Both the position numbers and the translations under genes were made by a program. From Fistulifera solaris (taxonomy: Eukaryota), in assembly GCA_030295235.1 (NCBI GenBank), contig AP026179.1, positions 248,001 to 312,000 of the forward strand: DNA of 64,000 nucleotides, read 5' to 3'. The notes beneath the pieces are model-generated. The model ran no database searches. It was not told the origin of the DNA and was given only the letters and a program-made list of their open reading frames with translations. Below, piece by piece: positions 1-64,000 of this stretch (the stretch's first letter is position 1; each line of letters begins with the position of its first letter).

Positions 1-867
1 GTTGAACTCGTGGTCGGAAAAACTGATAATATACTTTAACCTGCTCATTACACATTCTGTCAAAGATTATATAAAACATTATTCCTAAAACATTATTCCT
101 AATTTCCTCAAGTAAGAATACAATTTGACATTCGACTGAGTTTTCCATTATTCTTTTTCATTTTCTTTGGCTTCTGGTCCTCAGAAGCTCCGATTTTGAA
201 TCACTGTATCGCGATTGCTAGTAAAATGACAAACCTGCACCCTGCACCAGAATCCCACTGGAGTGGATTGCGCTGTGGCGCGCCATCCCCCGGATTTCTT
301 AATAGCACTCAGAATTGCTAGAATTAGGTTTCGTACCGTAGCATTTCGGAACAGCTGGTCGAAAGTAGCTACCAGTACTCTAACAGTGTGATCAACAATG
401 AGCAATGAGAAAATGAAAATGGACAACGAAATAATCAGTCCGAATGTCAAAATTGCATTCTGACTTTAGGAAATTAGGGCATAAAATTATAAACTTAGGT
501 TCTTCGTCACTATCTCGCGGTACGGTACCGTGGCAAAAAAAGAAATTCTAATGAGATATTCAAAGTTTCCTATGTGCTGTAGAGTGGTCAAGTACATCTT
601 GTTTGTTCATTCTAGAACTTCAACTTTGTCAATCGTTCGCTTCACATTTTAGCACATCCTTCGTTCGCACTTCAATCGTATCGGAGTGGTATTTATGACG
701 TATAAACCACGTCTTCATATTGTCTGTACGTCACTACGTTGTGTTTTTCCTTTTGTCGTATGTCGTATGCAACGCGCTTCTTAGCAACGAAGAAACAAAA
801 AGCAAATACCTTCTTTTATCAAAACTTGTTATCGCTGCTTTAATCACCTCTAAGGATTAGATCAGTC

Positions 868-1667
868 ATGACTATTACTGTGAAGAAAGCCGGCGAGAAA
901 CTTGCCAAAGCGGTCGTGCAATCGAACGCACCGCGCGCAATTACGGCCGCCGAAGCACCGCACGTGCCTCCGGCCAAAGCAAGTACTACAACTTCGATGC
1001 AGCCATGGAACAATTGGTTCAATACCGCCTTGCGTGATTTCTTGGGAGAAGAACGTTACAAAAATATCGCAACTTCGCAGCGTTCATGCCCGACGACATT
1101 TACGACTTGTCGCCGGTTCCCAAACCCTCGCAAAAAATTCCTATATCCAAGACGGATCCGACGATCACCGCCGAATGGCGTTATCCTTCTCCGGGATCAC
1201 AAAAACCAGTACGCATGCCTCAATTCGATCTCGATATGCAGGAAGATCCGTATGATTCCGGATACTTCAAACGCGACACGCGTCGTCGCCACTTGTTCTC
1301 GGAATTGGCCAACAAGGACGTGGAAAAGTTAAAGTTGGAGATGATGGACCCGGATGACCCGTCGGTGGTGGAAGAAAAACAAAAGGTTGAAGCGGGTCCA
1401 GTCAGTTCTCCGGGCAATAAAGGTGTCTTTGCGACAGGTCCGACGGATTTTGATCCGACCGGGTTGCGTGCCACCATGTCCGCGACATGGGGTGCTTTGG
1501 AAAAGTCGTTGGATGCGCACATGCCCAATCATTTGCCAAAACCAGTTTGGAAAGGAAAGGAAGACGAAATTATTCAGTGGTACAAAGAACGCGATCTTCC
1601 GGTGCCCGTTGGCGGTTATTACGAAGCCCTCAAGACCCCGGTGTATCGACGCGTTGCGCGATGGTAA
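868..1667 (+). CDS. Putative mitochondrial complex I accessory subunit, NUZM/NDUFA7-like (one gene split by a 1-nt indel at A5 1060-1064)
   Basis: Adding one A at 1060-1064 joins ORFs 868..1332 and 1086..1667 (ERYKKYRNFAAFMPDD). The motif WRYPSPGSQ...PYDSGYFKRDTRR resembles the fungal NUZM pattern RxPSPGS...PYxKRDxRR. Basic N-terminus. Confidence 0.45.
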
Positions 1668-1767
1668 TGAATAGCCCTACGATGTAGTCGATAGTCCTTC
1701 GTTGTAGCATGAAACAATTTTTAGCTACATATTTCAGTGTTTAGTTTAGTTACGATTCATTCATTGC

Positions 1768-2709
1768 TTATTGCGTTTGCAGAAGTGACAAATCAAGTGG
1801 CCTCGGTACAACGGGCCGAGTGTATACAAAATAGTCCCCCGAAACATCCTCTACAATACGAAAATCATCATCCACATACCGGATAAATACTTTGCAAACA
1901 GCATCTCGCCCTTTATTCCATGGCAACAACTTCCAAATGGCTCCCACAGGAACTTTGATGCTCCAAATCCATTCTCCTAATCCAGACAAACCTGGAACAG
2001 GTCTCGATGTCGTATAGTCAACCTTCATCTGCAAGGTTCCCTTGTCTTCTAGTTTGGCGGTGGCGGCCGTAATGACACAACCACCAAACGTGGGCAGTAA
2101 TTTGAACCAACCCAAGATGGGAATGACTGTCAAAGAGAAGATGCTGGTATCAAATTCAGAATACAAATAATCCTCTGTAATTGTTTGTGCGACACGACCT
2201 ACTTTCGAAACACCCCACGAACATGTCTGCAATTCGTGCAATTTGAAAAACAAATCGGCCTTGCCCATGCCATTCCCCATCTTCTTTTCCTCGGCGTAGA
2301 CTTCGTACGCTTCTTGAATGGCCAGAAAGAAGGGCGAAGAGCGGAAAATACCGTGTGGAACTGTACTGAGAACCAATTCCCATTCGCCTTGCAAATCCTC
2401 CATGCTTTGGGGTGGTTTCGGATATTGTTGTACAAAGTCACGAATGGCAGCCGTGGCGGCTTCCATGCGATCGGCGTAATAGTCACCCGATGTTGGATTG
2501 TACGCCTGTCCTCGATCCAAGGAAGCTCCCAATTGCAACAACCGCACCTTGTGTGCTTCTACAGAAAGTGTCGGCGTTTCGACGGCTGAAAACCAGGAAG
2601 TTGCGGATAATGCCGATGATTTCTTCGAAACGACGGGAGAGGAATACGTCCAGGCGGTGACGATGTCATGCGTGAGGCTAAGAAACAGAAGAAAAATCAG
2701 AGCCCTCAT
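1768..2709 (-). CDS. Plastid lipid-associated (PAP/fibrillin-like) protein
   Basis: 313-aa ORF with a signal peptide and Ser-rich transit-like region. LQGEWELV near the start of the domain and YVDDDFRIV near the end are typical of the fibrillin lipocalin-like fold. Confidence 0.65.
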   Translation of the reverse strand: MRALIFLLFLSLTHDIVTAWTYSSPVVSKKSSALSATSWFSAVETPTLSVEAHKVRLLQLGASLDRGQAYNPTSGDYYADRMEAATAAIRDFVQQYPKPPQSMEDLQGEWELVLSTVPHGIFRSSPFFLAIQEAYEVYAEEKKMGNGMGKADLFFKLHELQTCSWGVSKVGRVAQTITEDYLYSEFDTSIFSLTVIPILGWFKLLPTFGGCVITAATAKLEDKGTLQMKVDYTTSRPVPGLSGLGEWIWSIKVPVGAIWKLLPWNKGRDAVCKVFIRYVDDDFRIVEDVSGDYFVYTRPVVPRPLDLSLLQTQ

Positions 2710-3093
2710 TGTTTGTTTGTTGACTGGTTACACGAACACTGAATAAAAAATGCTATATTTGTAATCAACGAATGAAAGTGATGAGAAACAACAGGACGCA
2801 TCTGATGCTCGCATCGCATCGACAACAAGAAAAAGCCTCAAAAATGTGACGTGTTCGAAGTGTATCGGTCATCATTAAGGTTAGCATGCAAACTACGTAG
2901 GGATCGGCGATCTAAGGATACACCATACACCACTACCTTGTACAGTACCACCTTGCCAGCTCAACAAACTAATAAGCAGAAGTACCAGTATTGATTCATC
3001 AGTATTTGCAGTCTAGCGATTCCACATCCGACTTTGTATTTCTGTAAAGAGTACTAAAGCATAGCAATCCACCATCACATCATTAGTGTATGT

Positions 3094-4559
3094 CTAATAT
3101 TCTAAAGAACCTTCAGTCGATTCATCGTCATCATCTTCCATCTGACTAAAATCGTCGCCATTAACCACCGTACCACGATGGTCTTTATTGGGAACGGCAT
3201 AGACACGATCCATGTTACAAGTCATCCAATGGAAGAGTACCTCAATACTCGACACGCTGGCATCATCCAGGTCTCCCGAATACATAACACGCGGACCATC
3301 CAGGATATCCGAATCTTCACTGTCCATCATGGATTCGTAGTCGTCATGACGAGTGGTTGTTACTCGTCTGGCTCGATGAATGGCTTCAATTACCGAAACG
3401 ATCCATTGCTTTTGGCGGGCAGGGTCCACGGGTGAGAGTGATTGTCGCGGATGTTCTGCCTCACGGAACGGCAGGTCTGTTGGTATAGTTGGTGCCGTGT
3501 TGGACTTGGATGCTGCACGGGGTGATGATACAACTCCGGTGGGTTCGGACTGAAACACCTCCAGCAGAAATGATCCATGCTTCTTGGCAGAGCGCGACAA
3601 ATTGGGTGTTGGCAAACGAGCAAATGATGTTAGAGTGTCAACGAAATTGGAGATACTTTTCTCCACTCGATCTTGATGCTGGGGACTCTTATCTAGTGTA
3701 TCTTTCTTCGACGAGTTTTGATCGACCTTTACCTCCTGCTTCAAATCCCCTTCCGAACCGGCAACAGTAACAACGATGGGACTCATCGACACACGTCTGG
3801 TATCTTTGGCAATTATTTCATGCACAATTTCCTTCGGTCCGCTTGCTATGTTTGAAGTGGATCGGTCATCTTTGTCCTTTCGACCACCAAATCGTGAGAA
3901 GAGACCTTTCTTCTTTGTTTTGGCTTTTGTCGTTGTATGTTCCGGCGTCATGCTAATTGCCGTTTCATCATGGACGCCTTTCTTGGATCGGAAGAAACGT
4001 TGTTCTCTCTCACGCTGCATGGTGCCTGTAGGAGATGCAACTGCCGATAGAGATTTTCCTTTTTACCCGTCTTCAGAATACGCTCTGGAGAATTGACAAC
4101 GTTTGGAGACTTGGGCGAAAGTGGCTGATCGATGACTTCACACTGAATATTTGTTGAAATTTGAGGCTTTGCTTTTGGGGAACGAAGTGGTGGAGCTTCA
4201 ATAAATTGGTCGTCGTTCGTATCTGTCTGGACAATTGACTTTACACTGTCAGCCACCGCAGTTCGAGTATTGGGCTGAATATGCGAGATGTTTCTTCCGG
4301 TAACCGAGTTAGCACTCTTAGAAGGAAATTCTTTCTCTTCTCGCTTTATCATTTGGGCTTTTTTGCTTCTTGCATTTCTTTCCGTCCAGGCTATTGGCGA
4401 AATCAGTTGCTTTCGTTGCGGTAAGTTTGGCCTCGACATTTTGGTCGGATCTGCATCGAGACTTGCGCCTGAATCGTTACTTGCAGTCCAATGCATAGCC
4501 CGTAAGTGGCTATTACGCGGCCCTCCAAGAAAATTTACCATTCTTAAGTTTTGATTCAA
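3094..4559 (-). CDS. Hypothetical low-complexity protein (split by an indel at T5 4060-4064)
   Basis: ORFs 3948..4559 and 3094..4020 fuse with +1 nt (KTGKKGKSLSAVASPTGTMQRERE). No recognisable domain. Confidence 0.55.
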
Positions 4560-4985
4560 CTCGATGACGCATTAAAGAAGTCCTCTTGATGAGACTTCGA
4601 AGAGAAAATAGAGGAGGAGGGCAACAAAAATCAAAAAGTGACATGTGACACGTGATGAATTTCGAATTAACCGTTTCATGATAGTAATCTAACGGCGACG
4701 TTGACTTTCTAAATTTGTACTACAAAAGAAAGTACATCATCTTTCGCCCACCGCTCGCGGATTTTTCGCTTACAAAGAAGAATGTGTGCGCGCTTAGACA
4801 AAAAGCAAGAACACGGAACTTCTAATAAACGATTACCGCATGGACGTCAGTTTTGTTATGTGCATATCACACCGTGTTTACACTATGGGAGCCGTCAATC
4901 GTATTGTTCTTAGCAATATATAGAGACGCTTATGTGGAGGGTGTAAACGAAAATATTAATTGTTAATTGATGTACCCTATGATAA

Positions 4986-6468
4986 CTATATTTCGAGCGT
5001 CTCGACAACATGATGGCGCTTTTGCCTTCGAGATATTCGCTTCTTGGGTAATGAAACGGACTTCCGTTGTTGCATTTCTTCGCTCGTCATTTGAAAATCA
5101 ATATCATGTGTTACATCGCTGCCCTCGTTTGCAGATGTGTCATGTCCTGGAGACGGATAATGAAATTCTTTCTTGCTAGAAAACCGTACGCGTGGTCCTT
5201 GTTGCTCATCGATATGCGTTATTGGTTCTCTTGCGTCAACAGAAAACTCGATTCCGTCCCCGCGAGCGGATTGCGACTGCCAGCTCTCTTCGTTGGGTGA
5301 ACCAGTTGGTTTGGAGTGATCTTTCTTACTGGGAGGTGTAGCGTCGTTGTATACATCTTCGTCGGAAGAATAATCGTACGCATTTTGTCTGTAGGGATAC
5401 AGGTCAACCTCGGAATTATCATCGTCTTCCCACAAATGATCAAAGTCCATGGTCGTCGCCGGTGCCTCTACGGCGCAAACATCCCAAATCTTTTCCTTTT
5501 GTTCGGTGCCGAGTCGGGACCCCACGGTCGAGCCGCTACGGGTGCGGATGCCGCCGGACGACTGAACGTTCGGTTCTCCACAAATAGACCGGAATCGACA
5601 GATGAATCATCTTCCACAAATTCGTCGTCGTCGTCGTCGTCCGATGCATCCTTCTTGCCAGACAAATGTTCTTCTTCGTAAACTTCAAATGTATCGACAA
5701 CTTGATCTATGCCTTTCATGTCCAGGTCCATCATGTCCATCACACTCGTAGGACTACTGCTCGCCGTTGATTTGGTGGCTTGATCGGAGGTTATGGGGAG
5801 AGACGAGTCGGAGTTACCATCTTCCTCCTCGGTTATTTGTAATCGACTTTCTTTGGCGGGTGTCGTGCACTCGAAATCAGGGAGCGTGGGGGTAGGAATT
5901 GGTTCCGAAATGGCGGAGTTCGCATCACTTTCGGGAATCATCCTTGGCCGTCTCTCACGCCGAAACGGTCTCGACACCATTTCTTCCCGTGGCACTGCCA
6001 ACAAGTCATCATCGCTATCCTTACTTTCATCATTATGCTCTTCAATTTCATGCAAACGTGTGCGCAGCAAATCGTTGTAGTTGACACGCAGCGTCCCATC
6101 CGTGACACACCCTTCTTGACGCAAGAATTCTTGCAATTTCTCAAATGCCGAAGGATCGCTTAAAATGAGTCCGACCTTATCTTGACTTAAGCGAACATCG
6201 TGTCTTTTTGAAACGAAAATATGTTTTCAATTTTGAAATTACTCAAGAAATAGCGATTGTAATTGCCGGTTGTCTTTTCGGCTGGCTTGGAAGAAGCAGA
6301 GTTCTTGTTTCGCTTGCTCGATTTTGTATTATTATTTGTTTCTTCATTCTGTTTTCGTATCTCGTGTTCTGTCGAGGAGTTTGTTTCGTCCTCAATGGGT
6401 TCTTCCGTCTTGGCTTCCAACGAATCATTGAGAGAGGATGACGGCGGCGGTGCGGAAAGTGCTTCCAT
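4986..6468 (-). CDS. Hypothetical acidic, disordered protein (probable intron near 6190-6270 and a frameshift near 5480)
   Basis: Consecutive minus-strand ORFs 6187..6468, 5468..6136 and 4986..5525 share a similar D/E/S-rich composition. Exact structure not resolved. Confidence 0.45.
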
Positions 6469-7179
6469 ATTGCAAGATTTTTGTTTGTTAGTTCTTTCGT
6501 TTCCTTATGTGGCTCCGGTCAACACTTCGTTTGCCTACACAACTTAGCGCAAAGTCGATGCAGATGCTTACTTAAGAAGGAGGTGGAAGTTTAAGGTTTT
6601 ACAAAATAATGAAGCTTTTGTTTTGTTGCTGACTCCTTCCTTCATCAAAAGGTCACACTCGCGTCGTTGGTTATTGTCTTCTCTCACTGCTCCACATTGA
6701 TTTTTATTTATTGTGGAGGGGGAGTTGCGCGAAGTGGGGCAGACGGACGCGAGGTTTTACTATGAAGTAGAAAGAATCACTTCAGCACGGCCTGCTTGCT
6801 GGTACTCCACATGAAAGCTTACTTGTGGACTTTTGATACCGGATCCAATTTTTTCGATTTTTTAGTACACAAACGTGGACAATAACTCTGCAACGGAAGA
6901 GACAACTTCCCGAGAAAGTGATTTGCTTCGTATCTATATTATTTCGGGCTGGTACTGGTAATTAGGAGTACCAGGTAAATCTCGAATTCATCAAGAACAC
7001 CAGTAACAAACCTAATCTCTAGTGGAGTTAAAACAACCAAACGGAGGCATTATCGCGCAACTTAACTACAGTAATAATGCAATAAAAGAATTCTGGTTTG
7101 TCGACGAGAGTCCTATAAACTTTTATCCATGCAGTATGGCATGTATATTACTCAATCGTCTTTGCTGAAAGCGGAAAAC

Positions 7180-7776
7180 TTAGGCACTGGGGAAAAGGGT
7201 GTCAACGTTTCCGAGTTTGTCGTGAACCATAAGTCCCAACAATCCCATCATGGCGGCACGGCCTTGGTTCAATTCGATGGCACGCTTCTTGAGCTTGGTC
7301 TCTTCATCGAAGCTATCCCAACCGAAATCAATGAAGCCGTTGCGGAAGTCACCAACGAACTCTCCGCCAGTGATGTCCTTCATGACGGCAAGCTCCAAGA
7401 AACCAACAAAGGCAAGAACTTGGAGGGCACCGGCAACAGGAACGGCGGTGGATCCCTCCCAGCCAGAAGGAATGTCGGCGAACTTGGTTCCGGAGTAGTC
7501 AATGTCTCCAGGAAGACGGATTCCGGCGGCGGTGACCAAGTACCCGACAACACCCAACATGCAGATGCGGCCGTGCTTGATCTCGACGTATCGGAGGCGG
7601 TCGAACTTCTCTTGGTCACCATCGGCAACAAGGCCGAGGGGATCGAAGAAACCAAGAGGAGCCTGGGCACCGAGTTCGTCTTCGAAAGCCTTCAACGCAG
7701 AGCTGGAGGCAGTCTTTTGGGCCGGGGCGAAAGCGGCGGCAGAGGCGATGAGGGAGGCAAGGACGGCGGTCTTCAT
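7180..7776 (-). CDS. LHCF: Fucoxanthin-chlorophyll a/c binding protein (Lhcf)
   Basis: MKTAVLASLIASAAAFAP bipartite leader, GFFDPLG, RYVEIKHGRICML, KRAIELNQGRAAMMG. Confidence 0.97.
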   Translation of the reverse strand: MKTAVLASLIASAAAFAPAQKTASSSALKAFEDELGAQAPLGFFDPLGLVADGDQEKFDRLRYVEIKHGRICMLGVVGYLVTAAGIRLPGDIDYSGTKFADIPSGWEGSTAVPVAGALQVLAFVGFLELAVMKDITGGEFVGDFRNGFIDFGWDSFDEETKLKKRAIELNQGRAAMMGLLGLMVHDKLGNVDTLFPSA

Positions 7777-8478
7777 TTTTGCTGGTTCGTTCGAATACTT
7801 GATTCTGAGAATTGTGAGAAGAGTGATGAGGTCGAATGCTTGCAATTCTTGGCAAGCTCAGAGGCAACGTGGATGACAAAAGGATACCCTTTCAAGTCAA
7901 ATCTTTCGATCCTGGTAATTCAACTTCGAGGACCGGTTTTTTGGGTGAACATGTCTGTACAGCAATTATGTCTGACGAGCATTCCTGTTGAACAGTTAAT
8001 AGTTATACAGTAAAATGCATTATAACGTTTAGTGTGCCAACCCAGATGACATTTGTCTTTTGGGTTCTCCACGATCCACGATCCTTAGTCTTAGTCTCAC
8101 TTACCACCTGGATCTATGAACTGCAACCGTGACGCATAACGCGTACCCCATTTGGCCGTAGCTCATGCGCAACGAAGGGTTCGACAACACACGACCGATC
8201 AGCCACGCAACGGGCACGAATCGCGCTGGCTACAGCTGCAAAGAATTCAATAGACCAACTTTATTAATCCTAACGCAAACAATGTCGTTATGCTATTGGA
8301 AAATTTCATGAAGTATGATGCAATCCGAAAGGTAGCGAAAGCGGCAATTGTGCCAAATCGTCAAAATAAGAACAATCTACATCACTGGCCTGCATTCTTA
8401 ACTGGATATTTTATCAAGCGCTTCAATTTAGCTATGGTTAGCGCGCATATTGTCAATGCAAACAACTATTTCGACTAG

Positions 8479-9748
8479 TCAGCATCCATTTTCGCCGTCG
8501 CTAAAATAGGGCTCTTCCGGAAGACGAACTCCATGTTCTGAATCGCCGGGTGGCGGAGACGCCACAACGACGGTCACTCCAATGTAGTTGACAATGTTCT
8601 CTTGAGCATCGCGCAAGGCGGCAATGAAGAGTTTGTTCCAAAACGGGGTGCCATCTCTCATGTAATTGATAAAGGTGACACTCACGTCTTCGCCTTTGGA
8701 CAATCCATCGCGGATCATCGCCAGTTTCGCCTTGCTCGTTTGTTCACCCTGCAAGAAGCGGCAATTACGGCCCAACACTTCAGAACGCTCGTAGCCGGTC
8801 AGTTTTAAAAAAGTCATCGGAGGCAAACACAATCGGGTTGTCTTCCAAACTAGGATCGGTAATAATGAACGCATGTTGCGACTTTTGAATACTTTGAACA
8901 AGATTAAAATCTTGGGAATCCATGTCTTCGAATCCTTCCGAGCATGCTTCCAGGACCGACGGAGGCATTTGTTCTAAAGCGTTACATCCATCCAGAATTT
9001 GTCGAGCAACTCCTTCATCTAGATTTTCTTTAACAATAGCCTTGAGATTCAGGTTATCTCGTTGCAGATCCAATATTTCTTTTTGCAGCGACTCGAAGAA
9101 GAACTTTTTCCGAAGACGGGTTCGTTTGGCAAGAACACGATTGCGCTCCCTACGACGGTCGACTTGGTCTTGTGACTTTTTCTTTCGTCCTCGAGCGGGT
9201 TGCTGCAACATGGCCTGCGCTGCCGCGCTAGAAAACGCCGATACAAACGAGTTGGTAGGACCCGAAGTCACGGCGTAAATAGCACCATTGTTTCCTTCCA
9301 CACGCATCCGTTTCGACATTTCCGCTTCGTCGCTGCCCACAGGACACGGTAACACAGGAAAACCTATTGGGGCGGAAGCTGGCTGTTGCTGTTGTAAAAC
9401 ACCTTTCTCGTATTGCATGGTAGAAGGAAAAGTACTAGCATCGCCACAAAGAGGATGAAAACCATCTTCGCTGTTCTCAGGTGATACATACGAGCCCGCA
9501 TTTCCATTTCCAAGACTGTGCAAGGTAGATCAGGTCGTTAGAAAAGTACGCAAAGCGAACATCGAATGATACAATCGCCGTACTCACTTGAAATCAAACG
9601 TTACGCCGCTCGGCTTCTCTTCGCCCAAGAGAAAGGCGGCCAGTACATCCACATCGAAATTATCCGTATCACCCCATTCGTTTAGATTTCCCGTCCCTGC
9701 TCGACCGAATCGGGGAGCAAAGCTTGAATAATCCACATGATCGGTCAT
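8479..9748 (-). CDS. AUREO: Aureochrome, a bZIP-LOV blue-light transcription factor (probably AUREO1c-type). Intron 9516-9587; indel at A6 8807-8812
   Basis: bZIP RRRERNRVLAKRTRLRKKFFFESLQ. After removing one base the LOV domain reads ITDPSLEDNPIVFASDDFLKLTGY...GRNCRFLQG...FWNKLFI. Exon 1 begins MTDHVDYSSF and is followed by an in-phase GTGAGT...CACAG intron. Confidence 0.92.
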
Positions 9749-11681
9749 GTTGATTCTGCTGGATTGAAAACAACGTATTGTGAGAAGTGTTCGAGAGAAA
9801 CAAAAGAAGTACTTGAATTGTCGCGAAGTAAGACGAACAAGAAACGGGCTCTACATTCGAAAAAGAGAGTAGAAATCGAACCGGTACTTGCTACTATGTC
9901 TCGAAAGGGCTAAATTGTTCGCAACAAGACGGTTCACCGTCCACCGCACGCTTGACACCACCATGGGCAACGAGCGACATGTAACGAAGAACTCTTCGAG
10001 CAGCGAGAGAAAAGAATGATCTTCACTAAACCAAGATCAAACGAAATCAGTCACATCGCATCCGTGCAAAGAGCGGCGCCGGAAACGACATGCTGCGACT
10101 CAAAGAGCCCATTTTCTCACAAGAACAAATAGATTGATGAAATCAAGAGTCGTGCATTCTGGCGTTACGCTTGCGAACGAGCATAATAAAGTAAATTATG
10201 CAAGGCTCGTCCATTCGGAATGGGAACAATTTGGAGATAGAACATGAAATTACCCGCATCACCCCGAAACGCGACATTCTCCTTTGACCCGTATCTGCAA
10301 GTACCAATCCTACGGCGTTCTACTTCAACGTGTCCGAAGACACTTTCACGTTGCGTGCGCTTGCCAAAACGTTCCTTTCTTGCGTCTCGCCTCCACCAGC
10401 GACATATCGAGAACGAAACAAACCTACCTAAAGGGAAAAAATGAATTGCACACACACCTTTGCTACGGGTCAAAAGGATTTGCGCTGTCTCTTTCAGTGA
10501 CAAGAAATTGGCTCGCTTTGGATTGTTCTCGATCTCGAGCGAGAGAGATGCAAGAGAGAGAGAAAAGTCGGGTAAAAATCTGCAATACACTTCATCCAAT
10601 ATTAGGGGCGACACCATCATTCTTTCTGGTGAACATTGTACATCTTTGAGGATAGACGCCTTCAGAAACGGTACTAAGTTTACGTTTCGGCCACACTTCA
10701 TCGATGTACAGAAAACACAGAACATGAAGAACACTCGCTGTCGCTGTGGTTCATGAAAGCTCGTGACCAAAATTGGGACTAGTCGTCGTCCAAGGTCCCT
10801 TACTGCGACTAACAAGTCTCTCACGAATGCGTAAAAACTCGTCTAAATATCTGCTGTCCATTCAATTAAATTGTATTGTTCAATCCACATTGCTTTTTAC
10901 TTTATTGCTTTTTACTTAATAAACACAGATTACTTGACGGCGACAAAAAGTCTTGAAGGCATCTTGCGTTGCTCGACAGAGTGATTCACTTCCGAAGCAT
11001 AAAAAAGGCGATCGAAACGAAAAATGAAAACATATGTTGTTGATGATGATTCATTCAAACGAGTGCACCCGACTCTCTCTATTGTGTAGGCATTGGAAAC
11101 TGTCGCTAATTCTTCACCGCAATGGCCTCTTGTTCATGTCATCGCAGCTCCTTATATTGACGCTCCATTTCTAATAAAATAGAAAACGAACAAGGAAGAG
11201 GAGATTTCGAATACTAACAGGCAAAGGGCTACGTCCAACGTCGATTCTTTCCCTTTTAGGACCCAGAACGCTGTTTGGCCTTTCTTATCGTATTCCAAAG
11301 AATTCGTGGCATCGACTCCGTTTTTGGAGTTCTTGGTTTCGTTCCGAACTCTCAACGGAAGTCGTTTTTTTGGCGAAGCGAAAGCGGGATCGTCGACTGT
11401 AATGCAACGTGTACTAAGTGGGACTGAGCCTTGAATCGTGACAATAATTGATCGCCGCTCCAAGCACTTTTTCATTCAGTAGAATTCCATCATCTCACGA
11501 AAGCCGACCATATTTGTAGAAGCGAAGAAAGGTTTGTTTCCAATCACTTCAAATAATATTTTGTTACAATCGACTCTGACTGGATTGCTAATTTCTCACA
11601 AAAACGTCGGCGCATCTCGAATTCAAACAGTCTACCTTCCGTGCGCTTGCTTGCCCTTCCATTGCGTGACTACTCCTCGTT

Positions 11682-12563
11682 ATGACTACAATAACAACAA
11701 CAACAACAACAACACCCCTGACAGCCATAAGCGTACCCACCAGCAGCATGACCAAGAGTATAAAGGCACGCGATGAAATCAAACGCGTGCAAACAACTGC
11801 TATTCAAGCCTTTCGTCAATCTCAATTTGAAGAAGCGATATTAGCTACCGAAGAATGGATGTACTTGGAACGCAAACACGGTGAGATCGAGTCCGCCGCC
11901 GTTGCCGAAACGCTCAACTTTTTGGGCAAAGTCCATTGCACCATGGGGGACAGTGATTCGGCTATTTTGTATTTCAAGCAGGCTGTCGAAATGATGCGAA
12001 AGGTCCAGCCCGATTCGAAAATCATGGCCAAGACGCTGACGAATATTGGATTCATTTACAAGCAGCACGAGCGGAATGCACAGGCCTTGCGGTTGTTGGA
12101 AGAATCGCTTTCGATTTTGGAAAAAGTCGCTCCCAATACCCTGACGCTGGCGAACAATTATAGCAACATCGGCATGATTCTCAAAGACATGAACCGCGTC
12201 AAGGAAAGCATTCGTCGGGAGAAGCAGAGTATGGAAATCAAGGAAAAAATTGCACCTGGAACCGAATCGCTCGCCGTCACATACCTTACTTTGGGGCAGT
12301 TGTATTTGTCGATCGGCAATCCGACCAAAGCGGTTCATTATCTGCAACTAGCCAAGAAAATAGCGATACCTTTGGACAAAAATCCCTTGAAATTGGATGT
12401 GACCATGACATTGAATGAAGCTCGCTTTGCAACTGAAAAAAGGACAGACCAAGAAGAAGAAACGAGCCAAGAAAGAGCCCACTTCACTCAAAGAAAAAGT
12501 TGTTGCCTACAAAATGGTGCGACCGAAGCTACTGAGTCCCGAAGATCGTCTCATCAGTATATA

Positions 12564-12564
<1 letters not shown>
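11682..12564 (+). CDS. Tetratricopeptide-repeat protein (true C-terminus recovered by -1 at A6 12436-12441)
   Basis: Repeated TPR helices (AETLNFLG, AKTLTNIG, ANNYSNIG, AVTYLTLG). The alternate frame gives KGQTKKKKRAKK...DRLISI with TAG at 12562-12564, just before the TA repeat. Confidence 0.8.

Positions 12565-12648
<84 letters not shown>
12565..12648. repeat. (TA)42 microsatellite
   Basis: Perfect TA dinucleotide run of 84 nt. Confidence 0.98.
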
Positions 12649-12651
<3 letters not shown>

Positions 12652-12950
12652 GGATCGATTCGTTTGTATCAAATTGCACAAATGTGGGCCCTCATGTTGT
12701 TGGAAGTGTGCGAGTCCTTTGTACAATTGATGACTTGCTGGTTGTTGTGAAAATAGTGAAAGAATGAAAATGATTAATCATCGAGTACCAGGTTCTTAGT
12801 TGAATTTAGTTGATTGAATAAGAATAGTTAAGTCGCTTTGCCGATCTTGACTATCATGCCGTAGAAACAAGGGAACAATAACAGTTTTCCGGCTTCTTGC
12901 TGGTGACTGAACTCCAGTCGTGGTCCCGATGATAGGTTGTAGTACAAAGT

Positions 12951-12966
12951 AGTATGACGTCATACT
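12951..12966. promoter_or_regulatory. 16-bp perfect palindrome with a CRE/aureochrome-box core (AGTATGACGTCATACT)
   Basis: Perfect inverted repeat containing TGACGTCA, upstream of the 13.1-15.2 kb gene. Confidence 0.4.
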
Positions 12967-13295
12967 GGTGGCGCGAAAAACAAAAGTGACGCGTCCGCGA
13001 TCTTTTCTTGTTCTCTACAAAGTACATCATCATTCATTCGCAAAGGGGTGACAACCAGAAGAATAGATGAGTTTTCATAGCCGGCAAGAAATAGCTGCAT
13101 TCAAGAACTATTAAGACAAAAAAACCCTTATAATGAGGAGCTTGGAAAGAAACAAGTGCGTAATATGTTCTCACTCCGCTCACTCCGCACGGATCGATTG
13201 AAACCATCCTCTGGATTCTTTCGTACCTCTCTCTCTCTCTTTCTCTCATCCGCTATAGTTCGCTTTTCAGACTTCAGGAATGGTGGTTTTATGGC

Positions 13296-15172
13296 ATGGC
13301 CATATTCTTGACCCTCATCGCCGGTCAATGTACGTTGAAGGGCCTGGACGCACGACGTCACGAAGGAAAGTGTCTCCACGCCGCGATGCAACTCCAAGCG
13401 ATGCAAACGATGGAACAAATGGAATGGAAAGAAATTGCGGAACAAGTTGAGTATGTGCATCATGAATTACATCAACTGCAAGATCAAAACGAAATCCTGA
13501 TGCAAAAGGTGGATTGGGAACAAGCGCAGGCACAATATGATGCTTTGCGGGCCCAGTCGTTACAAAGTGTCGCCGAGCAGAACGAACAAAAAGCGCAGTG
13601 GATGGACCAGCAAGTGAATGCGACCGATCAGAAGCGCTTGGCGTTACTAAAAACTATACAAGAGGAAGTACAGACCGAACAAGAAAGGTTGCAACAGTTA
13701 CATGATTCTCAGTTTCGAAGCAATTTTTGTGATAGTCTGGGAATTTCACTTCTGTGTGACTGGATGGGAGATTTGACCAAATTGCAAAGAGAATCCGACG
13801 AAGCCGATGTACAGATTCATCGTGATATGGAACAACTCGACGAAATTGATCAACAAGAGTACTTACAAAGAATTATTGAACAAGCTTTTCAGCATCAAGC
13901 CCAAAAATACCAGCGTGTCGCCGATGATCTCTTGCGTACTGCCAGTCGATGGGCAGTCCAAGCCACGTTGGATCAGCACAAGCTAGATGCGCTTGTTCAA
14001 ACTACAAAGGCCCTCGAACAGGATACTTTGTCTTTGGAACAACAAATTTCCCGATATGAACATTCCGAAGTGGAAATGACAGACGCTGTAAAGCGTTTGC
14101 TCCAGGATGCTCATCAGTATGAAAAAGCGTCCGAAATGAATTTCTACACTTCGTTCATTCTCTTGGTAATTCCATTGGTTGTGTTTACGTTACGGTGCGC
14201 GGCGCAATTGGTAAACGCTGTTCATCGAGGCGTCAATTGCTTCCAACAAAAAAATCCACCACCCATGGAACTCTTTCAGGACGTTAGTCTCATTCTTCTT
14301 CATGGCCTGTTCTTTCTCGTCACCGCATTCGCATGCCGTGACTATTTGGCGAATCTAGAGCAGTACAGTACTCGGAAGCGATGTATTGTCATTCTGTACT
14401 TTGCGTGTCTCGGTTCCTTAGCGCAGAGTTTGTGGCTTCAAGTTGTTCCCCATGTGATGTACGAGCAACCCTGGAGAACGTCTCGGCCTGTTACTGCGCA
14501 AATCATTTGGAACATCGTCAAGTGCTTTTTAAAGCGGCTCATTTTACTGCTGCCTTGCTTTATTTTGGAGGTTCTTATGCTGTGTCTCAGCCCTTGCCGC
14601 CTGTCGGTTCTACATCCCAGTGACCGTATGCTTTACTCTGTGCATGCCGCTTTAGTATTGGGGCTTTTGTTCTATTTTCTTTTCCGGGGCCTCAACACAA
14701 TGAAATTTCGGAACGTGTCGATAGGGACGATCACTCCACCGTGAACCAGGATGATAGTGAGGACGAAGTGTCCGTAAAAGAACACACGCCGCTAAAGATC
14801 GCCGACACCAGCTTGACGGACACGGAACTATTTCCCGAACTGCATTTGGCTCAAATGGATGATCGCGAGGAACGCAAAGAGGTATTTTGCTATTCAGCTG
14901 ACGAGTCTTCGCCATACTCCGTTGACTTTGCAACTGGTTTGCGTCGGCTAGTTTTCCTGGCCGAAACATTTACACTGTGTTATGTGTTGGTGAATTTCAA
15001 CCTGATTGTAACGTCACTGATGCCAGCCCAAGCGCAAGCATTGCGAGTTGTCTTGTGCTGCTTCCTTGCAGGATTGGCACTCTTTTTGGCATATCAGACA
15101 CAGCGACACAGCGCCTCGTCTTTTGAATTGAGAACAGCATTTGAGTTCGGCGCCAAAAAGATTGATGTCTGA
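13296..15172 (+). CDS. Hypothetical coiled-coil plus multi-pass membrane protein (frameshift near 14720; probable upstream exon)
   Basis: The 482-aa ORF has a long Q/E/L heptad region followed by several hydrophobic segments. ORF 14741..15172 continues with two more TM segments. Confidence 0.6.
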
Positions 15173-15559
15173 TGCCTGATCCAAGGAATTTTTCACTGTA
15201 AATTGTATTTATTTAATTGATTGTACAACTTCTTTCAAAAATGTGATTCACAGTTGCTTATTCATCCCTAGCCATTTTGTGAGATGAAATCTGAAATTCT
15301 AGCCATGACGATTTAGAAGTAACGTAGCAGGTGGGAGCTTGACGAGAGATTCCCATTTGCAGGAAAAGGCCACTCTGTGCTTATTGCGTCGCGCTCATGA
15401 AATAACACATGTTGTTTCACCACAAGCCTCAAGTTGCGATCAAGCCGCTTCAGCAAGAACGATGAGCGCACACCACTCGCGTCTTTCTTTCACTGTTTCT
15501 TGGCTTCAAAGTTTTACCCTACTCCTGGTTTATTTCGCCAAAAGGTATTACGGAATAAA

Positions 15560-15920
15560 ATATGAAGACTTCGGGGTGGCGGTCATCGTTTGTTGCGACG
15601 CCTTCAGGCATCACTGACATACAAGGGCCAAATCTGCCGTTCAGAAACGCGAGATGTCACGCCTTGCAGCACATCTAGCACAAAATGTACCCCGGGCAAT
15701 GGGATTACTGGCATATATTCTGAAAGCGGGTACTGCATACACCAATCAAGTGGACCGCATCAGCTGTAAATTGCATCCTGCTTTGTCGTTTTTTGAAGCT
15801 TACAGTAGCAAACTCCCCGTTAAATGCTTTCTCTGTGCTAACTTTGGTCGCTACGGCAGACGACAACGAATCCAGGCCAAAATTCTGCTCGGGAGCTGTG
15901 GCGGAACCATTTGCTGATCC
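15560..15920 (+). pseudogene. Degenerate copy of the secreted PPC-like family
   Basis: Reads GGHRLLRRLQASLTYKGQICRSETRDVTPCSTSSTKC...WDYW...LKAGTAYTNQVDRISCKLHPALSFFE across frameshifts, matching 18620..19261 and 27475..28101, then degenerates. Confidence 0.75.
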
Positions 15921-16105
15921 CAACTGATTTTTATTCCAAGACGCTAGCCATTGTCAATTCCGCCCTGTTAACAACACTTATAAGCAACTGAGGGGCATCT
16001 GTACAAAGTGAAGATCAATCTTCGTCCGTCTTGTGTCTACACGACTTGGGTAATGGAGATCGTATGAGATTACGTAGAGTTGCATGTCTCACATCCTTTC
16101 TTCGT

Positions 16106-17806
16106 TCAAATAAGTCGAACCATGTCATGGTCACGCGTCCCACCTAGACGGCGACCAGCACCCAGATGATTCCAGGACGATGGCAACGATTCTTGCACGC
16201 TGTTTTTTTCTGCAACATCGATAGCCATAAGAATCTCTCGTGTAGGTTTCAGCACGGTCCAATTCAAGGCATAGTAAAAGATTCCTGATGGTGTCTCTTG
16301 ATACAGAAGATGCGAGTGGATCATCCACACAAGAGTGATCATCGAGACGACGGTCCGACATACCAAAGTCAAGATGGAGGGTAACATAAAACCCCAAACA
16401 GGTCGAAGCATGACCATCCAAGCACCTGCGGTCATTGCATCCGTCACGAGTATGAATAAAGCGACCACGGCATACCCGCGGGCCATTGTCGTATCGTCAG
16501 ACCGCGTAGAAAACCACCAAAGCACCAATATCAGATATTCGAGCGAAAATTTTGAAAGACCCCCACCCAGTTCTAGCAAAGAACACATCCACGCGAAACA
16601 ATGGGTCATCCCGAGGAAAATGAAATTCGAAGAGCAAAATCCACGTCGTCTCGAGAGAAATCGTGTCCGATCTTGTTGCAGACACCATAAAAAGTGCATG
16701 AAAGGTATCGAAATTGCCGGCCACCACAACGCGTCTGACAAAAGTCTCCATTGATACACAAACCCTACCACAATACCGGCCAAGTGACCCGTCCACGACG
16801 CTCGAGGTAACAACAACTGCATCATCACCAACTGAATCAAAGGCCCCGGATGAATGGAAAATCCGCCCCCAACGAAACCGCCGAAAAACATAAATCGGGT
16901 AAAAAAGAATACTGGGCAAAAACTCCCCTGCTCCATAGACAATACCACTAACCATGCAAACAGCACTCCGGAGTATCCCACCGTCGGAATGGAAGGGTGA
17001 TTACTTGAGGAAAAGCGCAACAGCCATTGTAGAATCCACCATAGGATTCCGGTAAACAGCGTCATGGAGAGACTGGTGGCGAAAAATGCCATACTTCCCA
17101 CCCTTTTGTATTCCAACGCCGTCCCCAAGGACGATAACGTCATCATATTCATCCCCAAATGCCACACATCAAAATGTGCCATCGCCCCCGTGAACCAACG
17201 CCACGGTTCATTGACTTGACCAAAAAGCAATCCGACCGCTGACGGTGATAAACGAGCATTCCAGTAAGTGAGAGCCAGTATGGTTTGTAACAACAATAAG
17301 AAGCTTGTTGCCGGGGAGTCTTTGAGATAGGAGGGTAATGAGAAAGGAATGGGAGGTGTAGTTACAAGCGTGATGCGCATCGATGCCCCACTCGAAGCAT
17401 GAATGTAGCTTCCGGAGAAACTGGACGATCTCGAGGAACAATATTCGCGTGCTTTGTATTCAGAACAAATATTATCATTCGTGTTTGATCGTCGTAATGT
17501 CATCTGTTGTTGAGTATCTCTCACCGAAGGTTGTTTCATGTAATAGTGCTCGAGAGACAGAAGATCGATCGGAGGCGCAGCCACAGGAATTAAAGTTAAC
17601 GCATCTTGTGTCGTTTTGACGCTGCTTTGAAACCATTCTGCACCAGGATTGTCACCTTGAGTCACAACCCATAAAGAAGGAGACGCGAAAGAAGAAGATG
17701 CCGCAGCAGTGAAATGCAAATAGGAAATAAGGAAGGGAAGGCCTACCGTCGCTAACAGGAGAAGACAAAAATGAAAGAAGAAAGAATGTGCTGAAGAGAT
17801 CGCCAT
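16106..17806 (-). CDS. Rhomboid-family intramembrane serine protease
   Basis: PWRWFT..AHFDVWHLGMNM, catalytic GYSG and WTGHLAG, multiple TM segments. Start position uncertain. Confidence 0.85.
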   Translation of the reverse strand: MAISSAHSFFFHFCLLLLATVGLPFLISYLHFTAAASSSFASPSLWVVTQGDNPGAEWFQSSVKTTQDALTLIPVAAPPIDLLSLEHYYMKQPSVRDTQQQMTLRRSNTNDNICSEYKAREYCSSRSSSFSGSYIHASSGASMRITLVTTPPIPFSLPSYLKDSPATSFLLLLQTILALTYWNARLSPSAVGLLFGQVNEPWRWFTGAMAHFDVWHLGMNMMTLSSLGTALEYKRVGSMAFFATSLSMTLFTGILWWILQWLLRFSSSNHPSIPTVGYSGVLFAWLVVLSMEQGSFCPVFFFTRFMFFGGFVGGGFSIHPGPLIQLVMMQLLLPRASWTGHLAGIVVGFVYQWRLLSDALWWPAISIPFMHFLWCLQQDRTRFLSRRRGFCSSNFIFLGMTHCFAWMCSLLELGGGLSKFSLEYLILVLWWFSTRSDDTTMARGYAVVALFILVTDAMTAGAWMVMLRPVWGFMLPSILTLVCRTVVSMITLVWMIHSHLLYQETPSGIFYYALNWTVLKPTREILMAIDVAEKNSVQESLPSSWNHLGAGRRLGGTRDHDMVRLI

Positions 17807-18619
17807 TATATGGTCTCTGTAATCACCATACTGTTGTGATTCCCAATGAGCTACTGTTATTAGAAAGCCATTGCTTGAATGAATGGATAATCGACATAAT
17901 CATACAACAACAATACTGGTAAGTAAGTCAATATGGCTATGAAATGCACCCTCATCATCCGTAATAGTTTACGTCACAAACATGACTGAAATCCAGTAAT
18001 GGAAATGATTGCCTCCCGACTGGATCTATCAACGGAGATTCGCAAAAGAGAAAAGAGAGACTAGCCCTTACTTTCATCATGTCCTGAAAGGAACGCCCAA
18101 GCATGACAATTAACCACGAAAACGGACAGCACTTCACGTGTGCAACCCTTAACCCGAGAGAGAAGCTTTGGGGGCAACGAAAGTGTGTAAAAAACCAATG
18201 AGGGTTACTGTGCAAAGCGCGTGCACGACTCTGCTTAGGGAAAGCACAAAAGTATGAGCGACTAGCATAAGATCCGGTTCACGTGTATAATTAAACGAAA
18301 GCATCCCGATTCCGTGACGAAAGATCCCGAGAAGGTCGCTGTCAAGGCTTCACTTGTTTGACAAAGTGGTGGCTAAGGAAACAAACATTTAACGAGCGTC
18401 AAAATTTTGATATTCTTGTATCCGCTTTCTCATCTGCTCACAAATCATCCAATCGATTTTTTTTCTCGTCGATTGATTAAAGAAACACGGTAAGCAGGGT
18501 TGGGTGATGCTGTCAAACCATGTCCAAATTGTTACCTCAACATTTAATTTCTTTCTTTTTGTTTCAGGTGCTGGATCCTACACTTACTCGTCTCCATTAT
18601 CAAGATCATCAAAGTCAGG

Positions 18620-19261
18620 ATGAAGATTGCTGGCACCCATTTCCTTCTCATTTCGTCCATTCTTTGGAAGACCAATTTTGCCACTCAAGTCGAAATCGCC
18701 CCGGAACTCATGTCATTCGAAGAAAAGCAAGTGATGATGATGAAAAGCGATAACGGTCATCGCGTGTTGCGCAAACTTCAGGATATCTTGACCTACCAAG
18801 GTCAAATCTGCGGGGCGGAGACCCCAGGCGTCATGACGTGCAATACAGCATTGACCGTTTGTCAGCCCAATCAATTCGACTACTGGCTGTTGAACTTGAG
18901 AGCTGATATTACTTACACCATTGAAGTGGATCGTGTCAGCTGCAACCTGGATCCGGCCTTGTCGTTGTTTGAAGGAGTAGGAACTACCCTCCCGACGGAA
19001 TGCTTTGGTGATAATGGAAGTCCCGAACTCACGCTGATTGCAACGGCGGATGACACGGAAGTCGTACCAGCCTACGGCAATCCAGAATCGTCGCCATTCC
19101 TTGACCCCACCATTGTTGTCACGCCAAGTACTACCGGGCCGTTTACGTTGGCGGTAGTCAACTTTGGTTCCGACACTGCTTCGTGCCGGTCCTCCGCGGG
19201 CTATCAGTACAAGATAAAGATCAATCCCCGTCCTTCGTGTATCACGCGATCTTTGCCGTGA
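18620..19261 (+). CDS. Secreted Cys-rich protein with a PPC (pre-peptidase C-terminal)-like domain, copy 1
   Basis: Signal peptide, RKL motif, and the PPC-like pattern YTIEVDR..DPALSLF..LIATADD..DP.I.....GPFTLAV. A 5'UTR intron is likely (GTAAGC 18490 to TTTCAG 18568). Confidence 0.7.
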   Translation: MKIAGTHFLLISSILWKTNFATQVEIAPELMSFEEKQVMMMKSDNGHRVLRKLQDILTYQGQICGAETPGVMTCNTALTVCQPNQFDYWLLNLRADITYTIEVDRVSCNLDPALSLFEGVGTTLPTECFGDNGSPELTLIATADDTEVVPAYGNPESSPFLDPTIVVTPSTTGPFTLAVVNFGSDTASCRSSAGYQYKIKINPRPSCITRSLP

Positions 19262-19873
19262 GTTACTTGCCACCGCAGTTTCCGGTTTGTCTAGAACGAA
19301 AGTAATTCTTGCATCAACTGTCGCCACAAATATTTGCTAGAAACATTTTTTATCCCCGTACTTTCCACCGATAATTTCAGCTATTTAGAGCTTTGTGTTG
19401 GGTAAGCAATCTTTGTTTTCTTTGTTCGGTTGACTGGAAAAAGTCTAACAAGTACCGTACCTAAAGTCATATAATTTGTTTAGCACGTACCGTCCTGGAC
19501 ACGATGATGGGCGAACGGAGGAGTTTGTACAAAGTATTCTTCCACGCTTGCCTACCGAGAAAAATAAAGATCCGGTTCACACACGGTAAAAGCCAAACAA
19601 GATGGCTTCGTGAAATTTAAGTTTTGTCATTATGTCAAGCTTATACTGAAAAGAGTGCTCACGCATACCCCGCAAGAGACTAGAAACAGCACATCGAGAT
19701 CGACTGTGTTTGCTACCACGTCTGAATTCGACCACGAGGCATCCGTCATGCAGTGTCGCAGGACACGACGAAGTTTTATTGTGTGCTGCTCAAGGAAACA
19801 TTATTGAAAAAGGGAATTTTTTACTTATTTATCCTTCTTTAAAAATGCTGCAGCAAACTACGCATCATTTGCT

Positions 19874-21122
19874 TTAGAAGCGAGCACCGGTTGGACCGAA
19901 GAGTTCGGCCGGACTGAGACGACGACGAGACTCATCGGGGTTGTCCGTCAACGCGCAGTCGTCAAAGCAATGACCTGCTCCGCAGCACGACGAGGCGCAT
20001 CTTTGCGTGGGACCGCATTCCGCATTCGAACTACAAGCAGCGACATTCACGCAATTGTTATCGCGCCAGCAAAGGGAGATCCTTCTACATCGACATCACA
20101 CACGCAGTCATACACGCCGACACGAGGATACTGCGTACAGAAAGGAGTGGGAAGCGTGCATTGCCAGTCCGAGGCAACGACTCCTCCTCCACAGGAACAA
20201 GACCCGTTGTCAACGTGAGAACAGCCGACCAAAGGATCGCAAATGTCGTCCGTGCATGGATCGTTATCATCACAAAGCAAGGGAGAACAAACCGCGCACT
20301 GCACTCCGGCGGTACCTTGACCTGGATCCGATCCGTCGGCAGTCGTACAAATCGGGTAGCCGCGCGGGCACTGTGTAATAAGAAGCAACAATCAATCAGT
20401 TTCGAAGATACATCCGTTAGTAAGTGAAGCAAAAGGCACACGGCAAAAACTTTCGACGATAGCAATCCACAACAACTTACTCCTCTATCGGCACCTAAAC
20501 GGCTCGTATCGACGCAATTCGCCACACAATTGGTGCCAAAAGTGCGCAGGGCCGGACTCTGGCCAGAGTCATTGACACAGATCGGTGCGGTGGGAGGACA
20601 ACCGTCGTCAATGTCGTTGGGATCTGTAGCAGCCGAGATTGAGTTGACACAAAGAGCGCACGCGGTTCCTTCGACGTTCGCGGCCAAAGGGCGGCTTCCA
20701 ACACAGACACGGAAGTCTTCATCGCATCCTTCATCCGGAGCAACTTGACCAGCATTGCTCGGAAAGCGCGAGTTGATGCACAAGGCACAGTGATGTCCGG
20801 CGTTGCCGTCCACTACCTGACCACCATTTGCGTACACACACGTGGGGAACGCTTCGGTGCAACCTTGATCGATCACTTCTTTCCCGAGATCGCGACATGG
20901 TGGACCTGTTTCGACGACTCCAGGACACGGACTAGTCCCAGCCGGGCACTGACCACTTCCACTTAAATTGTAGCAAACGCCACCCGGACGGGCTTGACAC
21001 TGGGTGCCGGGGCTACCGGGGCTGCAACTGCCGCATGACTGCAAGTCACGCTCTTGATGAATCTTGGCCCACGCAGTTGTCGAGAACAACAGCAGTACTG
21101 CAAAAGACGAGAGATGCGTCAT
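19874..21122 (-). CDS. Secreted Cys-rich repeat protein with a Dictyostelium CTDC-type repeat, copy 1. Intron 20371-20480; indel at 20071-20073
   Basis: Signal MTHLSSFAVLLLFSTTAWA, then ERDLQ, four DxGC....P.C-type repeats and CDDNDPCTDDICDPLVGC. The corrected C-terminus ...SRRRLSPAELFGPTGARF matches the paralog. Confidence 0.8.
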
Positions 21123-21734
21123 CTGCAACAACGGCGCTTGTGAGATTATCGCTTGACAATGGCGAGATGGGAACAAACACTGATCGCTGGGTGTCGTACC
21201 TTTGATGATTTTCAATTAGTCGGTATTCCAAAGTTAAATCGATCGATTTTATGACAAGTTTGGATCTATTTGGTTAAAAGATCTTTTCGCTTGAAATTTG
21301 CGATTTGATGCGATAATTTAAGGCTACGCAGTCTAGTCTCAAGAAGGTAGATTACCAGGTATATGATATAGTATAGTATAGTACATTAGTTTTTTTGTAC
21401 ATTACAAGTTGTTTTCAGATTCATAATACGACAAAAACGACATACGGGGTAAAATAGGTCGTCAACCGAGAGCCCAGAGGCATAAAAGATAAAAGATTGC
21501 AATCCTGCACAGGCGCTTGGCGCTTGAGCGTTTCTTGCCACTTGCCTTTAAAAACTGTTTGTTGCTTGGGCAGTGGTCAAAATATCTTGCCTTTCGACAT
21601 TATTTATTTGTTCTTCGACCTAGAAAATTAAGTAGACTCTTATCACAGTTACAATTGTCAACTTTCATAGGAGTAATTGTTTTTGTGTTAAAAAAGTTTA
21701 CGAGCTCATGAGTCACGAGCCTTGAGCCATCGTC

Positions 21735-21793
21735 CTTCATCCTTCATCCTTCAGCATCCTGCATCTGCCATCAGCCATCTGCCATCAACCATG
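21735..21793. repeat. Degenerate 7-bp tandem repeat (CCTTCAT/CATCTGC)
   Basis: ccttcat ccttcat ccttcag catcctg catctgc catcagc catctgc catcaac. Confidence 0.6.
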
Positions 21794-22304
21794 AACTGTC
21801 ACATATAGCCCAGAGCCCATATAGAGTACTTGTTAGTATTTAAAACGTAAAAGTTAAGTCGTTGTAAACTGTGAGGGAAACGTCGCACGTTATGTGTAAT
21901 TATTTTACTGATAACAGATGACAGATGATTGACGATGATTGTTTCAGATTGAATCCTGTGCCAGATAAGAAGTACTTTGTAAAAAAGTGAAGGTTGCATG
22001 CATTTTCACGCGAGCACAGTCCAAGCAAAGAAGTATATGTTACACATATACTACGTACTTCTTTGGTCCAAGCAGTCAACAAAGATCGCTGAAAGATTCA
22101 AAATCAAAGGCGTAGAAAAAGATCCTTTTACTTTTCAAAACATCACCCAAACGTTTATTTCTCAGTTATTAGCTTGACCAGGTAAATCGTTTTACAATAT
22201 CGACGTGAACATTCTCGAGGCTATCGATTTAACCATTTTTCTTTTCCACTCTTTCTCGGTTGTGTTTTGAAGCTAGTTGCTTCCTCCAATCGAAAAATCC
22301 AATC

Positions 22305-22933
22305 ATGAAGTGCTCCAGCTACGGCCCTTTTATCACCTTGTCCCTCCCTCACAACAACCGTCAGGGCTGCAATTGAGGTCCAAGCTTTCCGCGAGCCGAT
22401 GACGCTCGAAGAAAAACAGGCGCTGGTCCAAGACGATGGAAGTCGTCGTTCGATGCGGGAGCTTCAAACCGCCCTGACGTACAAGGGTGAAATCTGCAGC
22501 GCGGAAGCTCAAGGCATGATGCCTTGCAACACCTTCAACACAATATGTCAACCCGACAAGTTTGACTACTGGCTTTTTTAATTTACAAGCCGGCATTACT
22601 TACACCATCGAAGTGGATCGTATCACTTGTGGCCTGGACCCTTCCATGTCGTTGCTTGCAGGTTTCGGTACTGTACTTCCGGGTGGTTGTGACGGTAGAT
22701 CTGGCAGTGCCGAACTCGCATTTATTACTTATGCAGATGATAACGATTCATTGCCAGGGTCGTGCTCAGGAGTACCATCACCTTTTTCAGACCCCAAGTT
22801 TTCGGTTACCCCCGACACGGATGGGCCTTTCACCTTGGCCGTTTCTAACTTTGCTTCAAACATCGATTCCTGCACGGGGGCACTCGGTTATCAGTACAAG
22901 GTGATCATCAATCCTGCTCCTTCTTGCATTTAA
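22305..22933 (+). CDS. Secreted PPC-like protein, copy 2 (indels near 22345 and at T6 22574-22579)
   Basis: ORFs 22399..22581 and 22562..22933 align end to end with 27475..28101. ATG at 22305 gives a signal peptide after a 1-nt correction. Confidence 0.7.
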
Positions 22934-23618
22934 GAAGGGGCGCCTTGACTTGAGAAAGCCTTGAGGTTTGGTGCCTGCACATTACATACAATCGTCATTC
23001 ATCCCAGCTTGAAATGGTTTTAAAAAATGATAACAAGGATAATGACGGATAAGAGTAACCTTTACGAATTCACCATTTGCTATCTCCTTTGTAGACGAAT
23101 GCATCATTGCACCATTCATTATCATTATAATTGTTCTCGGTATGGTGAAAAATGTGATGGTTTCTTTTTGTCGCAAGCCTGTGACTCGTTTTATCGCGCC
23201 CGTCTCCAGGCATAATTTCGTTTACTGCATGCATCGCACGGCACCATGCGATGACTTGCTTTTAGCCGCCTGCTCTTCGTCCGTACCTGGTACGGCACAA
23301 AGAAGAAATAAATACGGACGGAGACGACGCGTTGTTATGCGTCTTTTTCGTCGTACGTCCTCTCATCAAGTACTACGTATCCCTAATTAAGTACTTTGTA
23401 GTTATGTACACAGAATGATGAGCATTATTTGAATACTAAAGCCATAGCAAGCGCAGAGATAGCAAAGGTATGTAGCCACAATGGACGATAAAGAGCCAAA
23501 AAGAAATAATTACCAACAGAAGCAAACAGCTCAAACGTAATCACGGAAGATTCATTATTTAGGCCGCATCGAAGCATCATCATTCATTTCTTGGCGATAA
23601 CATTTTTCTTTTGAGAAC

Positions 23619-24281
23619 GATGACGAGTGAATCATTGACAGCTACGACGGATGTCCCTTCACGTAATCGCCGTTCCGCTTTGTATTTACTCATAACCGTA
23701 TGCGTGTGGTCTTTCTTCTTTCTCGTGCAAGAACGAGAGAGTTTGACATTATTAGCGTCGTCCTTACAAGGACGATCTTCATCGCAACAAGTCGCAACGA
23801 GCAGAAATTATATTCGCAACATTGACGAGACTTATTACAGTTACAATAGCATTCACAGCAATGAAACAATTCACATATTATTCGGTTTAAAAGGAAAAGA
23901 TCCAGCGTTTCTAGCAGAATTTCAAGTTGCACTCAAAAATGTGTTATTGCAAGCACCGCTCGATCAACCCATGCACATTCACATTATGGCCGATGAAGAA
24001 GCCTATCAATCAATTACAGTCAAACAAAGACAAATGGAAGTCCCGAACTCACGCTGATTGCAACGGTGGATGACACGGAAGTCGCACCAGCCTACTGCAA
24101 TCCAGAATCGTCGCCATTCCTTGACCCCACCGTTGTTGTCACGCCAAGTACTACCGGGCCGTTTACGTTGGCGGTAGTCAACTTTGGTTCCGACACTGCT
24201 TCGTGCCGGGCCTCCGCGGGCTATCAGTACAAGATAAAGATCAATCCCCGTCCTTCGTGTATCACGCGATCCTTGCCGTGA
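23619..24281 (+). pseudogene. Chimeric, out-of-frame GT8(5')::PPC(3') fusion
   Basis: 23655-24033 is almost identical to 28827-29205 (GT8 5' part), and 24033-24283 is almost identical to 19013-19263 (PPC copy 1 3' part). The junction is out of frame, with a stop at 24057. Confidence 0.9.
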
Positions 24282-25262
24282 GTAAACTGATTCGTAAGTT
24301 CAACACGTGAGGTTTGATTTTCTAGAATAATGAAAGCATCGTGCATCCTCGATCAATGAACCTTTCTAAAACCTTGATGTTCATTGATAATTTTGAGAGC
24401 ATTTGAGGGTAAATAACTTCTATGTCGCTTTGTTTGTCTATAAGAAAGCCTTAGAGTTTTGGAAGCGAGGAGCAGCGAACGAAGGAAGTCCTTTCCATAC
24501 GATTGCTTGGCGCTTGTAGTAACCTAAGTAATCCTCTACTGCGAAAGCTGTTTGAGATCCGATTTAATTACACTTGCATTTGAATTTAAAAACGAATACA
24601 GTGATGTAATACAAAGTTACTTCGTGTCGACATCAGCATCATGTGGCACATTATCAAAATCAAAATTGGTCAAAACGCGACGATGTGCGATGTACTTCTT
24701 CATGCAGGCATAGCAACGATGAAAGTGCCAGGACTGTTTCTCCACCATGAATCACGAATATTTCATCATCATTGCATTTTGCGGACGCGATGATGCTTAT
24801 CAATAAGTCAGTCTACTTTGTATCTATTGCATTGGTGCTAAAAAGGATTGATGTTCAGAAAAATGCATTTCTAGTACTTGTTCTTTTTTTATTTCCTATT
24901 CCAGTTTTATTGATTCAACAATCAAAGACTAGCAGCGCACTGCACTCCAGCATTGCCTTGACCAGGATTCTTTCCGTTGGCAAGGACACAAAGAGGAAAG
25001 GTAGTGGAACACTGAATTTATTGAAGCAACAATTAAATCAATGAGTCAGTCGGTGAGATGATGAAACATTTCAAATACTCGGTGATAATACAACACAAAA
25101 ACTTACGCCTCGGTCAGTACCGCTACCGATACGTTTCGTATTAACGCATTTCGCCACACACGTTGTACCAGACATACACCCGTTTCTCTCTACGAAAGCA
25201 ATGTTTATCATGAGAAGCTTACTTGTTTAGTTTTCTCTTATATAAACTACGTTTGATTCGCT

Positions 25263-26350
25263 TTAGAAACGAGCACCGGTCGGACCGAAGAGTTCCGTCG
25301 GATTGAGGCGACGCGTAATATCCGAAGTATCGGTCGCTTCGCAGTCCCTCAAAGCAGTGACCGGCTCCGCAGCACGACGAAGCACATCTCTGATTTGGAC
25401 CGCAATCTGCATTTGAGCTGCAGCCAATAACGTTTACGCAGTTGTTGTCGCGCCAGCACAACGGATATCCTTCCACATCCACATCGCAAACGCAATCATA
25501 TATGCCGACACGAGGATACTGCGTGCAGATCGGAGTTGGAAGCGTGCACTGCCAGTCCGAAGCTACGAGTCCTCCTCCACAGGAGCAAGATCCATTGTCG
25601 ATGTGTGAACAGCCGACTAAGGGGTCACAGATGTCGTCCGTGCAGGGATTGTTGTCATCGCAGAGCAACGAACTGCATAAGGCGCACTGCACCCCAGCAT
25701 TTCCCTGCCCTGGATCGGAACCGTCTTCTAAAGTGCAAATGGGGTATTTTCGGGGACACTTTATTCATTCAAAGCAATACATAATCCGTTGTTAGTCACG
25801 TGGTAGCTCATGAGAAGTAATTTCATTGCGACAAGACCCGAGAAACAAAGCAACTTACACCTTTATCGAAGCCTAAACGACTCGTATCGAAGCATTTTGC
25901 TATGCAATTTGTACCAAAACTGCGAAGGGCTGGACTTTGCCCCGCATCATCAACACACACGGGTGCGGTGGGTGGACAGCCGTCGTCAATGTCGTTGGGA
26001 TCAAGAGCAGTGGGGATCGAATTGACACAGACTGCACAAGCCGTTCCTTCCACGTTCGCGGCCAACGGGCGAGTGCCCACGCAAACGCGAAATTCTTCAT
26101 CGCAGCCTTCATCGGGGGCGACTTGACCGCTGTTCCTCGGAAAGCGCGAGTTAATGCACAAGGCGCAATGATGTCCAGCATTGCCTCCGACTACCTGACC
26201 ACCATTCGCGTACACACACGTGGGGAACGCTTCGGTGCAACCTTGATCGATCACTTCTTTACCAAGATCGCGACATGGTGGACCGGCTTGGACGCCAGAT
26301 TTCGCTACCGTCGAGAAGATTAGGAATGTTCCGAGAGATAAAAGACGCAT
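25263..26350 (-). CDS. Secreted Cys-rich CTDC-repeat protein, copy 2. Intron 25759-25858; indel at 25346-25348
   Basis: Paralog of 19874..21122 with the same intron position (DKG|CPRKYPIC). It lacks the first Cys module. The corrected end is ITRRLNPTELFGPTGARF. Confidence 0.8.
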
Positions 26351-27474
26351 CTACAGCACAATTGTAAGCAGAAGAGACGAAACAAACTGCAAGGGCTGCG
26401 TCTCTTACCTGTGATCGTTTCAATGAGTCAATGTTGCGGTCGACAATTTATGATTTTTCTGAGCTCTGAGCCGTCTGGCAAAATCCTTGATGAGGTCTTA
26501 TGAAACTTGATACATGAAACCTGGTTCTCGTTCCTTGCCGGTTTGTCAATGCGAAATGCGAGGCATAAATAATTGATTAATGGATTTGCGATCTTTATTT
26601 CTTAACACTGGAAACCGGAAACTGCGGAAATGATAAGCGATAAGCGAGAACAGTAAAGTGGCAAGGAGAACCTCCAACTTCTTAGATCATATAGCCTATA
26701 GCTTTTGATTAGCTCAGTCTGAACTTGATCTACTGCCTGCGTTGCAGAGATCTAGAGAACAAGGAAATCTCTACAAAGAGAACTTTCAACTTCGCAGAAC
26801 CAATACTGCTCAGCTTGAAAATAGACCCACAGTATAACAGATACTCCTAGAGAACAAAGATACCCCATACCCCTCCAAAGGAGAAAGAACCTCTGTAGGC
26901 AGAGCAACTAACAATAAACAATAAATGATACGGAGTACGTAGACACGTAGTACGTAGTACTTTTATCTATTGTCACGCAGTACACAATACAAACCAGTTC
27001 TGTGAATTTTCTAGAGGCTCTCTACCTGGTAACATCACTGGGACATCATACATCATGCAGTCAAGAATCATTTCGAATGTGCAAGAGAAGGAGGAATCCA
27101 GTGACAAGGAGCAAGGAGCAGATGTAAAATTGGTAGAATACAAGTACTTGTATCTTTATTCCTTTTAAGCCACGATCTTAAAAGACAAGAGAATTTTTGC
27201 GAACTGTGCTAGTTGAAGATTGCATGCACTTTTCTAAATCAACGTGAATTCAAGAAAGATCCGCGCAAGATCCGATCCAGGACCCTCGAAAAGGCTGTGC
27301 GATTTCCAACGTGCAAAACTTCGTTAATTTGTCACAAGCGTTTGTGATTTGCAAAGCATTGTAAGAGTTGTGAAATAGCGATGTGAGTATTTTTGCCGTA
27401 AACGATCTCACAATGTTTTTTCTCCGCCTCTTTGTTCAGTAGCTCGCTCGTTGTAAAGCCCAAACAGAACAACC

Positions 27475-28101
27475 ATGCGAAGATTCGTTTCATGTATTTT
27501 CCTTGCCTTTTCCCTTGTCCCATCCGTCACAGATGCAACGGAGGTCCTAGCCGATCCGGAACCATTGACGTATCAAGAAAAAGAGGCGATGCTTCACGGC
27601 AACGGCAATCGTCGTTCGATGCGAGAGCTTCAATCATCCCTGTCATACAAGGGCCAAATCTGCAGCTCGGAAACACAAGGAATGATGGCATGTGGTACCT
27701 ATGGAACACAATGTCAGCCCGATCAATGGGAGTACTGGCTTCTGAATCTGCAAATCGGCACCGAGTACGTCATCGAAGTCGACCGCGTCATCTGTGGCAT
27801 GGATCCTGCGCTGGTGCTATACGATGGTATCGGAACAACTTTTCCACTGGGGTGTGTTTTTGAGCCTGGCAATACCACTGAACTAACGTGGATTGCTGAG
27901 GCCGACGACAACGATCAAGTACCAGCGTATTGTTTTGAAGAGTTCTCCCCCTTTGGAGATCCCAAAATCACAGTCATTCCAGACACCGAAGGACCCTTCA
28001 CTCTAGCCGTTGTCAATTACGGATCGGATACTGGATCCTGCACTGGAGCTCGTGGTTTTCAGTACAAGGTAATCATCAATCCTCCTCCTTCGTGCCCTTG
28101 A
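27475..28101 (+). CDS. Secreted PPC-like protein, copy 3 (intact)
   Basis: 208-aa ORF with a signal peptide, RSMRELQ, and the conserved Cys and PPC-like pattern. Confidence 0.75.
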   Translation: MRRFVSCIFLAFSLVPSVTDATEVLADPEPLTYQEKEAMLHGNGNRRSMRELQSSLSYKGQICSSETQGMMACGTYGTQCQPDQWEYWLLNLQIGTEYVIEVDRVICGMDPALVLYDGIGTTFPLGCVFEPGNTTELTWIAEADDNDQVPAYCFEEFSPFGDPKITVIPDTEGPFTLAVVNYGSDTGSCTGARGFQYKVIINPPPSCP

Positions 28102-28797
28102 TGAGCAGATCGACTGTTTTCTTGTTGGCAATGGATCGTCCTTATTCACAGCACAGCTTGACATGGTTCCAAACATTAACAGCAGATAAAAACGGATACT
28201 TGTTAACCATCACAAACTCCATTTCACTCTCAATTGTAGATTATTGTAACAAGTTCATTCTTTCAATGAAATCTGACAGTACTTGCATTACGATAGTCGA
28301 CCCGTCCGACTTGAAATGGTTCTATTGACTCATTACTTGTAGAACAGAGACTTGAGCATTTACCTATCATATTGTTTGCTTATTTCTATCGGAGGTACTC
28401 CGTATTTTGTTGCCTGTGAAATTTGAAACGCGTCCAAATTTTTTGGCGCGCCTGTCGTCGCGGTCGGCAGCGACGTCCAGATCCCAGTCACGCTCATGAC
28501 GGGAATACGGAAAACGAAACACCAACTGTTCGTTCGTTCGTCCGTCCACACGCAAAGCGAAAGTGAACCATTTCTCGTTTTTTTTTGCCATGCGATATGA
28601 TGATGATGATGATGATGATATTGATCATCATCATCTTGTCGTTTGTCGTTCAAGTGAAGTGAATTGCGAACAAGAGAAAACGCAGATAGCAGCTAGCAAA
28701 TGGAGCGAACAAGAGGTACAAATAGAAGCAATTAACTTTCAACATTACCGAAGGATCATTTCGTCCGCATCTACTCTGCGAACATTTTTTCTTGACA

Positions 28798-30044
28798 ATG
28801 ACGAGTGAATTATTATCCACGGAAGCCCCTTCACGTAATCGCCGTTCCGCTTTGTATTTACTCATAACCGTATGCGTGTGGTCTTTCTTCTTTCTCGTGC
28901 AAGAACGAGAGAGTTTGACATTATTAGCGTCGTCCTTACAAGGACGATCTTCATCGCAACAAGTCGTAACGAGCAGAAATTATATTCGCAACATTGACGA
29001 GACTTATTACAGTTACAATAGCACTCACAGCAATGAAACAATTCACATATTATTCGGTTTAAAAGGAAAAGATCCAGCGTTTCTAGCAGAATTTCAAGTT
29101 GCACTCAAAAATGTGTTATTGCAAGCACCGCTCGATCAACCCATGCACATTCACATTATGGCCGATGAAGAAGCCTATCAATCTATTACAGTCAAACAAA
29201 GACAACCCGTCGATCCCCTTTGCGTCTTTGTTCCGTCATTGCATCAAAAGTGGATGGCGATTCAACCTGTACAAATCCATATCTACAATGTTCAACAATT
29301 GCTCGAACAAGTATGGACGCCCTTCTTGAAAGACAAATTTCAATCTTACTCGTTTCAAAGCATGACGGGACATCATACGGTAGGAGCTTTCTTTCGTCTC
29401 TTGGCGCATCACATTCTATTACGACACGATCCCACCATACAGTATGTCATTTATCTGGATCCGGATGTGCTTTTTTTAGCCAATGTACAAGCAGCTTGGG
29501 AGGAACGACCCATTCATAATCCCGATATTTTGTTTGCGTGGGGCGCCAGCATGTGTTCGGGGTTTTTGCTACTCAATGTGCAACGCTTACATGTCTTTTG
29601 GCAATTGTCCGATACGTTGGATTTACAAAAGTCGCCTCACAATACAAACAATCACCCAACGATCAATTGTTTTTACGGGCCATGAATGTCACACATCCCG
29701 ACAAGGTTAGGCTATTACCACCGGCGTGGGATATCAACATTGCCGATGGAATTTGGAAAATGGCCAAAACCATAGTGTATGAAAGACCCCAAATCGGGAT
29801 GATGCATTTCAATGGTGGCCCGCACCGGACACCACCTGAACCGTACTACAAAGTCCACGAATTTTTGACCAAACCCGAATTGGTAGAGACCTGGGGTGTG
29901 GCCTTGTATTATGCGCGAATGCCGTGGACGTGGGCGCGGTATCTCGCCGAAAGTCAAATTCCAGCGAACCGTCCTTCGTATCCGCTACAAGTGCATCTAC
30001 ATCCGACGAGTTGTCCGGAAGGAAATTGTTCGGTTAGTCCATAG
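28798..30044 (+). CDS. GT8-like type II membrane glycosyltransferase (indel at A4 29627-29630)
   Basis: N-terminal TM segment, FFRLL, DxD motif YLDPDVLF, CSGFLLLN. After +1 correction: NDQ and MMHFNGG. Confidence 0.8.
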
Positions 30045-30083
30045 AACTGTCGATGTGATTATAGAATTTTATACTCTACTTGC

Positions 30084-31395
30084 TTATGCGCGGTTCTGTT
30101 TCCATTGCACCAATCGACGACCCATTTCGTTCATGGCTTCGACACCACCATGGGGCCACGTGTAGACAATACGGAACATACCCGGCTTCTCACCGTGAAA
30201 GCTTTCTCCCAATGTCAACAACACATTGGCCTCATCATACAACTCCATCCACAATTCTCGCTCGGTTTGATTCGGACGCAAATACGCGGAAAAATCCGCC
30301 CACGCAAAGAGTGTTCCTTGGGTGCCTTCATACACCGAAACATCAATCCGTGCTAAAGCCTCTTTCGTGGCCAAGAACACTTCGTACAATCGTTTTTGAT
30401 TTTCCGCCAAATACCAATCTCTCCATTCTTTGTCATTCAACAGTTGTGTGAACGCCCATTGGGTCAATTGTGAAACACCATTGTAATACGACAACATCCC
30501 CATTGCCTCGTACAAGGCCGTGTTGTGTGTCATTAAGGTCCCGACCCGCAAACCACTAGCACCCCAATCTTTCGAAAGACCGGCCACAATGTGCACGCGA
30601 TCACCCAAATAGTGCGTGGCATTGATATCTTTGTTGCGTTCCCACATGATTTCGGCCGCACTCGTGACGTGGATTCCCGGAAAGACGGAATTGCCATAAA
30701 TTTCGTCCGATACCACGTGCAAATCGTGTTCCAAGGCCCAATCGATCATGGTTTGCATGCTTTCTTTCGAATACACAGCACCCGTCGGATTGTGTGGTTG
30801 ACAGATGAGAAGAATGCGGGGAATATGACCCGCTTGTCGGGAGGCATGATACGCCTGTTCAAGATCGTGACGTGTCGGTTCATAATTCGTCAAAGGAAAG
30901 GTCGGTAGGAGTTGCATATGCAAATGACCGTGAATACCGAAATCGCCCGGAAAGGCGGCATAAATAGGACCATTTACCAAGACCCCCTCGGAAGGTTCCG
31001 CCAAAGTCCAGGACAAGACATCGAGAATGGCTCCAGCGCCACTGCCGATCACGAGAGCCTCGGAACGAACGGGGACACCCTTCATCCACGAATCTTCCAT
31101 CATGTGCGCCAACGCTTGACGAAAGGTCGTGTGACCATGAAAGTCATCATAGTCCAACACCCATTCTGGAATCATGGTGGAAGTGTTATGCATGGAAGTG
31201 AGTAATTTTTGTGACAATTCTGGATAGAGGAGACGATTTTCGGCCACTAAGAGACTGAGTTTGCCGTCAGGATTATCGATAGGATGATATTCATTCGCTT
31301 TAGCGTCCATGAATACCGAAATATCATCACGAACTAAAGGAATGATGGCGCGCGACGACAAATGATGCGGGCCTTTCGGAGTGAGTTTGGATGTG

Positions 31396-31438
<43 letters not shown>

Positions 31439-31709
31439 AAGGCGATGCCTGAGAGAGTACATTGACTGTCGTCGTCGTTGATTCATTTGTGCCCTGAGTT
31501 GCCAAACAAACCAGAAGAAGGAACAGGAGACTGATACTCAAGAGACTGTACGACAAACATCGTCGATGATGCAAAAGAATGTTCGTGTTGGTTCGATCGT
31601 CTTCCGAAGACAGTTTGTTGTCGATTGTGTCGTCCTTATTTTTTTGTGTAATCCGAATCGATTGATAATACGAATAGTTGGTCGTATTGGTTGTTGTTGT
31701 TGTTTTCAT
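30084..31709 (-). CDS. ACC-synthase-like PLP-dependent enzyme (aminotransferase class I/II) with an N-terminal TM segment and His14 tract
   Basis: AENRL, DFHG, PHNPTG, DEIY, GLSKDWGASGLRVG (PLP lysine) and PGMFRI match the ACS boxes. The start could be 31769 or 31709. Confidence 0.85.
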
Positions 31710-32039
31710 GGTGATCAGAGTAAGATAAAAAGAGCAGTACGGTACCGTACCAGGTAAGCTTTGATCCATTCGCCGAAGATAGCATCAGGAATTGGCAATG
31801 AAATTGAATGAGATCGAAAAAATTCCTCCGATAAACGCAGCTGCACCGCGCGAGCGAGGAGGAAGATCGAAGATGTTCGTGGCGTTACTAATATTATCCA
31901 GTAGAGTGTAGTCGGACAGGACTGCTGATGCAGTCACGAGCTACAGAAACGACAGAATAGTAAAAGTGGCCGTTTATTATTACGATGATATCCATCAACT
32001 ACAAGTTTCCCCTTTAGGATGGGCGATGCATTGGTTCAT

Positions 32040-33560
32040 CACGATGTCACAAGTTTACCCCACAGAGGGAAATCAATCAAAACGCAGTATTGTTCCTGTA
32101 ATATCCGTGACTGCACAACCCAGATGCCAAAAAAAATTGTGGAAGGAGATTTATTTTGAACAAAGTGCTCCTTTTCCTCCTGATTATGCTTTTTTGATTC
32201 TTTGGCCTTTTTTTTGCAAAGATGCATTCATTCCTATCCTATTCATGCACATCGTGAAGCCTTTCGTTTGGTGCGACAAGGTGGTGTGTTTTGTCGTTTT
32301 CGATGTCATAATGGTGAGATTGACGAAGAAGTCGAGCAGTTTGCGCAAGTGCAAAAGACAATAAAATAATGCGATTCCGGATTGGAAGGATTTACTACAA
32401 GTACATTGCCTCAATGTCACGAAAGATATACACAGTAGTTTAGTTTTCAGCTCATGCTACAAAAACTGCTGACGAGTTTGGAGACTCACAAGCACGATCG
32501 TGATTTTTTGTGTCGGAGCAATACCAGGTACTATCAACAAATTCATAGACGCATCAAACAAATTGATTGATCGTGGACTCATTCAGTGGTGCGTGTTCTA
32601 CCAGTATGCTCGAAAGCCCGTGGTGCTTCAATTGCGTTGTCACACCTTCGCTTCCTTTAGTTTACTGAATACGTCCGCAAGGATGGTTGTGAAAGAAGAC
32701 GACTGACTTGACACAGCCTCCTTTCCGTTGTCGTTGTCGACATGATTTTGACGCCCAAGCCATGCTCATAAATAGAAGCATTGCCCTCTTCCGTGTCATT
32801 GTTGATTACCATGAGTGCAGGGTTGGATCACATTGACATGAGAGCAAGCCTTTGGAGGATCGCACTCCTTGGCATTGGAATTGATTGCGAAGGAATTTGG
32901 TACGCCAAATTTGTTGCCTGGCTTCTGGATACCGAGATTCTATACCACGTTCTACAAACATCTCGGAATGCTGCCACCGAAGCAGAATAGCATTTGCGAT
33001 ACTATGCCCGATCTTAAGGAGATGGTGTCCGGGTGTGTCATTTTGGTACCTCTTTGTCCTCTGACAGTGCAAATACGTAATCTGATCCATGATGGATGTT
33101 CTTTCCCAGTTGCCTTCCCATGCCGGACTATTGAATCTGTCTTGTGGTGGAGTTGTCGATACCGAAGCCTTGACACAGGCTTTGCAGGCAAAACAATTCC
33201 GATACGCGAGATTGGATACGACCGCTCCGGAACCCCTTCCCCCCAGAGCATATATTGTTTTATTGTTCCACACTTTGCTATACCAATACAATGACTCTTC
33301 GCCGTGCCTTGGTTCAGGATATTCAGCCCTTGATTGAAAATTACTTCGGTTTAGGGGGTAAATGCAATGATGAGTGAGTTGTGGTTCCGCCGGAGAGCCA
33401 CTTTTTCAAACAAATGTAGATAACCCGAGTATCCGCTAGAAACAAGGGCATTTGCATAATATATTTCCTATAGACGGATACATTAAAGGATGCTTTTATG
33501 GAATCAGTCCAATAAACCACATAAACGTCATAACCCCGCATGACGTACGCTCCGTGACAG
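32040..33560 (-). pseudogene. Fragmented coding-like region, possibly the degenerate 3' part of the DUF6824 gene
   Basis: Short broken minus-strand ORFs. GGRGSGAVVSNLAYRN near 33240 resembles a DUF6824 start motif. Confidence 0.3.
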
Positions 33561-33567
33561 ATGCTGC

Positions 33568-34794
33568 TCAGACTTGCTCGTCCGCATTATGTAATCTTGT
33601 TTGAAACAGACGTTTCCTCAAGTCCAATATTTCGACATCTTCAACAACTGGATAATGTGGTGCGGTTGGTACCACGAGTGGAGAACGACATTGGACACCT
33701 GTGTCTTTTGCGCTTCCAACTTGGAAAAAACGGGAAACCTCTGCCTTTTTGCGCTTCGAACTTGCAACTTCGATGCTCTCTCTTTGATCAAAACCAAGAT
33801 CAAGTATATCATTAGGCGAGTTTGCTTCCTCACTCAATGGAGTTAGCTGTACTTTGTCTGGCTTCTCAACTTCACCATTAAGCAGGTTTGCTTCCTCACC
33901 CAATGGAGTCAATTGTACTTCATCGAACTCCTTGAATTCTCCATTGTTGCTCTCATTTTGATCAAAACCAAGACCAAGTAAATCACTAGGCGAGTATGCT
34001 TCCTCACTCAATGGAGTTAGCTGTACTTCATCAAACTCCTCGAGTTCTCCCTTTACAAAGAATCAAAATAAAAGTCCTCAGTCTGTCAGTTTTGTGGTTA
34101 CAATAATTCATGTCGACTCAATTGCACACCGACTTACGAATTCGTCTTGTCTTGGTTTCTTTTCGCGGAGCGCCTGGCTCGTTTTCTTTCTAGCTATGCC
34201 ATCCCCCACATCATACCACTCTCCCTTCTTGTCATTTTGCAAGAAACGTCCGGGAGGATCTTGGTTTCTCCAAGCAAAGACAATCTTCTCGGCGAACGCA
34301 GTCTTTTCATTTTTTTGTTTAACCCAGTGTATTCCAGTTTATGATCGTTAACCATCTTCCTGTACCGCTTATTACCTTTGTGGTGATTCGTACGTCCTGT
34401 AACAAAAAGCAAGAAACAAACAAACAATTGAGCACCAAGTACATTCATTGTACATCCAACAAACCATATTCCCAACAGACGCGATACTCACCACCACGGC
34501 CTAATAAAACATCATGTTCGTGTGGTTCCGCGATATTTTTCAGCGGATAATTATCATTCCACCGTTTGGCGGGTTGTGGTGCCGGATGTGGATCTTGCTC
34601 TGCCGGTGGGTGTGACGCTGGATGCGGAGCTGGATGACGTGCATGCTCGGCCGCCGGGTGTCTGTCACCTTCTTTTTGTATTTGCTACGTAGCATTTCTT
34701 CAAACATTGCGTCTGACAAATCCTCATTCTCATCATCTTCGCTTGGTCGCTTTGCTTTTCCCTGGTCGACAGATTTACAATTCATGGTGATCAT
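33568..34794 (-). CDS. DUF6824-domain protein (diatom-expanded family). Introns 34397-34491 and 34051-34137; frameshifts present
   Basis: The spliced, corrected product reads HDVLLGRGGRTNHHKGNKRYRKMV...PPGRFLQ...WYDVGD..ARKKTSQALRE, the DUF6824 signature. Confidence 0.8.
33824..34030 (-). repeat. Three intragenic repeats encoding VQLTPL(S/G)EEA
   Basis: Near-identical cttcctcac(t/c)caatggagt..tgtactt units at about 33824, 33890 and 33998. Confidence 0.8.
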
Positions 34795-35316
34795 TTGCAA
34801 TCCTTACGAATTTGTTTTGAGTTGTGTGTACAAGGTGTTGGAATGTTCGTATTCTTTCAAAAAAAAAATTCTACGAGCGTCAAAAGATGCAAGATCTTTG
34901 CGAGCAGGAGTTTCAGTCGTGGAAAATAAACGATCCAAGGGACGATTCACTCATGATTCAAAAAGACCGGTTTCCGTCTTGGTCAACAACAGACAACACT
35001 TTTCCTAATAGAGCTTTTGGCTACGAAAAAGGCTATTGAATCTGTGTATGTCGGTACTGGAAAAGGCCGAACGAGGCTCTTCTAACGTCTTTGCGGAGTT
35101 TTGGAGCCATCCGAATGATGTTCGCAGACGCGCAACGCAACATATTTGGTTGTTCTCATAAAAATAATCATTTATTACTCCGTATTTCATTATCATTCTT
35201 CGAACCCCATCGAACCCCATCTTTTGAAATACAGAGACACTTCCCTTTACAATAAATCCATTGATTCATTCTTAGCTTCCTTTGCAACAGCAGCAGCAAT
35301 ACCTAACAATTAGAGA

Positions 35317-35700
35317 ATGATGACAACAAGAACCATCCAAGAAGACGCGATTCTCGCCACGCCGGAAGAAATTCGAACACTGTTGGCCAAGGATAACACG
35401 GTTATTTTGGATGTTCGAGGACCGGAAGAAATCTTAGAGACGGGTTATTTGAAAACGAAACGTCCGAGTGAGAAACGTCCGCATCGATGGATCCAATTGG
35501 CGTGTACACGAACGGAAGCATCGTTACTCGAATTGACAATGGATTCTCTGTTCGACACGAAAGATCAACCCATATTGATTCATTGCAAAAGCGGAAAACG
35601 TGCCAGCTTGGCGAAGCGTGTGTTGGAAAAAGCAGGTTACACGAATGTATGGAATGCGGGTGGATGGAATGATGTTGAGCCCTTTGTTGTGAAAGAATAA
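35317..35700 (+). CDS. Single-domain rhodanese/sulfurtransferase
   Basis: ILDVRGPEE, active loop HCKSGKRA, GYTNVWNAGG. Confidence 0.9.
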   Translation: MMTTRTIQEDAILATPEEIRTLLAKDNTVILDVRGPEEILETGYLKTKRPSEKRPHRWIQLACTRTEASLLELTMDSLFDTKDQPILIHCKSGKRASLAKRVLEKAGYTNVWNAGGWNDVEPFVVKE

Positions 35701-35822
35701 TGAAAAAAATATGTGGGAATATGTTCAATCCATAAAAGTGTAAATAAGATTTTGAACAAATAACTTCGTTTATAGGCTATAATGTCATACACATGAAGTC
35801 TCATCCGTCCTTTTCTCTTGTA

Positions 35823-37177
35823 TTACACCACTTTGTTCGCCGCCCACTGCTCCTGGACGGCCGCAATCAAAATGGCCGCGGCTTGTTCAATTTCTGGCTT
35901 GGTGGTCGTATGTGATACGGAAAGACGAATTGTTCCCAAGGCAAACTCGGTCGGTACTTTCATGGCTTGTAATACAGCGGAAATGTGAGCCTGAGGTGTA
36001 TGACACGAAGCTCCGGCACTGGCGGCGACACGGTCTCCGACCGCTTGCAACAAAGCACCGGCTTGCACATTTTTGATTCCCACCGAAAGTGTATTCGGTA
36101 ATCGCAAGGATGGATCAGTCGGTCCATTTGCTTGAACATTGTCGACACCCAATCCTTCGGTCAGCAGTTGCAACAACAAAGTCCGCATCGCTTCCATTTG
36201 TACGGCACGATTTTGCCATTCCTGTGCTGCCAAAGCACACGCGGTTCCGAATCCGACCAAATACGGGACATTTTCCGTCCCACCCCGACGTCCGTATTCT
36301 TGTCCACCACCCCATAACAAATTGACTTCTTGTTGCAAACAACCGGGACGGACATACAAGCATCCGACACCTTTCGGTGCCCCCATTTTGTGTCCTACCA
36401 AGGTTACCATATCCGGTCCTTCTTGGTCACTAAAGAGCATACTAACTTTCCCCGCCGCTTGTGCGGCATCGGTATGAAACAAAATGTCATGTTGACGACA
36501 ATATTTAGCAATTGGTACTACAGGTTGCACGGCCCCCGTTTCATTGTTGGCGTATTGTATTGTCACCAAGCAAGTGAATTTGGTAATGGCTTGGATGACT
36601 TGTTCGGCTTCAACTTGGCCTTGTGCATTGACGGGGACGTAGGTAACACGACAACGTCCTAAATTTTGTAAATGTTCTAAATAATGCGCAATGGCGGGAT
36701 GTTCGACATTTGTCGTAACAATGTGCGGTGGAACCTGCGGGGCATTCTGTAAGGCTAACGCAATAGCCCAATTGTCGGCTTCGGTGCCACTGGCAGTAAA
36801 CCAAACCGCCGAACGGGGCGTAGTAGTAGTAGCAGCAGCAGAAGTAGGATCATTGTCTACAGCGAGACCTAACAATTGCAAGACTTGTTCTCGAGCGTTG
36901 TGAATGGAAGCTGCCGGAACGTGTCCCGCCCAATGATTGGTACTACTCGGATTCCCAAATTCGTTCGTCAAGAAGGGAATCATGGCTTGATAGACTCGCG
37001 GATCAATCGGTGTTGTCGCATTGTAATCCAAATAAATACGCTGTTGTTGCTGTTGGTGGCGATGTTTTTGCGGAGAATCATCATCCAGTGTGCGAAATAC
37101 GCGGTAGCGACGAAAGCAACGGTTGTTGTTGTCGTCGTCCAAGAAAGCGATAGCTGTTGTGATGATAATGATTGCAT
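35823..37177 (-). CDS. NifS-like cysteine desulfurase / selenocysteine lyase (start recovered by +1 at T5 37065-37069)
   Basis: IYLDYNATTP, GNPSS, SGTEADN, EHPA, NNETG, HTDAAQ, GHKM (PLP Lys), RGGTEN, catalytic SAGASCH. Confidence 0.9.
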
Positions 37178-37845
37178 CTGTTATAGAAGAAAGCAGGATT
37201 GAGAATCAATGAGCAACAATAAAGAAATAATCAGAGCAATACTTCTATTTTTTAGATTAGATGCGCTTGTGTTTGGTGTTTTCTATAGACGCAACCGCAA
37301 CGACTGCCTGACTCCACAAATAAATTACAGTCACGGATAGGAACGCGGATCTATTATGTCTATCTAATATCTACGAAAGAATTCAACTTTCTACTCTCAT
37401 ACAGACCCGAATTGGCTATTTAGTTGCATGACTTCTTTCGTTTGCCATACGAAATAATATGTCAAACGCTACTTAGATTGTTGATGGAATCATCAATCAA
37501 CCCCCGCTCTATTTGGTTTTATGCTCCGACGACTCTTCTACCGCAAAACGGTTTGGTGGTACGGATTCCCCGACGACCACGACGACAACAACGACGACGA
37601 CAACAACGACGCAACTCATGTTTGGCCCCGATTTTGTTACTGCGTTCAGCAGCCTCGAAACTTATATTCTAACAGGGGAAATACCTTTTTTTCATTATAC
37701 TGCACTCGATTGAAACTAATTCCATCACAAAAAGCTACGGAGTATTTGGCGGCAGACGTCGAGATAATGAAAAAATAACTTCAAATAAGCCATTCAATAC
37801 ATTGTATTTTCTAAAAAAAATAGAATGAAACTAAAACTCTACTAC

Positions 37846-39463
37846 TCAGCGCCCATCGGTTTCGTCACTTTCACTTTCTCCACTACTGTTGCCACTGTCA
37901 CTGATGCGGGTGGCGTCACCACGCTTGCGGCGTTTTGGTGCTTTGGCAGCTTCGATGGTGGTGGTGTCATCCACGCGCGGGTTGTCTAACGGCCGTATCG
38001 AACAAACGCATTCGGGTCGGTCGCCAGCAAAGTGCACCACACCATTGAGAGAGACGCGTTTGTTGACGTTGCTCTTATCAACGAGTTCTAGTTCCCATAC
38101 GCCCGCTCCCAATTGGACCGTATCAGAAACCTCCTCTCGAGCCGCCAATGAATCCATAAACGCTGCTTTCAGTATACGCACACTCTCGGGTGACAAACGA
38201 TCCCAAAAAGACGTTCCTTCTAACTCCGAAGCAGTAAAAGAAAGAAATCGTTCCACGGATTCCGAAACAAACCACAGCTTGCCCGACGAATCAAAGACTA
38301 CTACTAAATCAGGAATGGACCGCAGAATTTGTTCCTTACGCCGTAATCCATCATTCTCTTCTTTCAATTCTTCAATGAATTGCTTCTTGCGCTTCCGACT
38401 CAGCTGAGCCGATTTCCGGTTCGCGGCCCGCTTCATTTGTTTCTTGCCCTCGGGTTCATCGTCCGAGCCATCATGTTCGTTGGCTGGTAAAGAATTCATC
38501 GACGCTTGGAGGTTATTGGGGAGTGGAGGAGGCATATTGGACGATAAAGACGAGAGCAAGTTCGGTGATGTTTGGGAAGAAGAACGCGGAAGGACTTGCG
38601 ACTTCGTCGAGCGACTGACATCGTCTGTAGGAAAAAGAAAAGAAAAGTCAAGTGCAACCGAGAGAACGTGAGTGACGTGGATTTACAAACGGCGACGCAT
38701 CGTCCAATCAAAACACAACAAGCGAACACGTCATGCAAGTCGAAAGTACTCGGCTTCAACATCTTCTGGCTGAGAAGTTGAACCTGCTGTGTACACTCCA
38801 GAAGCTATACGAGATTCCGTATAGATAATAATGTACCCCGCGCCCTCCCAAGTCATCCACGAACTCGATCGATCGAGGACGCGATGCACCATGGTAGACA
38901 CCTCGCTGACATGCGTTACCCCAATACCCCAATTCGTCTTTCACCTAAACATAAAAAAAGTCATAAAAACACGAGAAGTACCTACCTGCGGCATTCCCAG
39001 CTGCCGTGCGACCCGAAAGAAGCATTTGCAACGCCTGATTCTGATACGGCACAAACTGATTCCCGCCCGGCAAGGCTTGTCCCGCATTCGTCAGGAAATG
39101 AATCAAATCAAACTGCGAATTATTATTGTTGTTGGTGTTGTTATTGTTCGTCGCGAAGTTCATTCCTGTCCCGTTGAGTCCTTGTAACAGTGTCGCCACG
39201 GCGGTAGGATTGATGCCGGAACTCAACGCGTGTGACAATAACTGTGGATTAATGGTGTTTTGTGTAACTTGTTGTTGTTGTTGTTGCTGTTGCAGAGCAG
39301 CGGTCAGATTCACAATTGATTGCAAGTCGATCGATGATGATCCATGATTCCCCTCGGAAGAGGACCCATTCCCAGCGTTGCTGTTATTCGTATCGTTGTT
39401 GTTTCGGTGAGAAGAAGCCGAGGCTAGCGCTGCCAGGGCTTCCAACCCCTTGTTGCTGTTCAT
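37846..39463 (-). CDS. bZIP-PAS transcription factor. Intron 38625-38985
   Basis: KRAANRKSAQLSRKRKK bZIP followed by a PAS domain (ILRSIPDLVVVFDSSGKLWFVSES). The Q/N-rich exon 1 splices in frame (GCAG|AC). Confidence 0.85.
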
Positions 39464-40296
39464 GTTTCACTTGGTCGTTCTATATTCTTATGATTTGTAG
39501 ATTGTGGGTAAAGAATGAAAAAAAAACAGAGACGTTCGATTGTTGCAGTGAGAATGCGTGTGTGTGTGTTGGAGTTGCAGCGGTTGGAGTGCAGTTGCTC
39601 CACGATGATTTTTTTTTACGTCAAAGTGTGCGTAGCCAAACGGCAAGAGGCCAAAGTGGCGGAACGTAACGCACGTCGGCGTCGGCTTACGTCAGGACTG
39701 GACCATCTGACTTTGTGTTTCTTTTCTCTCTGGACTATCAGACAGAGTGTTGCGCACAGCAGATGGAATGTCTTCGTCGAATGGCCAAACAGATGGCTTT
39801 CTGCTCAATGATTGGATCGTGATGACCCAGAGAAAACAAGATGGCGGAAGTTCCGAAGATGACGTGTGTGACGTCGACCATGCAATTGAAATCACGACAC
39901 GATGCGAAGCGCGAAGTCACGTCCTGTGTATCGGTCAAACAGTTGTCGGCAAAACGGCAAAACGGTTCTCCGAACAGCTAACGTAGTACGTACTACTTTC
40001 TTGACGTGTTTTCCGCCAGACAGGTTCGTTTCTTCCATCCGAACGTACCACAACAAAGAATGATGACATCATTATTTCATTCCACTTCTTTATTAGCAAC
40101 GAACGATACCAGGTACGGTACAAGTACCTGATACTAATCGATTTGATGCCTGTCACCTTGTGAGCATTCTTTCAGTTGTCGAAGCTGACAAAAACGGAGA
40201 TTTGAGAAGCCTGAAAAAGAATGAGAAGCGGCATCAGACGAATACTTTGTAATAGTATGATTTTTACTGCAATCAAATAAGAGCATGTCGTTCGCT

Positions 40297-40378
40297 TTCC
40301 TTCCTTCCTTCCTTCCTTCCTTCCTTCCCTCCCTCCTTCCTTCCTTCCCTCCTTTCATTTCTTTCCTTTCCTTTCCTA
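40297..40378. repeat. (TTCC)n pyrimidine-rich microsatellite
   Basis: ttccttccttcc... tract immediately upstream of the TLDc gene. Confidence 0.9.
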
Positions 40379-40433
40379 TCCTCGTTCTTTCATTTTGATT
40401 TGAACAAGCTAAAGCGAATCATATACAACGAAA

Positions 40434-42063
40434 ATGACGCGTCCTATAATGAATGAAGAAGGATCCCCTTTCTTTGCCGATCTTACGACATTGCATACTT
40501 TGCAAGAACGCTATCCCTTTACCGAAGCCGAATTGGAGATCCTCGTACGTTGTCATGAGCACTTATATGCCGAAGAACCGTCGTTTTTGGTGAAGTTAGC
40601 GACGGCTTCACCATATTCGGTCTTTTTTCTTCCCGACTATACCGCCGTCGATCGCGTGACTTGGCTGGAAGAGCATGTGTTGCCTTTGGGCTTTTCTCAT
40701 CAATTGCACTCGGCCTTGCTACAATATGCAGACTACATTCCTTCTTCGCTTGAACGATTCCTTGAAGGAATCGCGAATACGGGACGAAGAGTTCCCCAAG
40801 AAGCACTCCGTGTCTTGTATCGATGTGTGGAAGGTTCGATTGATCCCGAGGCGGCAGTTGCGGATCTCGTTGTGCGTTTGGCGTTGGCGACTGCGTTGTG
40901 GCATCGTCCGCAGGTGCCCGAGACAGAAGTCTTCGTAAAAGAGGTTCAAGACGATTATCAACCCACCATACATCGAATCACGAACCATTTGAGGAACTTT
41001 ACGAATCGGACACATGAGCAACGAAATGAAACAAAGAGTAGTCATATCACTAGCTTGACCGAACGTATTTTCATCAAATGGGCGGAAGAAATGTTTCCCT
41101 TGCTGTATCTCACTTTGACGAGTCTGGTCGAAAGTCTATTGTTTCATGGGTTACATGCGAATGTCGAGGAATCGACAATGCACGCCAACATGGCCTTGCC
41201 TTTGCCAGAACTTAATCTGCCCAGCGAAATCTTCACACCCAGTATTGTCATGCCGTTGGCATGGATAGATCCCTCGTTGTCCGGAAAAGTAAGTTTTGTC
41301 GTTCTGTGTCGGTCCTAATCGACATGGGTTTTCCTCACTGACTTCTTTTCTTTCGCCTTAGTTTCACCGACTGTATTCATCCTTTCACGATGGACGGTCG
41401 TTCAATCGGTTGGAATACGGCATATTGGGCTATGAAGGTCCCACCTGTGTCATGATTCAGACCACCGCGAATGCTGTCTTGGGTGTCTTCACCAACGCAC
41501 GTTGGCGCGCCTGTCGCGATACATCCGGTCATACGAATGATGAAGCATTCTTATTTACGTTCCAGCCCGCTTTGAACGTTTATCGCCCGTGCCCGAAAGG
41601 AGAAAGGCAGCACCTGTGGTATTTGTACTCACAGGAACTCGACAGCAGTAATAAGAATATAACGGCACCGGAAGGTCTGGGCTGGGGTGGTACGAGTGAA
41701 ATGCCACGCTTGTGGATCCCTGCGTCGTTGGAACGGTGCCATGCGGGTGGATGGGATAAAACATTTCAACTAGGTCCGTTGTTGCCAGACGAATGCTGCG
41801 AACGATTTGAGATCAAGTATTTGGAAGTTTGGGCCGTCGGTGGAGAGGAGCGGATCGAACCAGGACTGGCGAAACAAGCCATGTTTCGACAACAAACAAA
41901 GGAAGCATTGCAGCAGGCTCGTGTCGTACTGGACAAAAGGGAGTTTGTGAATGATCTGCAGCAAATGCCATTGACCAAAGTGTTTCAACATCAAGCTCTG
42001 AGCCGAGGAAGACACGATTTTGTTTTGGATGAAAAACATGGCGGGTACAAGATCGAGGAGTAA
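40434..42063 (+). CDS. TLDc-domain protein. Intron 41289-41361
   Basis: The spliced product reads FHRLYSSFHDGRSFNRLEYGILGYEGPT...AFLF...GLGWGG...EVWAVG. Confidence 0.88.
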
Positions 42064-42190
42064 GTCTTGTTGGCAGAAATAGATCTTTACGCTTCTACAT
42101 TCATTGCATCAAATACATGATGAGAAACCATTTTACATTAAACGCTAGCTAGCTAGATAATACATAAACATTCGCATGATGCGGCGCATA

Positions 42191-44745
42191 CTATTCTGCT
42201 TTCGGGTGTGGTTTCGGCTGCAGCCTGTCAACCAAAAAGTCCCAGACATTTGGATTATGCTTGTTTGACGCGGTTTCTTTTGTCGAACTGTTTCTGTTCG
42301 ACTCGCTTTCCTCATGGGAGCCGGCATCTTCAGGGCTCTTCTGCCCCTGTTGAGCTTTAAGTAGCTCTTGCAACTGTCTAAGTTGCTCTCTCAATTGTTG
42401 ATTCTCTTCTTGCAAATGTTGCAATGGGCTCTGCATCGTAAATGAGGAATTACAATTCGGAAGACTTGACTGCTCTTCGAGAGGCCGTCCAATAATTCGG
42501 ACACTACGACCCTGGTTACTGGAAAGAAGCGCACTGCTACTCGCGATCGAATCGACATCGTCGTAAAACAAGTACTCCATTTGATGAGCTGGGATTCGTT
42601 CTTCCAATCGTTTCAAGCAATCGTCCAGGGCCCGTTCCATCCGAATCATATCACGAATGGCATTCAAATGCGGCCATGCAGCGATCTGTCCATACTTCAA
42701 ATAGTTTTCCATTTCCGCTTCGGTGGGATTGGCCAGAACTTTCAATCCGATCGTTTGCATCGTTGTAAAACGGGGGACGATGGTCAAGTTGCCGTGGTAC
42801 TTTTGTTGAAAGACTTTTGATATGTCTTGTCCAAAGATATGTGGAAACAATCCCAACCGACTGAGTTTTAGCACACGACCTCGAATATCCCATTCCGCTG
42901 TTTGGAACAACCGCCAGTACAAACTCCGGGCATTGGGATGATGCGCCTTATTCAGCAAGGGGACAATGTGAAAGTTCGTTTGCGACACAATAAACGAACT
43001 AACCGCAAATAGCGTCGCAATGCGCTGAAATGGTAGATCTGCTTGCACACTCCCATCGATCCATTCAACACCATCCACTTCAAAGGGTTCCAATTCGCCC
43101 GTCGAATAATTCTTTGAAATCAGTTTGGTAGGTGCCATGACACCCGGTAACGCACAACTGGCTCCGACGGCACTGGCAATCGTCACATGCGGTGTTGAAA
43201 TATGATTGAGCAACAGACGTTGGGCCGTGCGACCGTTCGCACGACTCGCGCTGACCGTAATGCAAACATGTTTTCCGGTGCGTTCAAAGGCTTCTTCAAA
43301 GGTAATGGTTCCGTAGTAAAATTCACACGTCCGTCGGAATTCGGCACTATCGACGAGTAACTTGTGCTTGAGCCAGTACGAAGCCATTTCCAATAGTGAT
43401 GGAAACCATCGTATGTTTTCTTTTTTCATTCTTCCATTCGACATGTAATCGGTCGAGACGTTGGCCACACAAACATGATCCAAGAGTTCTTCTTGCGTCT
43501 TGATGGCGCACATCTGAGTCGATAACACAACCGTGTAAGAATTAAAGCGTCACAATTTCTCGTACAATCATTGCGTTGTCGTTTGATACGCACCGCCGCG
43601 AGAATACTCCCACCCGACGTCCCCGAAACGACTTTAATATCTTGATACAATTTGGATTCAATCAAGGCACGGATCAATCCCATATGATACATCGCTTGGG
43701 CACCCCCACCGGACAACATTAAGGCGGTCCGACCCATATTTTGTTTCATTTTCTTGACCAACATTAATCGTTCGGCCATGACAGAAGTCGTGTCACTCAT
43801 GGTAGTAGTGGTCTCTTCCGGAGCATTACTAACCACCGGCAAGGGTGCTTCCGCCAAGTAATCCAAAGCCTGATCCACTTGTTCGTAATACGCCCGAATG
43901 ACTTGTCGGGTTGGCACCGAAAGGCCGTACGATCCGGTATCGGCAATACTGCGGGCATTCTCCACAGCCAAATCATCCAAATTCAAATAATTGCGCTTGA
44001 CAACGGAACTGAGTAGATACGAAAAGGCTTTCCAGTGTTCAGGATTCGATGGATTCTGTTGAAAGGCCAAACGGGCTTGTTCGAGTTTGGATGTGATTGT
44101 GACGAGTAATTGTGCCGTCGATTCTCCCAATTCTTCCGCCAAACAGGGATCGTCGGTCACCGTAGTACCAGCATGAAAGGATCGTGACCGGGGATATCGT
44201 TTCTTGGTATGGTTGTTAGGAAAGAGATCTTGTTCAGAGGCATGTCGAGGTAACGCCGTATCGGTGAGATGCAAAGACGTCGATGATGATAACGACGATG
44301 ATGACACTGGCGTGACTTTGGGATGAATGCGTATTTTCAAAAAGTTTTCGTACGTTCCCGCTGCTTGTAACGACTCTCTCCAATAGTGACGTCGTGATTT
44401 TTTGCCACGTTCCCACCAAACCCAATGTAACACAGCGTGACGAATCACGGCGTACGTTTTTAATAACGACAAACCAAAAATATCAAACGCAATCATACTG
44501 AATTGATACATAGCGTACGCTGTTTGTACAATTCCCAACAATATCGAAGTGCACAACCAGAAAATCCACGTTCCCGCCGTCACAAAGAACATGACAAACG
44601 ACAACAACACGGGCCAAAAGATGAGAAGAAGAGCGGTCATGGCCCACCACCAATTGTTGTTGTTGTTGTTGATATTTTGATTCCATGTTTCCAGAAACGA
44701 CCCAAAAGACGCCAACGAATGGCTCCACAATGAGAATACTTCCAT
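42191..44745 (-). CDS. Patatin-like triacylglycerol lipase (SDP1/TGL family). Intron 43514-43593
   Basis: GRTALMLSGGG, GTSGGS, TFEEAFERTG, ASCALPG, WIDGS, N-terminal TM segments. Confidence 0.9.
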
Positions 44746-45324
44746 GACTCTCTCTCTCTCTCTCTCTCTTTGTCTGTCTTTGCACAAGTTCGGACCTTTG
44801 ACTTTCACTGAGAGAGGAAAATGAGACAGAAAGAAAATAATAATAATAATAATAAAGGAGCGATGCGAGAATGCGGGTCCTTCGAGAGAGCCTTGGTTCG
44901 AGAAGTACTCTTGGACGATATTCTTTCCATTGGACACTGATCAAAAAGGTAGTCAGGATGACACCGGCCTGTCAAGGTCTCTGACACTCTTGTCCGTTGG
45001 TCTAGAGAAAGAACGACTGCACGCGCCGGTCGGCACTCTTGTGACGCACGCCTCATGACAGAAAACGCAATCGTGAGGCTACAAAGTCTGCTGTCTCCTG
45101 GCGGCTCCATAATAAGGTGACCAAATTAAGGCCAAGGAGCAATCTTTTAAAAAGCTCATCATTATTTTGTGTAAGGTGAAAGCAGACTAGGAACAGCTGG
45201 CGACGAATAACAGCTTAGACGAAGCAAACGTGGATATAGAGACAAGCCCACTGAGCTTTTTATTGTCAATAGAATGGGAAACCGTATTCCATTCCTTTCC
45301 ATTTTCACTCATTTTCCCAACTTA

Positions 45325-45798
45325 TTAGTTCTTTTCGACAAACGACTCCAGGGCCGCAAAACCCCCCGCATTGACGACATTCGTGTATCCCATTTCCTCC
45401 AAGACTTGTTTGGCCATGGCGGCACGTTTCCCCGCGGCACAATGCACCAAGACGGGCGCTGATTTGTCTCGCAACAAGTTCGAGGCGGTCATTTGCAACA
45501 AAGTAGCATCGGTTGGTGTACACGGAATGGTCACCCATTGATGATTCGATGGGGTTTTCAAATAGCCGGAGGCTTGAATTTCGTCCGCCCGACGGACATC
45601 CAAAATGACCGTTCGTTCGTTCTGCAAGAGTGTTTGAATTTCGTCCGGTGTGGCATAGTTGTCATCACTGCTAGTACTACTACTAAAGAAGAAGTGACGG
45701 TGTTGAGACATGGCGGCTGGAACAAAGGCCGAGACGGAATAATACTGTGTCAAAAGTGATGTCGTTGTAGCGACGGTCAAGAGAGGAATGCGAACCAT
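45325..45798 (-). CDS. Rhodanese with a bipartite plastid-targeting leader (paralog of 35317..35700)
   Basis: MVRIPLL...VSAFVP leader, ATPDEI..LL...TVILDVR, HCAAGKRA. Confidence 0.85.
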   Translation of the reverse strand: MVRIPLLTVATTTSLLTQYYSVSAFVPAAMSQHRHFFFSSSTSSDDNYATPDEIQTLLQNERTVILDVRRADEIQASGYLKTPSNHQWVTIPCTPTDATLLQMTASNLLRDKSAPVLVHCAAGKRAAMAKQVLEEMGYTNVVNAGGFAALESFVEKN

Positions 45799-46302
45799 TT
45801 GTTTGTTGTTGTTGTTGTAATGAAAAGCACAAAGATGACGAAAAGAAGAACGAAGGAAAGAGTTCTTCATGAAAGGATGGCAGAGGAAGAATGATCTTTC
45901 TGAGTTCAATTCACTTGAATAACGATGATGATTATGAGCCGAACCAAGGAAAGAAAAAAAATGATGAGAAGGAAGAAAAAAGCCCGCTGGTTTTGCACAA
46001 GAGGCCTTTTCGTCGATCACTCTATCGTTCGGATCCTAAACGAGCCACCGTACCAGTACAGACGATGGATCCTACGTCATCGCATGATGTTTACGTAGGT
46101 GCAAACCATACCATACAAACATGACTAAATGAGTTAAATGAGTCTTACAACACCCCATCGTTGAAGTCGTCTTGCGTGCGATCTTCGCGACGTTTGTTGG
46201 ATCGCACAAAGCAAGAAACGACAGTCGTCAATTACATCCTCCCCGTCTCTCTCGTTTGTTTTTGTGTTCATTTCTCTTCTCCTCCTTTCAAACTACTACA
46301 AA

Positions 46303-47059
46303 ATGAAGACTGCTACTGCTGCATTGTTGTCGCTTGGTTGCGTCAGTGCCTTTCAAGGACCTTCTGCTTCTGTAAAAAGTCCTCGTTGCCGGCGACGGCC
46401 GCCGAAATCGCTTCCTTGCCCGGCATTAGTAACGAGTGCGGTAACCGAGTGGTGCGTCATTATAGGAGATGTATATTTTCTAGTGGATTGGCTGTAGTTC
46501 TATCGAAAAAATATACTTGTTGTTGTCTTTTGTTGCATATTATTTCTATTTTTGCTAAATAAATCACTCACTCACACACACATACCTTTTCTCTCTCTCT
46601 CTTCCTCTGTCTCACTTTCTATAGTTCGATCCCCTCGAACTAGGACAATGGGCCGATGCTGAATTCTTGCGCAAAGCCGAACTTTCGAATGGCCGTTCCG
46701 CCATGTTGGCCAATGTTGGATGGTTCTGGCCCAAGATTGTCGGTACCTTCGATTCGGACGATGTCACCACCACGGATCCCATTGATGCCATTTTGCAAGC
46801 CGATCCTCAATGGTGGGCCCAATTCTTGTTGTTGTGTGGTGTCATTGAAGGTGTCAAGTACCGTGCCGAATTGGAAGGCAAGAGTTACACGGGAGATGGT
46901 CCGGCTGCCATTGACTGGGCCAAGCAGTGGGACAAGTTGGATAAGACCAAGAAAGCCGATATGCGTTTGAAGGAATTGAAGAATGGACGTTTGGCCATGA
47001 TTGGTTTCGCTTCCTATGTCGCGGCGTACTTTATTCCGGGATCGGTTCCGGCGCTTTAA
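46303..47059 (+). CDS. Light-harvesting complex protein (Lhcq-like FCP). Intron 46452-46624; indel at A5 46374-46378
   Basis: MKTATAALLSLGCVSAF leader, FDPL, RKAELSNGRSAML, KELKNGRLAMIG. Confidence 0.9.
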
Positions 47060-47330
47060 AAATCATAAGTCTTGATATGATTAAGATCGTAAAACACCGA
47101 ATTCTAATTAGAAAGAGGAGGGTTTTTTTATGAGAATAGCACAGTCCATTTTCGTAGCTTGCTTCGATCATACCTATACCGTGATAGAAAGAGTTCTACT
47201 ACTGTTCTTGATGAGAATGATTGATTATCCCGTTAATGCTATTCAAATCAAGACATCGTGTGTGTGTTTTTAATGGTGAATGTTCACGAGTTTTTTTTCG
47301 AACACCTTTTTCATCCATCCGTTCACTCTT

Positions 47331-47867
47331 CTATCCTTCCGTTACACACGCGTAACACTCGACATGATTCGTGAAGTAATCATCACTGGCCACAATCGGA
47401 CCCGTCCCGACATCATCTAAAACTGCCGTGAAGCCCGTTTGACACATGTTCCACGCGACGGACTCATTTTCCAACAACACAAAACAGTCTTGTGTTGCGG
47501 AATCGTATTCGTAGCCGACGACCTCACTTTGTTCCGACGCCGCTTTCTGACATTCGATCTTCGTCAAGTTCGTGTTGGCGGAACAATACGGATACGATTG
47601 ACCAATACGATCGACGCAATACCCATTTCCGACTTTGTCAGAGCAAGAGCGTAAGAGACGGTCACCCGCCGAGGTGGAGCTACAGGAGAGGGCGTTTAAC
47701 GAAAAAAGAGAGGGTTCTATCGCGAGAATCGGCGCTGCCGGAAGTCGATAGCGAAAAGACACTGTAAGAACCAAGAAAAAAAGCCAAGCATCGAAAAGTA
47801 CGTACTAAAGATACTAGAACTCACCGAGGCACAAAGTAAGTAACGGGATAGCTGCTTGTAATCTCAT
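47331..47867 (-). CDS. Small secreted Cys-rich protein, family member A. Intron 47762-47824
   Basis: Short signal exon plus phase-1 intron. VGNGYC..YPYC..CQ.AA..VGYEY..C..C..GTGPI..CYAC. Confidence 0.75.
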
Positions 47868-48369
47868 GGTTGAAGAAATGAAAAATCAATCAACAATACA
47901 AAGTATTCATTCCGTTCGGATCGCCGTCCCAGAAAGTTTTATGAGCGTTGAAGAGAGACATTCTCTTTTCCGTGTATTGGCGATCCTCCCTCTCCGCTTT
48001 TAAAGGAAAGGTGAGCTAAGCGTAGAAAAGTCATGGTCTAACGGTTTATCTTCTTCAATACCTGGTACATCAGAATTATTGCTGTTTTCTGTTATGTTGT
48101 AATGCTCTGCTGTTTTATGTCACGCGTTGATCGCATCGCGGCGGGGCGGACACAATAGGGTTCATGCAATATACAAAGACGATGACGGCTTTCACGGGAC
48201 TCAACTGTAGTTGACTAGTTGAGTCAATTTACGTTGCTTTTGAAACAGAGTTCTGGTAAAAGATGATATACTCCAAGGATGCTTGCGTTCGAATTGACCT
48301 CACCTTAGTGAACATAATAGCTATAGAAGATCCTATTTAATTTTGACGGATTTATTTTCGTTAGACGAC

Positions 48370-48923
48370 TCATTCATCAATGCATTTGTAGCACACTTCA
48401 TTGCTGACAGGATAGTCAAAAAATCCTGTGACCGGACCCGTTCCTTGAAGGGATCCATCGGACACCTTGTTGTATCCATCCGGGCATGAGAACTCAAACG
48501 CGACATCAAAGAACAAACCACATCCAACATCACCGGACCATGTGCCGTGAGAAAGCCCAACCGCATCGGTCTTGTCCACGGCCGCCTGCTGACAATCTTC
48601 CAAAGTCATTCCTGTTTTGACACAATTGGGATAGACCGAGTCTGAACCGGTACAAAGACCATTTCCCACGAAGGTGTTGCATGTGCGGGTGTTATCCGGG
48701 GAATCAACGGGTTTATCATCATCATCTCCTCCACCAAAGATAGTGTCACAGATCCCCTGTCTGCGTGAAAAGAGGGACTCGTTCACTGCCACAGCGGATC
48801 CTGACAACAAGCATTGAGAGTGTGAGTCTTTTGGTAACGAGTTGAATGATTGACAGCAAAAAGCATCTTACCGAGGAACAAAGACAAAAGGGAGATAGGG
48901 GTACGCAGCATCATTAGATCCAT
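48370..48923 (-). CDS. Small secreted Cys-rich protein, family member B. Intron 48801-48871
   Basis: Same exon structure and Cys pattern as member A (VGNGLC..YPNC..CQQAA..GTGPV..CYKC). Confidence 0.75.
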
Positions 48924-50100
48924 AGAGAGATTGGTGTCACTGTATGGAAAATGAAAAATGTGACTTCAAAACAATGGACGCCAATAATTGTTATTCGTCT
49001 TTTTCGATGGATGATGGATGTTTTCGGGTAAGAAGTCATTCGAGACATTAACAGATTACACAATAGTCATTGGTCATCGTTCTCCGTTTCTCTATGATCT
49101 ATTTTGTCAAGAGATAGTTTTATCAGTCAGCGTCCGGCTATCTTAACTTCAATACGCAACGGAAAAAAGTTACTTTGAAATCAAGGTACGTTGTCTTTTT
49201 CGATTAGTCGTCTGTCATCTGGGATGTTCCGATATGAAAGTAGAAACGCGTCGTCACTCGTCACTCGACACTCGACACCCTTCATAAACGGACGTTCCTG
49301 TGTATTCAGTACTACATACACAGAACAAGCTAGAGAGAAAAAAAAATGAACATACCTTATCTTCCTGGTTTGCATTCCTGTAACCGGTAACTTGCAGCGA
49401 GAAACTTTTTGTAGGTACCAGTAGAGAGTAGAGCCACAGTGCAATTGCTGGTTGCTGCTAGCTGCATTCTCTCTAGCTGGACTCTTGTTGAAGCTTGTGC
49501 GGTGCACCTTGCAAAGAGTATAATGACGTCTTGCTGTCATCATTCTTGATTTTGATTCGACTACGGATTACGGAATACCTTCTTTTCAATCGCATAGCTA
49601 AATGCTAAATGCAAAATGCTGATCGCATATCGCATAGCAAAGCCTTTTTCTTGGGCCTTGTGTCTTACATGATTGCATTGGAGGTTGCATTCTTGATGGG
49701 ACAATGGACTCACGTGGATCGGGGCCATCAAAAACTGGACGAAGGTTCCGCTCACGAACTGCAAAACTTACGTTGTGATTAACATCATGATCATTATTAT
49801 TTCTAATGCTATCGTCAAGACTCAGCATTTAGGACGGATTAACTTACAAACGTTGTTACTTGGAAAAAGCAGTTGATAATTTATACATTGATACGACGAC
49901 CACCACGAATAAATAATCTCGAATGCCTTGGTAGGTACGTCCGTCGCTCGTTGCTGCGAAGGCGTCTATAAGGCGCGAAGCGACGTCGTCAACACAAACA
50001 ATAAATGCAATTGAAAGTGCTCAAACAAGAAGTCTGTTTTAGCGACGGGATGTACATTTGATTGAATCATTTTTGTTCGTCTAAACATTGACAAAGAAGC

Positions 50101-50889
50101 ATGACAGATCGCGGCAAGAAGACACGATGGGGATTATCGGGTGGCGCAACGACTAACAATCCTTCGATCAGCGACGAGGAGGCGTTGCAAGCACTCTTGT
50201 CTTCGGCACAAGCGCACAAAGACCAGTGCAGCCGAGAAACGGATGCTATGCGACGACGCTGTGATGATACAAGGAAGAAACGTCCTCGCGAAGAAACGAC
50301 GAAAACGAATGAGAATGAAGCAAAAGACAATTACTACGGACCGACCAGTCGTTCGAATACTAGCGACAATTCACACGTCGACAAAAACGACGATAATGCT
50401 CCGATGGACAAACAAAAAGCAAATTTCGGTTTATCCGGTGCACTCACGAAGGATTCTCGTACCGGAAACATTTACAAGGGAGTGTTACTGAAATTTCAAG
50501 AACCTCCGGAAGCTCGAACCCCCAATACATTGTGGAGGTTTTATGTCTTCAAAGAAGACAATCCGGATCCCATTGAAACCTTGCATGTCTCCAAACAAAG
50601 TGCTTTTTTGATTGGTCGTAATGCGGAGATTGCGGACATTGTTGTGCAACATCCTTCGTGCAGTTCACAACACGCAGTGCTGCAATATCGTGCCCTACCG
50701 CGGGAGGATGGTCGTTTGCACTGTCAGCCGTATCTGCTGGACCTTGAATCGACCAACGGGACTTTTCTGAATGGAGTGCGGATCGATGCGGCGCGGTATT
50801 ATCAACTCAAAAAGGGGGATGTTTTGAAATTTGGGGCGTCGACGCGTGAATATGTGTTGCTGACGGCGAATACGAAAACCATCAAGTAG
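50101..50889 (+). CDS. SNIP1: FHA-domain splicing factor, SNIP1/DAWDLE/Pml1 homolog
   Basis: NFGLSGAL, EPPEAR, LIGR, HPSCSSQHAVLQYR, DLESTNGTFLN, KFGASTREYVLL. Confidence 0.9.
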   Translation: MTDRGKKTRWGLSGGATTNNPSISDEEALQALLSSAQAHKDQCSRETDAMRRRCDDTRKKRPREETTKTNENEAKDNYYGPTSRSNTSDNSHVDKNDDNAPMDKQKANFGLSGALTKDSRTGNIYKGVLLKFQEPPEARTPNTLWRFYVFKEDNPDPIETLHVSKQSAFLIGRNAEIADIVVQHPSCSSQHAVLQYRALPREDGRLHCQPYLLDLESTNGTFLNGVRIDAARYYQLKKGDVLKFGASTREYVLLTANTKTIK

Positions 50890-51498
50890 GAATGGCAGCT
50901 TCGTTGAGTGGATGATCGCTTGACGACGGTTTCAAAAGCTGCATTTTCGGCATCTATTAAAGAAAATATTCGATGATCGAGTGCACAAAACGTTTGGCGT
51001 AACCATGAGCGATCTCTCCGCGAACAAGTCTTTCTGATAAATAAAATGGGGATGTTGTAGCCCCCTACCGGTACCTGCATGACTTGAGTTGCATTCGCGA
51101 TGGCGAAATTCCTCCCTGCTTTGTAACTGAGGGTGCGGTACCTGGTACCAGGTAATAAGCACGTACTGAAATGTCATGACTGGATGCTTTGTGATTTGGG
51201 TCACGGTTACTTTCATTCATGCGGCATACTTGGCGTTTTGAATCCTGATTGATGATGATTCATCAGTGCATCATCGATCATAATAATTCTGTATATTGAT
51301 CAAATATGCGAAAGACCAAGCGCATTCAATATATATTTTCCCGAAAAAAAGTTTTTTATCAATAGTATCACTTCAGAATCTGTCTTGGAAAGCTTGTTCT
51401 ACATTGGCGACCATCCATTCGAACGCTCGCCAATTACAAAGTATTAATCCGATTGAGTTTGCTCGTTCATTTCCACCAACTTTTTCCTCGCCTTGATC

Positions 51499-52011
51499 AT
51501 GCGCGCTTCTTTCTTTCTTCTTCCCTGGATTTTCGGTAAGCTTATTACTCTACTGGGAACCAATATTATTTCACACAAGTTAATTTCACTTTCTCGTTCA
51601 TTTTGAAAAGGATGCCCTACAATGAGTTGGGGAATTCATGATTCCCTCTTTGGTCGCGAAGGAATCTTTTGTGGTAATAATAGAGGAGAAGATAACACTC
51701 GCTCGTGTTCGAGACAAGTTGGACTGGGTCTTTGCTTGGATGCTCAGATGAAATACTACCCAAACTGCTTTGCTGTCGGTGTCACAATTGACGATTGTCA
51801 GCAGGTAGCGACCAGCCAGAAGAATGCGATTGGCTGGGAATATTTTCGCGATGAAGATGTGTGCAATATATTGTATGATGCAACCGCAGCGTTCAGTTGT
51901 CCACCCAAGTTTGTAAAAAATGATGACCCGACATTAGAAGGAACGGGCCCCATTGATGATAGTGATGATGATACGCAATTTAGGGAGATTTGCTACACAT
52001 GTAGCAATTAG
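51499..52011 (+). CDS. Small secreted Cys-rich protein, family member C. Intron 51536-51610
   Basis: Same signal exon and phase-1 intron. VGLGLC..YPNC..CQQVA..IGWEY..GTGPI..CYTC. Confidence 0.75.
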
Positions 52012-52481
52012 GTCTGGCGTAACTGAAAGTCAGTTAGTAAATAAGACAACTGCGTAGTAGAGGACAACTTTTCCCTTCTTGTATTCGTCGTTTTTCTGGC
52101 CTTTTCATCATATCATCATGATCCAAATAAGGCAAACGATTGAAACGGCGATTCGCATAGGCGATGCACCATTGCGGAAAGTACACCATGGATATCACTC
52201 AACTAATGTATCTGCATTGCTAACGCAGTCATCCACCACAAAAACTAAAATCACAGGCAAAGCCGTGGCATTGGTAACACGCTATTAAAGAATGTGTCGA
52301 ATAGACACGAAGTAGCCGCTATCTGTCGCTTTGGGTAGCTCGTACTGCACTTTGCTTGCCTTTGAAATCTTTAAGTGGGCTCGGTGTAAGTGATACTCAA
52401 GACACTTGATATAATGAACCCAGCTTTTAGAGTCGGTCAACTTGTCAAACACAATTTTAATCACAGGGAGCTCTATGAACA

Positions 52482-54197
52482 TTAAAAAGGAAGTTGTGGG
52501 GTCGAGTACACTCCCGCCAAGGCAAACTCTTCGTCCTTGACGGTAATATTTCCCGACCACACATCGTCATCGTCGTCGAAGTCGCTTGCCCTGGCCGCTG
52601 CCACTATGGCTTCGGGGGTACCATCGACAAAAGCCGACCGGCCGAAATGATGACTGTCAATACTGCCCACGGATATTGAGGCAGTACTGACATCGAATGA
52701 TGCTCGCCGTAAAGTCTTTCTTCCTAAGGGCGACAACTGGTACTCTTCGTCGGACCAGTGCGACGCTGTGTCGCGTGTACGATGGTCGTCACCGTAGCCT
52801 ATTGAGCTGTATGTACTCGTCTCAGCGGTGGTATTCAATGACTTGTTCATTGCTTTGCTGTATGTGGGTATTGTGATGACGGTCGGTGCTGGAACTTTGT
52901 TTCCGTTCGAAGAGAGATTCATTCCAACTCTCTGACTGGATGTGTGCGATATAACGTTGACCTTTTCTTTCTCAATTTGCTCCACCCACTCCACAAAGGA
53001 ACTCTCATCGTCGCCTTGACCACTACCAAACACAAACTCAGCGCTCGAAGGGGCCCCCTGCTCTTTCTGGAACCGTTGTATGCGGCGTTGGTAGGCACTC
53101 CCTCCCAAGAAATTAATGGGAGACGATGACACTTCATTCTTCCACACTGCAAGAGGCGTGCTAGCCGCGGCTTGGTATTGGGTGTCTCTGGATGGGTTAA
53201 AACTCATACGGGAATGGAACGGACTGTCGATTTGAGGATTCGACGGAACCGAACCTCCTTTGTTACTGCGTGCACAACTTCGATGCGTCTGTTCCTCCAG
53301 TCGTAACGATTCAAACGAATGTTGCACTTCTGGTAGGGATTCCTTCTGCGCAGCCTGTCGCAATAAATCCGTTCGCTCTAACCGTTGCACGATACGAGGC
53401 GTAATGATTATCGCATCTTGCCGTGTGTCTTCGAATGGATGGTCCTGTTCGGTATTCCACTCAATGGGCTCATCTTTCTTTACTTCCATGCCTTGGCTCT
53501 TGGGCGAAAGCAACGCGTGGGGTAAAGCACGATCTTGCTTCGAATGAAAACTCTGTTGAGGCAATATGCATTGATGAAGATCGCAAGCCATTCGTGGTTG
53601 ATCTACTTCGTCGCGTGAAGGATTGTTGTTCGGTTTGTATTTTTGACAAATAAGCTTTCGTAACACAGGGCGACGTCTGGGACTTGTAGTGTCGTCCGTT
53701 TCTTGTGTCAACTTTTCGTGTTCAACAGGAGACTCGTTGTTTTTGCCTGTCTGTTTACTACAAACAAGTCTCTGCAGAGGAAGACTGCATGTATTGTGGT
53801 GCGAAGACCCCAACCTTTCTTGATCTTCTTGCTGCTTCCAGAGATTCGCTTCAAAGTCGGTGACAGAGGCAGGTGAGCGCTGTCGCGATGAAGAAGCAGA
53901 TAACGGTGTCAATGGCAGTGTGCGGGTGGGACTGATCGAAGTGGACGTCTTTTTTTCGTTCTTTGAATAGGGTGTGAATTGTCGCAAGTTGTTTTTCTTC
54001 GACTGATGTTCCACTGTAAGTGATTCTGATTTCCCTGTTTCACTCATCGGCTCAGCGATTGATTCATTTAAAATTAGTTCGAAACCGGCTTCAGTTGCAT
54101 CAACAGAGTCGGGAGCACCCGCGGAAAAATATACAACGAGAACTTCGCTTCCCCGAGACGGCGGAGAGGATGAATGCTGTTGTGTTACGGCTTCCAT
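52482..54197 (-). CDS. Hypothetical Ser-rich disordered protein
   Basis: Uninterrupted 571-aa ORF with no recognisable domain. Confidence 0.6.
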   Translation of the reverse strand: MEAVTQQHSSSPPSRGSEVLVVYFSAGAPDSVDATEAGFELILNESIAEPMSETGKSESLTVEHQSKKNNLRQFTPYSKNEKKTSTSISPTRTLPLTPLSASSSRQRSPASVTDFEANLWKQQEDQERLGSSHHNTCSLPLQRLVCSKQTGKNNESPVEHEKLTQETDDTTSPRRRPVLRKLICQKYKPNNNPSRDEVDQPRMACDLHQCILPQQSFHSKQDRALPHALLSPKSQGMEVKKDEPIEWNTEQDHPFEDTRQDAIIITPRIVQRLERTDLLRQAAQKESLPEVQHSFESLRLEEQTHRSCARSNKGGSVPSNPQIDSPFHSRMSFNPSRDTQYQAAASTPLAVWKNEVSSSPINFLGGSAYQRRIQRFQKEQGAPSSAEFVFGSGQGDDESSFVEWVEQIEKEKVNVISHTSSQRVGMNLSSNGNKVPAPTVITIPTYSKAMNKSLNTTAETSTYSSIGYGDDHRTRDTASHWSDEEYQLSPLGRKTLRRASFDVSTASISVGSIDSHHFGRSAFVDGTPEAIVAAARASDFDDDDDVWSGNITVKDEEFALAGVYSTPQLPF

Positions 54198-54949
54198 TTT
54201 ATGTGATGAAAATTGTGTTTCGGCTTTAATGCTAAAAATAAAGTGATGTTTATTTAAGCAAGCGAATTCTAGAATTGAAACTCGAATGAGAAGAAACGAG
54301 AATGAGAAAGATCTTGATTATTCTCGTCGCTTTTGGTGTATTTGTCGCGTTGGTTTTTCTGGTTTTTTCTGTTCGCAGATGCGGACAAAAAAGGCGGCAT
54401 GAAAATGTGCGGGTGTGGGCGACGTGTACCGTTGCATTAACAAAACAACGTGCTGCATGGCGCACCGAGATCAATTCGGGTTCCCCTCAGCTGAAATAAC
54501 GTCAATTGCGCCAGCGTCAAACTTGTGCCTTTGCACATTAAGCTGTTAGCTATATAAATTAAAATTCAACAAAAGTGAAAGACTTAGTCTTGTTGCTGCT
54601 GTTCAGTTGTAGTCTGAGTTTCGCTCTTGATTAAAATCATGTCGTGTGTGGTCGTCAAGACAACACTTTGGTATCATTTTTAGATGCGATTAATAACCAT
54701 AAACACACGTTTCCAGAATTTTTAAAACATACACATAATTGCTGTAGTACTGAAATCAACGTTTCCGGAATTTCTGGAACTTACACAGATTTTTCAGGAG
54801 GAAAATCACCGTTTTCAGAATTTCAGGATGTCAAACAGAATTTCTATACGACCGAAAACACCACTTCCAGAATTTCTATGACGTACACAGAATTTCTGTA
54901 TTACCAGTATTGGGGTGTTTCTAGAAACTCGTGGGACAGGAAAATTTCT

Positions 54950-56287
54950 CTATTGGAATATTGAGTCTATGGCTATAATATCACGATACGGAACAAGACG
55001 CCGCCGCTTGCGATTACGCTGAATGGACCGGAAATCCGAGCTCCTGTATATTGGTGACGATGTCGCTTGTCGAGACAAGCCCAATGTGGCAACGGTAGGG
55101 TCTCTCATAAGTAACAGATGCAAACAGCCCAAATCGTCGCGCGCTTGTATCATGGCTTCCACTCGAACATCTTGAGAGCCATCCATCGGATGTTGACGAA
55201 ATCCCTCCAAGTTTTTATGAATTTGATTCAATCGTACGTGACACTGAATAAAAGCCATAGTGCTGTCGCTCCTTTTCAGGCACCAAATTATCAGCGTCAG
55301 GTCCGTGATGTTTCGATTCTGTTGCACGAGCTGCAACCAACTGCCTAAAATATCTTTGGAAAATTTTCTCTCAGTGAACAGTTGAGCTACAGTCTGAATT
55401 GAAGGGTGCTGTCGTAAACCTTCAGTCGCCATGCGGCAAAGAACCGATTCCGTAACGTTGATTTCTTCCAAACGAATGTTGGTCAAGGATGTATTTGATT
55501 TTAATGTGTCCACCAGTAACACATCCCATTGATCGAGCTGACTGTAACGCAGCCTTGTAGAGACTTGATGTTCGGCGACAAGTTGCACTTTGTTTAAACT
55601 AAGAGACAGGAGTGTAGGTGAGTTGGCTACAAGATTCGTCAACACATCCAGACTGGTGATTTGCCAATTGGTCAACTCAATGGATTGCAAGAGCGGCATT
55701 TGTGGAATTATTTCCAGCAACAACCCCAAACCTTTTTTTCGGTCTTTGCATTCATTGAAATAATCGCGTGTATTGCTAAATGAAACCTTCTTGAGTGACG
55801 GAAATGCTGTGGTGTTAGGTAAAGAACGCAAAAAAGACCGCTGATTCTCTGAAAATTGTTCTACATAATCCCAACAGTGCAAAATCAGTTCTTCTAATTC
55901 CGGCTGTTGCTCAACGATCATTTGAAATGTAGAAAAAGGCACATTTCGAAACAAAATATCCATCAATCGAAGATTGCGAAGCTTCATGAGCGGCCGTAGA
56001 AAACTGGTCAACGCTACAAAAAATTCCGGCGTACTCCGTTCTCCCTGTACATTCACAAACATATCAGTGATGGAAGTATTCTTTTCAATAGCGGCACGCA
56101 GCTGCTTTTCGTGCTCAGCAAGGCTGTCGCGATTTCCCCGCCGCCAGCTGCGTAGGCGTCGTCTTTTGTTCTTGTAATGAACGTAATGTTTTATAACATC
56201 GACTTCTTTCTCCTCGTTCTCTCGCAGTATTTGCACCAGCGAGGATAAGGATCCATCTGCATCTTCTGGGAAGGAAGTCGACATCAT
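54950..56287 (-). CDS. Leucine-rich repeat (RNI-like) protein
   Basis: 445-aa ORF with LxxLxL repeats (LRNLRL, LEELIL, LQSIEL, NTSLTNIRL, NITDLTL) and a diatom-type LRR tail. Confidence 0.7.
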   Translation of the reverse strand: MMSTSFPEDADGSLSSLVQILRENEEKEVDVIKHYVHYKNKRRRLRSWRRGNRDSLAEHEKQLRAAIEKNTSITDMFVNVQGERSTPEFFVALTSFLRPLMKLRNLRLMDILFRNVPFSTFQMIVEQQPELEELILHCWDYVEQFSENQRSFLRSLPNTTAFPSLKKVSFSNTRDYFNECKDRKKGLGLLLEIIPQMPLLQSIELTNWQITSLDVLTNLVANSPTLLSLSLNKVQLVAEHQVSTRLRYSQLDQWDVLLVDTLKSNTSLTNIRLEEINVTESVLCRMATEGLRQHPSIQTVAQLFTERKFSKDILGSWLQLVQQNRNITDLTLIIWCLKRSDSTMAFIQCHVRLNQIHKNLEGFRQHPMDGSQDVRVEAMIQARDDLGCLHLLLMRDPTVATLGLSRQATSSPIYRSSDFRSIQRNRKRRRLVPYRDIIAIDSIFQ

Positions 56288-57748
56288 GAAGCATGTAGAA
56301 GTAAGATCGAACAGCTATGACGCAAATAACGAAGAAAAAAAAAACAGAACGCCGCGGCCGCCGCGGTCAGATTTCGTGACTGCAGTCATGGTGGTTTTTG
56401 GGGCTACAGTAATTTGGGAAAGCAACTATCAACGCGATTTTGGACATCCAAAAATACAATTTCGATTCGTGATGATGTTGAAGGTTATTTTAAAAATGGA
56501 TGGTGAACTAATTTTATTGAAATGATTATTAGTAATGAAAAACAATGTGTGGCCAGCCAATTTTAAAAGGGAATTCGCGACTTAGCTTCAGTCGTGGTAA
56601 AGTTGAGAATACACTTCGGACCCATAGTAAAGTCAAAAAAGATAAGGAAGGCTTCTCACCAAAAAAGATTGAGTGTACAGAGTTAATGCCGCTGAAGGTA
56701 GAAATTGCTTCAAAAGGTTAGATGTATTCCGTTGAAGGGAAATGATTAGATGAAACTCAATGTGCTAGGAGCCGGCGTTCCAAACGAAATTCGTGACTGA
56801 ATTGTAGTCCTAAAGTAGTAGCTGGGCGAGACAAAAATACGGAATATTGTACAACCTCGGTGGGATTGTGACAGTCTGCGGTATAAGCGATCGACCAGCA
56901 ATCAGAAATTTGCGCGTTTAGACTCTCTGATTTGATGTTTCATTCATGCTGTTCAAAGACATCGGTCCATTCTTTGGATCCAGCATCTAAGGTGGGTAAA
57001 TAACTTCTCTGCTTTCAATTACGATAAGGTAGTTTGTACAGAGGAATCAATTTACAAACGAAGTTACAAGGAAACGCAGCTATCAGAGCTATTGCTTCTT
57101 GCCCAATTCTCTTCAAGAAAGGAAATTATCTCTGGTGGTTTATAAGGAATGCAATAGTGATACAGACCTTCATTCCTCCACGTGCTACAAGAAGCTGCTT
57201 CGCATATGCACGTGTCATTTGCTATCAAAGAATGACACCCTCGCTTTTCCAATCTCGATTCTCGATGCCAACATATGTTTCAGAAAAGTGGTTGTGATGA
57301 TTTGAGTCGTTTGCATCCGCGGAAACAGTATCGGTGTTGTTTGCTTGTCCGTGTACATCTGTGACCCGAAGTTCCAAGATCTTGTTTTTCTTCCCATTTC
57401 GTTTCCGATATTATGTCTATGTATTCGTGTCACAAGATATTTTCAGTATGTAGAAAACAAGATACAAACATCAAATTACGATTACTATCAGCATTCTCCA
57501 CGTGTCAAGGATCGTTACCATGTTCTTTCAATAGCCCCTTCCATAGCTGTGAGTTAAACTGTAGGCTATTCAGTTCCGAATTCGTGCGCGCCACCAACAA
57601 AAATGAGGTAGGAAAAGTAACACCACTTTGAAATATTGCGTATCTGCCTCATCTCCCTTTTTTTTGCGATAATCAATCCTTCGAATCCTCTTTCTATTCA
57701 ATAAAAGTAGACAGTCCTTAAAGTTTAACAGAGTAGTTCGCCTGGAGA

Positions 57749-59199
57749 ATGCTTTCGCTGCTATCGCTCGTGTCGAGCTGCCTTTGGATGGCCCAGCCAT
57801 CGTGGGCATCTTCTGCTTACGTGAAACTCGACAACGATGTATTCACGGAAAAAGGCTCACCAAGCGTCCGATTACCAATAATGTCTTTAAAATGCCCGAA
57901 AATTCCATGGTGACTTCGACGTTACAGAATGTCGTGGGCGGAGCTCCTTCTGCGTCGGGTGATTTTCCATACAATGTTCTGTTTTCTTCACCAAGTGGCG
58001 TTTGTGCGGGTGTTTTGATTCATCCTGATATCATCTTGACGACTGTCTCGTGTTCGGCGGCACAAACCAGCGATGCACGAATTGGTGGTATTAATACGGA
58101 AACGGGTGTTGTCATTTCGGTAGCCGAAACCGTCGAACATCCCGATTACGATGCAGCTTCCTCAGAAAATGATTTGCGCATCGTGCGACTTTCCACCACG
58201 ACCAATATTACGCCCGTCCCACTCGCTACGACCGTTCCAGCGGTGGCTTCCTCTGTTACAGCCATTGGGTTTGGTGTGACGGCTGAAGATGGAACGGCGT
58301 CGACGACATTGCAAGATGTCGATATAACAGTGTTGGATTTTATCAACTGTGAGAACTTCTTAGACGCTACGGTATTTCCTGCCAGTCAGATTTGTGCTGG
58401 AAATCTCGCCGACGGTCGAGGACATTGCGATCAAGATGAGGGTGGAGCGTTGTTAGCTGGTTCAACACTCGTCGGCTTGTTTAGTTTCAATGAAGCCTGT
58501 GGAGAAGCCGATGAGCCTTCCGTGTACACCAACATTGTCGCGTACTTGGATTTTATTGAAGCCGCTATTTGTGATATCAGCACCGTACCACCGGAAGATT
58601 GTGAATCGGCGGCTCCGACCGTTTCGCCCGTGCCTTCGGTCTCCCCTGCTCCTTCCAGTTCTCCCACGTCTTCAGTAGCGCCGACGGCCGCTCCGACACT
58701 ATCACCGCAACCGACCACCACCGCCCGACCCAGTGGCGAAAGTGGGCCTTCCCTTGTACCCACTTCCATGATGATCTCCGAGTCTCCGGGTGTCACGGCA
58801 GAACCCACAGTCACGGTAGCACCGACGTTGACACCCAGTACGCATGCACCGTCAGAGCGTAGGAAAAGATCCGGCAAGGGCAAAGGTAAAAAGGGAAAGA
58901 AGGGCAAGAAAGGCAAAAAGGGAAAAGGAAAAGGAAGTTATTCGGATAGTGGCAAAGGTAAAGGAAAAGGAGACGCCTACGATGGTAGCGGCAAAGGTAA
59001 AGGAGGAAAAGGCGACTCGTACGACTCCTACTATAGTAGCGGCAAAGGCAAGGGCAAAAAAGGCAAGGGTGATTCAGATAGCTTGGGCAGTTCCGATAGT
59101 GTAACCATTCAGGGCCGAAACGAAGCCGTTCCCTTGTACAAGCTGACCCGCCAACAACGCCGTCGAAGACGCCGTCGCCGTCGATTTGGAAATAAGTAA
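57749..59199 (+). CDS. Secreted trypsin-like pseudoprotease with an S/P/T linker and K/G/S/Y-rich tail (signal recovered by +1 at A5 57849-57853)
   Basis: VVGG, CAGVLIHPDIILT, HPDY, NDL and QICAG are present. The catalytic motifs are altered (LTTVSC, DQDEGG). The tail is KGKKGKKG...YDSYYSSGKG. Confidence 0.85.
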
Positions 59200-59825
59200 T
59201 GGTGTTGCTGTTGCTCGTACAAACAGGCGGATAAAAACGAATTTTTAGTTTTACATGGTTTCATTAAGAATTGACTTATTGCTAGATGGTTCATCTTTTT
59301 AAGGCATGTATCTTTGTCGAACCTATCTGCCTCGTTTTGGGAAAACAAAGCTTTGCAAAGAATACGAGTACTAGCCGGGATGTAAGGAAGTTGTTGTAAA
59401 GTCATTTCTAATAACAGCGTCCTTTTCATCTGTTGTCTAGTTCAATTCGTTAACCAGACAGATATGTTATAAAAACGCTGTGAGACCATATTTGCCTTGA
59501 CTGCATCCTGTAATGAGTCAGCAGTCAACAGTCAACAGTCATCTACCCAGTACATAAATGCCTATACGGTCTTCGCTACACAATAACAGGAAACGTAAAA
59601 TCAATAGTAATATACACTATCCTGTAGGCCCCTTTTTATCGATAGGATATTACTATGGCAGCTGTTTGCTAAGCGGGGCTAGATAAATAACATGTGTAAG
59701 AGCGCAATTCTTGGTTCTTTTCCAAGCTCACAACAAACCACACCCTCCGACACTGCACATCTTCTTCTTGTGCTTTCACACGGCTTCTCATTCTCATCTT
59801 TATACAATTCCAATACGACACCAAC

Positions 59826-61886
59826 ATGTTGACTCCTTCTTCTTTGATCTTGTGCTTCTTTTGCGTCTTCCTTCGTACATGTGACGCATTACCGGTGAAA
59901 CAAGAAGATGCCGATCTCTCGAAAGAAGTGCATTGTCGCTTGTATTGCGAAGAGTACAGCGCCATTTGTCCCCAAATTGACATTCGATCACAAGCACGCC
60001 GCAGTGAGCAAGCCAAATTGCGTCAGCCTCTTTCTGTGGAAGCTTGCGTATCTGATTGTGTCAACGAAGCGAGATTCCGATTCAACGGAACGCCCCAAGA
60101 TTTCATGAATCGGAATACCATTCAATGTCGACGCAATCATTTGCATATGCAATTACAAGAAAAACATTTAGCCACCAGTGACCACTGCTTACACGCCATG
60201 TTTGCGGGAAAAGAACGATGCAACTCCATCTTGCCTTCGACCGTTTACTATTACGGACTCATGCGCGTGGGAAAACGTTATTTTGAAAATCCGTATAATG
60301 AACCGAAAACAACACTCTTGTTAAGTTACGGATTGGGATTGTATTACGAGGGAGCTATGCGGGGGCGTTTACAAACGCGTATGCCGTATTTCGAAGTGCC
60401 CCGCCAGGGCGTGATCTGTCCGACAACCACGAGGAAGTATCGCACTGCCGATGGAACCTGCAATCATGTACCGATGCCGCGAATGGGAGCCGTCGATACG
60501 CCGTTGATTTCGATACTGGAACCATCGTTGCCACGCACCCTGCCGCCCGTTAAAGATGTGGCCGCCATACTGCGACGGCCTATGAATCCAACATCGGTCG
60601 CGCCATTTAATCAAATTGCCGTGGCGTGGATACAAATGATGACACACGATTGGTTTCAACATGATCCTGCGCATCCCGACCAGAAAATGAATCGCGTGAC
60701 GCATTGGTGGGATGCATCACAGTTGTACGGCAGTACACTCGCACAACAAACGGCCGTACGGGTTCCGAATACGGGAAAGGTGCGACTCGACCAACATCAG
60801 GAACTGAATTATACGACCACCGGCATTCCGATCACCGGATTTGCGGACAATTGGTGGGCCGGTTTGCACATGATGCATACACTCTTTGTAAGAGAACACA
60901 ATTGGTTGGTGGATCAGTTCGAACGCCAATATCCGGGAGTTTATACGGCCAATGACAAATTTCAATTGGCACGTTTGTGTCTGTCGGCACTTTTGGCTAA
61001 AATTCATACGGTGGAGTGGACCCCAACTTTGCTGGACAATCCCGTGGCAGCACTGGGATTGCATACAAATTGGCGGGGCGTCGATGCGATTCTGGAATAT
61101 GGGACACGGTTCGAACTGCAATTGGCGTACCGTATTGTGGGTGGAGATCAATCGGTGCCGCATGCGGGAAATGGCACCACGAGGGAGACTCTGTACAATA
61201 CAACCTTCGCCATGACAGAAGAATTTGTTGCCGTATATCGCATGCACCCTTTGCTTCCGGATGAAATGGAGATCGAAGGTAAAACATTTTCATTGAATGA
61301 TCTATCGTTCGTCGATGCTCGCACATTGACCAAATCGGTGAAAACGACACAGACATTACTACAGGCATTCGGAATGACGCCAGCGAATACTCTCTCGCTA
61401 CAAAATTATCCTCGACAATTATATGGATTGGAGAAACCGGGAATGTCACAACCTGTCAACTTGGCGGAAATCGATCTGCAACGGGATAGGGAACGAAACT
61501 TGCCGCGATACAATGACATGCGGCGACAGTTACTGCTGAAACCGTACAAGCGACTCGAAGATTTGACCGACGACGAAACAGAACTCAATTTATTGAAAAG
61601 TGTGTACCAGGATATGGACCAAGTTGACTTGATGGTAGGGTGTCTCGTGGATAAAGACCGCCCGTACGGATTTGCTTTTGGTATTGTCCCGTTTCACGTC
61701 TTTCTGGTGATGGCTTCTCGACGCATTTTGAACGATCGATTTTTCATGGAAGATTTCAATGCAAAAGTCTATACAGACTTTGGATACGAATACGTACAGT
61801 CGGGTTCTCTAAAGAAAGTGATGGTTCGCCATTTTCCAGAATTGAAAGATCAGATACCCGACAATCCATTCATGAATTGGACCTGA
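59826..61886 (+). CDS. Peroxidase-cyclooxygenase superfamily haem enzyme, alpha-dioxygenase-like, with a signal peptide and Cys-rich N-terminal domain
   Basis: YRTADGTCN, WIQMMTHDWF, THWWDASQLYG, KIHTVEWTP, EEFVAVYRMH (catalytic Tyr and proximal His), RDRER..PRYN. Confidence 0.88.
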   Translation: MLTPSSLILCFFCVFLRTCDALPVKQEDADLSKEVHCRLYCEEYSAICPQIDIRSQARRSEQAKLRQPLSVEACVSDCVNEARFRFNGTPQDFMNRNTIQCRRNHLHMQLQEKHLATSDHCLHAMFAGKERCNSILPSTVYYYGLMRVGKRYFENPYNEPKTTLLLSYGLGLYYEGAMRGRLQTRMPYFEVPRQGVICPTTTRKYRTADGTCNHVPMPRMGAVDTPLISILEPSLPRTLPPVKDVAAILRRPMNPTSVAPFNQIAVAWIQMMTHDWFQHDPAHPDQKMNRVTHWWDASQLYGSTLAQQTAVRVPNTGKVRLDQHQELNYTTTGIPITGFADNWWAGLHMMHTLFVREHNWLVDQFERQYPGVYTANDKFQLARLCLSALLAKIHTVEWTPTLLDNPVAALGLHTNWRGVDAILEYGTRFELQLAYRIVGGDQSVPHAGNGTTRETLYNTTFAMTEEFVAVYRMHPLLPDEMEIEGKTFSLNDLSFVDARTLTKSVKTTQTLLQAFGMTPANTLSLQNYPRQLYGLEKPGMSQPVNLAEIDLQRDRERNLPRYNDMRRQLLLKPYKRLEDLTDDETELNLLKSVYQDMDQVDLMVGCLVDKDRPYGFAFGIVPFHVFLVMASRRILNDRFFMEDFNAKVYTDFGYEYVQSGSLKKVMVRHFPELKDQIPDNPFMNWT

Positions 61887-62966
61887 ACGTTCTCCTACCA
61901 TTAATGAAAAAACGTATGTGGTCTCAAGCGGAGAAGAGTTCATCTTGTAATGAAGGGAAATCCGAACGACCCTATGACCGTTCTATGCATATATTTGAAA
62001 GAATCCCCTTGCCGAGAACTGGATACAGGAACAAAAGCAAGATTGTGCTTGCCCCGGAATTCAATTTCAATACCTAAGCACTGAACGCGGTCTTGTCTCT
62101 CATGTAAAGATGGGAGGTCTTGAACGTGATGACATTTTGAATCAACGGATACGTAACCCATGGTCGTGAAGCAGCATTGAACCAAGACGGCCAAAATCAA
62201 TATAAGACTGCTTAATAGCAGCACTCGAGCGAACTTAGCTAATTCTAAATGCCGACTTGAAGTTTACTTCGTAGAGTTCACTTCGGGCTTGTGGGACAAG
62301 CATTAGGCAACGCTTCGGAAAACGTTTCGACATCATGAGTCGTTACGACCAGTGGAAATGCTGCTAAATGCTTTAACATGATAATAACATGAAGCGTAGC
62401 TTTAAAATATTCAACGGAATGAAGGTGGATTAACTGGTTGACAGTTGACAGGAATCAAGATTCATGATTGAAATCCAGTCGTGGCAAGGATCCATCTACA
62501 GTTCAGGCTATAGTTAATAGGTAGTCAACGATCCGCAAAAATCTCTTTGACATCATGAATCATCATCATCGACGCTTGCATTGCAACTACTCCGAAAAAT
62601 AACTGAATGTTGATCAGTAAGCCACGCCTGTACCTGATAGTTTTCGAAAACGAGCTCTAGCAGAACGACTCAAGTTTAGATAGCGTTCTGGATCGGAAGT
62701 CGGAAGTGAATTTTGATTCAGGACTGGTTGCACTCGGCAACTCTATAATATTATAGTATTTATTTAATGACAACAGTTTTCTCAAGGCTACTTTCACTTT
62801 CACCTTCCACGTCGTCACCAGTACACTTCGAGTCATAGTTCTTTTCGAATTAATATGATTTCGAATACGTGTCTCGTACCTGGTACCGAGCATTTGCATT
62901 CTGTCTCTTCGCCAAAGACCTCAACAATAACTTGTTTTTCTTGTTTATATTATCCACTTAACATCA

Positions 62967-63410
62967 ATGAACGATACGAAAGACGAAATACGACGGCAGA
63001 TCTTCTTTGATCAGCCGACTATCGAGGACGCCCTCAAAAATCATACGAGTTGGTTCGTAGCACAAAATCAAAAAGTGGGTTCGACTCTCGAGATTCTTCA
63101 ATTGACGCGGATGCTTTCCAAGTGCATCAATCAGCATATATGCTCTTTCAATACGAACAATAAACAGGATATTATCCTAGCCTCTGTTTGGAATCCTATA
63201 CAGCAAGATGAAAGTCGAAAGGTTACGCAAACGTTGGGGCGAGTGGCTCTACAAGCCGTTTGGAGGCAGTTGGATCTTATATCGACGCGAAGAAAAAATG
63301 AGATAAACGCCCATGAAGAAACAGACAACAATGATATTGCTGACTCCTTCTTCAACTTCTTTGAAGCGGCGCTCTTTGCATCTCTGGAAAGGATCCATTC
63401 GCTCGCTTGA
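62967..63410 (+). CDS. Hypothetical protein
   Basis: 147-aa ATG-initiated ORF with no recognised motif. Confidence 0.4.
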   Translation: MNDTKDEIRRQIFFDQPTIEDALKNHTSWFVAQNQKVGSTLEILQLTRMLSKCINQHICSFNTNNKQDIILASVWNPIQQDESRKVTQTLGRVALQAVWRQLDLISTRRKNEINAHEETDNNDIADSFFNFFEAALFASLERIHSLA

Positions 63411-63510
63411 TTTGGAATACCGATCGAGGAAAGGAAGAACTAACCCGACGGGCGACTCAAAGAAAAGCGGATGCTGCTCAACGTAATTATACTAGCAAAG
63501 ATGAGACTCA

Positions 63511-64000
63511 TCAACTCCCACAGATTGAGGAAATAGATTGAAGCACGTCAATTGTTGTCCCCAAATAAGTAATGAAAGCTCCATAACTATGTTGGACTAA
63601 GCTTATCCAATGTAAAGTAAAAAAATAGCCAATGAAAAGCGCTTTCAGGTCATACTTCAGCCAAATCAACCTTCTTTTCTTCCGACGATCCTTGTGCATT
63701 TTTGCCCCGAGATCCTCCAACTTGCATATCCAGAAAAGCGAATCGTTCTCGTCGGATGCGGCGCCAACGTTTCTTGCTAGCTTTTATTTCTTTTTGACGA
63801 TTCTCTTCCTCTTCCCGTTCTTTCTTACGGGGATCTATAATAAGATCGAATGCTTCCTGCGGTGCACTCATCAGCGAGTCCCATAAGCTAAGACTTGCCT
63901 GCGTCTTCTCTTGATTGCGAAGCATTTCAGCTGCTTTCACTTTGATCATAATCTCATTTGCTTCGTCGTGTTTCTCTTGGGCCTTGAGAGATTGAGCCAA
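63511..64000 (-). CDS. 3' end of a gene truncated by the window edge (TPR-like helix, charged region, C-terminal TM; probable frameshift)
   Basis: LAQSLKAQEKHDEA TPR-like helix. Overlapping ORFs 63650..64000 and 63511..63720. Confidence 0.45.

Follow-up and report, generated by a model that had tools for sequence, protein, structure and literature searches.

How can two units that lie side by side carry near-identical ends and cores that have diverged almost to saturation? The question arises in a 64-kb stretch (hereafter the window, meaning the whole of the DNA analysed) that in all likelihood belongs to one of the subgenomes of Fistulifera solaris, an allodiploid diatom. Here a repeat finder and self-BLASTN delimit a tandem pattern made of unit 1 (19013-24032) and unit 2 (24033-29205). 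Our answer is that the locus most probably contains a genuine partial tandem duplication, set within a small cluster of genes for secreted proteins that evolves by birth and death. As to how it arose, we tentatively favour, at somewhat less than an even chance, an old tandem block in which gene conversion keeps the PPC_A and GT8 coding sequences alike and which then suffered a recent internal deletion.

Structure of the tandem units

The near-identical ends and divergent cores reported in the preliminary description of this locus were recovered by both methods, and its counts of 3 differences in ~380 nt of GT8 and 6 in ~250 nt of PPC hold (see table for coordinates). The left ends are 97.6% identical (6/251 differences, at 19047, 19065, 19076, 19112, 19190 and 19252), and five of these six differences change an amino acid; the GT8 ends are 99.2% identical (3/379, at 23795, 23852 and 24012), and the wider span 23599-24033 is 95% identical overall to 28781-29205 by self-BLASTN. 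Homology of the units is lost 2 nt past the PPC_A stop codon and comes back ~12 codons into GT8, very close to the limits first proposed (just past the stop and ~10 codons).

Where the units meet, GT8 codon ~138 is joined to PPC_A codon 132, leaving the last 82 codons of the latter. On either side, the junction falls on the exact letter at which homology ends, and it looks young, since no difference is found within 21 nt to its left and 34 nt to its right (55 letters). The join of illegitimate type that had been suspected thus finds its counterpart in a clean, non-homologous junction.

Table. Features of the tandem locus and its surroundings (positions in the window)
Feature	Position	Strand	Remarks
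psiPPC_0, decayed PPC pseudogene	15566..16040	+	broken over several frames; tblastn with PPC_A and PPC_B2, ORF pieces
Left flank gene, rhomboid family	16106..17806	-	Pfam PF01694, E 6.4e-18
PPC_A	18620..19261	+	full-length secreted PPC-like protein, 213 aa; ORF
Left repeated end, copy 1	19013..19263	+	last 82 PPC_A codons, stop and 2 nt
CTDC1	19874..21122	-	two exons, intron ~20372-20480; Cys-rich, extra N-terminal Cys module
Conversion-like patch in CTDC1	20812..20906	-	3 differences in 95 nt against 26190-26284
PPC_B1	22305..22933	+	208 aa without extra letters at 22346 and 22574
Chimeric ORF	23620..24057	+	GT8 residues 1-~138, 7 out-of-frame PPC_A-fragment codons, stop; within ORF 23563-24057
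Right repeated end, copy 1 (GT8 5' part)	23655..24033	+	paired with 28827-29205
GT8-fragment/PPC_A-fragment junction	24032..24033		1 nt (A) common to both parents, no N
Left repeated end, copy 2 (PPC_A 3' fragment)	24033..24283	+	out of frame with GT8 fragment
psiCTDC, third CTDC relic	~24925-25175	-	in unit-2 spacer; exon 1 end, intron, exon 2 start
CTDC2	25263..26350	-	two exons, without N-terminal module
Patch partner in CTDC2	26190..26284	-	sliding window
PPC_B2	27475..28101	+	208 aa ORF; identical to P0001
Full-length GT8-like gene	28798..30044	+	ORFs; frame change between 29520 and 29685
Right repeated end, copy 2	28827..29205	+	paired with 23655-24033
Right flank gene, class I/II aminotransferase	30084..31769	-	Pfam PF00155, E 1.5e-47

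The PPC ORFs of the window matched no Pfam family (gathering cut-off of PF04151, PPC, 25.9 bits); P0003 scores 21.2 bits against PF04151, and among 30 remote relatives 11 match it with E<=0.001, five of the relatives reaching the cut-off. A structure model of PPC_B2 (pLDDT 87.6) predicts the PPC/collagen-binding beta-sandwich fold: Foldseek matches include the pre-peptidase C-terminal domain 5sv5 (TM by target 0.72) and the collagen-binding domains of ColG/ColH (0.57-0.65), the best full-length match being the copper-binding surface protein CorA (4bz4, TM 0.50). Neither the GT8 ORFs of the window nor P0004 matched a Pfam family; against PF01501, Glyco_transf_8 (cut-off 24.3 bits), the relatives P0006 and P0005 score 25.4 and 13.9 bits. 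Against PF00526, Dicty_CTDC (cut-off 27 bits), the CTDC2 exon-2 ORF scores 27.1 bits, CTDC1 25.9, P0008 23.6 and P0014 25.1, with a single repeat in each.

Several of these genes show apparent frameshifts, each of which comes from a one-letter insertion or loss when the window is compared with contigs of X1, the one DNA-like run that holds the window, so that PPC_B1, CTDC1, CTDC2 and the complete GT8 gene are probably intact. CTDC1 is one T short in a T-run near 20072, where the contigs of X1 and X2 are one letter longer; the extra letter of CTDC2 at 25346 is missing from X1; both extra letters of PPC_B1 are missing from X1, and that at 22574 also from X2 and X3; record 7 of X1 aligns to the GT8 gene with one gap, and the frame change in that gene is probably an assembly indel.

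Discordant ages of cores and ends

The strong divergence of the CTDC and inner PPC genes was as announced: CTDC1 and CTDC2 share 77-78% of their nucleotides (77% over 1067 nt by self-BLASTN) and PPC_B1 and PPC_B2 65-67% (67% over 581 nt), and the CTDC genes indeed differ by a whole Cys module, N-terminal in CTDC1 and missing from CTDC2. Gene-wide estimates, with dS near saturation, are dN 0.11, dS 0.82-1.13 and dN/dS about 0.10-0.13 for the CTDC pair, and dN 0.32-0.35, dS 1.19-1.44 and dN/dS 0.22-0.29 for the PPC_B pair. It had been argued that a simple recent duplication would be uniformly identical; with cores at dS ~1, such a duplication is excluded. The same estimates do not favour the suggestion that the pattern is that of loci under balancing selection: one pairwise comparison per gene gives dN/dS below 1 in both core genes, with no sign of diversifying selection over the whole genes. 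The spacers, described at first as not aligning, turned out to be related. All three cognate pairs are collinear and align better than shuffles (global z 3.7-9.0), as opposed to two non-cognate control pairs (z -1.3 and 0.9), and the entire unit is therefore homologous but near saturation; the best conserved of the three (z 9.0) lies just before the dead GT8 fragment, on its upstream side.

Relatives help to place these events in time. P0008 (FisN_26Hh023) is collinear with CTDC1 and 88% identical to it, and the CTDC tree takes the form (C2,(C1,FisN_26Hh023)), with support of 99/95 on 21 rows and 92/90 on 9 rows; the AU test of a C1+C2 clade is borderline (p 0.051). PPC_B1 groups with P0002 (78.7% identical; support 100/99), and a B1+B2 clade fails the AU test (p 0.0009). 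In the trees PPC_A falls within an A-clade together with P0027 and P0028. Because CTDC1 pairs with FisN_26Hh023 and PPC_B1 with P0002, and not with their unit-2 partners, the CTDC and PPC_B cores split before the lineage with FisN_26Hh023 separated. The GT8 ends coalesce after that separation: the fragment and the full GT8 are 2 aa apart, and each 5' part shows 15-16 differences from P0004 in 125-126 aligned residues (110/125 identical for the chimeric ORF). P0004 is itself a full-length GT8 of 407 aa, 86% identical to the complete gene of the window, and its N-terminus is closer to the truncated unit-1 copy (9/13 identical, without gap) than to the unit-2 copy (6/13, with a 2-residue gap), so that the truncation of GT8 is probably the derived state.

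Next to the CTDC1 relative lies FisN_26Hh022, a PPC of the B-clade that is only about 60% identical to either B1 or B2 and is not easy to place on a simple two-unit ancestor. Among 19 CTDC and 3 PPC matches, none is a counterpart of CTDC2 or PPC_B2 in the second subgenome; the database lacks the window's own CTDC1 and CTDC2, and this absence is therefore weak evidence. Two metagenome scans found nothing.

The cores are not uniformly diverged. Third-position identity of the CTDC genes is 30-55% outside the patch listed in the table, and their longest runs with 0, 1 or 3 mismatches were reached in 0/2000 codon permutations; no comparable patch was found in PPC_B, where 991, 248 and 83 of 2000 permutations reached the respective run lengths. 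Exchange between the units thus takes place, judging from this conversion-like patch. The cluster also contains two relics, psiPPC_0 (15583-15781 is 70% identical to 27609-27809 by BLASTN) and psiCTDC (tblastn match 25011-24916 at 56%; repeat family D8), and duplication and decay are therefore ordinarily at work in it. What the data show directly is how the locus is built, that its ends and cores differ in age, and that it carries a conversion-like patch.

Scenarios for the origin of the locus

The scenario that we prefer would begin with an old tandem duplication of a block made of PPC_A, CTDC, PPC_B and GT8. Gene conversion would then have held both PPC_A and both GT8 coding sequences alike, with CTDC, PPC_B and all the spacers escaping and diverging almost to saturation. 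Finally, a deletion of recent date, using microhomology of 1 nt, would have run from inside the first GT8, which lost its 3' part, across the intergenic DNA and into the second PPC_A, which lost its 5' part; the chimeric stump (23620-24283) would be what was left. That the middle genes (GT8 and PPC_A) were once full-length, and that the deletion took place, is what we infer here; no second full-length PPC_A or GT8 is seen in the window, and conversion of PPC_A and GT8 over dS ~1, while the genes between them escape, is an ad hoc element. Partial concerted evolution, on the other hand, agrees with the observation that the GT8 parts are closer to each other than to P0004 and that other parts retain orthology with another genome (C1 with FisN_26Hh023, B1 with P0002). 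Gene conversion of the ends, originally offered as the alternative, thus survives as one component of our scenario; in its plain form it fits badly, because the junction letters are unchanged and P0004 is full-length with a unit-1-type N-terminus. That plain form, in which the present breakpoints are as old as the cores and the end fragments were kept parent-like by repeated conversion, could draw on the CTDC patch as an instance of inter-unit exchange, and we nevertheless judge it very unlikely. Gene conversion requires homology on both sides, so that an edge of homology is not renewable and should have decayed like the spacers, whereas all 55 letters at the junction are without a difference; furthermore, that the spacer of the dead GT8 fragment should be the best conserved is unexpected if it never served a gene.

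We think it unlikely that two ancient CTDC+PPC_B haplotypes with recombining flanks existed in a diploid ancestor and were placed in tandem by a recent illegitimate exchange between homologues. We are equally doubtful of the extended version, in which the cassette haplotypes persisted across the split of the parental lineages of this hybrid diatom and a single exchange turned them into permanent 'heterozygosity' at a recognition-type locus. The ancient haplotypes would explain the same discordance (cores older and ends younger than the lineage split, with a clean young junction), the type-1 GT8 N-terminus does accompany the type-1 cassette both here and in P0004/P0008, and heterogeneous duplications fixing two alleles are a described kind of event, at least in the mosquito accounts cited here (PMC6121789, PMC5137868). 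The price is that a polymorphism must persist along 4.3 kb for 2-3 times as long as the subgenomes have been separate, that the exchange must be between homologues and not sister chromatids, and that both breakpoints must lie within 251 and ~435 nt of the diverged core; the low gene-wide dN/dS values and the further CTDC and PPC relics, which make duplication and decay ordinary here, also count against it. Of the two deeply diverged haplotypes first proposed, what stands is that the cores are deeply diverged versions of one cassette; their form as present alleles, or as an assembly of these, is not supported.

The latter point depends on depth. In X1, whose figures are per-contig k-mer depths and not copy numbers, and which is possibly the source data of the window assembly and therefore no independent support, the outer-flank contigs have depths of 16.2, 15 and 15.4, and those of the cores lie at 14.3, 18.3, 16.5, 13.3 and 12.3. 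The repeated ends are about double, at ~24-35 (contig 24032-24272 at 24.2; bin 28816-29349 with a mean of 31), and neither PPC_A upstream of 19013 nor GT8 downstream of 29205 is doubled. Half depth over each core had been named as the mark of alleles, and these per-contig values from one run speak against it. An assembly artefact in which alleles, homoeologues or a copy from elsewhere were strung together, the junction being absent from the cell, is in our view distinctly improbable. One can invoke in its favour the allodiploid genome, about one indel error per kb between the window and X1 contigs, end lengths (251 and about 380-435 nt) close to one read, the lack of a contig bridging 24033 among the X1 contigs listed, and an earlier pyrosequencing assembly which, in the source cited, had many unsolved regions (bioRxiv 10.1101/2021.11.10.468027). 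Yet the join has no N and is letter-exact at the homology ends, and the doubling in X1 is limited to the repeated ends. Four X1 contig ends lie exactly 30 nt from unit-specific differences (23684/23654, 28856/28826, 24242/24272 and 19222/19252), and record 1 ends at 19042, i.e. 19012+30, the next inter-copy difference coming only at 19047; this is what a second left neighbour of the 30-mer 19013-19042 in X1 would produce. Moreover, P0008, the CTDC of the homoeologue, is distinct from CTDC1 as well as from CTDC2, and unit 2 therefore does not simply represent the homoeologue.

Comparison with known systems

As it stands, the locus looks like the usual turnover in a cluster whose secreted proteins evolve fast. 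It nonetheless holds, within one 10-kb stretch, two very different ages (cores older than the subgenome split, ends younger), and in hybrid genomes such discordance can lead to errors when gene families are dated, homoeologues are paired or the quality of an assembly is checked. Were the ancient-haplotype reading true, diatoms would have in this locus a first candidate for a balanced polymorphism of long standing that duplication has fixed.

The mixed concerted and divergent dynamics described for tandem arrays of Trypanosoma brucei (PMC1855330) resemble our preferred scenario: according to that account some parts of the arrays are homogenised by gene conversion, other copies retain orthology across species after disruption of the repeat, and coding and non-coding phylogenetic signals conflict. 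Unlike those arrays, as far as they are described there, the present locus has two units, each with two opposite-strand genes, its homogenised parts are truncated stumps of flanking genes, and its junction is young. For the ancient haplotypes, the closest described kind in the accounts cited is that of the heterogeneous duplications of mosquito ace-1, where two differing versions of a locus likewise stand in tandem and resemble each other more in their flanks than in the functional core (PMC6121789, PMC5137868); the ace-1 alleles presented there are distinguished by few sites, in duplications that are contemporary, whereas the cores here, at dS ~1, are older than a species-level split. False haplotype-derived duplications, as they arise when heterozygous genomes are assembled, share with our locus the order flank, version 1, partial flanks, version 2, flank; unlike them, it has no gap, a letter-exact join and a flank depth that is not twice that of the core. 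Finally, F. solaris, probably the very organism studied here, offers a case in LPAAT, for which a tandem repeat restricted to one subgenome, with no counterpart on the homoeologous chromosome, is reported as confirmed by spanning nanopore reads and PCR (bioRxiv 10.1101/2021.11.10.468027); its five copies are stated to differ by two nucleotide polymorphisms, in contrast to the unit cores described here, which are 22-35% diverged.

Layout of the cluster and divergence of its two units

The two units, unit 1 (19013-24032) and unit 2 (24033-29205), lie in a small cluster of eukaryotic genes, some with introns, bounded by a rhomboid gene and an aminotransferase gene. The PPC cluster was formerly wider, as a decayed pseudogene beyond the rhomboid gene testifies. 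Long His runs (8 and 13 His) occur in ORF translations at 28360-28692 (-) and 30084-31784 (-), one of them in the N-terminal region encoded by the aminotransferase ORF, and a short tandem repeat of ~81-nt units with 85-93% identity is found at 33774-34053.

Features of the cluster, in window positions
Feature	Position	Strand
PPC pseudogene, decayed, outside the rhomboid gene	15566-16040	+
Rhomboid gene, left flank	16106-17806	-
PPC_A	18620-19261	+
CTDC1	19874-21122	-
PPC_B1	22305-22933	+
GT8 5' fragment	23620-24032	+
PPC_A 3' fragment	24033-24283	+
Relic of a third CTDC gene (exon 1 end, intron, exon 2 start), between the PPC_A fragment and CTDC2	~24925-25175	-
CTDC2	25263-26350	-
PPC_B2	27475-28101	+
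Full GT8-like gene	28798-30044	+
Aminotransferase gene, right flank	30084-31769	-

The preliminary description reported near-identical ends around divergent cores, and this is indeed what we observe. The left ends (19013-19263 versus 24033-24283) show 6 differences in 251 letters and the right ends, from 23655 and 28827 up to the junction, 3 in 379, whereas nucleotide identity is 78% between CTDC1 and CTDC2 (327 aligned codons) and 65% between PPC_B1 and PPC_B2 (207 aligned codons). A recent duplication of the whole unit with uniform divergence is therefore ruled out (0.8-2.4% at the ends versus 22-35% in the cores). The CTDC genes do differ by a Cys module, N-terminal in CTDC1 and absent from CTDC2. 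The claim that the spacers do not align is only half right: BLASTN gave no match between those of unit 1 and unit 2, but in global alignment cognate pairs are collinear and beat shuffles (z 3.7-9.0), compared with -1.3 and 0.9 for two non-cognate control pairs. Homology thus spans the entire 5-kb unit, its non-coding part being near saturation. In the CTDC genes, a 95-nt patch (20812-20906 versus 26190-26284) shows only 3 differences, a result reached by 0 of 2000 permutations; this is a visible exchange between the units.

Between the two PPC_A copies, five of the six differences alter the amino acid. At position 19076 versus 24096, the full-length gene has Gly and the truncated copy a conserved Cys, which it shares with each of the six further close family members in the comparison. 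PPC_A may be under relaxed constraint.

Sequencing reads and the subgenome of origin

Among the sequencing runs whose contigs match the window, X1 contains 94% of the region's sampled words and reaches every one of the 30 bins, those in the spacers too, and hence behaves as genomic DNA; the assembly may have been built from it. Its depths, which are per-contig k-mer figures rather than copy numbers (the arithmetic on bins being our own), are 16.2, 15 and 15.4 in the outer flanks and 14.3, 18.3, 16.5, 13.3 and 12.3 in the cores. Over the repeated ends they rise to 24.2 in the contig covering 24032-24272 and to a mean of 31 in bin 28816-29349. Two alleles, or an assembly of alleles, should give flanks twice as deep as cores; this was not observed in the X1 contigs, and that version of the earlier proposal is left unsupported. 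Neither PPC_A upstream of 19013 nor GT8 downstream of 29205 is doubled in depth, so that near-identity truly ends at the junction given by the window.

The alternative that the junction is an assembly artefact, absent from the real genome, appears very unlikely to us. It is true that no contig bridging the junction is present among the X1 matches listed. However, four X1 contig ends lie exactly 30 letters past a unit-specific difference (23684, 28856, 24242 and 19222), and X1 record 1 ends at 19042, that is 19012+30, with the next copy difference only at 19047; in the reads, 19013-19042 therefore has another sequence on its left as well, which is what the junction demands. Two further runs, X2 and X3, guessed to be RNA, matched parts of CTDC1 and PPC_B1 with no differences and nothing over unit 2, a cover too thin to bear on the expression of unit 2.

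Compared with the X1 contigs, the window carries about one single-letter indel per kb between 16000 and 32000, mostly in homopolymer runs. Such indels explain the apparent frameshifts of PPC_B1 (22346 and 22574), CTDC2 (25346) and CTDC1 (in a run of T near 20072), and probably also the frame change of GT8 at 29520-29685; they give false frameshifts to at least four genes of the locus. Read through the indels, PPC_B1, CTDC1, CTDC2 and GT8 encode full-length proteins, collinear with their relatives.

Published work presents Fistulifera solaris as an allodiploid that carries two subgenomes and whose first assembly was built from pyrosequencing reads (PMC5935921; bioRxiv 10.1101/2021.11.10.468027); the bioRxiv paper also describes a nanopore data set and a chromosome-scale assembly of this organism. 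The nearest named proteins, FisN_26Hh022 (PPC, ~60% identity) and FisN_26Hh023 (CTDC, 88% identity to CTDC1, our P0008), have consecutive numbers and lie on the same 427-kb scaffold of this species. In the runs matching the window, the rhomboid and aminotransferase genes also occur in a second version that differs by 3-7%, mostly at third codon positions (16000-16436, 16704-16893 and 30034-31112), as expected for the other subgenome of an allodiploid. We infer that the window belongs to the other subgenome of F. solaris relative to the FisN_26Hh scaffold, or to that of a very close relative. Overwriting of one core from the homoeologue can be ruled out: besides the 88% of P0008, the PPC relative P0002 is only 78.7% identical to PPC_B1, and both are yet more distant from the unit-2 genes.

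Ages of the parts, the junction and possible histories

The synonymous distance dS is 0.82-1.13 between the CTDC genes and 1.19-1.44 between the PPC_B genes, with dN/dS of 0.10-0.13 and 0.22-0.29, respectively; with dS near saturation, these ratios give no gene-wide sign of diversifying selection in either pair. In the CTDC tree, CTDC1 and FisN_26Hh023 form a clade that leaves out CTDC2 (support 99/95 with 21 rows, 92/90 with 9 rows; AU test against a CTDC1+CTDC2 clade, p 0.051), and the N-terminal Cys module is common to the same two proteins. PPC_B1 likewise groups with P0002 (100/99), and a PPC_B1+PPC_B2 clade is rejected by the AU test (p 0.0009). The fragmentary and the full-length GT8, on the other hand, are 2 residues apart and share their differences from the GT8 relative P0004 (identity 110/125 and 110/126 for the two copies). 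The split from the lineage of P0008, P0002 and P0004 is thus younger than the coalescence of the cores but older than that of the ends. We assume that P0002 and P0004 come from the other subgenome; should they come from a sister species instead, the order of events holds unchanged.

The junction 24032|24033 joins codon ~138 of GT8 to codon 132 of PPC_A, out of frame, through a single A common to both parents and with no N. No difference between units occurs within 21 letters to its left or 34 to its right. Gene conversion requires homology on both sides of the tract, and cannot renew the last letters before homology ends; had the junction arisen with the cores, it would be expected to look as eroded as the spacers. 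From these mechanics we conclude that the present junction is young. P0004 is full-length, and its N-terminus is nearer, by our count, to the truncated unit-1 GT8 (9/13) than to the unit-2 copy (6/13 with a gap), which makes the truncation the derived state. The best-conserved spacer is the one upstream of the dead GT8 fragment (z 9.0), as if a functional gene had depended on it until recently. That a free-standing 685-nt chimera was inserted between two old cassettes is ruled out by the collinearity of the adjoining spacers with their partners and by ~65-70% homology continuing upstream of the 99% part.

We think that the best account, though its chances fall a little short of even, is that the entire four-gene block would have undergone an old tandem duplication, that gene conversion would then have acted only within the coding sequences of PPC_A and GT8, and that a recent microhomology deletion would have begun in GT8 copy 1 and ended in PPC_A copy 2. 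Conversion limited to coding sequences would explain why identity ends at a stop codon and begins just inside a start codon. This account invokes common processes only, exchange between the units is visible in the CTDC patch, and the CTDC and PPC relics imply steady gain and loss of copies, which also favours it. Against it, the lost middle genes have to be supposed, conversion has to spare CTDC and PPC_B yet act on the adjacent genes, an ad hoc condition, and FisN_26Hh022 fits a two-unit ancestor untidily. The preliminary description instead proposed old haplotypes in recombining flanks, joined by a recent illegitimate exchange. In the form of captured haplotypes, this also fits the structure, the ages and the junction; it supposes, however, that a balanced polymorphism persisted for a very long time, that the exchange took place between homologues and that the two breakpoints both fell near the core, and we consider it unlikely. 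We prefer duplication, conversion and deletion: the locus is real and neatly discordant, yet in this reading an ordinary product of these processes in a fast-evolving cluster.

Protein families of the cluster

A hydrophobic N-terminus, read by eye, is present in all three kinds of protein. The GT8 label is based on one relative that barely passes PF01501. The CTDC proteins are Cys-rich, with a single marginal Dicty_CTDC repeat; the large family of which they are members includes arrays on F. solaris chromosome 18. Metagenome scans with the GT8 and CTDC profiles gave no relative. A recognition role for the cassette is speculation. Our literature search returned no relevant paper on diatom pre-peptidase C-terminal proteins.

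The PPC proteins of the window have no Pfam match of their own. A profile search retrieved 154 relatives at E<=0.001; among the best 30, 11 match PF04151 and 5 pass its cut-off. Searched by sequence against solved structures, a 50-row PPC profile gave 0 matches, and an earlier structure model from 4 sequences was set aside (pLDDT 45.7). The model of PPC_B2 (27475-28098, pLDDT 87.6) matches pre-peptidase C-terminal and collagen-binding domains. Its best full-length fold match, ahead of plain PPC domains, is to CorA/MopE, the copper-binding surface proteins of methanotrophs (4bz4, TM 0.50; 2vov), a predicted likeness that may offer a lead toward a metal-binding role.
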